Assembly: GCA_049970895.1 (NCBI GenBank)
Contig: JBMFMB010000001.1
Location: forward strand, 1-64,000
Length of the DNA stretch: 64,000 nt
Origin: Candidatus Bathyarchaeia archaeon
GTDB taxonomy: Archaea; Thermoproteota; Bathyarchaeia; Bathyarchaeales; Bathycorpusculaceae
Direction of reading: 5' to 3'
Shown: piece after piece, positions 1 through 64,000 of the stretch
Layout: every line of letters starts with the position of its first letter
Numbering within the stretch: the stretch's first letter is position 1
The notes under the pieces: generated by a model
Seen by the model: only the letters and a program-made list of their open reading frames with translations
The model's database searches: none
What the model was told of the DNA's origin: nothing
Translations under genes and position numbers: made by a program

Positions 1-7
1 TGGATTA

Positions 8-346
8 ATGTTACTCGCCGGCTTTGTCGGCGCTCCAAAAGGGGGCTACGTTCCGCCGCCAAGCCTTCCATGGCTTATATCAGCCATGGCAATCGTTGGA
101 ACAGCCCTACATGAAGAACAAATAATGGTTAAAAAACACGGTGACAAATACAAAAAATACATGGAAAACACACCATTCATGTTGCCACTTCCAAAGAAGC
201 TTTCCGCCATAATAACCACACCAGCCAAGATAGTGATCAAGAAGAATTTGCCAGAAAACAGAAAACAAATATTCACAACGGTCTTCATATACTTCTGCAT
301 ACTAGTTTTATTGTCCCTTCCAATCCAATATTGCATAAAACCCTAG
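8..346 (+). CDS. C-terminal part of a membrane protein, isoprenylcysteine/phospholipid methyltransferase-like (probably begins before the window)
   Basis: Hydrophobic helix followed by EE..M..K.GDKYKKYM..TP.MLP, resembling the ICMT/PEMT C-terminal motif; 5' end uncertain. Confidence 0.5.
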   Translation: MLLAGFVGAPKGGYVPPPSLPWLISAMAIVGTALHEEQIMVKKHGDKYKKYMENTPFMLPLPKKLSAIITTPAKIVIKKNLPENRKQIFTTVFIYFCILVLLSLPIQYCIKP

Positions 347-608
347 AAACCCACAGAAATGTTCGTTTAGTAATGTCTAACTGAACATGGAAAAATTTTC
401 TTTCGCCTTAAAACAGAAAAAGAGGTGTTTTGCGGGAGAATTCGACAGTCTGCTTTCTAACAGTTACAACATTCGGCTTACACATCCTAAAATCTCAAAC
501 ATGCTCACTAAATTTTATCGCTTATGAATCTTAAAATATAGATTTGAAGTTTTGGACGTCCAAACTTTTATTTTGCATACTTTGATAATGCATTGGTGAG
601 GCGAGAAT

Positions 609-1826
609 ATGAGTGGCAAGAAAGTTGTAAGCGTAAAGGTGGCTGTTGCACTCGGAGCAATATGCATAGTCTTTCTGGTTCTTCTTATTGGAAACGCATA
701 TACCTTTAACAGTCAAATAGCTTCATTAAATTCGCAAATAATAGAAAAGGACAAAACAATTTCTTCACTGAATTCACAGATAGCAACTAAGGATTCTCAG
801 ATATCTGCCTTAAATTCTCATATAAGTCAGCTTAAGACTTGGCTTGAAGGGAACAAAACCCTTCTCATCCAAGCTCTAGCATGGTTGCAAGGAAACATAT
901 CATATTACGAGTTTCAAATAGAAGCTCTTAATCGGGAATTAAATTCGCTAAATCAAAGGTATCAAAAGTTGCTCGTTGATTATCAAATATTAGCGAATGC
1001 AGGCATAGTTTTTGATGGGTTAAAAATAAGTGACCTAAAAGTTGAGGAAGGATACTTTTGGGATAGCCTCTTAGGAAATATAACAAACGTAAGCAATAAG
1101 TCAATGAGCAAAGTCTATGTCGTTCTGTTAACCTTTAACCCTGATGGATCGTTAGACTACTATTATACAACAACGATCGAAAATCTTGCTGTCAATGAAA
1201 CAAATAGCTTCAAGTTTTCCTCCGTTTTAGAAAAGAACCAAACATTTAGAGTATTTGCTGTCGGAAGCTATGGCTTCTCAGACATAGAAAACAGCAAAAT
1301 TGCCGAGCTTTTAGCTGAAATTGAGCAATTAAGCATGAGAATAAAAGAGTTGGAGGGAATGCTAAACTATGAAGTTTACGTTTTAACAGACCAAGACTAT
1401 TACTATTCAGTGAGGGACAATCTACAAAAAGCTAACAATTCCATTTTAATAGCGATGTATTCGATGATTTATGATCCAAGCGATCCATTTGACTGGGCAA
1501 ACGACTTGATCAGGGAACTTGTAAACGCTAAAAATAGAGGCGTCAACGTTACAGTGAACATAGAATATAGAACTTACTTCGGATACATGGACGAAAACTT
1601 AGAGGCATACAATTACCTTTCATCAAACGGCGTTAACGTTAAGCTAGACACCGGAACAGACACGGATCACCTCAAACTAGTCATTATAGACGATAAAATA
1701 GTTTACATTGGGTCACATAACTGGAGCGAATCCTCACTATACTACAACCGTGAAACTTCGGTCGAAATAATAAGCGAGAAAATAGCTCAAACCTTCAAAG
1801 AATACATAAAAACCAACTATGGGTGA
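609..1826 (+). CDS. Membrane-anchored coiled-coil protein with C-terminal phospholipase D-like (single HKD) domain
   Basis: N-terminal TM helix; heptad repeats (NSQIASLNSQI); central Ig/FxLYD-like segment; HLKLVIIDDKIVYIGSHNWS = HxKxxxxD...GSxN. Confidence 0.8.
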   Translation: MSGKKVVSVKVAVALGAICIVFLVLLIGNAYTFNSQIASLNSQIIEKDKTISSLNSQIATKDSQISALNSHISQLKTWLEGNKTLLIQALAWLQGNISYYEFQIEALNRELNSLNQRYQKLLVDYQILANAGIVFDGLKISDLKVEEGYFWDSLLGNITNVSNKSMSKVYVVLLTFNPDGSLDYYYTTTIENLAVNETNSFKFSSVLEKNQTFRVFAVGSYGFSDIENSKIAELLAEIEQLSMRIKELEGMLNYEVYVLTDQDYYYSVRDNLQKANNSILIAMYSMIYDPSDPFDWANDLIRELVNAKNRGVNVTVNIEYRTYFGYMDENLEAYNYLSSNGVNVKLDTGTDTDHLKLVIIDDKIVYIGSHNWSESSLYYNRETSVEIISEKIAQTFKEYIKTNYG

Positions 1827-1867
1827 TAAACCATGTTAAATATTAATGGTTTGGAGGGGGCTCTTAA

Positions 1868-3397
1868 ATGAGGCCTGGCAAAGTTGCTGTTATGTTTTGC
1901 ATTATTTTGTTGTTGTATGTTTATTTCTTCCATGTAAAGGCTGGGGATTCTTCGTTTTCGGATATGCCTCTTGTCGAGGGGAGGGGGATATGGGTTTACG
2001 CTACAAGCTTTAAAAACGCTGAGGAATTGGAAGGCAACCTCACGCTTTTTAAAAGTCTTAACATAAATATGGTTTTCTTCTTGGTTAAAGGCTGGAAATA
2101 CGTTCATTATAATAGTAGCATTCGCCCTTCGTCGCCTGTAGATTGGGATCCTTTAAGGGTGGCTGTTGAAAAAGCCCGTGAGTTGGGCTTAGAGCTTCAC
2201 GCGTGGTTTGCTGTTTTCAGAGACCCATACTTAGCTAAGAATCAAAGCTTAGCCATGAAATATTCTAATGGAAAATATGACCCAAACTGGACGTGCCCAG
2301 CCAACCCTACCGTTCGCAACCATCTCCTCGAATTAATCAGGGAAATAGTTACCAACTATAGCATCAGCGGAATACACTTAGACTATATAAGGTATAACAA
2401 TTCAAGCGCATGCTATTGCGAGCATTGCATTGAAGCATATAGAAATGAAACTGGCAGAAATCCGCCTTACGACCCAAAGGATCCTGATTGGAAAAATTGG
2501 ATGAACTGGAGGGTCAGGCAGATTTCAAGCTTTGTAAACGCAACATACAACCTCGTTAAAGGCTTAAGGCCTAACATTAAAGTTTCAGCCTACGTCTTCC
2601 CGAAAATTAAAGATGCTGTTGAAGGCGTTTTTCAAAACTGGACAGAATGGATTCAAAAGCGTTATGTGGACTTTCTTACACCAGGAGCCTACACCAATAA
2701 CATGACGGACTTCAAAAACCGCGTGAACGAGGCTCTCAACGCTTCTGAATGGAAAGTCCCCCTATACATTGGCATAGGAGTCCACGAGTTTAACAAAACA
2801 AGAGACCCATTGCTCATTGCAGAGCAGGTTAATATAACCCGTGTCCTAGGGGCTGAGGGCCAAGTGTTCTTCCGCTATTTTAAGCCATGCGAGCCGGGAT
2901 ATTGCAACTTAAGCAATGTGTTATGGAAAGCGTTGGAAATAGTCTACAAAAACCAACCCCTTACACCACATAATCTAACGCGTAACGGAACCATAATACC
3001 CATCGGGAATAAGCGCTACCCTTCAATAATATATTCAAATTCAACCATAGAGAATTTCTACTTTAACGCCACTGAAAAGAGCATAAACATTAACGTTTCT
3101 GGAACGGTGAATACAACAGGACTCACCATCGCCAAACTGCCCGAGAGCCTCGTCAAAAATGAATGGGGCGGAAATGTTAGCGTATTTCTCTCCGGCGTTC
3201 CTTGGCCATTTCAAAAGGTATCAGCCAGCGAATGGATATACGTCTCACTAAAATACAAGCATGAAGCATCAATTAAAATTAGGATAATTCCGGAGTTTAG
3301 CAACCTCCTAGGGGCTGCGCTTATCGCCATATTTTCCACGCTTTTATGCCTCCACCTTTTCAAAAGGATTGAGTTAACCAACCCACGCAGTAAGTGA
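1868..3397 (+). CDS. Secreted glycoside hydrolase family 10-like (GHL10/DUF187) protein with PEF-CTERM-type sorting signal
   Basis: Signal peptide; RGIWV, DPLRVAVEKARELGLELHAWF, GIHLDYIRY motifs; C-terminal IPEF + TM helix + basic tail; many N-x-S/T sequons. Confidence 0.8.
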   Translation: MRPGKVAVMFCIILLLYVYFFHVKAGDSSFSDMPLVEGRGIWVYATSFKNAEELEGNLTLFKSLNINMVFFLVKGWKYVHYNSSIRPSSPVDWDPLRVAVEKARELGLELHAWFAVFRDPYLAKNQSLAMKYSNGKYDPNWTCPANPTVRNHLLELIREIVTNYSISGIHLDYIRYNNSSACYCEHCIEAYRNETGRNPPYDPKDPDWKNWMNWRVRQISSFVNATYNLVKGLRPNIKVSAYVFPKIKDAVEGVFQNWTEWIQKRYVDFLTPGAYTNNMTDFKNRVNEALNASEWKVPLYIGIGVHEFNKTRDPLLIAEQVNITRVLGAEGQVFFRYFKPCEPGYCNLSNVLWKALEIVYKNQPLTPHNLTRNGTIIPIGNKRYPSIIYSNSTIENFYFNATEKSININVSGTVNTTGLTIAKLPESLVKNEWGGNVSVFLSGVPWPFQKVSASEWIYVSLKYKHEASIKIRIIPEFSNLLGAALIAIFSTLLCLHLFKRIELTNPRSK

Positions 3398-3644
3398 TGG
3401 TTTTCCCTCGTGCATAAACTAAAAGCTTTGATAGAAAAAGAGGGGATTTGCGGGGGGAAATCTCCAGTAACAACGCTAAAAACCTTTTCTTTATCCACAC
3501 ACCATAGATGGCTGCAAACCTCAATTTTACATTTAGCTCCTTGTGAAAAGAATTTCGGGTGTAATCGCCAAGTTTATATTGCCCACTAATACTCTATTCA
3601 ACGGCACTATGTAGGTTTGCACTATTAATGGAGCGTCTCAGTAA

Positions 3645-4460
3645 GTGGAAATAGAGGTGCTTGAAAGGGACGACAAGAACTTGCGCCTGCTTATAAGGGG
3701 AGTTGACACCCCATTTATTAACGCTTTAAGAAGGAATGTTATTGCCGAAGTTCCATCTATGGCGATTGACGATGTTGTAATTATTGAGAACTCATCCGTT
3801 TTTCATGATGAAATCATAGCTCATAGGCTTGGATTAATCCCCTTAAAAACAGACCTTGACAGTTACAACCTCCCAGAAGAGTGCTCATGTAAAAGTGAGT
3901 TTGGATGCAACCTCTGCAGAGTCACGCTAACACTGGACAGGGAGGCAAAAGAGGGAACAATAACTGTTTATTCAGGCGAGCTTGTCTCCGAAAACCCAAA
4001 CGTGGTTCCTGTCAGCGACAAAATTCCAATAGTTAAGCTTGCAAAGGGGCAGAAGTTGAGGCTTGAGGCTTACGCAAGGCTTGGGAAAGGGAAAAACCAC
4101 GCGAAGTGGCAGCCCGTTTCACTTTGCACACATAAATATCTGCCACAAATAAAAATAGATGAAAAAAGCTGCGATGCATGCGCCAAGTGTGTTGAAACAT
4201 GCCCCAGAAAGGTTTTAGCGAAACATGAGGGGAAAGTGGAAGTTCGCAACTTGTTGGCTTGCACCCTATGCCGAGACTGCGTGGATGTTTGCCCAAAACA
4301 GCCGCCAGCAATAGAGATTAACTGGGAGAAAAACGCCTTCATATTCAGCATCGAATCAACAGGCGTGCTTCCACCGGAAAGAATCATGATGGAAGCTGTC
4401 AAAATTTTGGACAAAGACCTTAAAGAGCTTGCAAAACAGATAGAGGTGCAAACAGCTTGA
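3645..4460 (+). CDS. rpoD: DNA-directed RNA polymerase subunit D (Rpo3)
   Basis: NALRR...DEIIAHRLGLIPL, HAKWQP; ferredoxin-like insert with two CxxCxxCxxxCP motifs. Confidence 0.97.
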   Translation: MEIEVLERDDKNLRLLIRGVDTPFINALRRNVIAEVPSMAIDDVVIIENSSVFHDEIIAHRLGLIPLKTDLDSYNLPEECSCKSEFGCNLCRVTLTLDREAKEGTITVYSGELVSENPNVVPVSDKIPIVKLAKGQKLRLEAYARLGKGKNHAKWQPVSLCTHKYLPQIKIDEKSCDACAKCVETCPRKVLAKHEGKVEVRNLLACTLCRDCVDVCPKQPPAIEINWEKNAFIFSIESTGVLPPERIMMEAVKILDKDLKELAKQIEVQTA

Positions 4461-4819
4461 AAAAAGTTAAGGCGACAAACCCAGAGCTCCTCCAAACAGT
4501 TCGCTTCCTAAGAAAGCAGAGTAAAGAAAACGAGGCAAAGATTTGGAAGCGCATAGCCGAGCTCTTGGCAAAGCCTAGGAGAAAGCGTATAGCCGTGAAC
4601 ATTAGCCGATTAAACAGATACACGGAGAAAAACGAAATCGTAGTGGTTCCGGGCAAGGTGCTAGGCGCTGGCGAAATAAACCATCCAATAACAGTTGCAG
4701 CCTTCGCATTCTCACAAAAGGCTAGGGAGAAAATAAGGAAGGCGCGTGGAAAATGCCTATCCATAATAGAGCTTGCCAAGAAAAATCCGAAAGGTTCAAA
4801 GGTTAAGATTATAGGGTGA
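4457..4819 (+). CDS. rpl18e: 50S ribosomal protein L18e
   Basis: TNPEL, VNISRLNRY, VVVPGKVLG; operon position. Confidence 0.97.
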   Translation: MKKVKATNPELLQTVRFLRKQSKENEAKIWKRIAELLAKPRRKRIAVNISRLNRYTEKNEIVVVPGKVLGAGEINHPITVAAFAFSQKAREKIRKARGKCLSIIELAKKNPKGSKVKIIG

Positions 4820-4823
4820 AAAA

Positions 4824-5261
4824 ATGCAGCTAGAAAGCGATTATAAAATCATCAACGCCGATGGGTTGATTCTGGGAAGGATGGCGAGCATAATTGCCAA
4901 ACGCTTGCTGAAAGGCGAAAAAATAGCCGTTGTAAACGCCGAAAAAGCCATAATATCAGGCAAGAGGAAAAGCAAGGTTAGAGAAGCAAAAGAGTTTCTT
5001 GAAGTTGGCCATCCGGGTAAAGGCCCAATGCATCCTAGAAGACCAGACAGAATCCTAAGAAGAACTATAAGGGGCATGCTCCCTTACAAACAGCCGAAGG
5101 GCAAGCAAGCCTACAAAAGGCTTAGGGTTTTCATAGGCATTCCGGATGAATTGAAGAATAGGGATATGGAAACAATAGAGGAAGCGCAAGCCAAAAAGCT
5201 AACATGCCCCTACCTCACACTAGGTGAACTTGCAAAGGAAATAGGTTGGAGCGGTGGATAA
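4824..5261 (+). CDS. rpl13: 50S ribosomal protein L13
   Basis: [22 protein letters not shown]. Confidence 0.97.
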
Positions 5262-5262
5262 G

Positions 5263-5673
5263 ATGCCCGCGAAAAAAGTTCTAGTGGTTAGTGGGAAAAG
5301 GAAGACAGCCATAGCGCGGGCAGTTGTTAAGCCCGGCATGGGAAGGATAAGAATTAACATGATCCCGCTGGAAATTTACCAGCCAGAAGTTGCACGCCAA
5401 AAAATAATGGAGCCCCTCATACAAGCCGGCGACGAGGTTTGGAAGCAGTTGGACATAGACATTAAGGTTTCTGGTGGGGGCTACATGGGGCAGGCTGAAG
5501 CGGCCAGAATGGCAATTGCAAATGCCTTATTAAAATGGACTAAGAGCACGCAGCTACGTACGGCGTTTATTGAATATGATAGAACTATGGTTGTGGGCGA
5601 CCCCCGCAGAAAGGAGCCCAAAAAGTTTGGCGGTCCAGGCGCAAGGGCTAGGGATCAGAAGAGCTATAGATGA
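5263..5673 (+). CDS. rps9: 30S ribosomal protein S9
   Basis: [38 protein letters not shown]; ATG 5263 chosen as start. Confidence 0.97.
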
Positions 5674-5691
5674 TTGGAGGTTGAGGTGAAA

Positions 5692-5931
5692 ATGATTATA
5701 CCAATAAGATGTTTCACATGTGGCAAGTTGATCGGTGATAAGTGGGAGGAGTTCGCAAGAAGGGTTAAGATGGGGGAAGACGCAGGCGACGTGTTGGATA
5801 GTTTGGGGATAAAGAGGTATTGTTGCAGGCGCATGCTTCTCTCACACGTTGAAATCATTGATGAGGTTTTGCGTTTCTATGAAGAAGCCGAAAAGAGAAA
5901 AGAGGCAAGAATGCAGTACTATCAACAATGA
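5692..5931 (+). CDS. rpoN: RNA polymerase subunit N (Rpo10)
   Basis: [12 protein letters not shown]...RYCCRRM; GAGGTGA SD before ATG 5692. Confidence 0.97.
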
Positions 5932-5943
5932 GGAGCCAATGGC

Positions 5944-7197
5944 ATGTCCACTGTTATTGAAGATGTGATTGCAAGGAAGGTTTTCAATAGCCGCGGAGAG
6001 GAAACAATAGAAGTTGACGTTATAACCACTTCTGGCTTTGGAAGGGCCTCAGCCCCAGCTGGAGAAAGCCGGGGAAAAGCTGAAGTAGTTTATTACCCGC
6101 AAGGCGGAGTTGATGAGGCCATCAAGAAGGTTGAAGAATTAGTATCACCAGAAATTGTTGGGTTAAACGCCGACTTTCAAGAGGAAATTGATAAAACCCT
6201 TCATGAGATAGATAACACAAAAGATTTTAGAATTATTGGCGGAAACACAGCTTTCGCGGTTTCTTTGGCAAATGCTGAGGCTGCTGCAAACTCTTATGGT
6301 TTACCGCTTTTCCAGTATTTGGGCGGATATGCAGCCCATGAACTTCCATACCCGCTTGGAAACGTGATTAGCGGTGGAAAACACGCTTGTGGAAAGTCTC
6401 CAGACATACAGGAGTTTCTAGCCCTTCCCCACGGCGCTGACTCCTTTCTAGAAGCTGCAACAGCCAACATAAAAATTCACAGCAAAGTCAAAGAAGCTCT
6501 GAAAAGAAAGGACAGACTTTTTGGCAGTGGCAGAAGCGATGAGGGAGCATGGATTGCAAACATCACAGATGAGGAAGCCTTTGAAATTATGGCTTTAGCA
6601 TGCGAAGATATGAGCAACGAACTGGGCTTCAAATGCAGCTTTGGCGTTGATGTGGCGGCTTCATCCCTATGGAACGCTAAAAAGAAAAAGTACGTATATG
6701 AGAGAGATGGAAGGGAATTGGATTCGGGCGAACAATTGGAGTTTGTCCGACAGCTTATTGAAAAATATCATCTGGTTTACGTGGAAGACCCGTTCCACGA
6801 GGAGGACTATGGAAGCTTCGCTGAACTCACAAAAAAGGTTAAGAACTGCCTCATATGCGGCGACGACTTGTTTGCAACGAATAGCGAAAGGCTAACACAT
6901 GGAATTAAAATGCGGGCAGCCAACGCCATAATAATTAAAGTGAACCAGGTGGGAACATTGACGGATGCCTTAGAAACCATTGAAACTGCAAAAAAGGCTG
7001 GGTACGTGCCAGTTATGTCTCACCGCTCTGGCGACACTTGTGATTGGCACATTGCCCACTTGGCTGTGGCGTTCAAATGCCCAATAATCAAGACGGGTGT
7101 CGTGGAGGGGGCCCGAATAGCAAAAATAAACGAGTTGTTGAGGATTGAGGAGTTTCTTGGGGAGAGAGCCAAAATGGCTGAGCTTCAAATTCCATAA
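5944..7197 (+). CDS. eno: Enolase
   Basis: [39 protein letters not shown]. Confidence 0.93.
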
Positions 7198-7898
7198 TGG
7201 AGAGTGAAAAGGGGTTGGCTGAAAAAGATAAAGAAGAAGCGAAAAAGGAAAAGTTTGAAGAGGAAACAAGTGTAAGCGCTGAAGAGGAGCTGTTACTGCC
7301 GAGGGACACGCTTCTTTCAGCTGGAATACACATTGGAACTAGGATGAAGACAAAGGACATGGAACAATTCATATACCGTGTCAGACCAGACGGCTTGTTT
7401 GTTTTAGATGTGAAGAAGACTGATGAACGGATAAGGGTGGCAGCCAAGTTCTTGGCAAGATTCGAACCTTTAAGGATAGCTGCTGCCGCTGCTAGATTGT
7501 ACGCACAAGAACCTGTGAAAAGGTTCTGCGAGGTTACTGGAGCAATCCCTATTATTGGACGTTTCATTCCGGGGCTTTTGTCAAATCCACTTTATCCAAA
7601 TCGTATCGAGCCTAACGTTTTGATAGTTTCAGACCCTCGGGCGGATTCCCAAGCGGTAAGGGAGGCAGCCTCTGTGGGTGTTCCAGTGGTAGCCTTGTGC
7701 AGCACAGATAACGACTTTTCAGGAGTTGACCTAGTGATACCAACAAATAACAAGGGTAGAAGAGCTTTGGCTGTTATTTACTGGCTTCTTGCGAGACAGG
7801 TTCTGCGTGAAAGGGGGGAGCTTCCACCAGACAAGGACATGCCACTAACTATTGAGGATTTTGAGGCTAAAATCTCAAAGGAGGAAGAGGAGAGCTAG
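7197..7898 (+). CDS. rps2: 30S ribosomal protein S2
   Basis: [24 protein letters not shown]. Confidence 0.97.
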
Positions 7899-7904
7899 CC
7901 TAAA

Positions 7905-8753
7905 ATGGCGAAGATTCGGCTTCCAAGTCAAGCTGGAGCCTTCTATGCTGGGAAAGCCGAATCCTTGAAGAGGCAAATTGAAGAGTGCTTTCTTCACGAG
8001 TTGGGACCGGGCAAAATCCCAACTGTTGTTGAGGGCCCAAGGCGGATAGTTGGATTTGTTTGTCCCCATGCTGGATACATGTATTCTGGACCCGTGGCAG
8101 CCCATGCCTATTATAATTTGGCTTCTGATGGTAAACCAGACACGGTGGTTCTTTTTGGTCCAAACCACACTGGTTATGGCAGTGCCTTGGCTGTTATGAA
8201 TGAGGGTTTTTGGCGCACACCCCTTGGCGATGTTGAAGTTGATGGGGAAACAGCCAACAAAATTGTTAGGGAAGCCCGTATTGTGGATGTTGACGACTCC
8301 GCCCACCGTTATGAGCATTCCATCGAGGTGCAGCTTCCATTTCTACAGTATCTTTTCGGTTCTGCGTTTAAAATTGTGCCTATATGCTTCTTGATGCAGG
8401 ATTTGCACTCTTCAAGAGAGGTTGGGCAGGCTGTTGCAAAAGTTTTGGCTGGAAAAAACGCCTTAATCATAGCCTCTTCAGACATGACCCATTACGAACC
8501 ACACAGAATTGCCGAAAAGAAGGATTTGATGGCGCTCAAGGCTGTCGAAATCATGAATGAAGAACGCTTCTACTCGATGATCGAAGAACATCGAATCACC
8601 GCTTGTGGTTATGGTCCCATAATTGCGCTTATAACGGCTGCAAAAGCGTTGGGAGCGCGAGAGGCGAAACTATTATGTTACAAGACTAGCGGAGATGTTA
8701 CTGGCGACTACTCAGCTGTTGTTGGGTACGCCGCCGTGCAATTCACAAAATAG
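7905..8753 (+). CDS. MEMO1-family protein (AmmeMemoRadiSam protein B)
   Basis: AGAFY, PHAGYMYSG, GPNHTG, EHSIEVQLPFL, SSDMTHY, CGYGP. Confidence 0.93.
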   Translation: MAKIRLPSQAGAFYAGKAESLKRQIEECFLHELGPGKIPTVVEGPRRIVGFVCPHAGYMYSGPVAAHAYYNLASDGKPDTVVLFGPNHTGYGSALAVMNEGFWRTPLGDVEVDGETANKIVREARIVDVDDSAHRYEHSIEVQLPFLQYLFGSAFKIVPICFLMQDLHSSREVGQAVAKVLAGKNALIIASSDMTHYEPHRIAEKKDLMALKAVEIMNEERFYSMIEEHRITACGYGPIIALITAAKALGAREAKLLCYKTSGDVTGDYSAVVGYAAVQFTK

Positions 8754-8762
8754 TGGTTTGGA

Positions 8763-9746
8763 ATGGGAGTTATCGCCTCGGCTCCCGCAAAAATAATACT
8801 TTTCGGAGAACACTTCGTCGTTTACGGCGAACCAGCCATCGTCCTAGCCATAGACAAAAGAGCCTACGCTAAAGCAGAACTACGCCAAGATAAGAGGCTT
8901 TTTCTCCGCTCACTAAACCTAAATGTCGCCGGATTCTTCGAAAACGGAAACTTCCTAGTTGAAGAGGGAAACCAAAAAGAAGCAAGAATGAAGCTTGAAC
9001 CACTAAAATGCGCGGCAGAAAAAGTTCTGGAGATTTCAGGCGAAAGAGTGGGCTTAAACATAGAGGTCAATTCAACTGTTCCTGTCGCAGCTGGCTTGGG
9101 GTCTTCAGCGGCTGTGGCTGCAGCTGTTGCAGCGGCTGTCGGCGCATTACTAAATGTGAAGATGTCGAAGGAGGATGTTTTCCGCATAGCCTACGAAGCA
9201 GAAAAAATCATGCATGGCACACCGTCAGGTGTTGACCCAGCCATAGCAACGTTTGGGGGCACGCTGCTTTTCCAAAGAGACACAGGATTTAAGCCTCTGA
9301 AAGTTAGTGTGGATATTCCACTTGTTATTGGCAACACTGGTTTTGAAAGGTCAACTCGTAGCCAAGTGGCAAAGGTGCGAAGTTTGAGGGATCGTTACCC
9401 GCAGATTGTTGAGCCCATGATGAGGGCTGCCCGTGAAATAGTTTTAAGAGCCATTGAAGCCCTAAAAGAAGGCGACCTAGAAACCCTCGGTGAATTGATG
9501 AACATTAATCATGCACTACTTTATGGGTTAGGAGTTTCAGATGAATCTTTAGAGTGGCTTATTAACGCTGCCCGAAAGGCTGGAGCGTTGGGCGCAAAAC
9601 TGACGGGGGCTGGTGGAGGTGGGTGCATGATAGCCCTCGCAAATAGGGACCGCGTTGAAAATGTTTTGGAAGCCGTTCAAAGGGCTGGGGGAAACGCTTT
9701 CGTAGCGGGAAGGACGGACGAGGGGGTTAGAATTGAGTCAACCTAG
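8763..9746 (+). CDS. mvk: Mevalonate kinase
   Basis: APAKIILFGEHFVVYG, PVAAGLGSSAA, HGTPSGVD, KLTGAGGGG. Confidence 0.95.
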   Translation: MGVIASAPAKIILFGEHFVVYGEPAIVLAIDKRAYAKAELRQDKRLFLRSLNLNVAGFFENGNFLVEEGNQKEARMKLEPLKCAAEKVLEISGERVGLNIEVNSTVPVAAGLGSSAAVAAAVAAAVGALLNVKMSKEDVFRIAYEAEKIMHGTPSGVDPAIATFGGTLLFQRDTGFKPLKVSVDIPLVIGNTGFERSTRSQVAKVRSLRDRYPQIVEPMMRAAREIVLRAIEALKEGDLETLGELMNINHALLYGLGVSDESLEWLINAARKAGALGAKLTGAGGGGCMIALANRDRVENVLEAVQRAGGNAFVAGRTDEGVRIEST

Positions 9747-10533
9747 ACCAACGGTTTTGAAGATAGGCGGCTCCGTCATAACGGACAAAAGCAAAGAGCT
9801 TGGGGTGCAGATGGAAGCCATAAGCCGGATAGCTGACGAAATACTGGAGGCAAACACGAAAAACTTGATAATTGTGCATGGTGGCGGAAGCTTTGGGCAT
9901 CCAGTGGCGCAAAGGCACGCAATTAAAGAAGGCTTCAAGGACGAATCTCAAATAATAGGGTTTGCAGAAACTCACCACGTCATGACAGTGCTTAATGGGC
10001 TTTTCATGGATGCGCTGATATGGCGGGGTATCCCAGCAATAAGCATCACACCATCCTCATGCATAATGACACAGAATGGCAGAATAGCTTGTTTTGAAGA
10101 CGTCCCCTTAAAACAGCTTATGAAAATGGGTTTTATTCCAGTCCTCTATGGAGATGCCGTTTTTGACACGAAATTGGGCTTCACAATATTGTCTGGAGAC
10201 CAGCTTGTCGCCTTCTTAGCCACTCGTTTCAATGCAAAAAATATTGTGATAGGTGTAGATGTGAATGGACTGTATGATGCAGACCCAAAAACCGACGCGA
10301 AAGCCAAAATGTTTAACCATTTGACCTTGGCAGAGCTTAGAAAAGTCCAAGAGCACTTGGGCAGGTCAAACGCATGCGACGTGACTGGTGGAATGGCTAA
10401 CAAAATCGCTGAGCTTATACCCGCCATAGAACATGGAATCCCCGTCTTAATAGTTAATGCCACGAAGCCCAAATATATTTACAAAGCCCTTAAAGGAGAA
10501 CGGGTTAAGGGCACCATTATAGAGAAGGAATAA
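9733..10533 (+). CDS. ipk: Isopentenyl phosphate kinase
   Basis: LKIGGSVITDK, VHGGGSFGH, SGD, DVTGGM; lies between mvk and fni. Confidence 0.93.
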   Translation: MSQPRPTVLKIGGSVITDKSKELGVQMEAISRIADEILEANTKNLIIVHGGGSFGHPVAQRHAIKEGFKDESQIIGFAETHHVMTVLNGLFMDALIWRGIPAISITPSSCIMTQNGRIACFEDVPLKQLMKMGFIPVLYGDAVFDTKLGFTILSGDQLVAFLATRFNAKNIVIGVDVNGLYDADPKTDAKAKMFNHLTLAELRKVQEHLGRSNACDVTGGMANKIAELIPAIEHGIPVLIVNATKPKYIYKALKGERVKGTIIEKE

Positions 10534-10535
10534 AA

Positions 10536-11633
10536 TTGGCTGAAAAAACCAAAAGGCGTAAGGCAGACCACATCCGCATAGCCACAACCTACAATGTTCA
10601 AGCAAGAAACATCACGACGGGATTTGGAGACGTGCACTTTGTCCACAGAGCTTTACCGGAAATTGATAAAGACAAAATAAACCTTTCAACAACAGTTTTC
10701 AACCACAAGTTTTCAGCCCCAATATTGGTAAGTGCCATTACTGGTGGAACAAGCGAGGCAAGAAAAATCAATGCGACAATAGCTACTGTTGTTGAGGAAT
10801 TTGGGCTTGGGATGGGTGTTGGAAGCCAAAGAGCCGCATTAGAAGACCGAAGGCTGGAGAAAACCTTCGCAATAGTTAGGAAGAAAGCGCCCACAGCCTT
10901 CTTGATGGCGAATATTGGCGGAATCCAGCTCGCCAAAGGATACAACATTAAAGAGGCAAAGAAAGCCATAGAAATGATTGACGCCGACGCCTTAGCTATA
11001 CACTTAAACCCCCTTCAAGAGGCTATACAGCCAGAAGGCGAAACAAGCTTCAAAGGAGTCCTTGAAAAAATAGGTGAAATCGCCAAAGAACTAGACAAGC
11101 CAGTTATCGTGAAGGAAACGGGGGCGGGCATAGCCGCTGAAGAAGCAAAAAAGCTCGAAGCTGTTGGTGTGAAGGGCATTGACGTGAGTGGCGCAGGCGG
11201 CACAAGTTTTGCAGCGGTGGAGTTTTTCCGTGCAAAGGGCAGGAGAAACATTTACAACCGAAGGTTAGGCGAAGTTTTCTGGGATTGGGGTATACCAACA
11301 GCAATCAGCATAGTTGAAGTCGCACAAACAGTAACCATGCCAGTCATAGCTTCTGGTGGGATACGAAGCGGATTGGACGCGGCTAAAGCCCTAGCCTTAG
11401 GAGCAAGCCTTGCAGCCCTCGCACAGCCAATTTTGCAGGCGGCTGTTGAAGGTTTAAGACAAACGAGGAAAGCGTTACGCACGTTGATAGAGGAGCTTAG
11501 GAACACCATGTTCCTTGTTGGGGCTGAAAACATTCAGCAGCTGCATAAAGTGCCCTTGGTGATAACTGGTAAAACGGCTGAGTGGCTGAGGTTAAGGGGC
11601 TTTGACATAGAAGTTTACGCTAGAAGGGGGTGA
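10536..11633 (+). CDS. fni: Type 2 isopentenyl-diphosphate delta-isomerase
   Basis: RRKADHI, GVGSQRA, HLNPLQEAIQPEG, VKETGAG, GAGGTSF. Confidence 0.96.
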   Translation: MAEKTKRRKADHIRIATTYNVQARNITTGFGDVHFVHRALPEIDKDKINLSTTVFNHKFSAPILVSAITGGTSEARKINATIATVVEEFGLGMGVGSQRAALEDRRLEKTFAIVRKKAPTAFLMANIGGIQLAKGYNIKEAKKAIEMIDADALAIHLNPLQEAIQPEGETSFKGVLEKIGEIAKELDKPVIVKETGAGIAAEEAKKLEAVGVKGIDVSGAGGTSFAAVEFFRAKGRRNIYNRRLGEVFWDWGIPTAISIVEVAQTVTMPVIASGGIRSGLDAAKALALGASLAALAQPILQAAVEGLRQTRKALRTLIEELRNTMFLVGAENIQQLHKVPLVITGKTAEWLRLRGFDIEVYARRG

Positions 11634-12718
11634 AGGCTAACTTGAGTTTTAACGTCGAGAAGCTCCTTGAAAAGATGGCACCCATCATAAATAGAGCCAT
11701 TGAGAAATACATACCAAGAATTTTCTCAAAAGAGGCTATAATCTTTAAGGTTGGCCCGCCAAGATACGCGTACAACATTGAAGCCATAAACAAGGCATTG
11801 GCTGAGCCAATTTGGGAATTTCTAGACAGAGGTGGTAAACGCTGGCGTCCAACCCTCTTCCTAATTATTTGCGAGGCTTTAGGCAAAAATCCGGAAGATT
11901 ATGTGGATTTTGCCATAATTCCAGAAGTGGTGCACAATGGAACCTTAATGATAGACGACATTGAGGACGCCTCCGAATTCCGCAGGGGCAAGCCTTGCAC
12001 CTACAAGATCTATGGTTTGGACATAGCCGTGAACGCTGGCAACACCATGTACTATTTACCACTATTGCCGTTGATTGAGAACCGTGAAAAATTAGGCTTT
12101 GAGAAGCTTGCGAGGATTTATGAGATTTACGTGCAGGAGATGATAAACCTAAGCCTAGGACAAGCCATGGACATAGCTTGGCACAGAGGCTTGGCAGATG
12201 CGGACAAACTAGACGAGGAAAACTATTTGCAGATGTGCGCCTACAAAACTGGAACTTTGGCAAGGATGGCTGCAAAAATTGCCGCAGTGTTGGCTGACGC
12301 CGACGAAGAGCTTGTTGAAAAGCTTGGACATTTTGCAGAAAGCATCGGCATAGCCTTCCAAATACAGGATGACGTGCTTGACTTAACTGGTGAAGAGTTC
12401 GCTGAGAAAAAGGGCGGACGCGGACAAGACATAACTGAGGGAAAACGCACCCTCATAGTAATTCACACGTTAAAGGTTGCAAATGCCAAGGATAGAAAAA
12501 GGCTTATTGAGATTTTAAAAATGCACACTTCAGACCAGAAGCTTAGGGATGAAGCAATAACAATAATGCAAAAGTATGGCTCAATTGAATATGCAAAAAA
12601 TTTCGCCAGAAAAATTGTTGAGGAAAGCTGGAAAGAAGTGGAGAAGCTTCTCCCAAAGTCGGAGGCGAAGGAAAAGTTAAACGCCTTCGCAAGATTTCTA
12701 ATTGAGAGAAAAATTTGA
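11630..12718 (+). CDS. Polyprenyl diphosphate synthase (GGPP synthase-like)
   Basis: GGKRWRP, DDIED...RRG, KTG, FQIQDD motifs. Confidence 0.93.
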   Translation: MKANLSFNVEKLLEKMAPIINRAIEKYIPRIFSKEAIIFKVGPPRYAYNIEAINKALAEPIWEFLDRGGKRWRPTLFLIICEALGKNPEDYVDFAIIPEVVHNGTLMIDDIEDASEFRRGKPCTYKIYGLDIAVNAGNTMYYLPLLPLIENREKLGFEKLARIYEIYVQEMINLSLGQAMDIAWHRGLADADKLDEENYLQMCAYKTGTLARMAAKIAAVLADADEELVEKLGHFAESIGIAFQIQDDVLDLTGEEFAEKKGGRGQDITEGKRTLIVIHTLKVANAKDRKRLIEILKMHTSDQKLRDEAITIMQKYGSIEYAKNFARKIVEESWKEVEKLLPKSEAKEKLNAFARFLIERKI

Positions 12719-14493
12719 ATGCGAGCGCCAAAACCTTGAACAAGATTAGAGAGGACGCAGAATTAAGGGAGATTATTCGAAAGTTTGCATTACTAAACGC
12801 CATAAAACATGATGGAAAAGCCCAAACAGGACCAGTGGTTGGGAAAGTCCTAGCTGAAAAACCAGAATTGAGGGCTAGAGCAAAGGAGCTAACAGCCATA
12901 GTAAAAGAAGTTGTTGATGAAATTAACAGTTTTCCGTTAAGTGAACAAATGCGCATCGTGGAAGAGAAGTGGCCTGAAACTCTCGTAAAAGAGAGAGTTG
13001 AAGAGGAGAAGAGGCTTCCCCCATTGCCAAATGCTGACAAATATGAGAAAATTGTCACACGCTTCTCGCCAAACCCGGACTGTGTTCTGCACTTGGGTTC
13101 CGCCAGAGCCATAGTGCTATGCCATGAATACGCCCGCATGTATAATGGCAAGTTTATTCTACGCTTTGAGGACACCGATCCGAAGCTGAAAAGGCCTGTT
13201 CTAGAGTTTTATGACCGAATTAGGGAAGACCTAGAATGGCTTGGCTGCAAACCTGATGAGGAGTACATTCAAAGCGACAGAGTCCCGATTTATTATGAGT
13301 ATGCAGAAAAGTTGTTGGGGGATGGCAACGCTTACGTTTGCACATGTCAGCCGCAAGCCTTCAGAGAGAAAGTGTTAGCCCAAAAGCCATGCCCATGCCG
13401 CAACCTACCGTCAGAGGAGCATCTTGAAAGATGGAACATGATGCTTGAAGGCAAGTATAAGGAAGGTGAGGCGGTAGTCCGCATTAAGACGGATTTGGCT
13501 CATCCGAACCCTGCCGTTAGGGACTGGCCAGCCCTCCGCGTTATAGACATCGAGAAATATCCCCATCCACGGGTTGGAACAAAATATCGCGTCTGGCCCC
13601 TCTACAATTTTGCATGCGGATTAGACGACCATTTGATGGATGTAACCCACATAATTCGCGGAAAAGAACACTTGACAAACATGGTTCGGCAAGAATACAT
13701 GTACAAGCATTTGGGCTGGCAATATCCAGAGGCAATCCATTATGGCAGACTGAAAATTAAAGGGGCACACTTGAGCAAGTCAAAAATAGTTCAGGGGATA
13801 AGGGAACGCCTATACAAAGGATGGGATGACCCCAGGCTGGCAACTTTTGCAGCTCTTAGGAGGCGCGGCATAACCCCAGAAGCCATCAAAAAGCTCATCA
13901 TCGACGTCGGCCCGAAAACTTCCGACGTTGTTTTAAGCTGGGAAAACCTTTACGCCTATAACCGCAAAATGTTGGACCCGAATGTAAACAGGTACTTCTT
14001 TGTGCCAAACCCCATACAGCTTTTGGTCAAGAATATTCCACGAACGTTTACTGTGGGGCTTCGTTTACATCCAGAATATCCAGAAAGAGGCTTCAAAGAA
14101 TACACCATAAAACCTTCTGAGCCGAATGGCGAAGCCCTCTTTTGGATTTCAAGGATGGATTTGAAGGTTTTATCTTCTGGGAAGATTGTTCGGTTAATGG
14201 AACTGTTTAACATAAAAATTGAGCGAGTGGAAGCCTACTGTGTTGAAGCCTCCTTCGCAAGCGAGTCTTATGAAGAGGCTAAAAGGGCTGAAGCCCCCTT
14301 AATCCACTGGGTGCCTATGGGGATGGATATGCCATGTCAAGTTGTGATGCCAGACGCCACAGTCGCCGAGGGAATAGCTGAGAAAGCATGCAAGGACTTG
14401 AAGCCAAACGATATTGTGCAGTTTGAAAGGTTCGGTTTCGTGAGGATAGATAAAGTTAATGCCAAAATTACGGCTTATTATGCACATAAGTAG
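12715..14493 (+). CDS. gltX: Glutamate--tRNA ligase
   Basis: TRFSPNPD..LHLGS, LRFEDTDP, HIIRGKEH, LSKS, QFERFGF. Confidence 0.96.
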   Translation: MNASAKTLNKIREDAELREIIRKFALLNAIKHDGKAQTGPVVGKVLAEKPELRARAKELTAIVKEVVDEINSFPLSEQMRIVEEKWPETLVKERVEEEKRLPPLPNADKYEKIVTRFSPNPDCVLHLGSARAIVLCHEYARMYNGKFILRFEDTDPKLKRPVLEFYDRIREDLEWLGCKPDEEYIQSDRVPIYYEYAEKLLGDGNAYVCTCQPQAFREKVLAQKPCPCRNLPSEEHLERWNMMLEGKYKEGEAVVRIKTDLAHPNPAVRDWPALRVIDIEKYPHPRVGTKYRVWPLYNFACGLDDHLMDVTHIIRGKEHLTNMVRQEYMYKHLGWQYPEAIHYGRLKIKGAHLSKSKIVQGIRERLYKGWDDPRLATFAALRRRGITPEAIKKLIIDVGPKTSDVVLSWENLYAYNRKMLDPNVNRYFFVPNPIQLLVKNIPRTFTVGLRLHPEYPERGFKEYTIKPSEPNGEALFWISRMDLKVLSSGKIVRLMELFNIKIERVEAYCVEASFASESYEEAKRAEAPLIHWVPMGMDMPCQVVMPDATVAEGIAEKACKDLKPNDIVQFERFGFVRIDKVNAKITAYYAHK

Positions 14494-14504
14494 AGGAAAG
14501 TGCG

Positions 14505-14813
14505 ATGCGTAAGCAAGACAAGGTTATTTTGTGGCCAGCATATTTTGATTCGACAAAAACTAGAGGGGAAGGGAGAAAGGTGCCGAAGGTTTTGTGTGTG
14601 CCTTCTCCTAAGATTACAGAGCTTAAAGAGGCCGCGGAAAAGCTTGGATTTGAATGTGAAGTTGTTGTGGATGCAAGTTATCCGAAGACTCCTTGGATTA
14701 AAACCGGAATGCTCCTAGTTACTAAAAGGGAAGCTAAAAACCAGTTACTTAAGAAGATTGCAAAGAAATTGCAGAAGATTCGCGGAACTGCTTCTACAAC
14801 GAAATCCGCCTAG
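14505..14813 (+). CDS. srp19: Signal recognition particle protein SRP19
   Basis: ILWPAYFDSTKTRGEGRKVP, YPKTPW. Confidence 0.93.
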   Translation: MRKQDKVILWPAYFDSTKTRGEGRKVPKVLCVPSPKITELKEAAEKLGFECEVVVDASYPKTPWIKTGMLLVTKREAKNQLLKKIAKKLQKIRGTASTTKSA

Positions 14814-14825
14814 CCTTTAGCCCCA

Positions 14826-15224
14826 TCAGCCTGCTTCTTCCTCGCCTATTAAAACAGCGTTTATAACACCATTTTGTCCAGGTCTCGATGTCACACGCGC
14901 CAAGCCCAGCGATGTTTCTATTATGGCACCTTTTGTTATTACGCCCCTTCTGTCGTAGTCGACGTTCGCCGGGTTTTTGACAACCCGTAGGATTTCGGTT
15001 TTTTCAGTTTTTCCAGTTTTTAGGTCGGTTACGCATGCATATTTTTCACTTAAAACTTTTACTTTGATGTTGCCGCCCCTTCCCCGCTCAATTTTTCTTT
15101 TAGGCTCGCCTAGAACGGTTTCTACAGGGAATGAGCCTTGCTCAAATTTTCTCTTCCCACGATAAGGTCGCCTCTTTCCTCCCGTTGGTTTTCTTTTATG
15201 CAGGTCGCCGTGCCAAACAGACAT
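14826..15224 (-). CDS. rps8e: 30S ribosomal protein S8e
   Basis: KRKPTGG, RGRGGN, NPAN, TSRPGQNGVINAVL. Confidence 0.97.
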   Translation of the reverse strand: MSVWHGDLHKRKPTGGKRRPYRGKRKFEQGSFPVETVLGEPKRKIERGRGGNIKVKVLSEKYACVTDLKTGKTEKTEILRVVKNPANVDYDRRGVITKGAIIETSLGLARVTSRPGQNGVINAVLIGEEEAG

Positions 15225-15309
15225 TTCAATCCTCTTCCGGCAGTAAACACTTTATAGGCTTGTTCACTATGGTGATGTTTTGCATATAAACCTATCCGTC
15301 TCGAAAGCC

Positions 15310-15933
15310 TTACACGTTTGTCAAGCTCTGCGCAGCCTCTTCTTGAGCTTTTTCTCCTTCCAAAATTCTTTTCAGCTCTCTTTTCATGGCTGGAATGTCG
15401 TGGCTTAAACCAAAATAGTCTGCAAAATAATCCGTCGTCCTCAAAATGGAGGCTCGTCCCTTCCGCTCAACAGCAACTAAGCCCATTTCCTTAAGCAACT
15501 TAATATGCCCATAAGCATGGTGCCCCCGAACCTCCACAACCCGCTTTTGTGAAACCGGCTGCCTTAGGGCTATGTAGGAAAGCGTCTTCAACGGACCAGT
15601 TGAGAGCAGTGGTCTCTTGACAAGCTTTCTGACGTGGGGTGTAAACTCTGCTTTAAGTTGTAGGACAAATCTTTCATCCTTCAGTTCGAGAATTTCAAGG
15701 GCTGTGTCTCTCTTTGCATACTCTTGCGCCAGCATCTTTACAAGTCTTTTAGCCTTATTTTTTGAGCGCGTCTTTAAAACAGAGCATAATTCAGAAAGGT
15801 CTATGGGGCGACCGGCAACATAAAGTGCAGCCTCAACCAGTGCCAGGTCACTGATGGCTTTTCCCTGCATGGTTTGTGAATCTTCTGTGTTATTGGGCTG
15901 GGCTTTCACCTCTTGCAGCGTTTGTTCCCCCAA
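15310..15933 (-). CDS. scpB: SMC-Scp complex subunit ScpB
   Basis: VEAALYVAGRP, LKTLSYIA.RQPVS, RTTDYFADYFGL; directly follows scpA. Confidence 0.92.
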   Translation of the reverse strand: MGEQTLQEVKAQPNNTEDSQTMQGKAISDLALVEAALYVAGRPIDLSELCSVLKTRSKNKAKRLVKMLAQEYAKRDTALEILELKDERFVLQLKAEFTPHVRKLVKRPLLSTGPLKTLSYIALRQPVSQKRVVEVRGHHAYGHIKLLKEMGLVAVERKGRASILRTTDYFADYFGLSHDIPAMKRELKRILEGEKAQEEAAQSLTNV

Positions 15934-16591
15934 TTGTGATGTATATTTCCTCTGTTTCCTCGTCCTGCCAGAGGCTTACTTTCCCCTCTTGAGCCAAGAA
16001 GAGTAGGAGGATGAATGTGCGGATGGCTTCTAGGCGGGCTAACCCCTTAATTATAGTTGAGAACTGTATTATTCCAGAACCCTTCACCATCTCGGAAAGA
16101 GACCTGTAAAGCTTTTCCATTTGCAGCTCAATTTCCATGAGGAAATAGTCTATTTGTGGGAAAATTTCAGAAGGCGTTGGCAATATAGGTTCGGCTGGCG
16201 CCTTTTCCAAGCGGAAGAGAGCCTCGCCCTTAAGGACGTCATCTAGCACTTCCAGTAAGTGGCGTATAGTTGTTGATGTTAACTCATGCCTAAGGGGCAG
16301 AAAAAGTGGTGGTGGAATAAAATCCAGTTGTGCTTTTGGTGGTGGGGGCGGCTCTTCAAGCTTTAGGAGAAGTTTCGACTTCATTAAATAAATAAGGGCT
16401 GAAGAGTCCAGGGCTACGCCTGAAGCCCTAAAATCAATCTGTCCAGTTTTCTCCATCTCTTCTAGAAAAGTTGTTAGCAGATATGCGATGTTTATGTTCC
16501 ATGGGGTGAGTTTCTCAAGCTTGTGGAATTCGAAGAGGATGTTCCATGGTGGGCGGAGGTAAAAGGGCTTTTTGGCAGTTGCTGTAGCCAT
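15890..16591 (-). CDS. scpA: Segregation/condensation protein A (kleisin)
   Basis: PWNINIAYL...DFRASG.ALDSSALIYLMKS N-domain; FILLLFLAQEGKVSLWQ winged-helix C-domain. Confidence 0.9.
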   Translation of the reverse strand: MATATAKKPFYLRPPWNILFEFHKLEKLTPWNINIAYLLTTFLEEMEKTGQIDFRASGVALDSSALIYLMKSKLLLKLEEPPPPPKAQLDFIPPPLFLPLRHELTSTTIRHLLEVLDDVLKGEALFRLEKAPAEPILPTPSEIFPQIDYFLMEIELQMEKLYRSLSEMVKGSGIIQFSTIIKGLARLEAIRTFILLLFLAQEGKVSLWQDEETEEIYITIGGTNAARGESPAQ

Positions 16592-16592
16592 T

Positions 16593-19500
16593 CTAGCTTG
16601 GCACCTCTAGAAACTTGGCTGAAATAATGTTGGAGACGCCGTTGCGCCCGTAAACCCCGTAAACTCTTTGAGCCTTATTAACCATCTCAGGCTTTAAAGT
16701 GATAACGATAAACTGGGCTTTCTCGGATTCCTCCAATAAAACGTCGGCAAGCCTTGAAACGTGAAAGGCGTCCAGATGCGCGTCAATTTCGTCTAGTATG
16801 TAGAAGGATGCTGGTGTGAAGTCCTTTATGGCGAATAGGAAGGCTACTGCCGCCACTGAGCGTTCTCCGCCACTAGCACCGCTCACCACAATGGATGGCT
16901 TGTTGGGGAACTGGACAATCATGTCTATGCCGCCTGAGAATGGTTGTTCTGGGTTCTCCAAGATTAGGGTGGCTGCCCCGCCGCCGGTAAGCTTTGAAAA
17001 GTATTTTTGCAGGTTCTGGTTTATCTTTTCGAAGGCTTCCATGAACACCTTGTGCTTTTTGCTTTCAATTTCTTCCATGAACTTTAGAATTGCTTGCTTT
17101 TCCCTTTCCAACTCATTCATTCTTAAGGATAGTTCTTTGTAGCGGGATATCTGCTCAGCATAGTGGGAAAGGGCGAGCTGGTTAACACCGCTTATCCTAT
17201 CAAGTTCAAACTGGAGCATCCGCAGAGAAGCTTCCGCCTCCTCAACCTCTTTGGCTGTAACTTCTAGAGGCTTTTCGTAGCCAAACTGCCTAAGCTGGTT
17301 TTGCCACTGCTCCAGCTGTATCATGGATGTCTGAATGTTCAGCTGGTACTGGTTCAGCAAGCGGTCAGTTTCCTCATATTCAGCTTCGATTTTGCGGAGC
17401 TCCTTGTCTATCTCATCTATTTGGCTTGAGAATTTTTGGGCTTCCTCCTTTGCAGATAAAACCGTCTTTGAGAGTTCAACGCGGCTTTTTTCCAACTCTG
17501 CCAGCTCTTGCTTCAATTTTTCCCTTTCTTGAAGAGCCTCCTCAACTTCAACCTCAACTTTCCGCATTTGCTGTTCAACCTTTGCGAGTTGGATTTTGGC
17601 GTTTTTGTAGCCAACCCTCAAAACATTATCAAACTGCGATTGGAGGGTTGAAATTTCCGTTTGCACTGTTCCAAGCTTTTGCCTTAAAGTGTTTATTTCC
17701 TCCGCCAGCTTTTCGCGTTTAACCTCCATTTCTTGGATATTTGCCGGGTCAACCTTCCGCCTCAAACTTGCCAATTCGCTTTGTAGCTTGCGTATCTCCT
17801 TTTGAAGCGTGCTTCTCTCAGCCCTATAAGTCCATATCTTAGCCCTTTCAGCCTCAATTTCGCCTAAGATACGCTTTATGTTAGCCTCTATCCTCCTAAC
17901 ATTTGATTTTGTTCTTTTTACGCTCCTTTTTACTCGGGCAATTTCCCTATCAAGAGTTGTTATGGCTTCTGATAAGCGGGCGATTTCAACACGGGTTCTG
18001 TCTATTTCCTCCTCGAGGGATGCTATGTCGCCTCCTCGTCTGGAGAGGTGCTGCTGCAAAGCCTTAACAGCCTCGTCTAGGCTTTTTATCGCCGCCTCGC
18101 TGGGTATTATGGCTGAAAAGTCTATGGGTGCACGGTAATAGCCGCTTTCCAATGCGCCGCCCGGTTCATAAAGGTCGCCGTTTACCGTGACCACGCGATA
18201 GCCTCGGCTTGAAAGTTCAAAGGCTGTCTTTTCCTCTGGAACAATTAGGGTGTCGCCAAATACAAAGTAGACGGCTGGCTCATACTGCTTTGCACATTTT
18301 ATGAAGGAGAAAGCGGCACCATTGACGTTTCTGTCCTCTGGAACCTTGACTGGCTTTGCTGCTGAAACTGCCTCCAGCGGGATTATCTTTATCCTCCCAA
18401 GCTTCATTCTGCGTAGGGTTTCTGTGCATGTGAATGCCGCGTCAAAGTCCTTTACGACTAGGGCGTCCAGCCATCCCCCAGCCGCAACTTCAATTGCCTG
18501 CTGATAAGCCTTATCAATTTTGATTAAATTGCGTAGTCGCCCATAAACGCCTTGAATAACTCCTAATTCGCCGAGTTCTTCGATGCTTTTTAGGGCTTTT
18601 TCCTCTGCGGCAACAGTTTCTGCTAGTTCTCTCTGTGTTGCAAACTCCACAACGGCTTCGCGGGCTGATTCAGCAATTTTTCCGGCTTCTGCAATCTCCC
18701 GCTCTATAGCTTCCTTTTGAGCTATACGGCGCTCAAGCATCCGCTCCAAATTTTTGAGCTGAGCTTTCTGCTCCTTTTGAACTTTTATTAGTTCCGCCAG
18801 AGATTTTCCAAGCTCTCCTAGTGTTGAGGCAAATCTTTCCTTCCGTTCATTTAGGTCTCTGAGTCTTCTTTCACGGATTTTTATGGCTGTTTGGCTTTTG
18901 GCGTGTTCCGACCTTAAAAACGCCAATCGCTTATAGTCTTTGTCAAGTTGGAGTTCTATTTCGCGGATTCTTTTGCTGTTTTCGCCTATACTCTCCCAGA
19001 GTTGGGCGGCTTCCTGCGCGAGGGCATCGTGTTCCGCTTGTTTAGAGTTTATTTGGCTCATTATGCGTTCATACTCGCTTCTTAGCCGCCTAATTTTCAA
19101 TCTATTTTCGCGGATTTCATCCCTTATGGACTGGTATTGTTGGAGACTGTTTCCCCTAACCTTCTTAAGCCCTTCAAGGCTTGTTTTTCCAGAGCTTATT
19201 TTTGTGGCAAGTTCCGTAAGCTTCGATTTCAGTTCGCCTATCTTCATTTGAACTCTGAAAACTTGCGAGCCGCCCTCCTCGACTATTTCTGAGCTTAGTT
19301 TTCGCCATTCGCCCTCAATTTCCTTTCGCTTTTGCCTGTATTGGTCGCGGAGTGCCCTAATTTTTTCCAGTCTGCTTTTAATTTTCTCCGCTTGAATGGA
19401 ATCTCTCTTAATCTTTTCCTGTATCTGCACAATATCGTGGGAAAGTTTGACAGCCTCAAACTTTTTTATTTCATTTTTTAGGAAGTTGTAACGCAGTAGC

Positions 19501-20141
19501 TCGTTGCGTTCCCTCTCTAAGTCTTCAACTCGCCTTTGCACCTCGTCTATTCTTCCCATGGCAGTGCGTATTGAAATGTCTGCAGCCCTAAGCTTCTCCT
19601 CAGCCTCGGCTTTTTCAGCGTCGTATTGGGCTATCCCAACCAAGTCTTCGATTATTTTCCGCCTTTCCATCGGCGAAATGTCTGTTAGGCGGGTTATCGT
19701 GCCCTGTAATATTATGTTTTGGCTTGTGGAGCTTATTCCAGCCATTGACAAAATTTCCATTATGTGAACTCTTGAGATTCGCCTTCCATTAAGCCTATAA
19801 ACAGACTGCCCATTTCTGTAAACTTCACGGGATATTGTGACGGTTGCCGTGTCAACGGGTATGCGTCCGTCAGAGTTGTCAAATTGTATGATAACCTTAG
19901 CCATTCTCGCTCTTTCAAGTCCAGCTTTTTCGGAGCCGTGAAAGATTAGTTTAGCCGCGTTTTCAGCTCTAAGCCTTTTAGTGCTTAATTCCCCTAGGGC
20001 AAACAAAACAGCGTCAACAACATTTGTTTTCCCACTCCCGTTTGGACCCGTTATGGCTGTGAACCCTTTATCTAGGACTATTTTTGCTGTATGTCCGAAG
20101 GATTTGAAACCTTTAATCTCAATTTTTTTGATATAGGGCAT
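16593..20141 (-). CDS. smc: Chromosome segregation protein SMC
   Basis: IKGFKSF, Walker A GPNGSGKTN, long coiled coils, hinge GVYGRL...VTVNGD...GG.LESG, ASGGERS signature, ILDEIDAHLD Walker B. Confidence 0.97.
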   Translation of the reverse strand: MPYIKKIEIKGFKSFGHTAKIVLDKGFTAITGPNGSGKTNVVDAVLFALGELSTKRLRAENAAKLIFHGSEKAGLERARMAKVIIQFDNSDGRIPVDTATVTISREVYRNGQSVYRLNGRRISRVHIMEILSMAGISSTSQNIILQGTITRLTDISPMERRKIIEDLVGIAQYDAEKAEAEEKLRAADISIRTAMGRIDEVQRRVEDLERERNELLRYNFLKNEIKKFEAVKLSHDIVQIQEKIKRDSIQAEKIKSRLEKIRALRDQYRQKRKEIEGEWRKLSSEIVEEGGSQVFRVQMKIGELKSKLTELATKISSGKTSLEGLKKVRGNSLQQYQSIRDEIRENRLKIRRLRSEYERIMSQINSKQAEHDALAQEAAQLWESIGENSKRIREIELQLDKDYKRLAFLRSEHAKSQTAIKIRERRLRDLNERKERFASTLGELGKSLAELIKVQKEQKAQLKNLERMLERRIAQKEAIEREIAEAGKIAESAREAVVEFATQRELAETVAAEEKALKSIEELGELGVIQGVYGRLRNLIKIDKAYQQAIEVAAGGWLDALVVKDFDAAFTCTETLRRMKLGRIKIIPLEAVSAAKPVKVPEDRNVNGAAFSFIKCAKQYEPAVYFVFGDTLIVPEEKTAFELSSRGYRVVTVNGDLYEPGGALESGYYRAPIDFSAIIPSEAAIKSLDEAVKALQQHLSRRGGDIASLEEEIDRTRVEIARLSEAITTLDREIARVKRSVKRTKSNVRRIEANIKRILGEIEAERAKIWTYRAERSTLQKEIRKLQSELASLRRKVDPANIQEMEVKREKLAEEINTLRQKLGTVQTEISTLQSQFDNVLRVGYKNAKIQLAKVEQQMRKVEVEVEEALQEREKLKQELAELEKSRVELSKTVLSAKEEAQKFSSQIDEIDKELRKIEAEYEETDRLLNQYQLNIQTSMIQLEQWQNQLRQFGYEKPLEVTAKEVEEAEASLRMLQFELDRISGVNQLALSHYAEQISRYKELSLRMNELEREKQAILKFMEEIESKKHKVFMEAFEKINQNLQKYFSKLTGGGAATLILENPEQPFSGGIDMIVQFPNKPSIVVSGASGGERSVAAVAFLFAIKDFTPASFYILDEIDAHLDAFHVSRLADVLLEESEKAQFIVITLKPEMVNKAQRVYGVYGRNGVSNIISAKFLEVPS

Positions 20142-20263
20142 TAAGCTGGGACCCTCACCTCGAGGCGGAAACCGTGAGCATCTGTTTTAGAGTGATTTTC
20201 TTTATTGTTTCGCTATAAAAGTGTTGCATTCTCCATGTTTTAACGGTTATGCACTTTTTAACG

Positions 20264-20782
20264 CTACTTTTTGAGCTTAGAACCATATTTTGTAGCCATT
20301 TTCTTGACAAAATCCTTAAGGTGCTCATCTTCGCCGTAAACAAGCAAGCATCCGTCACTTTGTACCTTAAATGATAGGTTTAATTCGTTAGCCAAAGTCT
20401 TCAAAGCTTCAACTGGCATGTCTTCAGAAGGTTTAATGCGGATCCATCGCTGTTCTCTTGGCAGTCCGGGAACAAAGCGGGTTTCCTCCTCTCCCCCTTC
20501 TTCGAAAATTTTCCTGCTTGCCTCTTTAAGCTTTTTAACCCATCCTTCAACGTACTTGTCTCCGAACTTCTGTCCTTCTGAAATGAGGTAAGCCTCAATA
20601 TTGTTTAGGTATTCCTCGATTTTTTGGCTTGTTTCAAGGCGGGTTGGGTCAGCCTTCAAAACATTGATTAGAGTTCGCGCATACCTTAAATCATTTAGGA
20701 TGTTTGCTGGAACTGTGGCGCCCTTCTTCTTCAGGTCTGTAACCATTTCTTCTAAAACTTTCCAAACAGCTAAATAGCCCAA
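20264..20782 (-). CDS. Conserved archaeal protein, DUF2096-like
   Basis: W.VLEEMVTDLKKKG..VP, FVPGLP, IRI and G.LLVYG..E.LK.FVKKM pattern. Confidence 0.7.
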   Translation of the reverse strand: MGYLAVWKVLEEMVTDLKKKGATVPANILNDLRYARTLINVLKADPTRLETSQKIEEYLNNIEAYLISEGQKFGDKYVEGWVKKLKEASRKIFEEGGEEETRFVPGLPREQRWIRIKPSEDMPVEALKTLANELNLSFKVQSDGCLLVYGEDEHLKDFVKKMATKYGSKLKK

Positions 20783-20857
20783 TATTCCACCAGCCTTAAA
20801 TTCTGTTTGGCGCTATAAAAAGCGTTATTTTAACAAAGCATGATTGAGGAGTTTCGG

Positions 20858-21319
20858 CTAGACCCTTCTTCCTCTTCTTCCACCCGGTCTTCTTGTGCCG
20901 TCATGCGGTATGGGTGTAACTTCCTCTATTCTGCCTATGCGGAATCCGGCTCTGGCTAGGGCTCTTATGGCGGCTTGGGCTCCTGGTCCTGGTGTTCTTG
21001 GACCTGGTCCACCCGGTGCTCTAACTTTTATGTGGATGGCTGTTATTCCCTTGTCTTTGGCTATTTCTGCCGCTGCAGCTGCTGCTCTCATGGCTGCGTA
21101 TGGTGAAGACTCTAGCCTGTCGGCTTTTACAAACATTCCGCCTGAAGTGCGTGCAATAGTTTCTGCTCCTGAAAGGTCTGTTATGTGGACTATTGTGTTG
21201 TTGTAGGAGCTGTATATGTGAACTACGCCCCATTTCTCAGTCTTTTTTGCCGTGGTCGTGGCTGTTCCGCTTGTGCCGCTAGCTCCGCTGCCGCCGCCAC
21301 TGCCACTGCCAGTACTCAT
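20858..21319 (-). CDS. rps11: 30S ribosomal protein S11 with Gly/Ser/Thr N-terminal extension
   Basis: [40 protein letters not shown]; ATG 21319. Confidence 0.97.
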
Positions 21320-21320
21320 T

Positions 21321-21893
21321 TTATTCTTCACCCCTCTCCCTTTCAGTCTTCTTTCCAGCCTGCGTTGTAGCAGCAACAGCTATCATTTGGCGGATTGGGT
21401 GGCTTGGGTTTGCGAGGGGACTATCTGGCGCGTAGGCGATTTTATCCTCTTCTTCCCTTGTGACAAGGTAGCTTGGCACTGTTACGCGTTGGTCGCCTAT
21501 GATTATGTGTCCATGAGTTATGAGTTGCCTAGCCTGATAAATTGATTTGGCTAGTCCTTTTCTGAAGACTATTGTTTGGAGACGCCTTTCAAGGATATCC
21601 TCAACTGTTAGGTCTAAGACGTCGTCTAAAACGGCTGTTTCATGGATTATTCCAAGCTTTTTTAAGCGTGTTAGGAGTTCCTCCTCCATTTTCCTCCTTT
21701 CCTCTGGCGCCTTTCCGATGAGGCTGCGGGCTATGCCCCTAAATTTTGAGAGCATTGTCTTGTGGCGCCATAATTCGCGTTTATTCCGTAAGCCATACTG
21801 TCCCAAAAGTTTGAGTTCTTCTTGTAGAACGTCTGTTCTCCATGGAAAACGCGGGGTCTCATATTTCTTTTTCTGCTTTTTAGGGTCTCCCAT
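21321..21893 (-). CDS. rps4: 30S ribosomal protein S4
   Basis: [33 protein letters not shown]. Confidence 0.97.
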
Positions 21894-21895
21894 GG

Positions 21896-22384
21896 TTACT
21901 TGCCACCGCCGCCTCCGGCTTTCGCGGCAGCCTTCTTTTTAACCCCAACAGCTTTGCCAGTCCTCCCCGTCGTCCGCGTTCTTTGTCCTCTAACCTTTAA
22001 TCCATAAGCGTGTCTATACCCACGCCAAGACTTCAACTCCTTCATTCTTTCAATATCCATTTTCGTTCTTAGGATGAGGTCGGCATTTATTAGGTGCATG
22101 TCTTTCCCAGTTTCCAAATCCTTCCGCCTGTTCAAAAGCCAGCTTGGCAGTCCATATTTTGTTGGCTCTTTGATTATTTCCTCTACTTTTTCCACTTCGG
22201 CTTCTGTTAGGAATCCAGCCCTCATGTTTGGGTCTATTCCAGCCTTTTTTAGTATGGCGTTGGCTAGGTTTAGGCTTATGCCCTTAATCTTTCTTAGGGC
22301 GTATGGCACCTTCAGAGTGCCATCTATGTCTGTGTCTGTTATTCTTAGTATGTGGCGGAATTCTCTGGCTGTTTGGCTTGCCAT
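21896..22384 (-). CDS. rps13: 30S ribosomal protein S13
   Basis: FRHILRI..TDIDG, WLLNRRKD, GLKVRGQRTRTTGR; start taken at ATG 22384. Confidence 0.96.
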   Translation of the reverse strand: MASQTAREFRHILRITDTDIDGTLKVPYALRKIKGISLNLANAILKKAGIDPNMRAGFLTEAEVEKVEEIIKEPTKYGLPSWLLNRRKDLETGKDMHLINADLILRTKMDIERMKELKSWRGYRHAYGLKVRGQRTRTTGRTGKAVGVKKKAAAKAGGGGGK

Positions 22385-22514
22385 TTGATGCATCCATTCC
22401 CTTGTTTGCAAACTAGAAGTAAGTCATATTTTATTTAAACTTTCCTAGTCCAGTCCTGACAGAAAAACGCTTAACAAGGCGTTTGGAAAGCATTTTAAAC
22501 CCGGGGCTTGAGAA

Positions 22515-22856
22515 GTGAGCGGCACAGTGTTGGAAGATGCTGTTTCGGAAGCCTTCCGCAAGAGGGGCTTTATAGTTTTTACGAGGCAGAATCATTGTGA
22601 CGTTTTGGCTGTCAAGCCCGATATGAGTTTGGCTTACTTGGTGGAATGTAAGGATTATGCTTTATCCCGAAAACAGCAGGTTTTAGCCGTTAGAGAGCTT
22701 AACCGCAACTATACGCATGCCCTTGAGCTACTTATTAGGCAACGTTTATTTCCAGAAAAAATAGTGAAGGTTCTTGTTGCTAGGAGTTTTGCTTATCAAG
22801 CGAAGGGTATATTGCAGTACACACCTGAAAAGTTTATAGCACATATTTCCACTTAA
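22515..22856 (+). CDS. Small PD-(D/E)xK restriction-endonuclease-fold protein
   Basis: LED.V.EAF..RGF, CDVLA, LVECK motif. Confidence 0.7.
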   Translation: MSGTVLEDAVSEAFRKRGFIVFTRQNHCDVLAVKPDMSLAYLVECKDYALSRKQQVLAVRELNRNYTHALELLIRQRLFPEKIVKVLVARSFAYQAKGILQYTPEKFIAHIST

Positions 22857-22897
22857 CAAGGGGCTTCAACAAACATAAAAGTATCATGCTTTCTCAA

Positions 22898-23671
22898 TTA
22901 TTTTTGACAATTTTCGCAAACAAAGGTTTTTCTGTTGATTGGTTTTTGCATATAGAATTTAATTGGGTGTCCACAAACTCTGCAAAATCCGCTGAATCTG
23001 TTGTAGACGTAGAGGAGATCTCTGATGCTTCTTCCTTGCATTTTTAAGTCTAGGAATTCTTTGCTTAATTGCTCTGTGAAGTTAATAATCTTTTCAATCT
23101 CTTCTTGAGTTAGGTCTGCAACTTTCCTTTCTGGATTTACTTTTGCTCTGAAGAGAATTTCGTTCCTTAAAATGTTGCCCACGCCGGCTATGACTGACTG
23201 GTCTAATAAAGCAGCGCCAATTTTCTGGTCTGGAAATTTTGTTATGTTCTTTATTGCCTTTGTTTTGTCCCATTCACTGCTTAGGGGGTCTGGTCCAAGC
23301 TCTTTCTTTAATCTTTCAAGGATTTTGTCTTTATTGTCTATTTCAACGATGGGTGCGTTGTAAACAACAAGTTTCTGAAGGTCTCCTGTGATCATAAGCC
23401 TTACTCGTTCTTCTGGCTTAAGTAGTGGTTCGCTGATTTTATGGATGTGTATGGCTCCAAACATCATCAGATGAAGCCTTATGGCTATTTTATCAAAGAA
23501 TAGGAGGATGTTCTTGCCCAGCGAATCCGCCTTAAGGAATCTTTTCCCGACCAGTTTTTCGATAGGGATGAAAACCTTTTTGGATCTTGCATAGATTTTC
23601 CTAACAGTTTCTTCTCGAAATCTGTTAGTGATTCTAATCGCATAAGCTTTGGCTGAAGGACCCTCAACCAC
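22898..23671 (-). CDS. Fpg/Nei-family DNA glycosylase/AP lyase with NEIL3-like N-terminal Val
   Basis: GTG start gives MVEGP; LGKNILL, HLMMFG, LGPDPL, LLDQSVIAGVGNILRNEILF (H2TH), C-terminal CxxC...CxxC zinc finger. Confidence 0.92.
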   Translation of the reverse strand: MVEGPSAKAYAIRITNRFREETVRKIYARSKKVFIPIEKLVGKRFLKADSLGKNILLFFDKIAIRLHLMMFGAIHIHKISEPLLKPEERVRLMITGDLQKLVVYNAPIVEIDNKDKILERLKKELGPDPLSSEWDKTKAIKNITKFPDQKIGAALLDQSVIAGVGNILRNEILFRAKVNPERKVADLTQEEIEKIINFTEQLSKEFLDLKMQGRSIRDLLYVYNRFSGFCRVCGHPIKFYMQKPINRKTFVCENCQK

Positions 23672-23859
23672 ATGCAAAAGGATGCCTTTTCAAAATTTTA
23701 AGCGTATGGTTTTGTTGCCATGAAGTTTGACATTCTGGAATTGAAATGATGCGGAAAGATTAACTTGTACCGCTTTATAATAAGTCATAAATCGTAATAT
23801 AGGTTAAATCTTTTAAGCAGAACACCCTATAACAGAGAGCTGTGGAAGGTTGAGTCTGG

Positions 23860-24195
23860 ATGGTTGGGAGTGGGGAAGAGGAGAAGATTAGGCGTATATT
23901 GACGGATCCTAGGCTTTCGGCTATTAAGGCTATGTTGGAGAAGGACCATGCTATTGACTGCATTTTCCTCTTGTATATGGGGCGTGGTAAGTGGAAGGAA
24001 GCCAAAGAGTTTATGAGGGCTAATGGTTTGACGCTTAGTGATGGCACTTTTAGGGCTAGGATGATTGAGATCGAAGAGCTTGGCTTAGCCAAAAGCGAGC
24101 GCATCGACCCATTGAAGAAAAAGTATGAGAAGACGGAGTTTGGCGATAAGGTGGCGAGGCTTCTCCTGGAGTTCTTTGAAAAGCTTGAGAAGTAA
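23860..24195 (+). CDS. Winged-helix protein, hypothetical transcription regulator
   Basis: LSDGTFRARMIEIEELGLA...YEKTEFG pattern typical of wHTH. Confidence 0.6.
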   Translation: MVGSGEEEKIRRILTDPRLSAIKAMLEKDHAIDCIFLLYMGRGKWKEAKEFMRANGLTLSDGTFRARMIEIEELGLAKSERIDPLKKKYEKTEFGDKVARLLLEFFEKLEK

Positions 24196-24217
24196 GGCTT
24201 CTCTTCGGCTTTGCTGT

Positions 24218-24637
24218 TCAGTAGGTTTCGATTTGGAGGTTTAGTATTCTAGAGAAGTGTTCTGTGTTGCGTGTTACTAATGTTAGTTTGTAATGGGTTG
24301 CTGTGGCTGCTATAATGGTGTCTGAGAAGCTTATGGCTTGTCCGTTTCTGGCTAACTTGGCGTCTATTTCTGCTGCTGTTTTTGCAACTTCGTATGTGTA
24401 TGGTAAGATTTCGAATCTTATAAGCTCTGCTTCGGCTTTTTCAAGTTTGTTTTTAAGCAGTTTTTCGTCATGGCTGAAGAGGTAGTAGATTCCCCTTAGG
24501 TATTCGTGGACTGTTATTATGGATATGGCTTTGAACACTCCTTGCTCGTCTATTTCTTCTGCCTTTTTTACTGCGCCTTTATCGCCCCTTACAAGGTCTA
24601 TTAGGAATGTTGTGTCAAATATTTTCAATGGTGACAC
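24218..24637 (-). CDS. vapC: VapC PIN-domain toxin
   Basis: IFDTTFLIDL, TVHEY, SFSDTIIAATA, LVTRNTEHF. Confidence 0.93.
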   Translation of the reverse strand: MSPLKIFDTTFLIDLVRGDKGAVKKAEEIDEQGVFKAISIITVHEYLRGIYYLFSHDEKLLKNKLEKAEAELIRFEILPYTYEVAKTAAEIDAKLARNGQAISFSDTIIAATATHYKLTLVTRNTEHFSRILNLQIETY

Positions 24638-24641
24638 CGTG

Positions 24642-24872
24642 CTATTCTAGTAGTTTTCTTCTTTTTTCTTCATCGGCTTTTCTCTGGGGTTCGAAGGCTT
24701 TTAGAACTTTTTCCCAGTCTTCTTCGCTTATGGTTTTTGAACATGCTATGTCGCTTATTCTCATTCCCTTTTTAATTGATCTGCGTATGACATCGCTGAA
24801 GCTTTCGTTTGGGAGTTTTGCTTTTAGGAGCAGTTCATACACATCGTCTGACACAGCTATTGTTTTTGCCAC
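24642..24872 (-). CDS. vapB: VapB-family antitoxin
   Basis: MAKTIAVSDDVYELL...ESFSDVIRR; directly upstream of vapC. Confidence 0.88.
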   Translation of the reverse strand: MAKTIAVSDDVYELLLKAKLPNESFSDVIRRSIKKGMRISDIACSKTISEEDWEKVLKAFEPQRKADEEKRRKLLE

Positions 24873-24980
24873 TCTAATTTCACCTCATATTCATATGCAT
24901 ACAAATAATATAAGAATTTTGCTATTTTGCAACGGCTTAATTATTTAATTTTGCGACGAGGATGAACTGCAAAATTGAAA

Positions 24981-25190
24981 GCCCTCACCTAGTTTTTGTG
25001 GAAAATGGCTTTTGACGAGTTTTTATTTTTCTCTATCCCCTTCTTCTCTAGCCATTTTTGCGCTCACAAAACAGCCGCAAAACATTAACCTTCTATAGAT
25101 TTTGGACACCCTCCTTTCTAGTTTCATGTGTTTCGGTTGTGTTTTTAGCCAATAGTGTCTAGTTCTCTCTAGGTTTTTGTGGTTTGGTTT
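24981..25190 (+). repeat. Cluster of degenerate CCC(T)CYYTCTAG(N)TTTTTG repeats
   Basis: About 5 imperfect copies (near 24981, 25037, 25087, 25108, 25163); similar units at 47696-47825. Confidence 0.55.
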
Positions 25191-25299
25191 TGTTGTTTTG
25201 TCTTACAAATGGATAATATGGTGTATTAAGTCGTAAGATTTAAATTCTAAGTCTTCCCCTAACATACACGATAACAAAAAGGGAGGGATTAGAAAGAAA

Positions 25300-25776
25300 A
25301 TGAAAATACTAAAGAACAAGAAAGCCCTAAGCCCCGTAGTAGCATCCATCATACTCATAGCCGTAACAGTCGCCGTCAGCCTCGCAGTAGCCATATGGAT
25401 GGGAGCACTTACAACAGGATTCATGGCAACAGAACAACTAAGCTTTATCGACTGCCAATACGCCAACAATCTCAGCCACGTTAATATAACGCTCAAAAAC
25501 ACGGGATCCGGCTCATTAACAATAAGCAAAATCCTGATAAACGGATACTTAAATAGCTCAGGCCTAGGATGGACTGTTGTAGTTGGCGCTGATGCAACAC
25601 TTACACCAAATGAAGTGGTTGTCATAAAGGTATTGGCATCCGGATATCCAAAGGCAGCAGGAATTGTCGAAACCAACGGAAATAAAACATTTGATAGAGG
25701 CGCAAACTATGCATTTACAGTGATAACGTCTAAAAACAACCAGTTCGGACCATACACAAAGGCTGCTTCGCCATAA
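25300..25776 (+). CDS. Archaeal type IV pilin (class III signal peptide)
   Basis: MKILKNKKA/LSPVVASIILIAVTVAVSLAV prepilin N-terminus; LKNTGS..LTI..I.ING. Confidence 0.9.
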   Translation: MKILKNKKALSPVVASIILIAVTVAVSLAVAIWMGALTTGFMATEQLSFIDCQYANNLSHVNITLKNTGSGSLTISKILINGYLNSSGLGWTVVVGADATLTPNEVVVIKVLASGYPKAAGIVETNGNKTFDRGANYAFTVITSKNNQFGPYTKAASP

Positions 25777-25871
25777 AATTTCCTTTGCCTTGTTGGGATT
25801 GGGGGTAGGGTGTTAGCCAATCCGAAAATTTCCCCTTCTCTATTGTTCCCGTGTTGGAGGTGTAAAATCGT

Positions 25872-26297
25872 ATGGTAGTGGAATTGAAGGAGTATGCTTC
25901 GGCTGAAGACATAGCCGAAACCTTGGAAAAGCAGATCGCCGAAACTAAGAGCACTTTGGGCGAGTACCTACGCCGCTTAGATGAGATTAGGGCTTTGGCT
26001 GAAAAGTCTAAGAAAATCCGCGAAGTGGTTATGAAGTTGGCTGGGAAGAAGGCGGCTGCCGAAAGCCTAGGCGAAATAACAGTTGGAAGCCTAAGCATAG
26101 TGCTGGATGCAAACCCCTTCCATGAACTGACAGCCATTGAGCAGGTGGTTCGCAGCTATCAGGAGAGGCTTTTGGTTTTGCAGAAAGCCAGAGAAGCCCT
26201 AAAATGGCTTGACCAGCTTGGCGACACTGAAGGCTTAAAATACATTGTTGTTGAAAACGACGGCGTTCCAGAGCGCATCCTATTCAAGATAACATAG
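25872..26297 (+). CDS. Hypothetical coiled-coil protein
   Basis: GGAGGTG SD; two helical coiled segments flanking a short beta insert. Confidence 0.75.
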   Translation: MVVELKEYASAEDIAETLEKQIAETKSTLGEYLRRLDEIRALAEKSKKIREVVMKLAGKKAAAESLGEITVGSLSIVLDANPFHELTAIEQVVRSYQERLLVLQKAREALKWLDQLGDTEGLKYIVVENDGVPERILFKIT

Positions 26298-26327
26298 CCT
26301 ATTCCCTCCTCTTTCAAGTGGTGGAAA

Positions 26328-27176
26328 ATGGTGGAAGAAGACGTATACGCAATTGCACTACAAAATGCCCTAAACGAGATGCGGAACACTTGCCCAGACA
26401 TACAGCACGCCTTCATCTTCAAAGAAACAGGCGAAATAATCGCTGGAGACGCTGAAACTCCACAAAAGGTCATGGTTCGAGTTTTGGACGCCTTCAATGG
26501 CATCTTTAACAGGGCTAAAGCCATAGGAGGAATTGAGGCTATAACCCTAAAATGTGGCGGCGGCACTGTGGCACTCCACAGTTTCGGCGAGCATAACCTT
26601 GTCATGGTTACATCCGCAACTGCAGACTTAAACTACATAAAAACTTTAACCCGCATCCTAATCCCAACAGTTCTTAGGTTGCTGGAGAAAATCAGCCCTA
26701 CCCCCCTCAAAAACATACTAGTCCAGCAAACACCGCCAACCCCCACACCAACACCAACATTTAGCGAACCTGAAACCATGACAGTTGGCGAAGTTCTAGA
26801 GGGGGAGGTTGCCGAAGAGCCAAAGGAGCCAATTATAGAAAAGCCGAGGGAAGAGGAAATTAAGGCTGAAGTGCCATCCCTCGAAGTGCCAGCAACCCAA
26901 CTAATAGTGGAAAATATTGGAGGCTTACTGGTGCCATCAGACACCGTCCGCATAGACAACGAAACCCTAACCCAATGGGAAGAAATGTTTGAAGGCAAGA
27001 AAGTGGAATACGTTGAAATAGAAACCTTCGACGGAAAAACAACAAAATGCAAGGTCAAACCGATAAAGGACTCAAAATACCTTGGCAAGGGAGTTGTGCA
27101 AATCCCAGAAAAAATGCAGCTAACCCTAGAAATAAAGAAGGGCGAACTTGTCAGGGTTAGACCCATAATAGAGTAA
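26328..27176 (+). CDS. Roadblock/LC7-like N-domain + Pro/Glu linker + double-psi beta-barrel-like C-domain
   Basis: ALNEMRNTCPDIQHAFIFKETGEII (helix-beta-beta); PTPTPTP linker; DTVRID...GVVQIPEKMQLTLEIKKGELVRVRP resembles Cdc48-N barrel repeats. Confidence 0.6.
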   Translation: MVEEDVYAIALQNALNEMRNTCPDIQHAFIFKETGEIIAGDAETPQKVMVRVLDAFNGIFNRAKAIGGIEAITLKCGGGTVALHSFGEHNLVMVTSATADLNYIKTLTRILIPTVLRLLEKISPTPLKNILVQQTPPTPTPTPTFSEPETMTVGEVLEGEVAEEPKEPIIEKPREEEIKAEVPSLEVPATQLIVENIGGLLVPSDTVRIDNETLTQWEEMFEGKKVEYVEIETFDGKTTKCKVKPIKDSKYLGKGVVQIPEKMQLTLEIKKGELVRVRPIIE

Positions 27177-27191
27177 AATGGAGGAAAAACC

Positions 27192-27611
27192 ATGACAAAG
27201 AAGAAGAAAGCTTTGGAAGAGACAGCAACCGCCGAGGCGCTAACCCATCCAATAGCCATAGAAACAGCCACACCAGAAGACCTAAAAACCCTCCTAGAAG
27301 AGATTAGGGGCTACGACGGCGTTATAGGTTATATAATGCGAAACGCCACATCAGCCACAATAGACCTAAAAGACCCAACAAAACTAATAGAATACGCCAT
27401 CCTCTCCTCATCAGCCCTAGACGCCGCAGAAGAACTATCAGAACTTTTCAACCTGGGAAACTTCGAAAACATCCTCGTAGAAGGAAAAGACATTAAAATC
27501 CTCTCATTAAAAATAGGCGAAAACAGAGTAAGCATTTTTCTCGATAAAAAAGCCGACATAGAAAAACCCCTCAAAAACTCCACACGTTTTAAAGGGGCTT
27601 TTAGGGCTTAA
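27192..27611 (+). CDS. Roadblock/LC7 (MglB-like) domain protein
   Basis: LEEIRGYDGVIGYIMRN, AEELSELFNLGNFENILVEGKDIKIL...VSIF. Confidence 0.75.
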   Translation: MTKKKKALEETATAEALTHPIAIETATPEDLKTLLEEIRGYDGVIGYIMRNATSATIDLKDPTKLIEYAILSSSALDAAEELSELFNLGNFENILVEGKDIKILSLKIGENRVSIFLDKKADIEKPLKNSTRFKGAFRA

Positions 27612-27720
27612 TCCCTCATTTTCAAATTTAACTTCCCTTTTTCAGAACCCTTAAATTTCTCTACACAACTATTTCTATTGGGAGAAAGGCTCTTTTAAGC
27701 CTCCAAAAGGAGGCAAATTA

Positions 27721-28011
27721 TTGAACCCAAAGCCAACAAGCGGTAAGAGACACAGCGGTAAACATCGAGGAAGCCTAGACATAATTGCAGACATTCTAGA
27801 GGCTTCAAAGGTGAAAGCGAGAAAAACATATCTCATGTACCGCTGCAACCTAAGCTTCAAACAACTGGAAAACTACTTGAACCTTCTCCTAAAAAGGGGA
27901 CTCATAAGCACTGTTGAAGACAACGATAACAATGCAAGCCTGTTCAAGATTACGGAGAAAGGCGAATACTTCCTAGAAACCTATAGGGGCTTACAGGGAC
28001 TTATGAAGTAA
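27721..28011 (+). CDS. Winged-helix transcription regulator (HTH_45/DUF4364-like)
   Basis: R.SLDIIADILE, KTYLMYRCNLSFKQLENYL..L...GLI, FKITEKG. Confidence 0.85.
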   Translation: MNPKPTSGKRHSGKHRGSLDIIADILEASKVKARKTYLMYRCNLSFKQLENYLNLLLKRGLISTVEDNDNNASLFKITEKGEYFLETYRGLQGLMK

Positions 28012-28233
28012 AGTTTTTAGGAAGATTTCGCTAAGCCTCACCCTTTCGCCACCTTCATCCACAACTAAAAATTCATATTTGATTAGAAATTCTAATGCTT
28101 TCTTAAAGGCTCGGCGGCTAAGTCCCGTTTTCTGCCTTATCTCCTCTGCTAAGTGCCATTCACCATCCTCCAGCAGCTCAAGAATTTTTGCAATAGACGT
28201 TTTCGTTGAATGTGTCCCCCACCGTACTTGCAA
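27991..28233 (-). CDS. Small winged-helix protein
   Basis: KILELLEDGEWHLAEEIRQKTGLS...LEFL.KYEFL. Confidence 0.65.
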   Translation of the reverse strand: MQVRWGTHSTKTSIAKILELLEDGEWHLAEEIRQKTGLSRRAFKKALEFLIKYEFLVVDEGGERVRLSEIFLKTLLHKSL

Positions 28234-28305
28234 TTTTGCCAGACTTTGTTTAAATGCCTTCTGAAGTTTTCTTTTAGAAATATTTTCCAGAACAAAAACC
28301 CGGAG

Positions 28306-31116
28306 TTAGCCGCCAATCTGCTTTCTTAAAACCTCCTCAACCTTTTCAAGGGCCTCTTTAAGCTTTTCTGGGCGTGTACCTCCACCCTGGGCAAAGTTTG
28401 GTCTTCCACCGCCCCCACCGCCTATTATTGCCGAGGCTTCTCGGACTATTTCAGCCGCGTCCACACCCTTCTCGACAGCCTTCCTCCCAGCCATAACCAT
28501 TAACCGTGCAGTCTTACCATCAGAACCATAAAACAAAGCGACAGCCGCATCATCCTTCATTATTATTTCGTTGGCTGTCTGAACCATCACATCAACGTTC
28601 AACTCGTCCTTAAAATCGCGGATCACAAGCCTAACGCCGCCAATTTCGCGAACCGCCTCAACACCTTTTTCGGCTCCAACACCCACAACAGCCTGTTTAG
28701 CCAGTTTCTCGACGAGCTTTTTTCTCTCCGCCTTCACCTCCTTCAGTTCCTTAACAAGCCTTTCAGCGGTTTTGTCCAGCTTTTCTAATGGGGCATTTAG
28801 GATTTCTGAAACCCGCCAAAGAAGCTCCTCACTCTTCTGCACAGCCCTTAAGGCTTGGATTCCGACGGCATAAACAAGCCTCTCAACACCATCTTGGATT
28901 CTCTCTGAACGGATGATTTTTATAAAGCCTATTTCGCCAGTGTTCCGAACATGGGTTCCAGCGCATGCCTCAACATCCCAGTCTCCAACCTTCACAACAC
29001 GAATTTCCTTGCCCGGAACAGCCCCGCCCTGGTAAAGCCTAAAACCGTATTGGCTCTCGGCTTCTGACCTTGGAAGCCACATGGTCTCAACGGGTATGCC
29101 CCTAAAAACAGCCTCGTTGGCTAAAGCCTCTATTTTCTGCACTTCATCCCTTGATAACCTACGATAATGAGTGATGTCAAGTCTTGAACTTTCAACACCC
29201 TTTTGTGTTCCGAACTGCCAAACATGCTGCCCCAAAACGCGTCTTGCCGCACCATTAACGATGTGGGTGGCTGTGTGCGCCTTCATGAGGGCATACCGCC
29301 TATCCCAGTTGATGACACCTTTAACAGTGGCACCTTCTCTGGGAGCCTTCTTGCCGTCAATCTTGTGGATGATAACTTTGCCAACCTTCTGTACGTCTAA
29401 AACTTCAGTCTTGCCATCGTCAAAAATCAGCCAACCAATATCTGATGGTTGCCCACCACCCTCCGGGTAGAAGCATGTCTTGTCAAGAACGACGTATTCG
29501 CCGCCGACAACCCTTAAAACCTTAGCCTCAAACTCCCGCATATACTGGTCCTCATAGTAGAGCGCTTCTGTTTCTGGAAGACCAGCCACTTTATCCCTAA
29601 GCCACTTTTCAGCTTTAGCCTCCTCTTCGGTCGGCTTCTGGATTTGCATGTGCCTCTCAGCAACCAAAGCATAGAAGTTCTCCGGGACAGGTGCCTCCAA
29701 ACCCTCGCTTTCAGCCACCTCTTTAACAATTTCTGGCGGGACACCATGCGAGTCATAAAGCTCAATCATAGTTTCAACTGGAACATACGCCACGCCCTTA
29801 GCCTTAAACTCGCCGGCAAGCCTCCTTATTAAGCGCTCGCCCCTAGTGATGGTCTCCTTATACTTCTCCTCCTCAACCGCCAAAATCTCCATTATTTCGT
29901 CGCGCATCTCCATGAGATGCGGATAATCCATAGACCAATAATTGATCTGCAAATCAAAAATGTCATAAAGCCTATCCGGGATGCCCATCATCCTTAGTAG
30001 GCGGTAGATTCTGCGAAACAGAAGCCTAGCCAAATAGCCCTCCTGAACATTGGATGGCACAACACCCTCAGAGAGGATGAAGGTTAGGCATTTTGTGTGG
30101 TCTGTAACCGCAAAGGCGTTCTCAACTGGAAGCAAAACCTCATCCAGCTTTTTGGCGTCAACGCCAACGGCTTCGGCTATTTTACGCCTAGCCTCAACCC
30201 TACCAACATTCTTGTCTAGGCTCATTAGGGCTGAAAACTTTGCAACCCCCGCCAACAAATCATAATCAACGTTTACCCCAGCCATTTTGAAGACTTTATC
30301 GAGCAACTCGCCATATATGGCGTGGAAGGCGCTCACCGAGCCCTGCGAAAGCCAAGCGTACCTGTCCAACCCGTAACCAGTGTCAACTGTGCGTATGGGC
30401 AACCTAACAAACTGGTTGCCAACAACCTTAAACTGCATAAAAACTAGTGTGGCAACCTCCAAACCACGAACAATGCATTCTAGGCATGGACCGGCATTTC
30501 CGCCTCCAGACCAAACCTCCTCTTTGTAGGTTACCTCCTCTGGTTTTACGCCCAAATCCCGTATGAACTCGTCATGATAGCGGACCGTCTGGTCCTTCCA
30601 GTAAACCTCCCTGTCGGGATAGTTGAAGGCGTGATGCCCACCCATCTCAAAAATTGTCACGTACTTGCCGAAGGTTGGACCGGTGTTGGTTATGTCCACA
30701 AGGCGGATGCAAGGCTGGGCAACAACAAGCGGATTTGCCGGTGGTGGAGCAATCCCCTCTGTGACGTAGGGTTGGAAGTCAATTATGCTTGCATGCGTCA
30801 AGTATATGTCGTCCCGCCACCTAGCCACAACAGGGTAGGGCTTTATCCTCGTGTGCCCCCGCTTTTCGAAAAAGGATAGGAAAAATTCCCGCATCTCGCG
30901 TAGGTTGTAGCTCCGCTTTGTCGGCGGGTTCCCAATAAAAGTGTAGTGGGCGCATCCTTCTGGTCTGGCTTCCCCGCATGTTTCTTGTTCAGAGTTTAAG
31001 GTCCAATAGTATGTGCCGCATTTTGGGCAGAGTTTCCTAACATAGCCCTTTTCCTTGAAGAATGGGAGGGCGTACTCCTCGGCTGGAAATCTTTCCAACA
31101 TAGACGCCTCAGACAA
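28306..31116 (-). CDS. alaS: Alanine--tRNA ligase
   Basis: QPCIR, VDTGYGLDR, FYPEGGGQPSD, HTATH editing motif, ACAGTH, GGGGGRPNFAQGGG. Confidence 0.97.
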   Translation of the reverse strand: MSEASMLERFPAEEYALPFFKEKGYVRKLCPKCGTYYWTLNSEQETCGEARPEGCAHYTFIGNPPTKRSYNLREMREFFLSFFEKRGHTRIKPYPVVARWRDDIYLTHASIIDFQPYVTEGIAPPPANPLVVAQPCIRLVDITNTGPTFGKYVTIFEMGGHHAFNYPDREVYWKDQTVRYHDEFIRDLGVKPEEVTYKEEVWSGGGNAGPCLECIVRGLEVATLVFMQFKVVGNQFVRLPIRTVDTGYGLDRYAWLSQGSVSAFHAIYGELLDKVFKMAGVNVDYDLLAGVAKFSALMSLDKNVGRVEARRKIAEAVGVDAKKLDEVLLPVENAFAVTDHTKCLTFILSEGVVPSNVQEGYLARLLFRRIYRLLRMMGIPDRLYDIFDLQINYWSMDYPHLMEMRDEIMEILAVEEEKYKETITRGERLIRRLAGEFKAKGVAYVPVETMIELYDSHGVPPEIVKEVAESEGLEAPVPENFYALVAERHMQIQKPTEEEAKAEKWLRDKVAGLPETEALYYEDQYMREFEAKVLRVVGGEYVVLDKTCFYPEGGGQPSDIGWLIFDDGKTEVLDVQKVGKVIIHKIDGKKAPREGATVKGVINWDRRYALMKAHTATHIVNGAARRVLGQHVWQFGTQKGVESSRLDITHYRRLSRDEVQKIEALANEAVFRGIPVETMWLPRSEAESQYGFRLYQGGAVPGKEIRVVKVGDWDVEACAGTHVRNTGEIGFIKIIRSERIQDGVERLVYAVGIQALRAVQKSEELLWRVSEILNAPLEKLDKTAERLVKELKEVKAERKKLVEKLAKQAVVGVGAEKGVEAVREIGGVRLVIRDFKDELNVDVMVQTANEIIMKDDAAVALFYGSDGKTARLMVMAGRKAVEKGVDAAEIVREASAIIGGGGGGRPNFAQGGGTRPEKLKEALEKVEEVLRKQIGG

Positions 31117-31171
31117 CCCTTTTAGGCGGTTTCCATTGGATTAACTTGAATCTCCCATTTAAACTATTTTG

Positions 31172-31486
31172 CTATCCGAGTTTTAAGCCCAGAAGGAAGC
31201 CAGCTATGAAGCTTCCAGTGAAGGGCAGCAAAGCCACCACATGGGTTAGCCATGATATGGCGAAGCCAGCCCACCCTAAAAAGTCGCTTATAGCCTTAAA
31301 CAATGCGTCATAGTTTATGCTTACGTTTATGATTCTCTTCATGCCCAAATAAAGGAGAACAACAATAAACAAGCCTATTAAGAGCAGTATGAGCTTGCTC
31401 AACTTTTTAAGGGTGAAGCCCAAAATGAAGCCACCTATCCCGCCGACGCCGAGCTGAAAAATTATTGATGGGAAAATCTCGCTCAT
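31172..31486 (-). CDS. FUN14-domain membrane protein
   Basis: QLGVGGIGGFILGFTLKKLSK...F.AGFLLG. Confidence 0.85.
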   Translation of the reverse strand: MSEIFPSIIFQLGVGGIGGFILGFTLKKLSKLILLLIGLFIVVLLYLGMKRIINVSINYDALFKAISDFLGWAGFAISWLTHVVALLPFTGSFIAGFLLGLKLG

Positions 31487-31570
31487 TTAGTGGGCTTCTC
31501 CAGGTTTTCTGCTAACTGTTAAATTTATCGCTTTACTTTATAAAAACCTTCTACATTATCTTAGCGTTAA

Positions 31571-31831
31571 GTGGAGGTGGATGGGCTGGAACTACTTGAA
31601 ATATACATGTTAAATTTGGCTTTAACCTTGGGCATGTTTGTCGTTTTGATTTTTAGGGCTTGGATTGAGCTTAAAAACTATAAGCTAATGTGGAAGGAGC
31701 TGGAGTGGAGGCAAACTTATCAGGCTGTGGGGCGCATACTTAAGGCTGAGAAGGAAATATTCTCAAGAGTTGAAGGCGGAGAAGAGCTCTATAGGCTGTT
31801 GTGCGAAATTTTCAAGGTTAAAGAAGACTAG
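31571..31831 (+). CDS. Hypothetical single-TM protein
   Basis: ORF with one hydrophobic helix; TATA-like tttataaa upstream; divergent from the FUN14 gene. Confidence 0.65.
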   Translation: MEVDGLELLEIYMLNLALTLGMFVVLIFRAWIELKNYKLMWKELEWRQTYQAVGRILKAEKEIFSRVEGGEELYRLLCEIFKVKED

Positions 31832-31848
31832 AAAACAACAGATGCCTT

Positions 31849-33189
31849 TCAAGGATAATGCCAACCGTCAATCAACTCTCCAACGGATGCATGGCGCTTT
31901 TCCATTCCGTAGCGGATGGAAGGCTTTGTTAGATGCCTCTGGGAACGGGGTGAAGTGATATATAATCCTCTCTGGACTTCACGCTTAACTTTAACCGCAA
32001 CCTTCTCCAGACCAGTGTAGCGTCTTCCACATTTTTCACACTTGAAGCCTTTACCCTTCCCCATAGATTTCAAACGTTTACCACAATGCGGGCAAAGCGG
32101 GTTCCGGTAAACAATTTTCGGTGCAAGCCTCAACACTCGCAGTTTTTCAAGGTTAATTGTTAATGGACGGTTTTTGGATGGTGGCCGGACGCCGCCATAA
32201 ACCTCCACAAAGTCGCCAACCATAAGTTTACTCGCCACTTTTCTTAAAGCGCCGGTAGGCTCATATGCAGCACAGTCAATGCAAGCAGTTTCGTCTTTAA
32301 TTTGGAAAATAACATGCCTCCTTGGAATTATCCGCGGGGCTGTGGCAACAGCCCCTCTCGCTATGACTGGGTGGTATGGTTTTACCTCGCTTAATGTTTT
32401 GACCCGTTTTAAGTGAGAGTCAGTTCCATGATTTGTGCGGAATATCACCCAACGCTCCACAGGCTCGAGGGGTTTAACCATTTCGAAAGCCTTCTTGACA
32501 ATTTCTGGGGTTTCGCCCCTTATACCGAAGAGTATGGGGTCTGGTCCTCTGGGTGTTATTAGAATTCTGCCAGTTTCCGGGTCGATATTGTTGAATGTGT
32601 AGGGGGTTGTCGCCTTATCCATTTCAAAAACAGAAGCCACATCTATCTTCCTTTTCAAGCCATAATTTTCCGGAACGCGATATGCAATAACTTCGAAGGT
32701 GTGGTCTCCAGAGAGGTTTTCGCCTACAGCGGCTAAACCGCCAATTATTCCGCGTCCACTTTTGAAGCCTAATGCTTCAGCTCTAAAACGCTTTAGGATT
32801 TTTAGGGCTGTTTTCATGTTCACAATGCCTGTTATGGCGTTTTTCGCAAAGGCTTTAACCTCCCCTGGAATTTTCGCCTTCTGGAAGAAGACTATTCCGG
32901 GCTCTGTGCCTTTGTATTTTAGGTCGGAGTTTTCCTCAACTGTTTCTATGACTGTTTCCTTAACCATGTTAATGAGGCTTTCTTCGCATTTTATTCTTAG
33001 GCAGAGGGCTCCATTGCCCCTTGTTTTCCATGGAACGTTTGGGTTTAGCCTAACAAGGTTCGGATAGTCTAAGAATTTTACGCCTAATTTTTGCAGTTTC
33101 TCCACTAAGAGTGCTGCAATGTAGGTGGTGCATCCTTTCCTCGGAGAGTCTGTGTCGTCGAAGCCTATATGCATATGCTGGAGAGTCAT
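31849..33189 (-). CDS. tiaS: tRNA(Ile2) 2-agmatinylcytidine synthetase
   Basis: IGFDDTDS..GCTTY, LVRLNPNVPWKTRGNGA, P.GPDPILFGIRG, TNHGTD, C-terminal Zn ribbon. Confidence 0.96.
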   Translation of the reverse strand: MTLQHMHIGFDDTDSPRKGCTTYIAALLVEKLQKLGVKFLDYPNLVRLNPNVPWKTRGNGALCLRIKCEESLINMVKETVIETVEENSDLKYKGTEPGIVFFQKAKIPGEVKAFAKNAITGIVNMKTALKILKRFRAEALGFKSGRGIIGGLAAVGENLSGDHTFEVIAYRVPENYGLKRKIDVASVFEMDKATTPYTFNNIDPETGRILITPRGPDPILFGIRGETPEIVKKAFEMVKPLEPVERWVIFRTNHGTDSHLKRVKTLSEVKPYHPVIARGAVATAPRIIPRRHVIFQIKDETACIDCAAYEPTGALRKVASKLMVGDFVEVYGGVRPPSKNRPLTINLEKLRVLRLAPKIVYRNPLCPHCGKRLKSMGKGKGFKCEKCGRRYTGLEKVAVKVKREVQRGLYITSPRSQRHLTKPSIRYGMEKRHASVGELIDGWHYP

Positions 33190-33271
33190 TCACCCGCCTA
33201 CAAGCATTACCTCTATGAAGGCTTAAAAATGGTGTGCTTGAGCTTTGAAAATAAAAGGAAGGAGAGTTAGG

Positions 33272-33514
33272 CTATTTTGCTGATTCTTCAACTATTATCA
33301 TTGTCAGGGTTGACCTAACCTTGTCCAATCTTCGGATGCGCCAAGTGACAATCTCTTTAAGCTTGTCCATGGTCTCCGCACTGACTTTTGCAATTATGTC
33401 GTAGACGCCGTAGACAGAATGCGCCTCTTCGACGCCTTCAATTTTTCTAAGGTCTTTTAGGACGTCTGCCTCTGAGCCTATTTCCGTGTTGATTAGGACA
33501 AATGCTTTTGGCAT
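33272..33514 (-). CDS. Stand-alone Lrp/AsnC ligand-binding (RAM) domain protein
   Basis: AFVLINTEIG, VYGVYDIIAKV, IRRLDKVRSTLTMI. Confidence 0.9.
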   Translation of the reverse strand: MPKAFVLINTEIGSEADVLKDLRKIEGVEEAHSVYGVYDIIAKVSAETMDKLKEIVTWRIRRLDKVRSTLTMIIVEESAK

Positions 33515-33578
33515 TTAAACCTCCTCGTAATATTGTCTATCCCCCAATCCATTAAAATATTTTGTTGTTAGAAATGGG

Positions 33579-33812
33579 GGACGTGGCAACTTAAGTGGAC
33601 AAAAATGGTAATAATTCCTCTTTTTAATTAAGGTGAGGTTTTTAGCCTTCTTTAGCATTACTCAGAGGAAATACCGGGTTGAGAGGTTTCTGCATCAGAG
33701 CTGTTTTGCTCAAAATTACCTTTAAATTTATTAAAAGCAGATAAAATAAACAGAAAAGATCAGATGCCGTAAAACGAATAAACATCATTTTTCAGCTTAA
33801 GTTGCCACGTCC
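33579..33812. mobile_element. MITE (234 bp, non-autonomous)
   Basis: Perfect 17-bp TIR GGACGTGGCAACTTAAG (33579-33595) / CTTAAGTTGCCACGTCC (33796-33812); 9-bp direct repeat AGAAATGGG at 33570-33578 and 33813-33821; AT-rich interior with no ORF in the track. Confidence 0.9.
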
Positions 33813-33889
33813 AGAAATGGGCAGTTTAGCGGACTGTTTTGAAAATGTTATTATCCCTAATATGTGATATTAGCTGTTAGGTTCAAGGT

Positions 33890-35443
33890 ATGAGTGCTGA
33901 AAGTGTTGGGGGCGAAGGCATTACCAGCCGTGAAATGCGGGCCATAGAGTTGAACGCCGAATATTTTGGGATTTCACTGCTTCAGCTCATGGAAAATGCT
34001 GGGAGAAACGTAGCCCAGGAAATAGCCAGAAGATTCACACCAGAAAAGAAAGTGGCAATTTTCTGTGGTTTAGGCGGCAACGGTGGAGACGGCTTTGTTG
34101 CTGCAAGGCACTTGTCCGCCCTAGGCTTTAAAGTAACCGTTATCTTAGCTGGAAAAGCGAAGGAAATCTCCCATAAAGCGGCTTTGGAGAACTGGAAGGC
34201 TCTGCAATTCCTGAGGGAAAGCGTCACCATCCACGAGGTTTACGACAGCGCCCAGATGCCAAACATAGAGGCAGACGTGATTGTGGACGCACTGCTCGGA
34301 ACAGGCACAAAGGGGAGATTGAAACCGCCAATACAGCAGCTTGTTGAGAAAATTAACTTGTTAAACGCCTTCAAAGTGGCTGTTGACGTGCCAACGGGCA
34401 TAGACTCGGACACTGGAGAAGTTTTAGGAACAGCCGTAAAGGCAAATTTGACGATAACCTTTTACAAGGTTAAGGCGGGCTTGGAGAAAGCCAAAGACTA
34501 TGTTGGCGAACTGCTGGTTAAGGATATAGGCTTGCCAAAAGAGCTGGAAAACTATGCTGGACCCGGAGACGTCAGCCTCGTCCTTAAAACGCGTGCTCCA
34601 GAGTCTCATAAGGGAGATTTTGGCAAACTGCTTGTGGTTGGTGGAAGCGAAACCTTCTCAGGCGCCCCAGCCCTTGTGGCGCTTGCAGCCCTAAGAACTG
34701 GAGTTGATTTAGCTTATGTTGCAGCGCCAAGCAAAACAGCCCACGACATCGCCTCCATGATGCCAGACCTTATAACGGTAAAGCTTGACGGAGACCACTT
34801 GAATTTGGGAAACATCCCAGCCCTAAAAACTCTTGTGGAGAAAGCTGATGCTATTGTTATCGGACCCGGATTGGGGCTCCACACTGAAACAAAGGACGCT
34901 GTCAAAGCCTTACTGGAGGTTGTTGAAGGCGATGGCAAACCACTTTTGTTGGATGCCGACGGCTTGAAGGCTTTCGCGGAATTCAAAAGAAGGCTTAAGG
35001 TGCCAGCAGTGCTCACACCCCATGCTGGAGAATACGCCATACTCGCTGGAAAGGGGCTGCCCAAAAACCTAAAGGAGAAAACCCTAGAAGTGCAGAAGAC
35101 AGCCGCAGAGCTGGACGCAGTTCTGCTTCTTAAAGGCGCAATAGACATAATCGCAGACGAAAAACGCTTCAAACTCAATTTTACTGGTAACCCAGGCATG
35201 ACTGTTGGCGGAACTGGAGACGTGCTTTCAGGAATTGTGGGCGCTTTCTTGGCGCAAGGCGCAGACCCCTTCGAGGCGGCTGTTGCCGGAGCCTTTGTTA
35301 ATGGTGCAGCCGGAGACTTTGTTTTTGAGGAGAAGGGCTACCACATGGTGGCTTCAGACCTCCTAAAATGGATTCCGAAGGTTTTGGACAACCCAATGAG
35401 CCACTTGAAGGTGCAAAAGCCTAGTGCGGCAAAAACCAATTAG
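33890..35443 (+). CDS. nnr: Bifunctional NAD(P)H-hydrate epimerase/dehydratase
   Basis: LMENAG, GNGGDG, DALLGTG, AVDVPTG; SHKGDFG, GPGLG, LDADGL, TPHAGE, GGTGDVLSG. Confidence 0.95.
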   Translation: MSAESVGGEGITSREMRAIELNAEYFGISLLQLMENAGRNVAQEIARRFTPEKKVAIFCGLGGNGGDGFVAARHLSALGFKVTVILAGKAKEISHKAALENWKALQFLRESVTIHEVYDSAQMPNIEADVIVDALLGTGTKGRLKPPIQQLVEKINLLNAFKVAVDVPTGIDSDTGEVLGTAVKANLTITFYKVKAGLEKAKDYVGELLVKDIGLPKELENYAGPGDVSLVLKTRAPESHKGDFGKLLVVGGSETFSGAPALVALAALRTGVDLAYVAAPSKTAHDIASMMPDLITVKLDGDHLNLGNIPALKTLVEKADAIVIGPGLGLHTETKDAVKALLEVVEGDGKPLLLDADGLKAFAEFKRRLKVPAVLTPHAGEYAILAGKGLPKNLKEKTLEVQKTAAELDAVLLLKGAIDIIADEKRFKLNFTGNPGMTVGGTGDVLSGIVGAFLAQGADPFEAAVAGAFVNGAAGDFVFEEKGYHMVASDLLKWIPKVLDNPMSHLKVQKPSAAKTN

Positions 35444-35957
35444 AATAGTTGTCTACCATGCCGGGCAATGCGACCCCAAAAAATGCACAGCCCTAAAACT
35501 TAAACGCCACGGGCTAATACAGCTTGTGCGCCAAATAAAACACCTGCCAAAAAGAGCAGTCGTCCTAAACCCATACTCGAAAAGGGCTTTCTCACCAGCA
35601 GACAAAGAGCGCATAGCAAATTTTGGCTTGGCAGCCCTAGACTTCAGCTGGGAACACGCAGAAAAACCCCTACTAAAAAATGTAAGGGGCACGTCACGGT
35701 GCCTACCATACCTAATCGCCGGAAACCCAGTTAATTTTGGCTACCCCACAAAGCTTAGCACAGCTGAAGCCCTAGCAGCAGCCCTATACATAGCAGGATA
35801 CCGCCAAGAAGCCCTTAGGCTTCTGTCCATATTCAAGTGGGGACACACCTTCCTAGAACTGAACAAAGAGATGCTCGAAAGCTATGCGAAAGCAAAAAAC
35901 AGCAGCGAAATAGTGGAAATGCAAAAACAATGGATAAAACAGCCTAAAGCGCTTTAG
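35424..35957 (+). CDS. tsr3: 16S rRNA aminocarboxypropyltransferase Tsr3 (DUF367)
   Basis: QCDPKKCTALKL, LPYLIAGNPVNFG, LSTAEALAAAL, FKWGHTFLELN. Confidence 0.94.
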   Translation: MRQKPIRIVVYHAGQCDPKKCTALKLKRHGLIQLVRQIKHLPKRAVVLNPYSKRAFSPADKERIANFGLAALDFSWEHAEKPLLKNVRGTSRCLPYLIAGNPVNFGYPTKLSTAEALAAALYIAGYRQEALRLLSIFKWGHTFLELNKEMLESYAKAKNSSEIVEMQKQWIKQPKAL

Positions 35958-37060
35958 ACTTTTTCCATGGTCATAGTTTCAGGATTTTCCAAAAACTCCT
36001 TGATGGTGGCTAGGAATTTTGCCGCCGGTGCGCCGTCAACAACCCTATGGTCGAAAACTAGGGTTAGATAGCCAACCTTCCACGGTTCCACACGCCCATC
36101 CTCTTTTATGTGTGGTTCAGTTTCTATGCTTCCAACAGCCAGTATCGCCGGGTCTGGCGGATTAATTATTGGCGTAAAATATTGTATTCCCAGTGCTCCA
36201 AGATTCGTCACAGTAAAGCTGTGGTTTGACTGTTCTTCAAGGGTTATTTCGCCCCTTAAACCCCTCTCCTGAAAAGTGTTAATCTGCATTGTTATCTCTT
36301 GGATGGATAGCTTATCCGCACCTTTTATGACTGGTGCCATTAAGCCCTTAGGCGTGTCCACAGCCACAGCAATATTGACCTCATCATGATAAACGAGTTC
36401 TCCGCCCTCCAGTGTCACGTTTAGGTTCTTGTGCTTTTGGAGGGCTAGGGCAACAGCCTTAACAGCATAAGCCGTAAAAGAACCGCCAGTCTTCTCCCTA
36501 TGCTTGACAAGCTTTTCTGCGGCAAATTTTGTTGTTAGGGCGACCGGCAAAGCCTCATGGAAACCAGCACTAAGCCTCTGTGTAATGGCTTTTCTTATGC
36601 CAGCGAAGGGCACTCTGCGCTTAACAGCCTCAACCTCGGTCTTCACCTCAATTTCTGGAATGGTGATGCTCCGTTCTCGGGCTGCCAGCATAACATCCTC
36701 TTTCGTTATTCGCCCATCCGGACCAGTGCCCCTAATCTCGTGTAGGGGTATGCCAAGCTGGGCTGCCAGCTTCCTGGCTAGTGGGGAAGCCTTCACCTCA
36801 ACAGCCACTTTTGGCGCTTTCTCCTCTTCGCTTTCGATTTGGCATATAGGCTGCCCAACTTTAACAACTTCGCCAGCCTTGCACAATATTTTTGCCATTC
36901 GCCCACTGTAGGGTGAGCGCACCTCAAAAGTGGTTTTCTCACCCTCAGCTATTGCTATAACCTCATCCACTTGAACCATGTCGCCTTCCCGTTTTAGCCA
37001 TTCGGCGATTATGCCCTCAGTCATTACTGGGTCTACTCTTGGAAAAACAACGAAGGGCAT
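35954..37060 (-). CDS. Dihydrolipoamide acyltransferase (E2)
   Basis: Lipoyl domain (EGEKTT), E3-binding ASPLARKLA...GTGPDGRI, catalytic FDHRVVDG. Confidence 0.93.
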   Translation of the reverse strand: MPFVVFPRVDPVMTEGIIAEWLKREGDMVQVDEVIAIAEGEKTTFEVRSPYSGRMAKILCKAGEVVKVGQPICQIESEEEKAPKVAVEVKASPLARKLAAQLGIPLHEIRGTGPDGRITKEDVMLAARERSITIPEIEVKTEVEAVKRRVPFAGIRKAITQRLSAGFHEALPVALTTKFAAEKLVKHREKTGGSFTAYAVKAVALALQKHKNLNVTLEGGELVYHDEVNIAVAVDTPKGLMAPVIKGADKLSIQEITMQINTFQERGLRGEITLEEQSNHSFTVTNLGALGIQYFTPIINPPDPAILAVGSIETEPHIKEDGRVEPWKVGYLTLVFDHRVVDGAPAAKFLATIKEFLENPETMTMEKV

Positions 37061-38037
37061 TAGCTCACCATCCTCCTAGCCGCCTCGCATATCTTGTCGG
37101 CATTAACCAAATACTGGTTTTCTAGTGGTTGGGCAAAGGGTACCGGAAGGTCTGGCGAATTAACCCGGACTGGCGGTGTGTCTAAATAGTCGAAGGCTTC
37201 CTCCACAACGCGGCTTATTATTTCGGCTGAAATCCCACCAGTCTTTGTGCTGTCATCTGCAACCAGAAGCCTATTCGTCTTCTTAACTGAATTCACCAAT
37301 GTTTTCACATCCATGGGATTGAGTGTCATTAAATCCACAACCTCAGCGTCTATGCCTTCGGCTGTAAGCCTATCCGCAGCGGCTAAAGCCTCCCTAACAG
37401 TTCTGGAGAAAGCCACAATCGTCAAATCTGAACCCTCCCTCTTTACATCAGCCCGCCCAATCGGAACAAGGTATTCGCCTTCCGGCACTGGACCCTTCCA
37501 ACTGTAAAGCACGCCAGACTCCACAAACAGCACTGGGTCGTCGCCCCTTATGGCGGATTTCAACAAGCCCTTAGCGTCTTTCGGAGTTCCGGGAAGCACC
37601 ACTTTCAATCCTGGAACGTTTAGGAACCATGAAGCCAAGAACTGGCTGTGCTGACAACCATGAACTCTCCCAAGACTGTACTGGGTTCTAACAACCATTG
37701 GTAGGCTGACCTGCCCACCGCTCATAAACCTTATTTTTGCCGCGTGGGTAACCAGCTGGTCCATGGCTATGGTTATGAAATCCATATACATTATTTCCGC
37801 AACTGGTCTTAACCCCGCGAGGGCGGCCCCTATGGCTGCGCCGACTATGGCGGCTTCCGATATGGGCGTGTCCCTAACCCTTTTCGGTCCAAATTTTTCA
37901 AGCAACCCCTTTGTGACTTTGTAGACTCCGCCGAAGACGCCTACATCTTCGCCAAAGACAATTATGCGGTCGTCCCGTTCCATTTCCTCTCGCAGTGCCT
38001 CGTTTAGGGCTTCGGCGTAGCTTATCTCCCTAACCAT
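37060..38037 (-). CDS. 2-oxoacid/acetoin dehydrogenase E1 beta
   Basis: GEDVG, DTPISEAAIVG, RPVAEIMYMDF, QHSQ. Confidence 0.94.
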   Translation of the reverse strand: MVREISYAEALNEALREEMERDDRIIVFGEDVGVFGGVYKVTKGLLEKFGPKRVRDTPISEAAIVGAAIGAALAGLRPVAEIMYMDFITIAMDQLVTHAAKIRFMSGGQVSLPMVVRTQYSLGRVHGCQHSQFLASWFLNVPGLKVVLPGTPKDAKGLLKSAIRGDDPVLFVESGVLYSWKGPVPEGEYLVPIGRADVKREGSDLTIVAFSRTVREALAAADRLTAEGIDAEVVDLMTLNPMDVKTLVNSVKKTNRLLVADDSTKTGGISAEIISRVVEEAFDYLDTPPVRVNSPDLPVPFAQPLENQYLVNADKICEAARRMVS

Positions 38038-39061
38038 AAAACGGCACCTCTTCTATGTAGACTAGTTTCCAAAGCTCGCCGAAATCAAGGTAGGGCGCAG
38101 CCTTCGCCTTCTCCACACAGACATCCAAAGCCTTTTCTATTTCGGCGTTTAAGGCTTCAAACTCTTCCTTTGTTATCATTCCAAGCCTTATGAGGTTGTT
38201 GGCAAACCTTTCTATCGGATCCTTTTTCATCCACTCTTGAACCTCCTCTTTTGGACGGTATTCCGCCTTATCGTAGACGCCATGACCCTTCTTTCGGTAT
38301 GTTCTGCATTCTATAAAGGCTGGACCATTACCGCTTCGAATATGGTTTATGGCGGCTTTTCCACTTGTGTAGACGGCTACAACGTCATTTCCATCAGCCA
38401 AATAGGATTTTATTCCATACGCAGAAGCGCGTGCAGCTATGCTTTCCCCAGCAAAAGACTCCTTATGTGGAACTGAAAAGGCGTAAAAGTTGTTTTCACA
38501 AACGAACAAGACTGGAAGTTTCCAAATAGCCGCCAAGTTTAGGGCTTCGTGGAATGCGCCGGTGTTCACGGCGCCGTCGCCGAAGAAGACAGCCACAATT
38601 CTGCTGCTCCTCCGATATTGCAGTGCCAGTCCCACGCCTACAGCTATAGGTATGCCCCCGCCAACAATCGCCGAAGCAAGCAATATGTTATGCTCAACAC
38701 TCATGGAAGAGTGCATGGAACCACCCAAACCCTTGCAAGTGCCAGTTTTTCTGCCAAACAACTCAGCCATCAAAGCCTCTAATGGAACGCCGCGGGCTAT
38801 GGCGTGACCATGCCCCCTATAAGTGGAGATTATGAAGTCTTCCCTGTCCAAAGCCTTAACGATGCCGGCGGCAACAGCCTCCTGCCCAAGATATAGGTGG
38901 CATGGACCAATAAGCTGCCCCTCAAAAAACAGTTTTTCAACCCGCTCTTCGAAATTTCGCATTTCACACATTTTCCTTAAAAGCCAAAGGAAATCTTCGT
39001 ATGTCAAGCCCAGCGACTGGTATTTTTCTGCTGGAATTTCGCTGATGGATTCAACGCTCAT
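38030..39061 (-). CDS. 2-oxoacid/acetoin dehydrogenase E1 alpha (TPP-dependent)
   Basis: HLYLGQEA, TYRGHGH, GGSMH, GDGA...ENN TPP motif, YR..GH. Confidence 0.94.
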   Translation of the reverse strand: MSVESISEIPAEKYQSLGLTYEDFLWLLRKMCEMRNFEERVEKLFFEGQLIGPCHLYLGQEAVAAGIVKALDREDFIISTYRGHGHAIARGVPLEALMAELFGRKTGTCKGLGGSMHSSMSVEHNILLASAIVGGGIPIAVGVGLALQYRRSSRIVAVFFGDGAVNTGAFHEALNLAAIWKLPVLFVCENNFYAFSVPHKESFAGESIAARASAYGIKSYLADGNDVVAVYTSGKAAINHIRSGNGPAFIECRTYRKKGHGVYDKAEYRPKEEVQEWMKKDPIERFANNLIRLGMITKEEFEALNAEIEKALDVCVEKAKAAPYLDFGELWKLVYIEEVPFYG

Positions 39062-39157
39062 GACGGCGTCACCCTTTCCAGAGTTTAGAAGGGTTTAGCA
39101 TTTATAAAGGTTGGACACCTTAAAATCAGCATTCAAGGATGAAATGGTGAAGAGCGC

Positions 39158-40309
39158 ATGTTTGAAAGGGAGCTTCTCATGATTCCGGGTCCAACGAATG
39201 TGGCTCCCTCGGTTTTGCGTGCCATGTGCAAGCCTCCCATGTCGCATACAAGCCAAGAATTCGCCGGCATATTCAAGGAAGCCCTAAACAGCTTGAAACG
39301 CGTTTTCATTACTGAAAGTGATGTTTTTGTGGTTGCTGGTTCTGGAACTTTAGCCCTAGAGATGGCGGTAGCCAACATTGTAGAACCTGGCGACAAAGTG
39401 CTGAATGCTGTTTCCGGGTTTTTTGGGCAGTATTTTGTTGAAATGTGTAAGGTTTACGGTGCGGTTCCCCGCGTCTTGGAAGCGCCGTATGGCAAGGCTG
39501 TAAAGCCAGAACAAGTCAAGGAGGCGTTGGAGGATGGTAGTTTTAAGGCTGTCACTGTTACTCATGTAGAAACTTCAACAGGGGTTGCGAACCCGATTAG
39601 GGAGATAGGCAAAATAGTGCGGAAACATAGCGAAGCCTTCTACATAGTTGACACTGTTTGCTCGCTTGGCGGAATGGAAGTCCGTGTAGACGACTGGGGC
39701 ATAGACGTTTGTGTTTCTGGCTCGCAGAAGTGTATAGGTGTTCCGCCAGGCTTGGCTTTGGTTGCCATCAGCCAAAAAGCCTTGGAATATTTGGAAAGGC
39801 GGAAAACATCTGTTGGCTCGTGGTATGGCAGCTTCAAGAACTGGCTTCCAGTTATGCGGGACCCAACAAAGTATTTTGCAACTCCGCCGGTGAACATGAT
39901 TTACGCTTTACACGAAGCCTTGAAACTTGTGATTGATGAGGGATTAGAAAATCGTTTTAGGAGACATCATGTTTTGGCTAAGGCTTTTAGAGCCGCTATG
40001 AACGCATTAAACCTTAAAATCGTGGCGGAAAAGGGGTACGAGGCGGACACTGTCACAGCCATCTACTATCCGGAAGGCATAGACGACAACAAGTTTAGAA
40101 GCGAAATTAAGAATCGTGGGATAGTTGTTGCCCCAACCCTTGGACCTTTAAAGGGGAAGGGCTTCCGGGTTGGACACATGGGAAACGTGAACCAAAATGA
40201 CATAGCAGCCACGATATCAGCAATAGAAACAACGCTGAAACGCCTCGGATACAATACTAGTCTCGGAAGCGGAACGAAAGCCGCAGAAGAGAAAATCCTT
40301 TCAGTCTAA
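39158..40309 (+). CDS. Class V aminotransferase (alanine-glyoxylate/serine-pyruvate family)
   Basis: LMIPGPTNV, HVETSTG, DTVCSLGG, SGSQKC (PLP Lys), FRVGHMG. Confidence 0.93.
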   Translation: MFERELLMIPGPTNVAPSVLRAMCKPPMSHTSQEFAGIFKEALNSLKRVFITESDVFVVAGSGTLALEMAVANIVEPGDKVLNAVSGFFGQYFVEMCKVYGAVPRVLEAPYGKAVKPEQVKEALEDGSFKAVTVTHVETSTGVANPIREIGKIVRKHSEAFYIVDTVCSLGGMEVRVDDWGIDVCVSGSQKCIGVPPGLALVAISQKALEYLERRKTSVGSWYGSFKNWLPVMRDPTKYFATPPVNMIYALHEALKLVIDEGLENRFRRHHVLAKAFRAAMNALNLKIVAEKGYEADTVTAIYYPEGIDDNKFRSEIKNRGIVVAPTLGPLKGKGFRVGHMGNVNQNDIAATISAIETTLKRLGYNTSLGSGTKAAEEKILSV

Positions 40310-40321
40310 GCGGCTAAAACC

Positions 40322-40945
40322 ATGGAGCCTATAACGGATTTTTACCTTTTCTTGGCTTCCGTGGTTTTCATATCCCTCTCAGGGGTTATGATGCCGGGAC
40401 CAGTATTCGCCGTAACAATTGCAAAGGGTTATAGGAGCAAAATTGCTGGTGTCTTAATAGCCTTTGGACATGGGGCTGTAGAGTTCCCGCTAATCCTTCT
40501 CCTATATTTTGGGCTTTCATGTTTTTTCGCATCCACCCTTGTGCAGAAGGTTATAGGCTTTATTGGCGGATTAGTGATGATTTACATGGGCTTCCAAACC
40601 TTTAAAACAAGGAGGGAAGCCGCTGCAAAGACAAGCCATGCTGGGCATGCCTCCTTTATCGCTGGTTTGGTTGCAACCAGTGCAAATCCATACTTCTTCT
40701 TTTGGTGGGCAACTGTTGGCGTTGCCCTCATTCTGCAAGCTTCCACATTCGGCGCCGTGGGGTTGTTGGCTTTCGCCATTGTGCATTGGCTATGCGATCT
40801 AGCATGGGACACATTTGTTTCTGTAACAGTTTTCAAATCGAGGCGCTTCTGGAATGAGAAAGTTTTCACAGCTGTTTTCCTTTTCTGCTTTGCTGTTCTA
40901 GTGGTTTTCGGCTTATGGTTCATTGTTTCGGCTTTATTGCGGTAA
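40322..40945 (+). CDS. LysE-family translocator
   Basis: SGVMMPGP, GHGAVE, NPYFFFWW; multi-TM. Confidence 0.88.
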   Translation: MEPITDFYLFLASVVFISLSGVMMPGPVFAVTIAKGYRSKIAGVLIAFGHGAVEFPLILLLYFGLSCFFASTLVQKVIGFIGGLVMIYMGFQTFKTRREAAAKTSHAGHASFIAGLVATSANPYFFFWWATVGVALILQASTFGAVGLLAFAIVHWLCDLAWDTFVSVTVFKSRRFWNEKVFTAVFLFCFAVLVVFGLWFIVSALLR

Positions 40946-42310
40946 GCTGCCCACCTTCCTTAGCCTATAACGCTCATAAATAAGTTCGACACGGTCGCCA
41001 TCAACAATGAATTCCACTGGAAGCTTTCCGCCGGCTTGTACGGCGTAAAACTTTTTAACGTTGCCCTCGATATCTTCTGGGATTAATGGTATTATCATGT
41101 CCATATATTTGTCGCAGATTTCTATTTGAAGAAGCCCGCCCTTAGGCACGACTCTAGCGTCCATAGTCCCCTTATAAGTCTCGTATAATCCGCTTAGCAG
41201 TTCGTAGGCTTTCTCATATTTGATGAAGGGAAGCTCCTCTGGGTTCTTGTCTAGTAATAGGGCAAGCGCATACATACCCATCTGAGACAGCGGATAGCCG
41301 CTTCCATTCGCCAGCAAGGCCACTCCAACATGTTTTTCTGGTATATAGCCCATGTACGCCGTGTAAACAAGCACAGAACCGCCGTGACCGACAAGCTTGT
41401 GGCCGAAGAAGTTGGGGATTATGCTTAATCCATAGCCGTAAGACTCTCCACCAAAAACTTGAAGGGGCACCTTAACCCGTGGCTTTTCCATTTCCTCAAT
41501 GGATTTAGGTGAGGCTAAAGTGTTTCCGTCATATTTCCCGCGGTTTAAATACATGATAAGGTAGTGTGCCAAATCAATCGCATTGCTTATTAGTCCGCCA
41601 TCCGCATAAATCCCGTAGGGAAATACTGACTTTTTGGGTTCTCCGTCTCGGGTGATAATGTATGGCGTTGCAACGTTAGCGTCCGCATCAACGTCCTCTC
41701 TGCAGAAGAAGCTTCTATCCATCCCTAATGGTTTGAGTATGTTCTCTTTAACGTACTTGTCATAGCTTAAGCCCGAAACCTTCTCGATAATGTAGCCCAA
41801 AATAACGTAGCCCTCATTTAGGTAAAACCACCTCTCACCGGGCTTTGCCAAAACCCACAGACTTGCATCTCTCATAAAGGCGAAAAGGTCTTCAGCGCTT
41901 GCAATGGGCACCCATTTACCGCCAGCACCAGTCACATATCGGATTAGACCTTCAGCATAGGCTAGTGCCGGTATGCCAGAAGCATGACAAAGCAGATGCC
42001 ATATCCTAACGGGCTCTCCGCCCTTAGGCTCCAACTTGAGTTGGGGAATATGCTTCCTAACAGGGTCGTCGAGGCTTAATTTTCCCTTCTCCATAAGTTG
42101 CATTATGGACAAAGCCGTGAAAGACTTTGTAACCGAGCCAATGCCATACAAGGTTTCTGGTGTAGCCCTCAAACCGTACTCCAAGTCCCTAAAGCAGAAG
42201 CCCCTACTGTAGGTTAGCTTGCCCTTCTCAACTATCGCGAGGCTTAATCCTGGAAGGTGGGTTTTCGACATCTTTTCGAAAATGAAACTTTCCAATAGTT
42301 CATAATCCAT
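40934..42310 (-). CDS. Serine hydrolase, beta-lactamase fold (Pab87-like peptidase)
   Basis: GSVTKSF (SxxK), YLN, HGG; C-terminal extension. Confidence 0.9.
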   Translation of the reverse strand: MDYELLESFIFEKMSKTHLPGLSLAIVEKGKLTYSRGFCFRDLEYGLRATPETLYGIGSVTKSFTALSIMQLMEKGKLSLDDPVRKHIPQLKLEPKGGEPVRIWHLLCHASGIPALAYAEGLIRYVTGAGGKWVPIASAEDLFAFMRDASLWVLAKPGERWFYLNEGYVILGYIIEKVSGLSYDKYVKENILKPLGMDRSFFCREDVDADANVATPYIITRDGEPKKSVFPYGIYADGGLISNAIDLAHYLIMYLNRGKYDGNTLASPKSIEEMEKPRVKVPLQVFGGESYGYGLSIIPNFFGHKLVGHGGSVLVYTAYMGYIPEKHVGVALLANGSGYPLSQMGMYALALLLDKNPEELPFIKYEKAYELLSGLYETYKGTMDARVVPKGGLLQIEICDKYMDMIIPLIPEDIEGNVKKFYAVQAGGKLPVEFIVDGDRVELIYERYRLRKVGSLPQ

Positions 42311-42406
42311 TTTAATGCGCCTCTCTCGCCATTCTAGTATGCCAATGTCGCCTTGATAAGCTTAAACATTTAAAAGCATAAGCAAGCCATCACAAAATAT
42401 TGAGGG

Positions 42407-42976
42407 TTGGCGGTGTCGGAGAAAATCGAGTATCATGTTGGAAAGGCGAAAATACGCCTAGTTCAAGGAGACATAACTGAAATGGAAACAGACGCCATAG
42501 TGAACGCTGCAAACCCATCCCTAATGGGAGGCGGCGGGGTGGACGGAGCCATCCACAGAAAGGGCGGACCCAAAATCCTTGAGGAATGCAAGCGCATAAG
42601 GGCGACTGAATGGCCTAACGGCCTCCCAACAGGGAAAGCTGTAATAACCACTGGCGGAAACTTGAAGGCTAAGTATGTTATCCACACGGTTGGACCGATT
42701 TGGCGAGGAGGAAAGAGCGGAGAATCGGAGCTTTTGGCGGAGGCTTACCGCAACTCTTTGGCGCTTGCAGTTTCAAAGGGTTTGAAAACTATAGCCTTCC
42801 CTTCGATAAGTACTGGTGCCTACGGATACCCCATTGAAGAGGCTTGTAAAGTTGCCCTAAAAACGGTTAAGGAGTTCTTGGAGAAGGAGGACAAGCTGGA
42901 AGAGGTTGTGCTTGTCCTGTATAGTAGGCATGATTTTGAGGTTTACAAAGAGGCGGCGAAACAAATTCTGCAATAG
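42407..42976 (+). CDS. Macrodomain O-acetyl-ADP-ribose deacetylase
   Basis: GDIT, AIVNAAN, GGGGVDGAIH, VIHTVGP, ISTGAYGYP. Confidence 0.95.
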   Translation: MAVSEKIEYHVGKAKIRLVQGDITEMETDAIVNAANPSLMGGGGVDGAIHRKGGPKILEECKRIRATEWPNGLPTGKAVITTGGNLKAKYVIHTVGPIWRGGKSGESELLAEAYRNSLALAVSKGLKTIAFPSISTGAYGYPIEEACKVALKTVKEFLEKEDKLEEVVLVLYSRHDFEVYKEAAKQILQ

Positions 42977-43269
42977 TCCGCCGTTACAGCTGTTAATACC
43001 TAATGTAAACTTTGCCGCCTAGCTCGTCAACACTAGCGTTAAGCCTTTCCAAAACATGCCTCATCTTACCATTGACTGTTTACTGCCGCCCTTTTGGTCC
43101 GCTTGGAACCCTAACCCCTATGCAGTAGTATTGTTCTCCCAAACTTTTCGGGCCTTGCATTTCTCTCCTAATAGAACAGTGGTGCATGGGAGACTTAAGT
43201 TGTGAATTTTCAGTATAGAATTTTCATATTTTTAAAGTTGGATTCTGAATAAACAATGGCGGCGACGCT

Positions 43270-43866
43270 TTAGCCGAAGTCGAGAACAAAGCTTGGCACA
43301 AGGCTCATATACACTGGTTTTTGTATGCCGCCAGTATCTACTAAAAGCGGGTCTATGTAGGCTACCAGAGTTTTTCCGCTGACATCTTCCGGGATTCTCC
43401 AGAACCTTTCCAAGTCTTTTTCAGCAAGCCTCTTCCTTCCAGCCAAATCCGATTTTAGTGCAAGCTCAATGGATTTCGTGTAGAAATCGGTTATGGCATA
43501 GTCCACAAGGCGTAGGTTAAATTTTAGGTCCTTGTCTCCGAGCTTTTCCTTTGTTTTGAGGGTGGCGATTATGGCTTTTTCGAAATCCTTTAGGCTGTTT
43601 TCCTTCAAAATTATTAATGGACAGACGAAGCTGGAGGCTTGAAAAAGCGAGTCTAAAACTGGGTTTTCCACTATTTTTGGCAATGTTAAGAGTTTCTTCC
43701 ACTTTAATTCGAGTTTTATGGTTTCAGAAACAGCGAGCTCTCTATACCTAAATTTTCTTTTAAGCCATTCAAGCTCTTTTTCTGGGGAAACCCCTCTTGA
43801 AAGGTAGATTATTCCCCTAAGGTTTTTCACCAAATGTAGGCGTTGATGTTCTGGGATTTCGTCCAC
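43270..43866 (-). CDS. Hypothetical protein
   Basis: 198-aa ORF with AGGAG SD, 25 bp downstream of the ttuA-like gene; no recognised motif. Confidence 0.7.
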   Translation of the reverse strand: MDEIPEHQRLHLVKNLRGIIYLSRGVSPEKELEWLKRKFRYRELAVSETIKLELKWKKLLTLPKIVENPVLDSLFQASSFVCPLIILKENSLKDFEKAIIATLKTKEKLGDKDLKFNLRLVDYAITDFYTKSIELALKSDLAGRKRLAEKDLERFWRIPEDVSGKTLVAYIDPLLVDTGGIQKPVYMSLVPSFVLDFG

Positions 43867-43891
43867 AAATTTCCATTCTCCTTTTAGAAGC

Positions 43892-44821
43892 TTAAGCTTT
43901 GCCTATGGCTTCCTTAACCATGGATAGGCGTCTGCAGAAGGCGCAAACCTCGCTTGATGATGGAAAGCCGCAAACTTTGCACTTGCCAAGTACGGGCTTT
44001 TTGGCAATATTTTCAACCAGTGGCATGATTTCCAAAAAGCGGTTCAGTAGCTGATGCCTAAAGTAGGGATTATCCCTTGACAAAAGCTCTAGGATTTTTG
44101 TTCTTTTCCGCACTCCAGTTCCAGTTGCGAAGGGACAGTCGATTTCGCGGAAGGGTATATCACCATAAAGGCAGTAAAGCAAGTTCTCGTTTTCAGGACA
44201 TTTTATCAGAGGTTTAACTTTTGAGGCCATACCTTCCGCCAGTGGTGGCAGAACTGGCTTAAGCCTAACAAACTGTTCCCAGCGTCCATAAAGGAAATTG
44301 TTAAACATAACTCCAGCAACATCCTCCATATTATGCCCTGTTGCCAAAACCCGAACTTTGGTTTTGATGGCTAGTTCCTCGAAAATGCGACGCTTGATCG
44401 TTCCACAAGCAGAGCAAAGCTTCCCCTTGAAAGGTGTTTTCTTAAAATCGCCTATCCCAATGCCCAATTCTTCTGGAAGACTGAAGACGTGAAGTTCAAC
44501 ACTCAGCATGTTAGCAAGCCTTTCAACCTTTTCCTGACAGTGGTCCGAATATTCTGGTATGCCCAAGTTTATGTGTAAAGCCTTAAGCCCAAGCCTTGGA
44601 AAAGCCCCTCTTAATACATGCAGAAGCGCAGCACTGTCCTTACCACCCGAAACTGCAACACCGACAGTGTCGCCTTCCCTAAACATTCTAAATTCTTCAA
44701 TAGTTTTTCGTACCCTAGCCCTATAAAAGTTCATAAAACAGCTTGGACAGAGGTTCATCCTAGCGTATGGAATTTGTACCTCAGCATTCTCTGAGCGACA
44801 CTTGCTACAAATCACTGGCAT
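43892..44821 (-). CDS. tRNA 2-thiolation protein, TtuA/Ncs6 family
   Basis: N- and C-terminal Zn fingers, PP-loop AVSGGKDS, CSAC, ATGHN.ED, CPF. Confidence 0.88.
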   Translation of the reverse strand: MPVICSKCRSENAEVQIPYARMNLCPSCFMNFYRARVRKTIEEFRMFREGDTVGVAVSGGKDSAALLHVLRGAFPRLGLKALHINLGIPEYSDHCQEKVERLANMLSVELHVFSLPEELGIGIGDFKKTPFKGKLCSACGTIKRRIFEELAIKTKVRVLATGHNMEDVAGVMFNNFLYGRWEQFVRLKPVLPPLAEGMASKVKPLIKCPENENLLYCLYGDIPFREIDCPFATGTGVRKRTKILELLSRDNPYFRHQLLNRFLEIMPLVENIAKKPVLGKCKVCGFPSSSEVCAFCRRLSMVKEAIGKA

Positions 44822-44947
44822 GGATGATCACTTATTACTTTGAGAGGAATGTACCTTTTCCATGCTAGACTGATAAAATAAAAATGGGTTAAATTTTCCT
44901 TAAAGATTTTAGGAAATTTAATTTAGAAAAAGGTTTGGGTGATTTTA

Positions 44948-46600
44948 TTAGAATTCTTCGCTTTCGCCTTCGCTTGGAGGCTTTTCTTTCTCCTTCTCCT
45001 CTTTTGGTTTTGATGCGGCTATGACGTCGTCTATGCGCAATATCATTGATGCTGATTCCGTGGCTGATTTTACCGCTTGCTCTTTGACTATGGCTGGTTC
45101 CACTACACCGTTGCCGTACATGTCATCAACCTTTCCTGTGAAAACATTTACGCCCATGTGGTGGCCGTCGGTTTTCTCGTGGGCAGCCCTAAGCTCGACT
45201 ATTATGTCTATTGGTTCTAGCCCGGCGTTTTCAGCCAGTGTTCGCGGTATCACCTCTATCGCATCTGCAAAGGCTTCTATGGCTAGTTGTTCGCGTCCGC
45301 CAACCTTTGCCGCATAGTCCCTAAGCTCTTTGGCTATTTCAACTTCTACTGCGCCGCCTCCAGCAACGATTTTGTTGTGTTCTATTACGTCTGAAACTAC
45401 TGATAGGGCGTCTGTCATGGCTCTTTCGGCTTCGTCCACCATCCTTTCAAGTCCAGCCCTTATGAGAATGCCGACAGAACGCGGATTCTTACAGTCCTCA
45501 ACGAATATCATTTTGTCTTCGCCAATTTTACGTTCTTCGACAATGCCCGCTGTGCCCAAGTCTTGGGGTGTTAAGTCATCCAGGTCTGTGACTATTCTTC
45601 CGCCAGTCGCCCTCGCTAATTTTTCCATGTCTGACTGTTTAACTCTTCTTGCGGCTAGTATGCCCTCCTTTGCTAGGAAGTGTTGTGCCATGTCGTCTAT
45701 GCCTTTTTGGCAGAAGACAACGTTGGCGCCAACAGACTTGATCTTCTCCACCATTTCCTTCAGCATTTGGGTTTCCTGGTCTAGGAAGGCCTTCATCTGG
45801 GATGGGTCGCGGATGCGTATTTCTGCGCTGAACTCTGTCTTCTCAATTTCTAGTGGGCAGTCTAGAAGGGCGATTTTGGCGTTTTCAATTTTTTTGGGCA
45901 TTCCGGGGTGGACAACTTCCTTGTCTATTATCACGCCTCTTACAAGCTGGGATTCAAAAAGCCCCTTTCCAGTCTTCTTTATTATTTGGATGTTGTCTAT
46001 GTCTGCAACCAGCCTATCGCCCCTCTTTTCAACGATCTGTTTTACGGCGTCTATGGCTATTTCTGCCAAGTGCTCTTTGGCTGGGCCTACGGCCTTGCTT
46101 GCCATGGATGTTAAAGCCACCTTTCTGAGGGTTTCACGGTCCTCGATGTCTACTGGTTTGGCTATGCGGTTTATCACCTCAACAGCCTTTTGGGCAGCCT
46201 TTCGGTAGCCGCTAACAATTATTGTTGGGTGGATGTTCTGGTCTAGGAGCTCCTCAGCCCTTTTTAGGAGTTCTCCAGCTAAGACGACGGCCGTTGTTGT
46301 TCCGTCGCCCACCATGTCATCTTGGGTTTTTGCCACTTCAACCATCATTTTGGCAGCTGGATGCTCCACCTCAATCTCGTCCAAGATTGCGGCTCCATCA
46401 TTGGTTATTGTTATGTCGCCTAGACTGTCGATGAGCATCTTATCCATTCCACGGGGTCCAAGCGTTGTCTTTAGGACTTCGCCTATGATGCGGGCTGCCA
46501 TAATATTATTTCTTTGGGCTTCCCTTCCACGGCTTCGGGCTGTGCCCTCTTTTAGGATTAAGACGGGTTGACCTGAAGCTGTTGTTGTTAAGTAAGCCAT
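44948..46600 (-). CDS. ths: Thermosome (group II chaperonin) subunit
   Basis: [33 protein letters not shown]; ATG 46600. Confidence 0.97.
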
Positions 46601-46710
46601 ACACTTTTCCTCCAATCAATGTTAAAATGGTTTCGTGGTTAACAAGAAATGCGGTAAAATATAAACTTTTCCAGAAGTAAATGCTGGTTAACTCAACAAA
46701 TGTTTCTGGC

Positions 46711-47272
46711 TTAAGCCACGTACTCAAGGAAGATTTTTGTGCCTATGGCTATTAGGATTATTCCGCCCAAAATCTCGATTTTGTTTGATAAGGTTTTTCC
46801 AAGTTTGTCGCCTATTGTTGCGCCTAAGAGGGATAATGTGAAGGTTATTGTGCCGATGATGGCTATCGGCGTTGTTATGGAGACTTTTAGGAGGGCGAAG
46901 CTTAAGCCCAGTGCTAGGGCGTCTATGCTTGTGGCAACAGACAATAACAGAAGAGTGGAAAGGTCAAGCCTTTTGGCTTTTGGCTGGTGTTCCATGCTTT
47001 TTGCTTCATATAACATTTTGCATCCTATTAGGGCGAGGAGCCCAAAGGCAAGCCAGTGGTCAAAACCAGCTATAAGCTCAAGGATTTCAAAGCCCATGAG
47101 CCATCCCAGAACTGGCATGAAGGCTTAGAAGGCTCCAAAGGAGAAGCCATTTTGAGGGCGTTGTTTTTGCTTTCGCTTTGGTGGTTATTCCGTAGGCTAT
47201 GGAGACGCTGAAAGCGTCCATTGCAAGTCCGAAGGCTATGGCGAGGATTGTTGCGGCATCCAATGGTGACAC
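46711..47272 (-). pseudogene. mntP: Disrupted manganese efflux pump MntP
   Basis: N-part GLAMDAFSVSI and C-part ATSIDALALG are in different frames; junction has two apparent 1-nt deletions plus an in-frame TAA (47125-47127) in FGAF*AFMP, where Gln is expected. Confidence 0.85.
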
Positions 47273-47350
47273 TTTTGCCTATAGAGTGGCTTCTGCTTTG
47301 GGAAAAGCTTTTCCATTTGTTTGCTCATTCAATTTTGATGGTGAAAGCCT

Positions 47351-47644
47351 TTGAAGGTTTCAGTGCGCTTCTTCACCACATTGCGGGAAATCACCGGCAA
47401 ACGCGAGGAAACATTGGAGTTTCCGGACGGCGAAAATGTTACTGTGGAGAAGGTTCTTGGAAGGTTGGCTGAGCGTTATGGGAAGGGCTTTGTAGAATAT
47501 GTTTATGACAGCAGAACTGGCGACGTGAAAGGTTTTCTCCAATTTCTAATAAATGGGAGAAGCGCCTCAACCCTTAAGGGGCTTAGGACGGAATTGGCTG
47601 ACGGTGACGTTTTGGCTATTATACCACCAGTGGGCGGCGGCTAA
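47351..47644 (+). CDS. MoaD/ThiS-family ubiquitin-like protein (SAMP-type)
   Basis: VSVRFFTTLREITG, LINGR, DGDVLAIIPPVGGG C-terminal diglycine. Confidence 0.92.
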   Translation: MKVSVRFFTTLREITGKREETLEFPDGENVTVEKVLGRLAERYGKGFVEYVYDSRTGDVKGFLQFLINGRSASTLKGLRTELADGDVLAIIPPVGGG

Positions 47645-47695
47645 AAAGGGCAATTTTGGTCAATTTTAGGCTGTGTGGTTTTGCTAAATTGACTA

Positions 47696-47825
47696 GCCCC
47701 TCCCTCTAGTCATTTTTGTGGTTGTCGGGTTGCCACAAATACACCCACCCCTCTATAGTTTTTGGCTTGTGGAAAAGCCAATAGCAGACCCTCCCCTCTA
47801 GATTTTTAGGCTGGTTGCACAATAG
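47696..47825 (+). repeat. Three degenerate repeats with about 45-47 bp period
   Basis: CCCCTCCCTCTAGTCATTTTTG (47697), ACCCACCCCTCTATAGTTTTTG (47743), ACCCTCCCCTCTAGATTTTTAG (47788). Confidence 0.65.
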
Positions 47826-47842
47826 TATCTTTTGAGCCATTC

Positions 47843-48958
47843 ATGGGTAAATGCCAAATCTGCGGTGAAAATTCGCCCCTAATTTCTGGAAATTTGGGCG
47901 TTTGCCTAAAATGCATTAGGGAAAAGCCCGAAAAAGCCTTAGAAATAACTAGGGAAGTGCATGCGAAAAGCCGGGCTGTTTATGGTCTGCCAGCGGAACC
48001 GCCCAGAGATAGGGGCGGCTTGACTTGTGGTATTTGTGCCAACAACTGTATTATAGGCGCTGGCGGAAGTGGCTTTTGCGGGCTTGTTTGGAATGTTGGC
48101 AACCGCCTTGTACGTTTCGGCGGCACAGCCGAACAAGGCGTTTTAGAGTGGTATTATGATGGACTGCCAACCAACTGTGTTAGCTGGTGGTTTTGTCCCG
48201 GCTGCACTGGAAGTGGCTATCCGAAATATGCTTACAAGCCAGAACCAGAATATGGCTACTATAACCTAGCTGTTTTTTACGGCGCTTGCAGTTATGACTG
48301 CCTCTTCTGCCAGAACTGGCATTACCGCAACCTTTCAGCCAAACACAAGCCAGCCATGAGTGCAGAAGCCCTAGCCCAAAAAACCTTAGACAAAAGGGTT
48401 TCATGCATATGCTATTTTGGAGGAGACCCGTCACCGCAGATGCCGCACTCGCTAGAGGCAAGCCGCATAGCCCTAGAAAAGGCCGAAATGGAAAAGCGGA
48501 TACTGCGCGTGTGTTGGGAAACCAACGGCTACATGAACCCGCGATTGGCGGAGAAAGCCGCAGAACTAGCCCTAAAAAGCGGAGGAAACATAAAATTTGA
48601 CCTAAAAGCATGGAGCGAGCCACTAGCCATAGCCCTATGCGGAGTATCCAACAAGCCAACCCTACAAAACTTCCAAATGATAGGCGAAAAATATTACGCG
48701 AAACGTCCAGAACTGCCAGTCTTAACGGCAAGCACACTGCTAGTGCCAGGATATGTGGACGCTGAAGAAGTTGAAAAAATAGCCAGTTTCATAAGCCAGA
48801 TAAGCCCAGAAATCCCCTACACGCTATTGGCGTTTTACCCATGCTATGTGATGAACGACCTGCCAACAACAAGCAGAAAACAAGCAAAAGAATGCCTAGA
48901 AGCAGCACAAAAGCACCTAAAAAACGTGAGAATAGGAAACGTACATCTGCTGTCGTAG
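47843..48958 (+). CDS. Radical SAM protein (PflA/AmmeMemoRadiSam-like) with N-terminal Cys clusters
   Basis: CSYDCLFCQN (CxxxCxxC), FGGDP, WETNG, FDLK, TLLVPGY; N-terminal CxxC pairs. Confidence 0.9.
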   Translation: MGKCQICGENSPLISGNLGVCLKCIREKPEKALEITREVHAKSRAVYGLPAEPPRDRGGLTCGICANNCIIGAGGSGFCGLVWNVGNRLVRFGGTAEQGVLEWYYDGLPTNCVSWWFCPGCTGSGYPKYAYKPEPEYGYYNLAVFYGACSYDCLFCQNWHYRNLSAKHKPAMSAEALAQKTLDKRVSCICYFGGDPSPQMPHSLEASRIALEKAEMEKRILRVCWETNGYMNPRLAEKAAELALKSGGNIKFDLKAWSEPLAIALCGVSNKPTLQNFQMIGEKYYAKRPELPVLTASTLLVPGYVDAEEVEKIASFISQISPEIPYTLLAFYPCYVMNDLPTTSRKQAKECLEAAQKHLKNVRIGNVHLLS

Positions 48959-49017
48959 CTAACCATAAAGTTTTCACGGTTAACCTTTTAACCTATTTCA
49001 AGCTCAAAAGAGCATTA

Positions 49018-49260
49018 GTGAACGAGTTGAGGCTTAAGCCATATTCTTATAGAAAGGTGATTAAGGCTTTAGGTAAAATCGGCTTTAAAGTTGTTAGGCA
49101 AAGAGGCAGCCACATCATCCTAAAAGGTTTTTATAAAGATAAGATGCGCACAGTTGTTGTTCCAAAACATGAAGAAATCGCAATAGGCACACTTAAAGGT
49201 ATATTATTTCAGGCTGGACTAACAACAGAAGAGTTCATTAAATTAGCCGAGAAAAATTAA
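49018..49260 (+). CDS. hicA: HicA-family toxin
   Basis: VIKALGKIGF.VVRQRGSHIIL...VVPKH.EI..GTLKGIL.QAGL; GTG 49018 chosen as start. Confidence 0.92.
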   Translation: MNELRLKPYSYRKVIKALGKIGFKVVRQRGSHIILKGFYKDKMRTVVVPKHEEIAIGTLKGILFQAGLTTEEFIKLAEKN

Positions 49261-49472
49261 ACCTCTATTTCAATCAGCATTGTGGCAACTGCTTCGCCCT
49301 TTTTGGCTCTTTCCTTCTCCCACTCTTCCGCGTTTTCAAACCACAGTTCAAAAGCTTCTTGAAAATTTTTTAATGCTTCGTCAATGGTTTTGCCTTGGCT
49401 GGCAACCCCTGTAACTGGGTCGATGGCAACGTACCATTCGCCCTCTTTATGTATGGCAACACTAACCTTCAT
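49257..49472 (-). CDS. hicB: HicB-family antitoxin (no DNA-binding domain)
   Basis: EGEWYVA..P..GVASQGKTIDEALKNFQEAFELWFE; ATG 49472. Confidence 0.9.
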   Translation of the reverse strand: MKVSVAIHKEGEWYVAIDPVTGVASQGKTIDEALKNFQEAFELWFENAEEWEKERAKKGEAVATMLIEIEV

Positions 49473-49542
49473 GGCACACGACCAAATACATGAATAGCTA
49501 TGGCATCTTATTAACATTTCACATCCATCATCAGCTCAAAAG

Positions 49543-50215
49543 TTAGGATGAAGAATAGTTGATGCAGTATATTTTGCCCTTTCCATTATCATAAAGTTTT
49601 GTGAAGTAGGTTGGGTGTAGTTCCTCGTCGAATACCGCCTCAACAGTGTTGTTTGACAGCAAGGGGCGTGGGCTCATAATCGCTATTTGTGTAAGCCAGA
49701 TAGTCTATGGCGTTGTAGCCTGCTATGTGGGCTATCCAATAGAACTTTTTCAGCTCGTCTGGAACAAAAACCAGAACATATGAAGCATCATATTGTCTCA
49801 TCAGCTGCAAGGACTCGCCTTCTGGAAGCATAAACATAGTGGCTATGGCGCGAATCTTCTCATGGGAACCCCACCTTCCGAAAATTTGGGCTTCAAAGCT
49901 AAGAAGCGGATCTCTGCTAATGCCCAGCGTACACCATATTTCCCCTGAAGGATAAGCCTCAATCACTTCCCTGTGGCTCCATTCCCGCACTGCCCTGCCA
50001 TAATCCCACCAGCACAATATAACGGAGCCTTGAGGTGTAAGCTCCTCAAGCTTTGAAAAGGCGTCGGGCATGCCCTCCTGCTTGGAAAAGTACTGGAGAA
50101 CCTCATCTTCCCTTCTGCCATAATCAATTCTAAGCGCTAGGAAAGTTAGAGAAACTGCAATAATAACGACTAGTAGAGCGATGAACCATTTGCTCCGCCA
50201 AAACTTCGCAACCAT
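49543..50215 (-). CDS. Stand-alone STT3/AglB C-terminal-domain-like protein, 3' end apparently frameshifted
   Basis: One N-terminal TM helix, VILCWWDYG; main ORF stops at 49640 but QTTLLR and VFDEELHPTYFTKLYDNGKGKIY continue in other frames to a stop at 49543. Confidence 0.7.
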
Positions 50216-50254
50216 AGATGTCTCTTAAATGTGACGGTTTAAAACCTATGAAGT

Positions 50255-52036
50255 TTATGCAGCCCAGAAGGGCACCTTCTTCCGCATTAGATTGACGTAC
50301 TCGTTTAGGGCTTCTTGTTCGTCTGGCGAAAGCTTATCCATAAAGTTTTTCAGCAAAGCCTTAGCATGCTGCTCTGGAACCTTCACGTAGAGGATATCCT
50401 TCTCGAAAATGTGCCTCCCAACCATGGGCTTGTCTAGGCTTATGGCCACTTGCATACCCTGCTTTGCCTCTGATAAAGCCTTGCCCTTCTCTTGAATTTG
50501 TTGTATTTCGCCAACATCCTCGCCATCCTCGGCCCTTACAAGACTTGTTTTGGGCTTTATTCTCCCAGCCAAAACCTCAACGCCAACTATGGCGGGCTTG
50601 GCTCTTCTGAAAACATAACCTTCTAAAATCTGGATTTTTCCAGGCTTTACCAGTTTTTCAAATTCAGCCTCAATCTTGGATTCTCTTTGAGTTTTAAGCC
50701 AAGAAAGATAGTTATCTATCAAATGGTAGATTATTTTATCCTTAAAAATTTGGACACCAGTGTTTTTTGCTTCTTCCTCGGCGTCTGGCAGGACTTTGAC
50801 GTTGAAGGCTAAAATAGCTCCATAGAAGGGCTCATGCTCTTTCACTATGGCGGCTTCTGTGACGTCCCGCTTTGAAACATCGCCAACATCAGCCAAACGT
50901 ATGGGCACACCATTCCGCTTTAGATGTTCGGCTATGGCCTCCAAAGAACCCAAAGTGTCAGCCTTCAAAACAACACCATCCACATCCGTTGCAATCCTAA
51001 TCTTCTCAATCTCCTCAGAAACAATCCTAACATACTTTTCAGGGTCTTCGCCATCCCCAACAGCGTATAAGGGTGCGCCAGCCAAGGCGCCCTCCAAGTC
51101 TGGCGCAACAATTTTCACTCCTGCGGCTGCGGAAACAGAATCCACAGAGGAAAACTTGTCCCGTGGGTCCCTAATCTCGTCCAATGGCTTCGGCACTAGA
51201 ATAGCCCTTACACGGGTTATTATGGACTTTTCCTTACCGCCAACAACGATTAAGTCGTCTTTTCGCAGCGTTCCATCATAAATTATAGTGTTAAGCGTTA
51301 AGCCAAGACCGGGTTCCTCTTTAACCTCCAAAACAGTGCCCTTAGCTGGTCCAGCAGTGGTTTGCAAACGCTTCTTAAGATACTGCTGAGTCAAGCCAAC
51401 AAGAACTGCCAGAAGCTCTGTTATGCCCTCGCCTGTTTTGGCGCTTGTGGGAACGATAGCCACTGTCCGTGTGAAGTCTTTTATGCGGTCGAAACGGTCA
51501 GCCTTAAAACCCAAACGAGAAAAGGTGCCAATAATCTCGTAGAGGCGGTTGTCCAAATCCTCCTGAACATACTTGTCCTGAAGCTGATAAGCCTTCAGAA
51601 AAGGCGTGTCCGGATAAGAGTTCCAGCCCGGAATGCGGTCAATCTTGTTGGCAGCCACAAGGAAAGGCGTCTTCCGAGCCTTCAAAATCTCAATACACTC
51701 ATAAGTTTGAGCCTCAAAACCGCGGAGCACATCAATAACTAGGATGGCTATGTCGGCTACGCTGCCACCCCGCTTCCGCAAATTAGTGAAAGCCTCATGC
51801 CCCGGAGTATCAATAACCAACAAACCAGGAATCTCAATCTCACCCTTAATAGTTGAAAGCAGAGGACCAATCATCTGCTTCAAGGTTTCAACTGGAAAGA
51901 AGCTTGCACCAATGTGCTGGGTTATGCCGCCAACCTCGCGGGCTTGAACACTGGTTTTGCGAATCTTATCCAAAAGAAGAGTCTTACCGGTATCCACATG
52001 CCCAAGAACACAAACGATGGGCTGACGAAGCGGCAT
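50255..52036 (-). CDS. infB: Translation initiation factor aIF5B (IF-2)
   Basis: LGHVDTGKT, GGITQHIGA, DTPGHEAF, NKID, KADTLGSLEA. Confidence 0.97.
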   Translation of the reverse strand: MPLRQPIVCVLGHVDTGKTLLLDKIRKTSVQAREVGGITQHIGASFFPVETLKQMIGPLLSTIKGEIEIPGLLVIDTPGHEAFTNLRKRGGSVADIAILVIDVLRGFEAQTYECIEILKARKTPFLVAANKIDRIPGWNSYPDTPFLKAYQLQDKYVQEDLDNRLYEIIGTFSRLGFKADRFDRIKDFTRTVAIVPTSAKTGEGITELLAVLVGLTQQYLKKRLQTTAGPAKGTVLEVKEEPGLGLTLNTIIYDGTLRKDDLIVVGGKEKSIITRVRAILVPKPLDEIRDPRDKFSSVDSVSAAAGVKIVAPDLEGALAGAPLYAVGDGEDPEKYVRIVSEEIEKIRIATDVDGVVLKADTLGSLEAIAEHLKRNGVPIRLADVGDVSKRDVTEAAIVKEHEPFYGAILAFNVKVLPDAEEEAKNTGVQIFKDKIIYHLIDNYLSWLKTQRESKIEAEFEKLVKPGKIQILEGYVFRRAKPAIVGVEVLAGRIKPKTSLVRAEDGEDVGEIQQIQEKGKALSEAKQGMQVAISLDKPMVGRHIFEKDILYVKVPEQHAKALLKNFMDKLSPDEQEALNEYVNLMRKKVPFWAA

Positions 52037-52124
52037 GGCAAATCTTCCCTAACAGATGGCAGAACAACCACAGACCAAACTAATAAACTGTTCCCTAAAT
52101 AAATGCTGTTTTATAAGGCTAGGC

Positions 52125-52322
52125 TTATTCAGCCTTGGCGATTATTAGGAATATGCCAAGTGCCAGTAGGACTAAGCTTAGAAAACCGAAAAACCACGTG
52201 TAGACGCTCAGCACATTACTGCTTGTGAGGGTGAAATATGTGGCTAGGGCGCCGACGATTATTAGGATTATTCCGAAGAATTTTTCTGCTGCTGTTATTC
52301 CGATGCTGCCCTCTTCGCTCAT
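52125..52322 (-). CDS. Small two-TM membrane protein
   Basis: Two hydrophobic helices; ATG 52322. Confidence 0.65.
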   Translation of the reverse strand: MSEEGSIGITAAEKFFGIILIIVGALATYFTLTSSNVLSVYTWFFGFLSLVLLALGIFLIIAKAE

Positions 52323-52409
52323 ACTTTTAGCCTCACGTGTTTGTGGCGTGTCTTTTAGCATAAAGCATTAAAAGGGTTATTTTAAATTTCCCCTTTTTCT
52401 TCGAGAGGG

Positions 52410-53507
52410 CTATTTTGTCTCTTCAAGTTTTGCTGGCAAATACTCGTCCACAATATAGGTTAAGCCGTATCTGCTGAAGGCTTCTTGCTCCGCTTTGCGT
52501 TTAATCTTCATGAAGGTTTTTATTTCCCTTTGCCACAACGGGTCCTCCTTATAACGTGGGTCTTTCTGGAGTTCGTAAAGCCTCTTCATATCAATCTCGT
52601 CCAATGGGTCTGTTGGCAACTTATACTTGACAATGTCCGTTGCCCAGACACCGCTCCATTTGGCGTCTGGCGTTGTCAAATCCCTTAGGTGAGCCGCATT
52701 GGCGGAGCCGGAAATTATGACCATTGCTATGTGCATTCCCCATGGATCTCCGTCTGTGAAGATGTAAACTGGCAATCCTAGTTCGCGGTTCAGCCTCCTA
52801 ATGAAGTGGCGGGTTGCCCTTGGCGCTTGTCCCGCTGTGAGCACTAATAGGGCGTTAAACTTTTTGTGCACATTCTCCTCGATGAAGCGTGTGAATAAGC
52901 CGCCTTTTTCGATGGCTATGACTTTGTCCGCCGATGTTTTAACGAACTCTGCCGAAGTAAGTGCTGGTCCAATCATGACACCGTCCGGGTGTGATGTCAA
53001 GTTTAGGGTTTTACCCTCATAGCCCGGCACTGTATAGCGTATTGTTAGGTCGCCGAAAACTGCTGAGCGCTCTTCTGGGAAAATGTTGAAGTCTTCCCTT
53101 GAAAAGCCTAGGACTGTTTCTAGGTCGGTTATTATGTTGTTGGATTCCTGCTGGTCTTTGAAGGTCATTTCGTAGGCTTGCGCCGAATAATAAACGTCCC
53201 TTAAGGTTGACGTTTTACGTTGGCTTGTCAGCTCATAGGAGAAGAGCGCCGTCCAAACAAGTTGGGCGAAGGGTTTTAGGTGGCGGATGTTGCGGGCACT
53301 CCGCCTTACACGTTTATCGCCCAAGATGAATTGTCTAAACTTTGGGTCGTAGTAGATGTTTTCTGTTGAGCGGCTCGGCATTTCAATGGATGGAAAATAT
53401 CCCCTATCAATTTGCTCGTAGATTTTTAGTCCAAAATTTTGGAGGCTTGCTAAAACCTCTTTTCTTCTTTCCATTATGCTGCTGCTTTTATACTCCTTCG
53501 GCTCCAA
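52410..53507 (-). CDS. top6A: DNA topoisomerase VI subunit A
   Basis: STLRDVYY (catalytic Tyr), IEK, TOPRIM FTDGDPWG, KAEQEA. Confidence 0.96.
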   Translation of the reverse strand: MEPKEYKSSSIMERRKEVLASLQNFGLKIYEQIDRGYFPSIEMPSRSTENIYYDPKFRQFILGDKRVRRSARNIRHLKPFAQLVWTALFSYELTSQRKTSTLRDVYYSAQAYEMTFKDQQESNNIITDLETVLGFSREDFNIFPEERSAVFGDLTIRYTVPGYEGKTLNLTSHPDGVMIGPALTSAEFVKTSADKVIAIEKGGLFTRFIEENVHKKFNALLVLTAGQAPRATRHFIRRLNRELGLPVYIFTDGDPWGMHIAMVIISGSANAAHLRDLTTPDAKWSGVWATDIVKYKLPTDPLDEIDMKRLYELQKDPRYKEDPLWQREIKTFMKIKRKAEQEAFSRYGLTYIVDEYLPAKLEETK

Positions 53508-55026
53508 ACCTTCTCACACTCCTTAAAAGCTTCTCAATGTCTGGAGGCTTATCCCTACCAGCAAGTTTGGTGGAGAACTCGGCGATTCTTGGCAGGTATT
53601 TGCTGAAGATTCCAAGCCTTTTTCTTTCTCTGTCCACGTGCTCGCGTCTCGTTAGGAAGCGTTGGAGTTGGCGTGCCACCTCCCTTAAGCCGTTAGCTAT
53701 TTCCCGCCTAACCTCTGGTCTGTCGGCGATGAACTCTTTCCCAACAGTTTTGTAGGGAACTTTTGTGCTGCATACGTGGACAACTATGGCTATGGGCATG
53801 TCTGGCGTAACCTTATAGCGCCGCCAATTCATGTCGTTTATGACCTTGACTGAAACGTCGCTTGCCTCATCATAAAGCAGTGGAATCCTATTGGCGAAAC
53901 GGTATATTAGGAAACCGCCCTTCTGGGGAATTTCACCGCCATAAGCTATTGCAACCTCAACAATGAAAGGGTGACCAGCATAAGTGGCTGGCTTCCTCTG
54001 GTGGACAGCCACAAATTCTGGTTTGAGCTCCTTCAAAACACCAGTTCTCAATAGTTCCTCGCCTAAGGGTGAAAGGCAACTGGCGTCTGGTGGTAGAAAC
54101 TCTTTAAACTTTTTCAGCATATGCATAAGCCGGACAATTTCCTCGTGGGAAAGCTTCTTCGGGTTTTTTGATGGGCTTATGCCGCTGAACTCTAGGAATT
54201 TTCGGGCTGTTACTTCGCCGACGCGGTGGAAGTGGTTTTTCAGAAATTCCAGCATGTTGTTGTAGGGCGTAACCTGTATGAGGCGTTGGAGAAGCTCCAC
54301 ATCAACACCATATGGATGAGGCAAGGTCTCTTTTGGCGGGTCTGGCATGACGGTGGTTGCTCTAGTAAACTTGTAAAGCCTTCCTTTAGGGTCTACGAAG
54401 GTTAGGTTTGCGTAGGGATTAACCATGGCTGTCTGCTTAAAATATTCCAAGATTTTTGGCATAGCCCTCAAATAGTCGCCTTCAAGGCTGAACTCAACGA
54501 TGGTGCCTCGCCAGCCCTCCTTGTTTAATAACACTTTTCGGTCAAGGATTATTGGGCGGTTTCTTTGGATGTCAATCATAAGTCTATACATGTAGATATG
54601 GGACGTGCCGGTGCTGGAGATTATTGTGGCTGGCTGGTGGGTTGTAATTTGCCCATACAAGATAGCCATTTTACCGCCTAAGCCGAAGGTTCCCCTCTGC
54701 TGTTTCAGCTTATACTTTGAGCCGAAAAGAACTTGCCCAAAGGCTGATGGAATATGCCTCGGCGGAACACCGCAACCGTTGTCTTCAACCCTCAGCTTAT
54801 AAATTTGTGTTTCCTTGCTTGCCTCGCCTTCAAAGGAAAGCCTCACATAAATTTCCGGTGGGATTTTGAGGCTTTCAGCGGCGTCCAAGGAGTTTTCCAC
54901 AAGTTCTCGGATGGCTGCGAAAATGGCTCTTGTTGGGTTTGTGAATCCAGCTATGTCGCGGTTCCTATAGAAGAAGTCTGATGCGCTTATCTCTTCAAAT
55001 GTGACTTGCGCCACGCTAGCCTCCAC
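53488..55026 (-). CDS. top6B: DNA topoisomerase VI subunit B
   Basis: RELVENSLDA, VEDNGCG, QQRGTFGLG, RFANRIPLLYD, STKVPYK. Confidence 0.97.
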   Translation of the reverse strand: MEASVAQVTFEEISASDFFYRNRDIAGFTNPTRAIFAAIRELVENSLDAAESLKIPPEIYVRLSFEGEASKETQIYKLRVEDNGCGVPPRHIPSAFGQVLFGSKYKLKQQRGTFGLGGKMAILYGQITTHQPATIISSTGTSHIYMYRLMIDIQRNRPIILDRKVLLNKEGWRGTIVEFSLEGDYLRAMPKILEYFKQTAMVNPYANLTFVDPKGRLYKFTRATTVMPDPPKETLPHPYGVDVELLQRLIQVTPYNNMLEFLKNHFHRVGEVTARKFLEFSGISPSKNPKKLSHEEIVRLMHMLKKFKEFLPPDASCLSPLGEELLRTGVLKELKPEFVAVHQRKPATYAGHPFIVEVAIAYGGEIPQKGGFLIYRFANRIPLLYDEASDVSVKVINDMNWRRYKVTPDMPIAIVVHVCSTKVPYKTVGKEFIADRPEVRREIANGLREVARQLQRFLTRREHVDRERKRLGIFSKYLPRIAEFSTKLAGRDKPPDIEKLLRSVRRFGAEGV

Positions 55027-55113
55027 CAGTCACCTCATTTACAGTAGACCATCTTTAACGTATGTATGCACGGCATCCACATTAATTTAACTATACCTTT
55101 TTCGGCGAACTGT

Positions 55114-55536
55114 TCATTTCTTGAAAGGTTCTGGGAAAAGCTCCCTAAGCGTCTTTACCTTAACCGTTTCAAACAGCACTCTGGCTTTTTCAACTTTTGC
55201 CATGACAATTTTAATTTCGGGGCTTTCAGCAAAATCTGAGATACATTGGAGGCATGCACCACAAGGTTTTGTTTCGCCCTCTTTTTTGGCATCCGTCACG
55301 ATGGCTACTTCCCTAACTTTTTTGTTCCCGTGTAAAACGGCGTGGTTTATGGCGTTTCTCTCGGCGCAGATGCCAAGCCCCGAAACCCAACTTTCAACAT
55401 TGCAGCCACCATAAACCTTTCCATCCTCAGCCAGAACAGCTGCTCCAACACTGAAACCCCAGAGCACATGGGCATTCTCTAAAGCCTTAGCGGCTTCCTT
55501 TAAAAGCGCACGCTCCGTTTCGCCAATTTCAGCCAT
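55114..55536 (-). CDS. cdd: Cytidine deaminase
   Basis: FSVGAAVL, GCNVE, ICAERNAI, PCGACLQ. Confidence 0.92.
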   Translation of the reverse strand: MAEIGETERALLKEAAKALENAHVLWGFSVGAAVLAEDGKVYGGCNVESWVSGLGICAERNAINHAVLHGNKKVREVAIVTDAKKEGETKPCGACLQCISDFAESPEIKIVMAKVEKARVLFETVKVKTLRELFPEPFKK

Positions 55537-55538
55537 AT

Positions 55539-57338
55539 TTAATCCTCCTCTGTTATGGCTGTATGCCTCACATAATAGTATTCGCCAATCTCCTTCTGAT
55601 ACTTGTCCAGCTTTGAGCCCTCCTTGTTGACACGGGGTCTTTTTGTTACGGGGTCCCTTCTGAAGGTTACATTCATCTCTTTTAGGAAGGCGTTCATCCC
55701 ATCCCTCAGGCTTGTTGGCGGGTTGGCTATGCCCCTTATTCCGGGCTCGCCGGTAAAAACCATCAAACGGTCCGCGATAAAGTCTTGGGCTACAACATCG
55801 TGTTCAACAACGAAAGCTGTTGCGTTCCTCGCCTCTATCACTCGGCGTATGATTCTCGCCATGTTAAGCCTCTCCTCAACGTCCAAGTAGGCGCTAGGCT
55901 CGTCCAAGAGGTAAAGCTCAGCCTTCCTTGATAGGCACGCGGCTATGGCGACTTTTTGAAGTTCGCCTCCGCTTATTTCGGCTATGTTCCTCTCCAAAAG
56001 GGGTGTTATGCCTAGTGGCTGGAGGATTTCAGCCTTATACCAACCCGACATAAAGTCTTCTTTCGCTATGCTTGCTAGAAGTTCTTGCACTGTGCCCTCA
56101 TATTCCGCCGAAATATACTGGGGCTTGTAGCTCACGGTCAGCTCTTTAAACTCTCTCCCGTCGTCAGTTTTCTCCAAACCAGCCAAAATCCTGACGAAGG
56201 TTGTTTTTCCAATGCCGTTTGGTCCGAGAATCCCTATGATTTCGCCTTTTCTGATTTCGCCTGGCTGAGCGACAAGCTTGAAGCCCTCATAAGTTTTTTC
56301 AATCTTGTCCCATTTTAGAAGGGTTTCGCCAGCGCTGAAGCTTACGGTTGGCGGTTTTTCGTGGAATATTATGGCTTCTTTTCTGAAACGGATGTTTTCA
56401 TCTGGAATGTAGCCTTGAAGGTACATGTTTATGCCAGTTCTGACGCCGTGCACGTGGGAGACTATTCCGTAAACACCAGCCTCACCGTAGAAGATGCATA
56501 TCTGGTCTGATAGGTAGTCGATTATTGCTAGGTCGTGTTCTGCCACAACAACAATTTTCTCTTCCTTCTTCAGGCTTCTTATGGCTCTGGCAACTTCAAG
56601 CCTCTGTTTCACATCGAGATAGCTGGAAGGCTCATCGAAAAGGTAGACGTCGGCTTCCCGGCATATTGCAGCTGCTACGGCCACCCTCTGCAGTTCACCA
56701 CCGCTTAGGGCTTCAAGGGATCTATCCCAAATGTTCTTCAACTCAAGTTTTCTGGCGATGTCTTCAAGGACGCCCCGCTCATCCGCCTTTCTGAGGAGTT
56801 CGCCAACCCTTCCCGAAACGGCTCTTGCAATCTTGTCAACGTATTGGGGTTTATGTACAACTTTTAGTTTGCCCTCGCTCATCCGCTGGAAATAGTCTTG
56901 CAGCACTGAGCCCCTAAAATACCTTATCAAATCGTTCCAGCCTGGTGGATTCTCATAGTTTCCAAGGTTTGGCTTGACTTCTCCGGAAAGTATTTTCAGC
57001 GTTGTCGTCTTTCCTATACCATTTTTTCCAAGCAGTCCCAAAACAGTGCCAGGCGAGGGTGTTGGAAGCCTATAAAGCTTGAAGGTGTTTGGTCCAAATC
57101 TGTGGCTGCACTCTTTTTCCAGCTCTTCTGGAAGGTTCACTATTGATATGGCATTGAAGGGACACTTCTTCACGCATATTCCGCATCCGGAGCATAAAGC
57201 TTCAACAATTAGTGGCTTTGTGTCTTCGAAGCGTATTGCCTCAACGTGGCTTCTGACCATTGGGCAAAAGCGTTGGCACTGTTTTCCGCAACGTTTTGGC
57301 TTGCACTTGTCTGAATCAAGCACTGCTACGCGTGTCAT
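55539..57338 (-). CDS. rli: Ribosome recycling ATPase ABCE1/RLI
   Basis: N-terminal Fe-S domain (CKPKRC..QC.RFCP; CSGCGICVKKCP), two NBDs with GxNGIGKT and LSGGELQ/ISGGELQ; start may be as far up as 57374. Confidence 0.97.
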   Translation of the reverse strand: MTRVAVLDSDKCKPKRCGKQCQRFCPMVRSHVEAIRFEDTKPLIVEALCSGCGICVKKCPFNAISIVNLPEELEKECSHRFGPNTFKLYRLPTPSPGTVLGLLGKNGIGKTTTLKILSGEVKPNLGNYENPPGWNDLIRYFRGSVLQDYFQRMSEGKLKVVHKPQYVDKIARAVSGRVGELLRKADERGVLEDIARKLELKNIWDRSLEALSGGELQRVAVAAAICREADVYLFDEPSSYLDVKQRLEVARAIRSLKKEEKIVVVAEHDLAIIDYLSDQICIFYGEAGVYGIVSHVHGVRTGINMYLQGYIPDENIRFRKEAIIFHEKPPTVSFSAGETLLKWDKIEKTYEGFKLVAQPGEIRKGEIIGILGPNGIGKTTFVRILAGLEKTDDGREFKELTVSYKPQYISAEYEGTVQELLASIAKEDFMSGWYKAEILQPLGITPLLERNIAEISGGELQKVAIAACLSRKAELYLLDEPSAYLDVEERLNMARIIRRVIEARNATAFVVEHDVVAQDFIADRLMVFTGEPGIRGIANPPTSLRDGMNAFLKEMNVTFRRDPVTKRPRVNKEGSKLDKYQKEIGEYYYVRHTAITEED

Positions 57339-57424
57339 CTTACCAGCAACTGCCAATCTATTGTTTCCGGCCAATAAATATGAGCCTTAAAATCAGATTA
57401 ACTGGTGCTAAAAACTTTTCGGGT

Positions 57425-57464
57425 TAAAAAGAAAACGAGGAAAACGGGAAGCCCTTTAAGGCTT
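57425..57464 (-). terminator. Hairpin plus T-rich tract after the micro-ORF
   Basis: Minus strand AAGCCT-TAAA-GGGCTT stem-loop followed by TTTTCCTCGTTTTCTTTTT. Confidence 0.5.
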
Positions 57465-57536
57465 TCACCACTCCTCTTCTTCCCATTCCTCTTCTTCCCA
57501 GTCTTCCTCTTCCCATTCCTCTTCCTCTTCGAACAC
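57465..57536 (-). CDS. 23-aa acidic Trp-periodic micro-protein MFEEEEEWEEEDWEEEEWEEEEW
   Basis: GTG start 5 nt after a perfect GGAGGTGA SD (57542-57549); synonymous GAA/GAG variation between repeats; TGA stop; below the ORF-track cutoff. Confidence 0.75.
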   Translation of the reverse strand: MFEEEEEWEEEDWEEEEWEEEEW

Positions 57537-57656
57537 CTTATTCACCTCCACTAACCAACAGTTTGGCATAGTGAGAGCATCACCAGATGCTTTAAGCATT
57601 TTCATTCGACTCTTGTCGAGAAACAGCCTTGATGACAAGCCACCATCTTAAAAGAT

Positions 57657-58652
57657 TTACTTCAGAAATTTTGCCGTTAGGGCAGCCTCAGGATCCTGCA
57701 TTCCAGGCTTGAGGTAAGCCCAACACAAATGTGTGGAGTTGTGGGCTGCTCCAATCTCGCCCCGAGTGTCCACGGCAATCAAGCCCATGGAATTGTAGGT
57801 TCCAACTATCCGCTCATTAACAAGCTTTATGGCGGCTTCAACAGCCTCCTGGGCGGTTTTGCCACTTTCCATGTAGTTGCAAACGGTTTTCGCCAAAACA
57901 AGCCTTATGGCAATCTCACCAACACCAGTGGCTGAACAAGCCCCACTCCTATTGTCGGCGTATGTGCCGCAACCAATAAGCGGCGAGTCGCCAATCCTAC
58001 CTGGAATCTTTAGTGGAAAGCCGCCGGTGGAGGTTGCAGCCGCAACATTCCCTTCAGAATCTAAGGCAACGGCGCCAACGGTTTCAAGGTTGAAAAGCTC
58101 TGGGTGGCTTTTAACCAGCTCTGCAAGTTTTGGCAGCTCAAACTTGCCATCCAGCAAGGCCTGCTTTGCCTGCTCATAATATTTTAGGCGGAGCTCTGTC
58201 AGCGGGTTTCGCCTTTCAAGGTTAAACAATCTTGCGAGTTTCTCTGCTCCCTCGCCGACGATGAAGACGTGGTCTGTCTTCTCCATAACTATCCGTGCAA
58301 GCCTAACAGGATTCCTAATATCCTTCAAAAGTCCGGCAGCCCCAGCCTTCAAGGTTTTTCCATCCATGACGGAGGCTTCCATCTCCACAGTTTTTTCAAT
58401 GGTTAGGCTTGAGCCATAACCGGCATTGAAAACGCCTTCATCCTCCATGACAGCGACAGCCTCAACAACAGCGTCGAGGGCGCTTCCACCCCTCACCATG
58501 ACATCAAAGCCAGTTTTAGCCGCCTTCTTAACACCCTCAAGCCCCGGGTTAACGCGTTCTGGATGCCAATTTCCAGCGCCGCCGTGAACAACAATTACTG
58601 GTTTCGGCGTTTTCCCTTCCTCCAACATTGGAATGATAGGTTTCACGTCCAT
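57657..58652 (-). CDS. Isoaspartyl peptidase/L-asparaginase (Ntn hydrolase)
   Basis: VVHGGAG, FNAGYGS, E/TVGAVALD nucleophile Thr, ATSTGG, GRIGDSP, SATGVGE. Confidence 0.94.
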   Translation of the reverse strand: MDVKPIIPMLEEGKTPKPVIVVHGGAGNWHPERVNPGLEGVKKAAKTGFDVMVRGGSALDAVVEAVAVMEDEGVFNAGYGSSLTIEKTVEMEASVMDGKTLKAGAAGLLKDIRNPVRLARIVMEKTDHVFIVGEGAEKLARLFNLERRNPLTELRLKYYEQAKQALLDGKFELPKLAELVKSHPELFNLETVGAVALDSEGNVAAATSTGGFPLKIPGRIGDSPLIGCGTYADNRSGACSATGVGEIAIRLVLAKTVCNYMESGKTAQEAVEAAIKLVNERIVGTYNSMGLIAVDTRGEIGAAHNSTHLCWAYLKPGMQDPEAALTAKFLK

Positions 58653-58695
58653 GAATTTAAGCCTAATCCCCGAAGAGGTCTAAATAAATTTGTGG

Positions 58696-59910
58696 TTATG
58701 GGCGAGCCCCAAGCGTTAATGGGATTGTGAGCTCTTGGTTATCCCTTATTATCGTCAAGCTTATTGTTTGCCCAGGCGCTGTATTTTCTTCAAGATAGGC
58801 TGAAAGTGCATCTAAGCCTGTTATTCTTGTTCTGTTTATGGCTATTATAATGTCGCCACCAACAGTCACGTATTCTCCTGCAATCAACACCCTTTTTGTC
58901 CCGCCTCTCAAACCAGCGTTGTCTGCTGGTCCTCCACTTACAACTTGGGTTATTAACCACCCATAAGTGACGTTAACGCCCATAACTTGCGCTATCTCAT
59001 ATGTTATATCCACGCCTGCAGCGCCAAGCCAAGGATGCTTATCATAGTACCCCACAGTTACAAGAGAAGCAATTTCCCGTAGAATCGTATTTGAGGGAAT
59101 TGCAAAGCCCAAGCCTTGAGAATTGCTCACGATGGCTGTTGTTATGCCCACCACTTGTCCTTGGAGGTTTAAGAGTGGACCTCCAGAATTTCCAGGGTTT
59201 AAAGGCGCAGTTGTTTGAATAACATTGGCTATTGGGTATTTACCGGTTTGCTCCTCGGTTATTGTTCTGCCCAGTGCACTTACTATGCCGATGCTCATTG
59301 ATCCCGCCAGCCCATATGGGTTGCCTACAGCCACAACGATGTCACCCACTTTCAACGTTGATGAGCTTACAACTTCAAGGGGTTTAAACTCATATTGAGG
59401 AGCATTAACTGAAAGCACAGCGAGGTCCGCGTAAGGGTCTGAACCGATGACTGTCGCTGCATACCCATTCCCATTAATAAACGTCACTGTCAAATTAATC
59501 ACGCTCTGGACCACATGATAGTTTGTAATAGTCACCATTTGCCCGGAAAAGTTGTAGATGAATCCTGAACCTTGCACTTGAGTATAGTGTGGACGGCCGA
59601 AAATGTCGTATTGCACAGTTACTCCGCGAACTACAACAACGGAGTCCTTAACCCTTTCATACAAATCTGAAAGCGAAACGTTTCCGCAGAGAATGTAAGT
59701 ATTGTTTACAATTTTCTGTGCAGTTTGGAGATTGGAAGTTTGCTGTCTAAGAATTGACAATTCATCTTCCAAATTTTTGATTTTTTCTGACATTGGTAAA
59801 CTGCCCAGCAAATAACCCGCTAAACCTCCTACAACAAGACTTACTATGACCATAACAACCAAGATGGTTGCTGAAAATCCTTTTACACCAGACTTTTGAG
59901 CATAATCCAC
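58696..59910 (-). CDS. Membrane-anchored HtrA/DegP-type serine protease with PDZ domain
   Basis: TM anchor, GSGF, TNYHVV, DLAVL, LNPGNSGGPL, PDZ; GGAGGTGA SD before GTG 59910. Confidence 0.94.
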   Translation of the reverse strand: MDYAQKSGVKGFSATILVVMVIVSLVVGGLAGYLLGSLPMSEKIKNLEDELSILRQQTSNLQTAQKIVNNTYILCGNVSLSDLYERVKDSVVVVRGVTVQYDIFGRPHYTQVQGSGFIYNFSGQMVTITNYHVVQSVINLTVTFINGNGYAATVIGSDPYADLAVLSVNAPQYEFKPLEVVSSSTLKVGDIVVAVGNPYGLAGSMSIGIVSALGRTITEEQTGKYPIANVIQTTAPLNPGNSGGPLLNLQGQVVGITTAIVSNSQGLGFAIPSNTILREIASLVTVGYYDKHPWLGAAGVDITYEIAQVMGVNVTYGWLITQVVSGGPADNAGLRGGTKRVLIAGEYVTVGGDIIIAINRTRITGLDALSAYLEENTAPGQTISLTIIRDNQELTIPLTLGARP

Positions 59911-59926
59911 CGTTATCACCTCCTCT

Positions 59927-60709
59927 TTACAGTTTTTTACCACAATGAGGACAGAAAGCGTGGTCTGCTTGGACTTCTCTGCCGCATGCAGGACACACAA
60001 GTTTTTCCTTCGCCACCAATCCCATTTTCTCTTTCGCCAAAAGTTTTCCGTCGCTGAGAAAAAGCACTCTGCACGCATGTGATGCTATGGCGCCGTCGTG
60101 GGTGACCATCACGATGGTTGTCCCTTGCTCGGTGTTTAGCCTGCCTAAAAGCCTAACTATCTCATATTTTGTTTTGGCGTCCAAATTGCCTGTAGGCTCG
60201 TCTGCCAAAACAATGGATGGGTTATTCGCTAAAGCCCGTGCAATAGCGACTCTTTGCTGTTCACCAGCACTTAAACGAAATGGCTTATGGTTTTCTCTTT
60301 CAGTTAAGCCAACAAGCCTTAACAGTTCCCGAGCCCTTTTTCGCATTTCCTCCTTTGATTTTCCCGTCCCCTCCATTGGAAGCTCAACGTTTTCTAATGC
60401 ACTCAAGTATGGAAGTAAATTGAAGGTTTGGAAGACGAAGCCAACCTTGTACCGCCTAATCTTGTAGAGCTCTTTTTCGGATAATGCAGTAACATCTACG
60501 TTGTCGAGAATTACTTTTCCGCTGGTTGGTCTGTCAAGGCAGCCTAAAATGTTGAGCAGCGTGGTCTTACCGGAGCCAGAAGGTCCCATTATGGAAATGA
60601 AGTCTCCCTTTTTCACTTTCAGATTTATGTCTGAAAGGGCGCGGATTCTTCGGCTTCCAAGCTTGTAAATTTTTTCAAGTTTTTCTGTTTCTAAAACGAG
60701 CTCACTCAT
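59927..60709 (-). CDS. ABC transporter ATP-binding protein (LolD/MacB type) with C-terminal zinc ribbon
   Basis: GPSGSGKTT, LSAGEQQRVAIARAL, LADEPTGNLD, VTHD; CPACG...CPHCG tail. Confidence 0.93.
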   Translation of the reverse strand: MSELVLETEKLEKIYKLGSRRIRALSDINLKVKKGDFISIMGPSGSGKTTLLNILGCLDRPTSGKVILDNVDVTALSEKELYKIRRYKVGFVFQTFNLLPYLSALENVELPMEGTGKSKEEMRKRARELLRLVGLTERENHKPFRLSAGEQQRVAIARALANNPSIVLADEPTGNLDAKTKYEIVRLLGRLNTEQGTTIVMVTHDGAIASHACRVLFLSDGKLLAKEKMGLVAKEKLVCPACGREVQADHAFCPHCGKKL

Positions 60710-62072
60710 ATCTCAACGCCTCGATTGGTGATATTCTTGAGGCCCTCCAAGCGGGGTATAGACTTCCTAAAGCGCCTAAAACTGCGGCGGCACAAAGAGC
60801 CGCCAAAATTAGTTGCGGGCTCAACGTGGCTACGCTGTAGCTTTGTGTCCCAATAATGTTCGGATATTGTGTTTGGAATGGGCGTTGCATTCGTTGCGCA
60901 CCGCCGAACAGATTTATTTGTGGAAGCAGAAATGAAGAGAAGAATGGTGCAGCTATGCTTCCTATCAATACTCCGGCTACTCCTCCAATTAGGCCTATCA
61001 GCATGCCTTCAAGCATGAATTGGCTCATAACGTTCCAGTTGCTGAAGCCTATAGCCTTCAAAATGCCAATTTCCCTTGTTCTTTCACGAACCGAATAGAG
61101 CATCACAAAAAAGACGATGAGGGTTGCAGCTGCAACAGCAACAATAATTACTTGGGTAGCCGTTGCTTGCGCTTGCGCAATGGAAGATTCAGCATTGCTT
61201 AACGTCTGTGTATACATTTCTTGCATACGCTGCAAGTTCTCCAAACGGTCTTGATAACTCGTTACGTAGAGTTCAGGATACATCGCCTTTATTACGTCGG
61301 CAACTTGCGTTGCAAACGAAGCGTCGCTCACATAGACGTATAGCCTACTTATTTTCCCAGTTAGACCCGTAACTCTTTGAGCGTCTGAAATATTCATGTA
61401 AACAGTTCTCGGCTGGCTTGAGGATTCAAAAACCCCTTTCACTATGAAAGGTTCGCCTTCAATTTCTACAGTGTCGCCGACATCAACTCCAAAGTAGCTA
61501 GTTAAGTTTGAGCTTATGAGGATGTAGCCGCTGTCGCCTTCAGATAAGTTTTCTCCAGTAGTTATGTTTGTTGGCAGTATTGGATAGCTAGCAATTATGG
61601 TTGCGTTGAGGCAAACGCCCATTATCGTGTATGCGGGTCTATAAACGGTGCGGCTTCCCCATGGAGTGTTTATGGTTTCTGAAATGTTTTCACTTGAGGA
61701 TTTTTCAAGGAAGGGTATAACATCTTTTACCCCTTCTATGGAACGTATTTCATCCATTATAGTCTCGTCCACGAAAGTTTGATTAAACCCGCCGAAGAAG
61801 CCTCCTGGTCTAAAGGTCTGCATTCCACGGTTTGGAGTGGTGCTGCATTCTATCAGTGTTGCCGTTTTGTTAATTTCTTTCTGCATTGTGGTGATTGTGT
61901 TGGCGAAGTTTTCAGTTATTCTCTGCATGGACTCCTGATTTGCCATAATGCCCGCAGGTATTGAAACCATAATTGCAATGGAAAAGCCTAAAGCCACAAC
62001 AACCAAGAACGTTCGAACTTTTCTTCTTGAAATATTTTTCAAAGCCCTTGACAGTGCGCCCAAAGCCTTCAC
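60702..62072 (-). CDS. ABC transporter permease (MacB/FtsX/LolE type)
   Basis: RRKVRTFL, large extracellular loop, SVRERTREIGILKAIG, YPAWRASRISPIEALRYE. Confidence 0.93.
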   Translation of the reverse strand: MKALGALSRALKNISRRKVRTFLVVVALGFSIAIMVSIPAGIMANQESMQRITENFANTITTMQKEINKTATLIECSTTPNRGMQTFRPGGFFGGFNQTFVDETIMDEIRSIEGVKDVIPFLEKSSSENISETINTPWGSRTVYRPAYTIMGVCLNATIIASYPILPTNITTGENLSEGDSGYILISSNLTSYFGVDVGDTVEIEGEPFIVKGVFESSSQPRTVYMNISDAQRVTGLTGKISRLYVYVSDASFATQVADVIKAMYPELYVTSYQDRLENLQRMQEMYTQTLSNAESSIAQAQATATQVIIVAVAAATLIVFFVMLYSVRERTREIGILKAIGFSNWNVMSQFMLEGMLIGLIGGVAGVLIGSIAAPFFSSFLLPQINLFGGAQRMQRPFQTQYPNIIGTQSYSVATLSPQLILAALCAAAVLGALGSLYPAWRASRISPIEALRYE

Positions 62073-62129
62073 CGTTCACCCTTTTAAAGCTTTGTTGAAG
62101 CGAAAAACCGCGCCTAATATGAGGGTTTT

Positions 62130-62158
62130 CCAAAATTATACCAAAATGTCGCCATAAT
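62130..62158 (-). promoter_or_regulatory. Putative operator: three 11-bp-phased CCAWAAT repeats upstream of the ABC operon promoter
   Basis: CCAAAAT 62130, CCAAAAT 62141, CCATAAT 62152; same array at 62832-62860. Confidence 0.65.
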
Positions 62159-62233
62159 TACAACATGAAAAAGCCGAATTTTAAAAATAAAAAATGAGAG
62201 AGAAGAATGATTCTTTCGGTCTGCTATGCGCTT

Positions 62234-62773
62234 CTAAGGCTTTTCAATTATCGTTAGTGTTAAGATAGCTATTTTTGCGACCTTTCCCTGCTCAAGGTCC
62301 ACCCAAACCATTGCCCGCCCAGTTGTATCTTTCTCCAGCATTACAATGGCGGTCGTCGCCTTCGTTACAACCGTGCCATCTCTTTCAACAACGGTTTTGA
62401 TTATTGGCTTAACGCCCGTAATATTGTATCCTTCGTTTAGAAGATTCTGCACATCAGTGTCGTTTTTAGCTATGTTAATCACGTTTTCCTTATACTCTTC
62501 GCTAACCTCGATGAACCCACAGGAACCACGCCCACGCATCCATCCGCGATGCATAAAAAGCTTTTCAACCGTGATGTTGCCGTTAGCCCATCCCATAAAA
62601 CCAAAGCCTTTCCAGCCATGCCAGCTTTGAACATCTTCGTTATTAACTGTTGTACAGGCATTTGCGGTGGCTGAATAAGCGTTTAGCGCTATACCGCCTA
62701 TGACTACCGCCACAACAACAGTTGATAGCAAGATTAACGCTTTCTTCTTGTCTATTTTCAAACCACCCCCCAT
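62234..62773 (-). CDS. Secreted or membrane-anchored hypothetical protein
   Basis: Basic + hydrophobic N-terminus, G/W/M/R-rich linker, C-domain NIAKNDTDVQNLLNEGYNIT...VWVDLEQGKV. Confidence 0.75.
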   Translation of the reverse strand: MGGGLKIDKKKALILLSTVVVAVVIGGIALNAYSATANACTTVNNEDVQSWHGWKGFGFMGWANGNITVEKLFMHRGWMRGRGSCGFIEVSEEYKENVINIAKNDTDVQNLLNEGYNITGVKPIIKTVVERDGTVVTKATTAIVMLEKDTTGRAMVWVDLEQGKVAKIAILTLTIIEKP

Positions 62774-62831
62774 TCACATGTTAAGGTGCGCGCACTAAAA
62801 CACGTGAAGCTGCAGTTTATTAAAGGATTTT

Positions 62832-62860
62832 TCAGAATTAAACCAAAATAATACCATAAT
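62832..62860 (-). promoter_or_regulatory. Putative operator: three 11-bp-phased CCAWAAT-like repeats in the divergent promoter region
   Basis: TCAGAAT 62832, CCAAAAT 62843, CCATAAT 62854; abuts minus-strand GAAAAATCC-TTTAATAAA BRE/TATA-like element. Confidence 0.65.
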
Positions 62861-62925
62861 GTGAGAAAATACCTTTTAACCATAGACCAAATAAAAGTAA
62901 GGTCAGCTGTTCAGGAGCAAAACAA

Positions 62926-63228
62926 ATGTCCACCAGTGCTCGCCCCCTCAAATATCTACTCGGCTGGTTGATAGCTGGCACCCGAGGGGGCTTGACAAGA
63001 GCAAAGATAATCCAAGCCTTAAAGGAGGCCCCGCAAAACGCGAACCAGCTAGCGAACCTGCTTAAAATGGATTATAGAACTATAAGGCATCACCTTGAGG
63101 TTCTTGAGAAAAACAGGCTTATAGTGTCCGCGGGTGAAGAGTACGGTAAAACATACTTCCTATCTCCAATTATGGAGGAGAACTACGCCTTGTTTGAGGA
63201 GATTTTGAAGAAAGTTTGGAAAAAATAG
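62926..63228 (+). CDS. ArsR-like winged-helix transcription regulator
   Basis: WLIAGTRGG.TRAKII..L...P.NANQLA..L.MDYRTIRHHLEVL. Confidence 0.9.
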   Translation: MSTSARPLKYLLGWLIAGTRGGLTRAKIIQALKEAPQNANQLANLLKMDYRTIRHHLEVLEKNRLIVSAGEEYGKTYFLSPIMEENYALFEEILKKVWKK

Positions 63229-63245
63229 AAAAGGAGGCAAAACAA

Positions 63246-63698
63246 ATGAAGCATGAAATGAACCGAAATCCGAGAACTTGGCTACTACTAGTGCTTCTAC
63301 TCATCTTAATAGTTGCCGCCATATTAGCCGCTATATGGGCAACCTCAACCTTCTGGTATCCAAGGTTCCCATGGCAGCCGCCAGAACGTCCTCCTTACAT
63401 TCCATGGGACATAGAATTTTTCTACACGACGAAAACTATTATCTCCACAATAAACATAATCATTTTAGTCTTTCTAGTATTCGTGTATGTCGACATATAC
63501 AGAAAGACCCATTCAGAATTTACAATAGGGCTCATAATATTTTCAGCAACCCTACTTCTTTATGCTTTGACGTCAAATCCAATAGTGATAAGGGCTTTCG
63601 GTTTTAGACTGTTCGGTTTGGGACCATTCGCACTGCTCCCGGACTTATTCACTTTCGCGGCTCTCATAATCCTCCTATACTTAAGCATCAAATATTAG
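63246..63698 (+). CDS. Multi-pass membrane protein co-oriented with the regulator
   Basis: Four hydrophobic segments; Y.DIYRKT.SEFTIGLIIF; GGAGG SD before ATG 63246. Confidence 0.75.
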   Translation: MKHEMNRNPRTWLLLVLLLILIVAAILAAIWATSTFWYPRFPWQPPERPPYIPWDIEFFYTTKTIISTINIIILVFLVFVYVDIYRKTHSEFTIGLIIFSATLLLYALTSNPIVIRAFGFRLFGLGPFALLPDLFTFAALIILLYLSIKY

Positions 63699-63741
63699 AT
63701 GGCTAGAAATCCTTAAATCGCTTGAATTCACCCATAATAGT

Positions 63742-63812
63742 TTGGGATGATGTGAGGCGACGGCTAGGAGCCCTTCAAAGCTGTGAAAAGCCAACTAACC
63801 TGCACTGACCAA
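63742..63812 (+). ncRNA. Candidate box C/D guide sRNA
   Basis: C-box-like ATGATGT (63747), D box CTGA (63805), terminal TTGG/CCAA stem, TATA-like TTAAAT at 63713; internal GGCGACGGCTA matches the recalled 16S helix 34 sequence. Confidence 0.6.
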
Positions 63813-63831
63813 TCTTATGGCGGGTGGTCTG

Positions 63832-64000
63832 GTGCTTAGGGACTTCAACCTTCTAGCCACAACTTCAAGGGGAAACGAGGATGAGGCTTGTTCTGAACTT
63901 TGGTATTTGCTAGGCGAGATTGGCGACTCTGCGCCGGTTGTGGACAAGACTGGAGTGGCTGGATTGATTGCCGCGAAGACGGCTTTTAACCCCTTCGAGG
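63832..64000 (+). CDS. THUMP-domain protein (Tan1-like), 5' part, runs off the window
   Basis: Manual translation MLRDFNLLATTSRGNEDEACSELWYLLGEIGD...KTGVAGLIAAKT..NPFE. Confidence 0.75.
   Translation, partial: MLRDFNLLATTSRGNEDEACSELWYLLGEIGDSAPVVDKTGVAGLIAAKTAFNPFE

Follow-up and report, generated by a model that had tools for sequence, protein, structure and literature searches.

Predicted structures and type IV pilus linkage of a conserved Bathyarchaeia gene cluster encoding a pilin-like protein, a helical-hairpin protein, and Roadblock-like proteins

Introduction

Archaeal type IV pili (T4P) are abundant and diverse, but, to our knowledge, their cytoplasmic components are poorly characterized apart from the ATPase and TadC. 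In the genome of a hot-spring archaeon belonging to Candidatus Bathyarchaeia (97.26% complete), a pilin-like gene is followed by genes for cytoplasmic proteins with Roadblock-like domains and for small winged-helix proteins, which raises the question of whether this gene set serves GTPase signalling or a pilus-like machine. A first-pass annotation interpreted it as a candidate undescribed signalling module that may couple pilus or motility control to an unlinked GTPase or AAA+ ATPase. The window analysed here is a stretch of 64,000 nucleotides from this genome (GCA_049970895.1, JBMFMB010000001.1:1-64000).

Organization and conservation of the gene cluster

The six ORFs recognized in the first-pass annotation (pilin, coiled-coil protein, fusion, Rb2, and the wHTH pair) were all recovered with unchanged boundaries, as were the spacers of 30 and 15 nt among cc, fusion, and Rb2 (Table 1). 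wH1 and wH2 are convergent and overlap by 21 nt. The region immediately upstream of the pilin gene spans 427 nt (24873-25299). The inverted repeat downstream of the pilin gene could reduce read-through from this gene into the accessory genes.

Table 1. Features of the gene cluster and their positions in the window
Feature	Coordinates	Strand	Description
orf111	23860..24195	+	111-aa winged-helix-like protein; first gene of the conserved cluster
Pilin-like protein	25300..25776	+	Class III (prepilin) signal peptide
Inverted repeat (hairpin), 10 nt	25793..25826		In the pilin-cc spacer; 90% complementary
cc	25872..26297	+	141-aa cytoplasmic helical-hairpin protein with small β caps (model)
fusion, 282 aa	26328..27176	+	Predicted Roadblock, disordered linker, and double-psi β-barrel (AlphaFold2 model, Foldseek, PDB profile search)
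fusion, Roadblock/LC7-fold domain, aa 6-122	26343..26693	+	Predicted from model and Foldseek
fusion, Pro/Thr/Glu-rich linker, aa 128-184	26709..26879	+	pLDDT <50, disordered
fusion, double-psi β-barrel, aa 190-280	26895..27167	+	Resembles the N-terminal subdomain of Cdc48/VAT (model)
Rb2, 139 aa	27192..27611	+	Possible second Roadblock-like protein (weak sequence matches); N-terminal tail rich in Lys
wH1	27721..28011	+	HTH_45/Sso10a-family winged-helix protein
wH2	27991..28233	-	Small winged-helix protein, convergent with wH1

The cluster is a real conserved operon and not a chance arrangement. cc, fusion, and Rb2 are contiguous in all 18 related genomes examined, and the pilin gene adjoins them in 16, both exceptions being contig ends, so that the pilin synteny on which the first reading depended is retained among relatives. 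At least one wHTH gene lies 3' of Rb2 in 15 of these genomes; wH1 is adjacent in 11, and wH2 recurs beside the cluster in relatives. Wherever the locus reaches far enough upstream (10 of 10 related genomes), orf111 precedes the pilin gene. The order orf111, pilin, cc, fusion, Rb2, and wHTH genes is constant across families of the order, and the flanking genes outside the cluster vary between lineages (nine related loci).

cc is the best-conserved and most widespread member of the cluster, with 72-100% identity in relatives, whereas the values are 29-84% for fusion, 39-84% for the pilin, and 63-93% for orf111, the last having 50 invariant positions among 11 sequences. The fusion gene was found only in the order to which the window belongs; a database search returned 1226 homologues of similar length, and those listed with an organism name are all from Bathyarchaeia or Bathyarchaeota. 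The upstream orf111, the standing of cc as the most conserved and widespread gene, and the link of cc to T4P ATPase/TadC genes across the phylum had escaped the first-pass annotation.

Pilin and winged-helix genes

The assignment of the pilin-like protein as a class III pilin was borne out by a match of residues 6-37 to the archaellin/type IV pilin N-terminal domain (TIGR02537, 28.7 bits; cut-off, 20). Matches to UpsA (E 2e-4) and Pfam Pilin_N (E 0.0099) lie under the respective cut-offs. Genome-wide, the class III regular expression picked out three ORFs, this gene among them. The N-terminal domain, together with a prepilin peptidase and an ATPase/TadC core in the genome, places the product among archaeal type IV pilins.

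For orf111, no significant Pfam match was obtained (DUF3775 at E 0.17 only), and a PDB search returned nothing at E ≤0.1; ESM Atlas provided HxlR-type wHTH clusters (0.93) and WHD_ArnR1 (0.91) as leads only. wH1 matches Pfam HTH_45 (E 2.3e-20, 72.8 bits; cut-off, 25.5) and NCBIfam Sso10a_fam (73.9 bits; cut-off, 60). wH2 matches CvfB_WH (23.4 bits; cut-off, 22.9) and, weakly, other HTH families.

Predicted structure of the fusion protein and Rb2

The AlphaFold2 model of the fusion protein (mean pLDDT 77.7) confirmed the architecture proposed in the first reading, namely a predicted Roadblock domain joined by a disordered linker to a C-terminal Cdc48-N-like double-psi β-barrel (DPBB), with Foldseek matches to 9jue and 7dg9, respectively. 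Residues 6-122 are modelled as a Roadblock-type α-β-β-α-β-β-β-α fold, as in the Roadblock/longin-like superfamily (helices 6-21, 46-64, and 101-122; strands 25-32, 37-40, 71-76, 79-86, and 89-96). The Foldseek matches of this domain (9jue, 7f8m, 3cpt, 3kye, 1j3w, and 3leq), with E-values from 3.5e-7 (9jue) to 1e-5, include Roadblock, LAMTOR2, and MglB structures, and the TM scores on the target are 0.65-0.87 (9jue, 7f8m, 3cpt, 1j3w, 6h5b, and 3leq), the value of 0.87 being that of 3leq. The fusion has no match to Pfam Robl_LC7 (PF03259) at E ≤1, and the best match of its Roadblock domain in the PDB profile search, 7f8m, reached an E-value of only 0.19. In the alignment of homologues, the linker is variable in both length and sequence.

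The C-terminal part is modelled as a pseudo-twofold barrel of two β-β-α-β repeats, the first with strands 190-197, 206-209, and 228-232 and helix 211-220, and the second with strands 238-245, 256-260, and 274-280 and helix 261-267. Invariant residues of the barrel are G199, D205, V207, D210, W217, G236, K242, K244, P260, L267, G272, V275, and P279. Foldseek aligned it with the DPBB of a VCP-like ATPase (7dg9) at E 2.6e-7, with a TM score of 0.84 on the target and an rmsd of 2.1, and the PDB profile search matched it to reconstructed DPBBs at E 7e-5. The N-terminal DPBBs of Cdc48/VAT/VCP-like ATPases (7dg9, 7dg7, and 7dbo) thus share its predicted fold, with TM scores of 0.79-0.84 and 21-24% identity; in contrast to those proteins, the barrel ends the 282-residue chain without a β-clam (CDC48_2) or AAA+ domains, and is hung on a Roadblock domain by a 55-residue disordered linker.

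A Roadblock-like fold is weakly indicated for Rb2. Its match to Pfam Robl_LC7 (E 0.0029, 17.7 bits) is under the cut-off of 23 and is the sole match to this family in the genome. The PDB profile search related Rb2 to three Roadblock structures (7yh1, E 0.003; 7f8m, E 0.008; and 3l7h, E 0.015), and HHalign related it to the Roadblock domain of the fusion at E 0.0014 with a probability of 18%.

The cc family

The model of cc (pLDDT 89.6, pTM 0.78) has the predicted topology β1, α1 (aa 11-57), β2-β3, α2 (aa 82-116), and β4-β5. cc itself has no family match in Pfam or NCBIfam, and 59 family members matched only coiled-coil-type models in these databases (prefoldin, FliJ, SMC, and DUF7310), the FliJ models being matched by four (Pfam) and six (NCBIfam) of the 59. 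The family comprises 137 representatives. Of 401 Thermoproteota genomes, 150 carry a member; cultured Pyrobaculum is among the hosts, and two of its homologues have been assigned to Pfam PF28121. The ESM Atlas lead YlqD (0.81) is under the useful range.

V1-ATPase subunit D, FliJ, and prefoldin are antiparallel helical hairpins of a length similar to that of cc. Foldseek returned nothing at E ≤0.001 for cc, its top rows being V1 subunit D (7vw7_G; TM 0.52 on the query, probability 0.96) and prefoldin, and the best Z score in a wide VIA-align search was 9.1, among generic helical hairpins; values up to this level are common for any helical hairpin. The likeness of cc to these proteins is a resemblance only, with no evidence of kinship. 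A divergent Roadblock domain in the order α-β-β-α-β-β was also considered for cc and was rejected, because the protein is modelled as an extended helical hairpin and has no Roadblock match.

Linkage to type IV pilus loci

Two ATPase/TadC loci were identified in the genome, with T2SSE and T2SSF genes at C3:27578-30887 and C1:103279-106719. The C3 genes, with the ATPase at C3:27578-29206 and TadC at C3:29184-30887, belong to a T4P locus (C3:24843-36159) in which they are accompanied by genes for a large secreted protein, pilin-like proteins, and an A24 prepilin peptidase (Peptidase_A24 and Arc_PepC_II, C3:35308-36159). Here, the module lies away from both core loci, one being ~75 kb distant on the same contig and the other being on another contig.

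The cc family is linked to T4P ATPase/TadC genes phylum-wide. Outside Bathyarchaeia, T2SSE and/or T2SSF lie within ~7 kb of cc in 12 of 40 loci, against a rough chance expectation of one or two in 40 that assumes 2-4 ATPase genes per ~1.7-Mb genome, only four candidates having been scored per genome. In the other 28 loci, T4P core genes are absent from the 7 kb around cc, and its neighbours are housekeeping genes, e.g. those for CCA-adding enzyme, succinyl-CoA ligase, pyrophosphatase, or UPP synthase; a class III ORF stands beside cc in only one of the 40. All nine cc-adjacent ATPases (eight from these 40 loci and the Bathyarchaeia ATPase of G030/L020) are nearer to the C3 ATPase (47-81% identity) than to the C1 ATPase (42-45%). 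In genome G030, the module directly abuts a C3-type ATPase and TadC. Other Bathyarchaeia have a cc paralogue of ~180 aa, and three of its nine loci contain a second ATPase/TadC pair nearby.

The module also co-occurs with one T4P locus type, the C3 type. Among 41 relatives, fusion and the C3-type TadC orthologue are both present in 25, both absent from nine, and discordant in seven, counts that come from related, hence non-independent, genomes and rest on an orthologue threshold (at least 63% identity) picked after a gap in the data had been seen. Five of the seven discordant genomes are <90% complete. Within one genus (g30), the five genomes without a T2SSE match have neither cc nor fusion, and four of the five with T2SSE have both.

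HMMs of the fusion Roadblock domain, the barrel, and Rb2 matched nothing in 20 non-Bathyarchaeia cc loci or nine paralogue loci, and Pfam Robl_LC7 matched none of 170 scanned neighbour ORFs of non-Bathyarchaeia cc loci, these queries being insensitive in both searches. As these searches detected no Roadblock gene next to cc in loci from outside Bathyarchaeia, a separate function of the Roadblock pair is conceivable. By BLAST, the large secreted protein of the C3 locus (C3:24843-27518) has no homology to the large CarboxypepD_reg proteins found beside cc in other classes.

Comparison with known Roadblock systems

Makarova, Koonin and Albers (2016; PMC4858521) reported that various archaeal T4P loci encode Roadblock/LC7 proteins of arCOG02603, for which they suggested an auxiliary or regulatory role. 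'Undescribed', as the first-pass annotation had it, is therefore only partly right: Roadblock genes in archaeal T4P loci had been reported (PMC4858521), and what the literature search did not find is a published description of a Roadblock domain combined with a free Cdc48-N-like barrel. The arCOG02603 proteins share with those of the module a cytoplasmic Roadblock fold and a genetic link to archaeal T4P components (PMC4858521). The Roadblock proteins of the module differ in being a fixed pair, one of which is fused to a DPBB, and in sitting with a pilin and cc, usually away from the ATPase/TadC core.

The MglB/MglA polarity switch of Myxococcus and Thermus (1j3w and 6h5b) likewise combines the Roadblock fold with a biological link to T4P. 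MglB, however, carries no barrel, its sequence similarity to the proteins of the module is non-significant, and no MglA-like GTPase was found in the present genome.

Possible functions

With a probability that we put at roughly 0.6, the genes of the module have an accessory or regulatory role in a type IV pilus-like machine and do not form a GTPase signalling module. Of the products, the pilin-like subunit would be exported and cc, fusion, and Rb2 would be cytoplasmic, with small winged-helix regulators encoded on the flanks. cc may dock on the cytoplasmic face of the C3-type ATPase/TadC platform, where it would be joined by a heterodimer of the fusion Roadblock domain and Rb2, with the barrel serving as an adaptor domain. 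In this arrangement, cc and the Roadblock pair would modulate the assembly or use of the adjacent pilin, and the wHTH proteins would control transcription of the operon.

A more specific form of this proposal is speculative and in our estimation unlikely: the Roadblock heterodimer, working free of any small GTPase, and the cc hairpin would sit on a hexameric ATPase of the PilB type and act there as a cytoplasmic switch. cc may insert into the hexamer in a stalk-like way, as do FliJ and V-ATPase subunit D, and the tethered DPBB would capture a partner, for example the N-domain of the ATPase or the cytoplasmic domain of TadC.

The alternative that survives best, although we hold it to be doubtful, is transcriptional control, in which the Roadblock part would sense a ligand or partner and the barrel would bind DNA in the manner of the AbrB/SpoVT cradle-loop barrels, setting pilin expression together with the three winged-helix proteins and without touching the pilus machine. 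In its favour are the three wHTH-type genes that bracket the cluster, a basic stretch of the barrel in which K242 and K244 are invariant and K250 and K254 nearly so, and the presence of Roadblock-like output domains in some archaeal response regulators (NitrOD3; PMC5847659). The PDB profile search also touches AbrB-family regulators (E 0.055-0.072) over a single repeat. The swapped-hairpin barrel of AbrB/SpoVT is built from half-barrels of ~50 residues that dimerize and bind DNA; the model of the fusion places both repeats in one chain as a monomeric DPBB, whose best matches are VCP/Cdc48 N-domains (TM 0.77-0.84) and not AbrB dimers. Transcriptional control also leaves the extreme conservation of cc and the ATPase/TadC linkage in other classes unexplained.

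It is quite improbable that the Roadblock pair forms an MglB- or Ragulator-like dimer through which a small Ras-like GTPase from another locus, with the dimer as its GAP, GEF, or platform, controls pilus polarity. The predicted fold does resemble those of MglB (1j3w, 6h5b, and 6hjm), LAMTOR2, and Asgard Roadblock proteins, and homologues bear the JGI label 'predicted regulator of Ras-like GTPase activity'. However, sequence searches of the genome, which is 97% complete, did not turn up a small GTPase of the Ras, Arf, or Roc type: the Ras-family search gave no match, whereas the same search was positive in 14 of 14 control genomes; the only Arf-family match is the G domain of FeoB, located between feoA and the membrane part of feoB; and Roc matches are sub-threshold and lie inside ORFs of 597 and 406 aa. 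Nor did the conserved surroundings of the cluster in nine related loci show a GTPase gene. Of the signalling-module interpretation, the fold assignments and the pilin synteny are supported, and coupling to an unlinked MglA-like GTPase is not.

Least probable of all is an AAA+ unfoldase adaptor, in which the free barrel would mimic or compete with the N-domain of Cdc48/VAT or recruit substrates to it, with the Roadblock pair as a scaffold: N-domains of VCP-like ATPases are the top structural matches of the barrel, CDC48_N (PF02359) is its sole Pfam match, and a Cdc48 gene lies 1.3 kb from cc in one non-Bathyarchaeia locus (L080), but only the DPBB half is present, without β-clam or AAA module, the CDC48_N score (17.8 bits) is half of the cut-off (35.1), a Cdc48 neighbour occurs in just one of 12 scanned T4P-linked non-Bathyarchaeia loci, and nine Bathyarchaeia loci showed no link to AAA+ genes by phyletic pattern or synteny.

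Implications for archaeal pili

The cc family, of ~140 residues, is present in about one-third of the Thermoproteota genomes sampled and has a genetic tie to one T4P type. The two-Roadblock add-on is specific to one order, and the genome studied here, which carries it, has no detectable small GTPase. Regulation of a non-GTPase NTPase by Roadblock domains was proposed long ago from genome context. If the proteins of the module act on the pilus motor, they would be a case of Roadblock domains regulating such an NTPase. Should the GTPase-free switch complex prove true, T4P motor regulators would gain a new class, and the cc family would be a core accessory of Thermoproteota pili that has been overlooked despite its wide distribution. 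The cc family is a tractable target in cultured hyperthermophiles.

Conservation and extent of the gene cluster

The first-pass annotation had placed six ORFs in this part of the window, and their coordinates were reproduced, as were the gaps of 30 and 15 nt among the central three genes. These three encode a 141-aa coiled-coil protein (cc), a 282-aa fusion of a Roadblock domain to a Cdc48-N-like double-psi beta-barrel (DPBB), and a second, Roadblock-like protein (Rb2). In total, 1226 fusion homologues of similar length were found, and, among those listed, every one with an organism name is from Bathyarchaeia or Bathyarchaeota. Shortened forms are rare (44 vs 1226 full-length); many are labelled 'partial' or come from very short contigs, but a few were found on long ones. 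The fusion gene is present in 28 of 41 related genomes, and synteny was counted in loci from 18 of these 28. The cc, fusion, and Rb2 genes are contiguous in all 18 genomes, and the pilin gene lies directly 5' of cc in 16, both misses being contig ends, so that the proposed grouping with a pilin holds in these relatives. Rb2 is followed by at least one of two winged-helix (wHTH) genes in 15 of the 18, and a 111-aa gene (orf111 in the window) precedes the pilin gene in all 10 genomes with loci reaching far enough. The cluster is thus conserved and larger than previously described; its borders are set by the genes beyond it, which vary among lineages.

Features of the cluster, its surroundings, and the two type IV pilus (T4P) loci of the genome
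Feature	Location	Strand	Description
Short ORF	22515-22856		Mrr_cat-like restriction-endonuclease fold, E 2.4e-4
DNA glycosylase	22898-23677		Fpg/Nei type, H2TH E 1e-19
orf111	23860-24195	+	111 aa
VapC and VapB genes	24218-24872	-	PIN, E 1.9e-17; VAPB_antitox, E 3.7e-12
Repeats	24915-24980		TTTTGC(A/G)AC-like word, direct and inverted copies
Pilin gene	25300-25776	+
Hairpin	25793-25826		3' of the pilin gene
cc	25872-26297	+	141 aa
Fusion	26328-27176	+	282 aa
Fusion, N-terminal part	residues 6-122		α-β-β-α-β-β-β-α domain (predicted structure)
Fusion, linker	residues 128-184		disordered (predicted structure)
Fusion, C-terminal part	residues 190-280		two β-β-α-β repeats (predicted structure)
Rb2	27192-27611	+	139 aa
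wH1	27721-28011	+	winged helix
wH2	27991-28233	-	winged helix
Complete T4P locus (L112)	C3:24843-36159		secreted protein, T2SSE, T2SSF, five unknown genes, pilin, A24 prepilin peptidase
Second T4P locus (L113)	C1:101034-106719		ATPase, TadC split in two genes, pilin, 609-aa protein

The N-terminus of the pilin is of the class III prepilin type (TIGR02537, 28.7 bits; cut-off, 20). wH1 is a clear member of the HTH_45/Sso10a winged-helix family, and wH2 gave a weaker winged-helix match. The highly conserved 111-aa protein has 50 invariant positions across 11 sequences; it gave no significant Pfam match (DUF3775 at E 0.17 only) and nothing at E 0.1 or better against the PDB, and its closeness in the ESM Atlas to HxlR-type and ArnR1-type winged-helix clusters serves as a lead only.

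A vapBC pair lies between orf111 and the pilin gene. The pair is absent from this spacer in a locus of the same genus (L021), and the spacer of genome G030 (L020) contains a different PIN-like gene (32% identical), which suggests repeated insertion at one spot. The repeats in the long upstream region of the pilin gene, beside the vapB start, could serve VapB, or else a wHTH protein, as an operator. The Mrr_cat-like ORF and the glycosylase gene are located between the ribosomal protein S13 gene and the cluster. The public runs containing nearly all words sampled from 23800-28300 (shares 0.96 and 0.92) are labelled hot springs metagenome and stem from one sample, perhaps the source sample of the assembly.

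Predicted folds of the fusion and sequence matches of Rb2

The Roadblock and double-psi barrel assignments made earlier for the fusion proved right in the predicted structure and by Foldseek. The predicted structure (mean pLDDT 77.7) retrieved two interleaved sets of PDB matches with Foldseek, one to the DPBB domains found in VCP-like ATPases (for 7dg9, E 2.6e-7, rmsd 2.1, and TM 0.84 on the target) and one to Roadblock proteins, including the Asgard Roadblock proteins 9jue and 7f8m, LAMTOR2/p14, MglB (1j3w and 6h5b), and 3leq (TM 0.87). A profile from 24 fusion homologues matched reconstructed DPBB proteins (E 7e-5); its matches to AbrB regulators (E about 0.06) and to Roadblock proteins (E 0.19) were weaker. 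In Pfam, CDC48_N on residues 203-280 (E 0.0039) and Robl_LC7 on Rb2 (E 0.0029) both fell under their cut-offs. By sequence only, Rb2 gave three weak PDB profile matches to Roadblock proteins (E 0.003-0.015), and HHalign placed it in register with the Roadblock domain of the fusion (E 0.0014, probability 18%).

The AbrB matches bear on the main rival explanation, in which the cluster would be a purely transcriptional module and the barrel a putative, AbrB-like DNA binder; the wHTH genes would also suit such a module, and the barrel's stronger matches are to DPBB proteins.

The first-pass annotation had also proposed that the Roadblock pair may link pilus or motility control to an unlinked GTPase or AAA+ ATPase, and the GTPase interpretation lacks support. 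A Ras-family search of the host genome (97.26% complete) was empty, whereas the same search was positive in 14 of 14 control genomes; the single Arf-family match is the FeoB G domain, located between feoA and the membrane part of feoB, and the Roc matches, within ORFs of 597 and 406 aa, were under the cut-off. An MglA-type partner is therefore unlikely, a very divergent GTPase being conceivable. Rb2 is the sole Robl_LC7 match in this genome.

The cc family

The cc protein is 72-100% identical across genomes whose fusion proteins share just 29-84% identity. In its confident model (pLDDT 89.6, pTM 0.78), a short strand precedes a helix of 47 residues, which is followed by a beta hairpin and an antiparallel helix of 35 residues; a second beta hairpin forms the C-terminus. 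Foldseek returned no specific fold relative (top rows, V1-ATPase subunit D and prefoldin, E 0.06 or worse), VIA-align returned generic helical hairpins only, and family-model scans gave coiled-coil-type matches only. The family, as defined by an exhaustive HMMER search, has 137 cluster representatives with a length of about 140 aa and identity down to about 20%. A profile built on 59 of these gave matches in 150 of the 401 Thermoproteota genomes sampled, among them Pyrobaculum, whose copy carries a 'hypothetical' annotation.

Two Pyrobaculum homologues (L058 and relatives) carry the precomputed Pfam accession PF28121.1, perhaps a new family to which cc belongs. Other Bathyarchaeia (L103-L111) have a longer paralogue, of about 180 aa, that bears a disordered, Lys/Glu-rich N-terminal tail and is absent from the host genome. 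At three of its nine loci, a second, different ATPase/TadC pair with duplicated pilin genes is nearby.

Linkage to type IV pilus genes

The evidence is genetic: the operon is conserved, is linked to T4P genes, and co-occurs with one type of T4P. Forty non-Bathyarchaeia genomes, about one for each genus, each contributed a cc locus, and 12 of these loci contain Pfam-confirmed genes for T2SSE (the pilus ATPase) and/or T2SSF (TadC) within about 7 kb of cc. Chance would account for roughly 1-2 of 40, a rough estimate rather than a formal test, for genomes of about 1.7 Mb with 2-4 ATPase genes each, the count having scored only 4 candidates per genome. In typical layouts, cc accompanies a large CarboxypepD_reg surface protein, ATPase, and TadC, or is abutted by TadC and small unknown genes. 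Against a pilus link, 28 of the 40 loci place cc by unrelated housekeeping genes, and a class III ORF lies right beside cc in just one of the 40.

In two of the non-Bathyarchaeia loci (L074 and L085), the genes after TadC and cc encode a radical SAM protein, a TrmB regulator, and a KaiC-like ATPase. The last, about 260 aa long, is reminiscent of the archaellum protein ArlH and would be a hypothetical member of the pilus system.

The host genome has two T4P loci. The complete one, on contig C3, encodes a large secreted protein (891 aa; beta-helix, PKD, and MG4), a T2SSE with a PilB3_C tail, and five unknown proteins that are partly pilin-like (class III-like N-termini in two). The second is on the cluster's own contig, about 75 kb downstream. 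All nine cc-adjacent ATPases (eight from the non-Bathyarchaeia loci and one from the Bathyarchaeia genome G030) are 47-81% identical to the C3 ATPase and 42-45% identical to that of C1. The C3 locus is likely the partner machine of the cluster, which in G030 directly abuts an ATPase and TadC of the C3 type.

Co-occurrence was scored in the 41 relatives, which are non-independent, between the fusion and a C3-type TadC orthologue (63% identity or more, a line drawn post hoc after a gap between 63 and 38% was seen). The two were found together in 25 genomes, and 9 lacked both; four had TadC without the fusion (G006, G010, G012, and G032), and three the fusion without TadC (G031, G036, and G018, the last with only a partial match). 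Five of these seven discordant genomes are under 90% complete, and 10 of 12 families are concordant. Within genus g30, both cc and the fusion are missing from the five genomes without a T2SSE match and present in four of the five with one.

The fusion profile matched 32 of the 401 phylum genomes. Convincing matches are confined to the order of the host (families f1, 18/25; f2, 1/1; f6, 4/4; and f7, 6/6), none occurring in f10 (0/2) or f11 (0/8), and the two remaining matches were marginal (E about 1e-3). The fusion gene is directly beside cc in the listed matches with both coordinates listed, and insensitive queries found no Roadblock gene next to cc in other classes. Judged from these searches, the two Roadblock genes are an addition specific to this lineage.

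Proposed role of the cluster

No description of a Roadblock-DPBB fusion or of the operon was found in full-text searches of the literature. According to Makarova et al. (2016, PMC4858521), Roadblock proteins assigned to arCOG02603 are encoded at various T4P loci of archaea, with a suggested auxiliary or regulatory role, and other uncharacterised cytoplasmic proteins are tied to particular T4P clades. On the best reading, the cluster is an accessory or regulatory set of a type IV pilus, with the cc family at its core and cc as the key gene. The cc protein would act on the cytoplasmic side of the ATPase/TadC platform of the C3 type and, in the order of the host, a heterodimer of the Roadblock proteins, carrying the DPBB as a tethered adaptor, would have been added onto it. 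The operon would be under the control of the wHTH proteins, and the hairpin could keep pilin levels high relative to those of the accessory proteins. The resulting complex would adjust the assembly or use of the neighbouring pilin.

Follow-up and report, generated by a model that had tools for sequence, protein, structure and literature searches.

A conserved acidic-tryptophan micro-protein gene upstream of ABCE1 in Bathyarchaeia, a probable helper or regulator of protein synthesis

ABCE1 is an essential protein that all archaea and eukaryotes share, and yet its recruitment, its regulation and its hand-over to initiation in archaea are only partly understood. Small acidic modules with a key tryptophan are familiar from eukaryotes. 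DSS1/Sem1, for example, is a small, acidic, disordered protein with conserved tryptophan, and is a partner of the proteasome lid, BRCA2 and RPA. The acidic motif at the N-terminus of eIF3j/Hcr1 binds the RRM of eIF3b.

Some of the systems closest to the gene described here involve ABCE1 itself. eIF3j/Hcr1 is an ABCE1-associated recycling and initiation factor that is found with ABCE1 on the small subunit (PMC7780240), and the C-terminal tail of the archaeal stalk protein aP1 docks on both ABCE1 and translational GTPases (PMC6125642). The eukaryotic CIA pathway matures the Fe-S protein Rli1/ABCE1, and its signals include the C-terminal Trp of Lto1 and a [LIM]-[DES]-[WF]-COO- targeting tripeptide (PMC4523923, PMC10245660). 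Acidic runs also act on the ribosome that makes them. Three further papers describe how such runs pause E. coli ribosomes; a twin-NBD ABC-F ATPase lifts this pausing, and the MgtL leader exploits it (PMC12673854, PMC11282234, PMC9718836).

The window, by which we mean the whole stretch of 64,000 nucleotides that was analysed, carries a gene that belongs to an apparently undescribed family. Its members are micro-proteins of 20-60 residues, in which runs of 3-8 Glu/Asp are punctuated by Trp (sometimes Phe, Leu or Met), with a C-terminus that nearly always reads ...EEE(E)W-COOH. The features of the locus are collected in Table 1. A sequence-only reading had described a minus-strand ORF of 23 amino acids with its own Shine-Dalgarno sequence and with Trp at every fifth residue and at the end. 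On re-reading the coordinates and the product agree: the start GTG (57536-57534) is followed by 22 further codons and the stop TGA (57467-57465), and the Trp residues of MFEEEEEWEEEDWEEEEWEEEEW are numbers 8, 13, 18 and 23. About 80% of the peptide is Glu/Asp, with the aromatic residues spaced between, and it contains neither Lys nor Arg. Acidic residues run consecutively from codon 3, the whole run lies inside the first 30 residues, and the repeat units vary at third codon positions (GAA/GAG/GAC).

The frame is open further 5′, to a TTG at 57638 (57 aa). After two TAA stops, this extended frame continues that of the isoaspartyl/beta-aspartyl peptidase gene, which ends at 57657; the 5′ part of the extended frame is not conserved as protein and contains the promoter-like block. 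Besides the peptidase and ABCE1, the neighbours of the gene comprise an HtrA-like protease, cytidine deaminase and Topo VI B, and they vary between lineages. Within the 1.34-Mb genome the motif EEEEWEEE is confined to one site (its three matches are overlapping hits in the micro-ORF), and no other protein among 1436 crude ORFs ends in an acidic run plus Trp. By a crude count the 8-nt Shine-Dalgarno match precedes just 4 of the 1096 long ORFs in this genome; the ribosome-binding site of the micro-gene is, by its sequence, one of the strongest in the genome.

Table 1. Features of the micro-gene locus, with positions in the window
Feature	Position	Strand	Basis or remark
Micro-protein CDS, 23 codons + TGA, product MFEEEEEWEEEDWEEEEWEEEEW	57465..57536	minus	ORF reading and relatives
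Shine-Dalgarno sequence GGAGGTGA	57549-57542	minus	5-nt spacer ataag before GTG; GGAGGTG in relatives
Conserved block GCTCTCACTATGCC	57565..57578	minus	about 13-25 nt downstream of TATA-like box; expected transcription start region
BRE/TATA-like GAAAATGCTTAAA, putative promoter of micro-gene	57591..57603	minus	conserved in relatives
Palindrome TCGAC-AAGA-GTCGA, candidate operator or extended promoter element	57606..57619		adjoins BRE/TATA-like block on its upstream side
Small hairpin, AAGCCT/AGGCTT-type stem, directly 3′ of stop codon	57447..57464	minus	folding
T-rich tract TTTTCCTCGTTTTCTTTTT, likely archaeal termination signal	57426..57444	minus	conserved in relatives
Two A/T-rich blocks, GAAAAGTTTTTAGC and TTTTAAGGCTCATATTTAT, candidate ABCE1 promoter	57373..57420	minus	between T-tract and ABCE1; conserved
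ABCE1 (RLI) gene, conserved downstream neighbour	55539..57338	minus	ATG 57338; orthologues with Pfam domains

The region upstream of ABCE1 was searched in related Bathyarchaeia, a check that the sequence-only reading had proposed. Of 80 loci at which ABCE1 shares 69-95% identity with the query, 74 hold a micro-ORF in the same place and frame. All 74 are 20-25 aa long and they differ in length by whole codons only. Their start codons are ATG (41), GTG (28) and TTG (5), and GGAGGTG lies no more than 20 nt 5′ of the start in 67. Over 75 ORFs the stop codon is TAA in 41, TGA in 23 and TAG in 11; 68 of the peptides end in W, 6 in M and one in E. The 1522 codons of the acidic tracts comprise 1103 GAA/GAG, 250 TGG and 128 GAC/GAT, and a single 22-residue peptide is encoded by 10 distinct DNAs that differ at synonymous sites only. 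A few Bathyarchaeia (L029, L030, L031 and L035) show decay of the gene.

Because the variation is synonymous only, and the Shine-Dalgarno sequence, start and stop are conserved, we conclude that purifying selection acts on the peptide sequence rather than on a purine-rich RNA. The earlier reading of selection on the peptide is supported by the same facts. Could the ORF still be non-coding, a chance product of a GA-rich repeat or part of a purine-rich RNA element? The sequence is indeed purine-rich and of low complexity, and gene callers miss the ORF. An exact look-up of 10 family members from 10 genomes in a collection of 15 billion proteins returned 0 of 10, in line with the remark that the gene is unannotated. 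Against this, frame, start, Shine-Dalgarno sequence and stop are kept at 74 of 80 loci, length changes by whole codons, TGG is retained, and all-purine codons other than those for Glu number 7 in 1522. We give the non-coding reading practically no weight; as far as sequences can tell, it is already contradicted by the conservation of the ORF and the synonymous-only differences. The micro-ORF goes far beyond chance and, on this evidence, is a real protein-coding gene.

The surrounding DNA suggests that the gene is independently expressed. It is preceded by a conserved promoter-like block of its own and by a very strong Shine-Dalgarno sequence, and it is followed by a T-tract. AAAA and TTA of the BRE/TATA-like block are invariant across 13 aligned close relatives, AAAATGYTTAAA-like blocks occupy the same offset in almost every one of the 74 loci, and TATA-like boxes precede the micro-gene in other families of the phylum too, everywhere examined. 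The box that had been proposed at about 57591-57603 is therefore a conserved one. CTCTC and TAT of the GCTCTCACTATGCC block are likewise invariant in 13 relatives, in which the two A/T-rich blocks are conserved as well. Of the 74 Bathyarchaeia loci, 25 have the palindrome in exact form (TCGAC-N3-5-G[TC]CGA), at positions -79 to -87 relative to the start codon, and most of the remainder have it with one mismatch (TCGAC..GACGA). A regulon search with the palindrome and its adjoining TTAAA gave this site alone in the 1.34-Mb genome.

Downstream, a hairpin and a T-tract had been pointed out, and only the latter proved to be a conserved feature. Of 75 loci, 69 have a T-tract 3′ of the stop codon, with a median distance of 27 nt, and its TTTCTTT is invariant or nearly so among close relatives. 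The hairpin in the window has a minimum free energy of -6.6 kcal/mol and a z of -1.6 against shuffles; in the relatives the mean z is -0.54, with z < -1 in 22 of 69, so that these hairpins are mostly no better than shuffles. One sequencing run of uncertain kind, stored as contigs, has relatives' contigs covering the region, and is uninformative on expression, transcript ends and strand.

The family extends well beyond the close relatives. Across 401 genomes of the phylum, 155 contain the EEEEW-stop motif, compared with 12 control matches, and further families have variants ending in EEEW that this pattern misses. Two patterns gave no convincing find in several large families (0 and 2 of 56 in f15, 0 of 6 in f26, 0 and 2 of 24 in f28). 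Coordinates of both genes are listed for 86 genomes. The micro-gene is upstream of ABCE1, on the same strand and less than 700 nt away, in 60 of them; a further 4 have it 0.9-2.2 kb upstream, and 2 have the genes in divergent orientation about 180 nt apart. The orthologues of ABCE1 that were scanned contain Pfam Fer4_RLI, Fer4 and two ABC_tran domains. Elsewhere the two genes are apart. The distance is 859 kb in one single-contig genome of family f24, 629 kb in another and 116-118 kb in f48; in f31, f35, f40 and f50 the genes are on different long contigs. At L120, L125, L126 and L128 the micro-gene is followed by a convergent gene. Most lineages thus keep the gene immediately before ABCE1, and in others it stands alone.

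On the other side of the micro-gene the neighbour differs between lineages. The sequence-only reading had placed the gene between those for the isoaspartyl peptidase and ABCE1 and had called any functional link speculative; the adjacency to ABCE1 has gained ground, and the link to the peptidase is lost with the changing neighbour. Copies that are not linked to ABCE1 have varied neighbours, for the most part genes of translation or RNA (EF-2, AspRS, Sua5/Cgi121, a wyosine enzyme, RNase P p29 and ribosomal proteins). Family f24 has a conserved divergent neighbour of 190-200 aa (38% identity), which matches no Pfam family and which that query did not recover from the window genome. A link to AdoMet decarboxylase in f24 was rejected, since L129 and L130 have unrelated genes downstream. 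An ABC ATPase upstream at L114, L117 and L118 was considered as SufC, which would have been a link to Fe-S metabolism; this was rejected, its best matches being of the LolD/MacB/FtsE type, all below cut-offs.

Gene order that is conserved at such depth is typical of physically interacting products. The link to ABCE1 is the strongest contextual signal, and it is one of synteny; ABCE1 sits in translation-gene neighbourhoods, so the adjacency could reflect co-regulation rather than binding. The decay in a few Bathyarchaeia and the lack of convincing matches in several large families indicate that the micro-gene is not universally required for ABCE1 function.

Database searches add little about the peptide. 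At E ≤ 1, neither the window peptide nor the acidic-only frames of L116, L128, L129 and L122 match a Pfam family. A protein database search with a 45-aa relative returned 1766 candidates, 0 of them at E ≤ 0.001, presumably owing to the low-complexity composition, and a sequence search of the PDB gave one chance match (E 7.9). The ESM Atlas has the G086 form on record, and its nearest clusters are unnamed and score 0.76-0.77, under the lead threshold. A complex prediction for ABCE1 and the 23-aa peptide, both given as alignments, scored 0.00 in a run without controls and with a tool whose calibration leaves out chains of fewer than 30 residues, and so speaks neither for nor against a complex. 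Viral contigs yielded three matches, none an acidic micro-ORF and none beside ABCE1. Searches of open-access article texts on acidic-Trp repeats, on archaeal ABCE1 with small proteins or acidic peptides, and on Sulfolobus ribosome profiling turned up no account of the peptide.

A real and conserved gene that usually lies just upstream of ABCE1 probably encodes a previously unrecognized helper or regulator of protein synthesis. We propose that the peptide is intrinsically disordered and acts in trans. Its Glu runs would be placed on a basic surface, and the Trp side chains, together with the free carboxylate of the C-terminal Trp, would serve as anchors. From synteny, the most likely target would be ABCE1 or the ribosomal site where ABCE1 works, and the outcome a modulation of ribosome recycling or of the hand-over from recycling to initiation. 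We put the chances of this trans-acting docking or regulatory peptide at about even. A more specific form of the proposal is tentative: ribosome recycling in archaea may have a missing accessory subunit or regulator, and the peptide may be it. As a free (E4W)n chain it would dock on ABCE1, at the basic Fe-S domain or the stalk-tail site, through the Trp anchors and the terminal carboxylate, and would so gate the engagement of ABCE1 with the ribosome or the hand-over to initiation.

The composition would also suit a general polyanion, that is, a nucleic-acid mimic or a charge chaperone for very basic nucleic-acid-binding proteins (ribosomal, chromatin or RNA-binding), with no specific tie to ABCE1 and an adjacency that reflects its translation-gene neighbourhood only. 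The spaced aromatics of the acidic peptide and the translation and RNA genes around unlinked copies agree with this, and length and repeat number vary widely, from 20 to about 60 aa, which fits an electrostatic binder of low specificity. But it is ABCE1, and not another translation gene, that neighbours the micro-gene across many families, and the nearly invariant C-terminal EEEEW with its immediate stop (68 of 75) suggests a defined docking site instead of bulk charge. We regard the general polyanion as rather unlikely.

Another possibility is that the ORF works in cis, as a sensor. Whether the T-tract is read through, or ABCE1 re-initiated, would depend on the translation of the N-terminal poly-Glu frame; the trigger would be destabilization or pausing of ribosomes on the acidic runs, or slow termination or recycling at the W-stop. 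The synthesis of ABCE1 would be tied in this way to recycling capacity. The same-strand position of the ORF, less than 700 nt upstream in the majority of genomes, is consistent with this, as is the T-tract that separates the two genes. Some lineages have a spacer of about 50 nt without a clear separate promoter (e.g. L118), and a complete product of 20-25 aa should still be within the exit tunnel at termination. N-terminal acidic runs, moreover, are described as destabilizing eukaryotic ribosomes and pausing those of E. coli (PMC12673854, PMC11282234, PMC9718836). Several observations weigh against it. A leader peptide should always lie upstream on the transcript of the gene that it regulates, yet in at least six families the micro-gene is far from ABCE1 or precedes a convergent gene, which points to a peptide that acts in trans and is not only a leader. 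Conserved A/T-rich, promoter-like blocks intervene between the T-tract and ABCE1. An attenuator would call for a conserved terminator or anti-terminator structure at the end of the ORF, and of the two candidate parts the hairpin is not conserved. A pure sensor of acidic runs needs neither the excess of Glu over Asp (1103 against 128) nor conserved Trp positions and a terminal Trp, and the destabilization itself is known from non-archaeal ribosomes. We consider a cis-acting sensor distinctly unlikely.

The interest of the gene lies partly in what has been overlooked. A gene that callers miss, kept beside ABCE1 in many families and with what seems to be one of the strongest ribosome-binding sites, is an obvious candidate for a component or regulator of recycling. 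The broader point is that conserved micro-proteins of about 20 residues are absent from archaeal annotation. The hypothesis is directly testable, as the peptide is short enough for synthesis and its Trp residues are built-in fluorophores. The gene also lends itself to studying how archaeal ribosomes cope with N-terminal poly-acidic sequences, which destabilize bacterial and eukaryotic ribosomes.

How does the micro-peptide compare with known systems? Carriers of the LysW and ArgW type are small acidic proteins in which a Trp lies close to an acidic C-terminus, and one relative, L119, is a LysW-like Zn-ribbon protein whose long poly-Glu tail ends in EEEEEW (Pfam PF21344, E 6.7e-7; NCBIfam NF041070, E 8.4e-10, under its cut-off). 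One could therefore think of a covalently modified molecule, either an amino-group carrier or the precursor of a RiPP, and a modified-peptide precursor was among the initial suggestions. The 23-aa peptide, however, has no Cys, no Zn ribbon with two CxxC pairs and no match to PF21344, nor do the pure acidic forms match Pfam. It ends in EEEEW, with Trp last, and not in EDWGE, whose terminal Glu is the attachment site. Since neighbours differ between lineages, no set of modification genes (ATP-grasp, radical-SAM, cyclase or peptidase-transporter) is conserved alongside. There is no LysX/ArgX-type ATP-grasp ligase with pathway genes beside the micro-gene, and no enzyme family, as a RiPP precursor would need for modification, processing or export, recurs beside it at 20 loci (L114-L133) from 16 families. 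With no conserved modifying enzyme nearby in any comparison, a precursor is unlikely, and we find a modified carrier or precursor as a whole very improbable.

The resemblance to DSS1/Sem1 is one of design: both are free-standing, very small, highly acidic and presumably disordered, with a few conserved aromatic anchors. The micro-peptide is three times shorter, has a near-perfect (E4W)n repeat and a Trp-COOH end, and its gene lies beside ABCE1. The Pfam profile DSS1_SEM1 (E ≤ 1) matches neither the window peptide nor L116, L128, L129 or L122, and L119 matches other families.

MgtL, EttA-dependent genes and IRD-prone eukaryotic proteins (PMC11282234, PMC12673854) share with the micro-gene a short ORF or an early acidic run, and the micro-gene too adjoins the gene of a twin-NBD ribosomal ABC ATPase. 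ABCE1, though, is not an ABC-F protein, and unlike MgtL-type leaders the family also occurs far from ABCE1 or before convergent genes, with Trp positions and a terminal Trp that are conserved.

The tail of aP1 is an acidic flexible segment with an end of hydrophobic residues, and it docks on ABCE1 (PMC6125642). That of the window genome, ...KKKKEEEEKAREEAALEGLGALFG, is of mixed charge with a Leu/Phe/Gly end, without Trp and without a repeat. The micro-peptide, in contrast, is not attached to the ribosome. It lacks both a match to the Ribosomal_60s profile of Pfam and an end of the GLxxLFG type, and aP1 is a separate gene in this genome, ending in LEGLGALFG.

The CIA signal and Lto1 come close in another respect: in this pathway, which is dedicated to ABCE1, docking is signalled by an acidic residue followed by a C-terminal Trp carboxylate (PMC4523923, PMC10245660). 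Against the tripeptide as given there (PMC10245660), W at -1 and E at -2 of the micro-peptide fit, while -3 is E and not L, I or M; a deca-GX3 domain is also missing.

The N-terminal motif of eIF3j/Hcr1, an acidic stretch with a key Trp in an ABCE1 setting such as the synteny suggests here, is an analogy only: eIF3j is much larger and is part of a complex that archaea lack. If the proposed docking on ABCE1 is true, the micro-peptide would correspond in function, on the archaeal side, to eIF3j and Lto1, the acidic-Trp modules that serve ABCE1 in eukaryotes.

The micro-gene is a 23-codon acidic-Trp ORF lying 5' of ABCE1 (RLI), the gene of the ribosome-splitting ATPase. Reading and translating the minus strand bore out each element that a sequence-only reading had noted in the window: SD, GTG start, codons, TGA stop, peptide, BRE/TATA-like block, hairpin and T-tract. 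The frame remains open upstream as far as a TTG at 57638; this stretch is promoter-like DNA, not conserved protein. A motif search confined EEEEWEEE to the micro-ORF within the 1.34-Mb genome. A crude tally of 1096 long ORFs in this genome gave only 4 with an 8-nt SD match of the kind seen here. At 57465-57659 the micro-ORF shares the frame of the peptidase gene, from which TAA-ATC-TTT-TAA alone (two TAA stops) separates it; we saw no sign of anything beyond coincidence here.

Features of the micro-gene and its surroundings (window positions)
Feature	Position	Strand	Remark
BRE/TATA-like GAAAATGCTTAAA	57603-57591	minus	
SD GGAGGTGA	57549-57542	minus	5-nt spacer before start codon
Micro-protein CDS	57536-57465	minus	GTG at 57536, 22 further codons, TGA 57467-57465; product MFEEEEEWEEEDWEEEEWEEEEW
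Small hairpin	immediately 3' of micro-ORF stop codon	minus	
T-rich tract	57444-57426	minus	3' of micro-ORF
ABCE1 start ATG	57338	minus	
beta-aspartyl-peptidase-like gene, end	57657		5' neighbour of micro-gene

The ORF was checked for upstream of ABCE1 in related genomes. An ABCE1-based scan gave 80 Bathyarchaeia MAG loci, whose ABCE1 shares 69-95% identity with the query. In 74 of them a crude scan by composition placed an acidic-Trp ORF just 5' of ABCE1 and in the same orientation. Among the six loci without it, four (L029, L030, L031 and L035) carry only frame-broken remnants in the spacer between peptidase and ABCE1, and the other two have different DNA upstream of ABCE1. The decay of the acidic ORF in four Bathyarchaeia indicates that the gene has disappeared more than once and can be dispensed with. 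Where a start could be defined (74 ORFs: 73 loci and the window), the product has 20-25 residues, the start codon is ATG (41), GTG (28) or TTG (5), and GGAGGTG stands no more than 20 nt upstream in 67; the stop codons (n = 75) are TAA in 41, TGA in 23 and TAG in 11, and lie 79-500 nt (median 125) from the ABCE1 start.

Selection on the peptide, as had been proposed, is upheld both by codon use and by synonymous variation. The acidic tracts (1522 codons) consist of GAA/GAG (1103), TGG (250) and GAC/GAT (128), with only 7 other all-purine codons, so that what is constrained is Glu and Trp rather than a high purine content. Moreover, 10 distinct DNA sequences, differing at synonymous sites only, encode one and the same peptide of 22 residues. 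The peptide ends in Trp in 68 of 75 ORFs, in Met in 6 and in Glu in 1, and an alignment of 25 members has E14, E19, E20, E22 and W23 invariant. By these sequence comparisons the micro-gene is shown to be a real gene, with purifying selection on a Glu/Trp peptide that has a fixed C-terminal EEE(E)W; that it is a non-coding element instead is exceedingly improbable. It is independent and very probably highly translated, and gene callers overlook it.

Conservation of the flanking signals was followed in an alignment of 13 close relatives. Conserved 5' of the micro-ORF are a palindrome, TCGAC-N4-GTCGA (57619-57606), the BRE/TATA-like AAAATGYTTAAA and, near the expected transcription start, the block GCTCTC-CTATGCC; between the micro-ORF and ABCE1, TTTCTTTTT and two more A/T-rich blocks are conserved. 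In the window the palindrome is perfect (TCGAC-AAGA-GTCGA) and abuts the BRE/TATA-like box, and its position is conserved across Bathyarchaeia. Of 74 loci, 25 have the exact form, placed at -79 to -87 relative to the start codon, and most of the others show it with a single mismatch; combined with the TTAAA, the palindrome occurs once in the window's genome. Judged from its sequence, it looks like a dedicated operator, which would imply a specific regulator for the micro-gene. Downstream, the proposed combination of hairpin and T-tract holds in the window, and the T-tract is found in 69 of 75 loci (median 27 nt after the stop), but the hairpin is not general (mean z -0.54; z < -1 in 22 of 69). 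TATA-like boxes also lie 5' of the gene in other families of the phylum, and in G086, a complete genome, a T-run stands directly 3' of the micro-gene, as does a TATA-like box that would serve ABCE1. In a few compact arrangements (spacers of about 50 nt, e.g. locus L118) co-transcription with ABCE1 looks more likely.

Across the phylum, the EEEEW-stop pattern was found in 155 of 401 sampled genomes, against 12 reversed-control matches, including 21 of 25 in the window's own family and 23 of 23 in family f24. The same design, at 30-60 residues, recurs in twenty regions taken from 16 further families. Forms ending EEEW, which this pattern had missed, lie directly 5' of ABCE1 in representatives of f19, f42 and f30. 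A second pattern extended the distribution to f36, f42, f43 and f57; its total of 155/401 is an upper bound, some matches being out of frame. Neither pattern gave a convincing match in f15 (0 and 2 of 56), f26 (0 of 6) or f28 (0 and 2 of 24), and nothing was found within 1.5 kb of ABCE1 in one representative each of f15, f23, f25, f26, f28, f32 and f38. In one f28 genome (L136 358-3123, plus strand) the ABCE1 frame is 921 aa, with a ~330-residue insertion within the Fe-S domain, between ...CIGCGICL and ...HNCVKKCPFEAI, that looks like an intein.

Linkage was counted by setting the first 107 listed motif places (101 genomes) against 150 listed ABCE1 places, up to genome G262 and hence without the later rows, including f24, f16 and f31. 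Among these listed matches, 86 of the 101 genomes had both coordinates: the ORF lies 5' of ABCE1 in the same orientation and no more than 700 nt off in 60, in the same orientation at 0.9-2.2 kb in 4, divergent at ~180 nt in 2, on another contig in 18, and on the contig of ABCE1 but over 100 kb off in 2. Some 'other contig' matches are non-members, namely L091, whose frame has 8 codons, and L119, in which an acidic tail is joined to a LysW-like Zn ribbon. Firmly unlinked copies are those of the single-contig f24 genomes G011 and G051 (859 and 629 kb from ABCE1) and of f48 (116-118 kb); in f31, f35, f40 and f50 the ORF and ABCE1 are on different long contigs. In f24 the conserved neighbour is a divergently transcribed 190-200-aa protein (L129 2629-3228 and L130 2718-3284, both plus strand), 38% identical between genera, without a Pfam family and not found in the window's genome. 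In f2, a sister family of the same order, L113 (G384) and other EEEEW-stop matches have the motif on a different contig from ABCE1; the L113 frame has a basic N-terminus, MSRKKTPPKG, then an acidic-Trp part containing EDWGE. A convergent gene lies 3' of the ORF in L120 (EF-2), L125, L126 and L128.

ABCE1 is the only recurrent neighbour, and the deep synteny makes the link to it, first called speculative, the strongest signal that the gene context gives. Nothing comparable holds for the isoaspartyl peptidase, since the 5' neighbour varies: an ABC ATPase, a dehydrogenase or Sua5 takes that place elsewhere.

Genes whose order is kept at such depth usually have products that interact, and for this reason ABCE1 or its ribosomal working site would be the most likely target. 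The micro-protein would be a trans-acting, disordered, polyanionic docking peptide, anchored to a basic surface by its Trp residues and by the carboxylate of its C-terminal Trp. We give this trans-acting, translation-linked reading as a whole about an even chance, and consider ABCE1 itself as direct partner only a tentative proposal. A non-specific polyanion or nucleic-acid mimic is unlikely. The main rival, itself distinctly unlikely, is that the act of translating the acidic micro-ORF is the regulatory signal in cis; the ORF is an extreme case of an acidic N-terminal run, and it lies beside a ribosomal ABC ATPase gene. Such runs, according to two papers, destabilise ribosomes in eukaryotes and cause pausing in bacteria; the MgtL leader of Escherichia coli makes use of the pausing, which a twin-NBD ABC-F ATPase relieves in that species (PMC12673854, PMC11282234). 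Against this as a general function stand the copies unlinked to ABCE1, the preference for Glu over Asp and the conservation of the Trp positions; the stand-alone copies indicate that the product matters, not only its translation. A cis role could accompany the trans role in ABCE1-linked lineages.

No match to the micro-protein was found among the profiles, structures or literature searched, nor any description in that literature (subscription journals and supplements lay outside the search). The closest known kinds are analogies, not homologues. DSS1/Sem1 is a comparable small acidic protein, analogous in kind only, and eIF3j carries an acidic-Trp motif, again an analogy. LysW has a Zn ribbon and an EDWGE end, both absent from the window micro-protein, and a carrier or precursor peptide is very unlikely. 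The 93-codon open frame at L119 (2227-2508, plus strand) encodes a Zn ribbon of LysW-like type (Pfam PF21344, E 6.7e-7; FYDLN_acid PF09538 also matches above its cut-off) and then a poly-Glu tail of some 55 residues, interspersed with Trp/Leu and ending EEEEEW; this protein may be a relative of the micro-protein, either fused or convergent. Lto1 has a C-terminal Trp that, like the [LIM]-[DES]-[WF]-COO- signal, serves maturation of eukaryotic ABCE1 Fe-S clusters (PMC4523923, PMC10245660), though position -3 of the micro-protein does not fit. eIF3j accompanies ABCE1 on the small subunit (PMC7780240) and the aP1 stalk tail binds ABCE1 (PMC6125642), the latter also an analogy; the window genome's own aP1 ends LEGLGALFG. 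Without a homologue, and with a function that we infer, the micro-protein would in kind be a small acidic, aromatic-anchored docking peptide.
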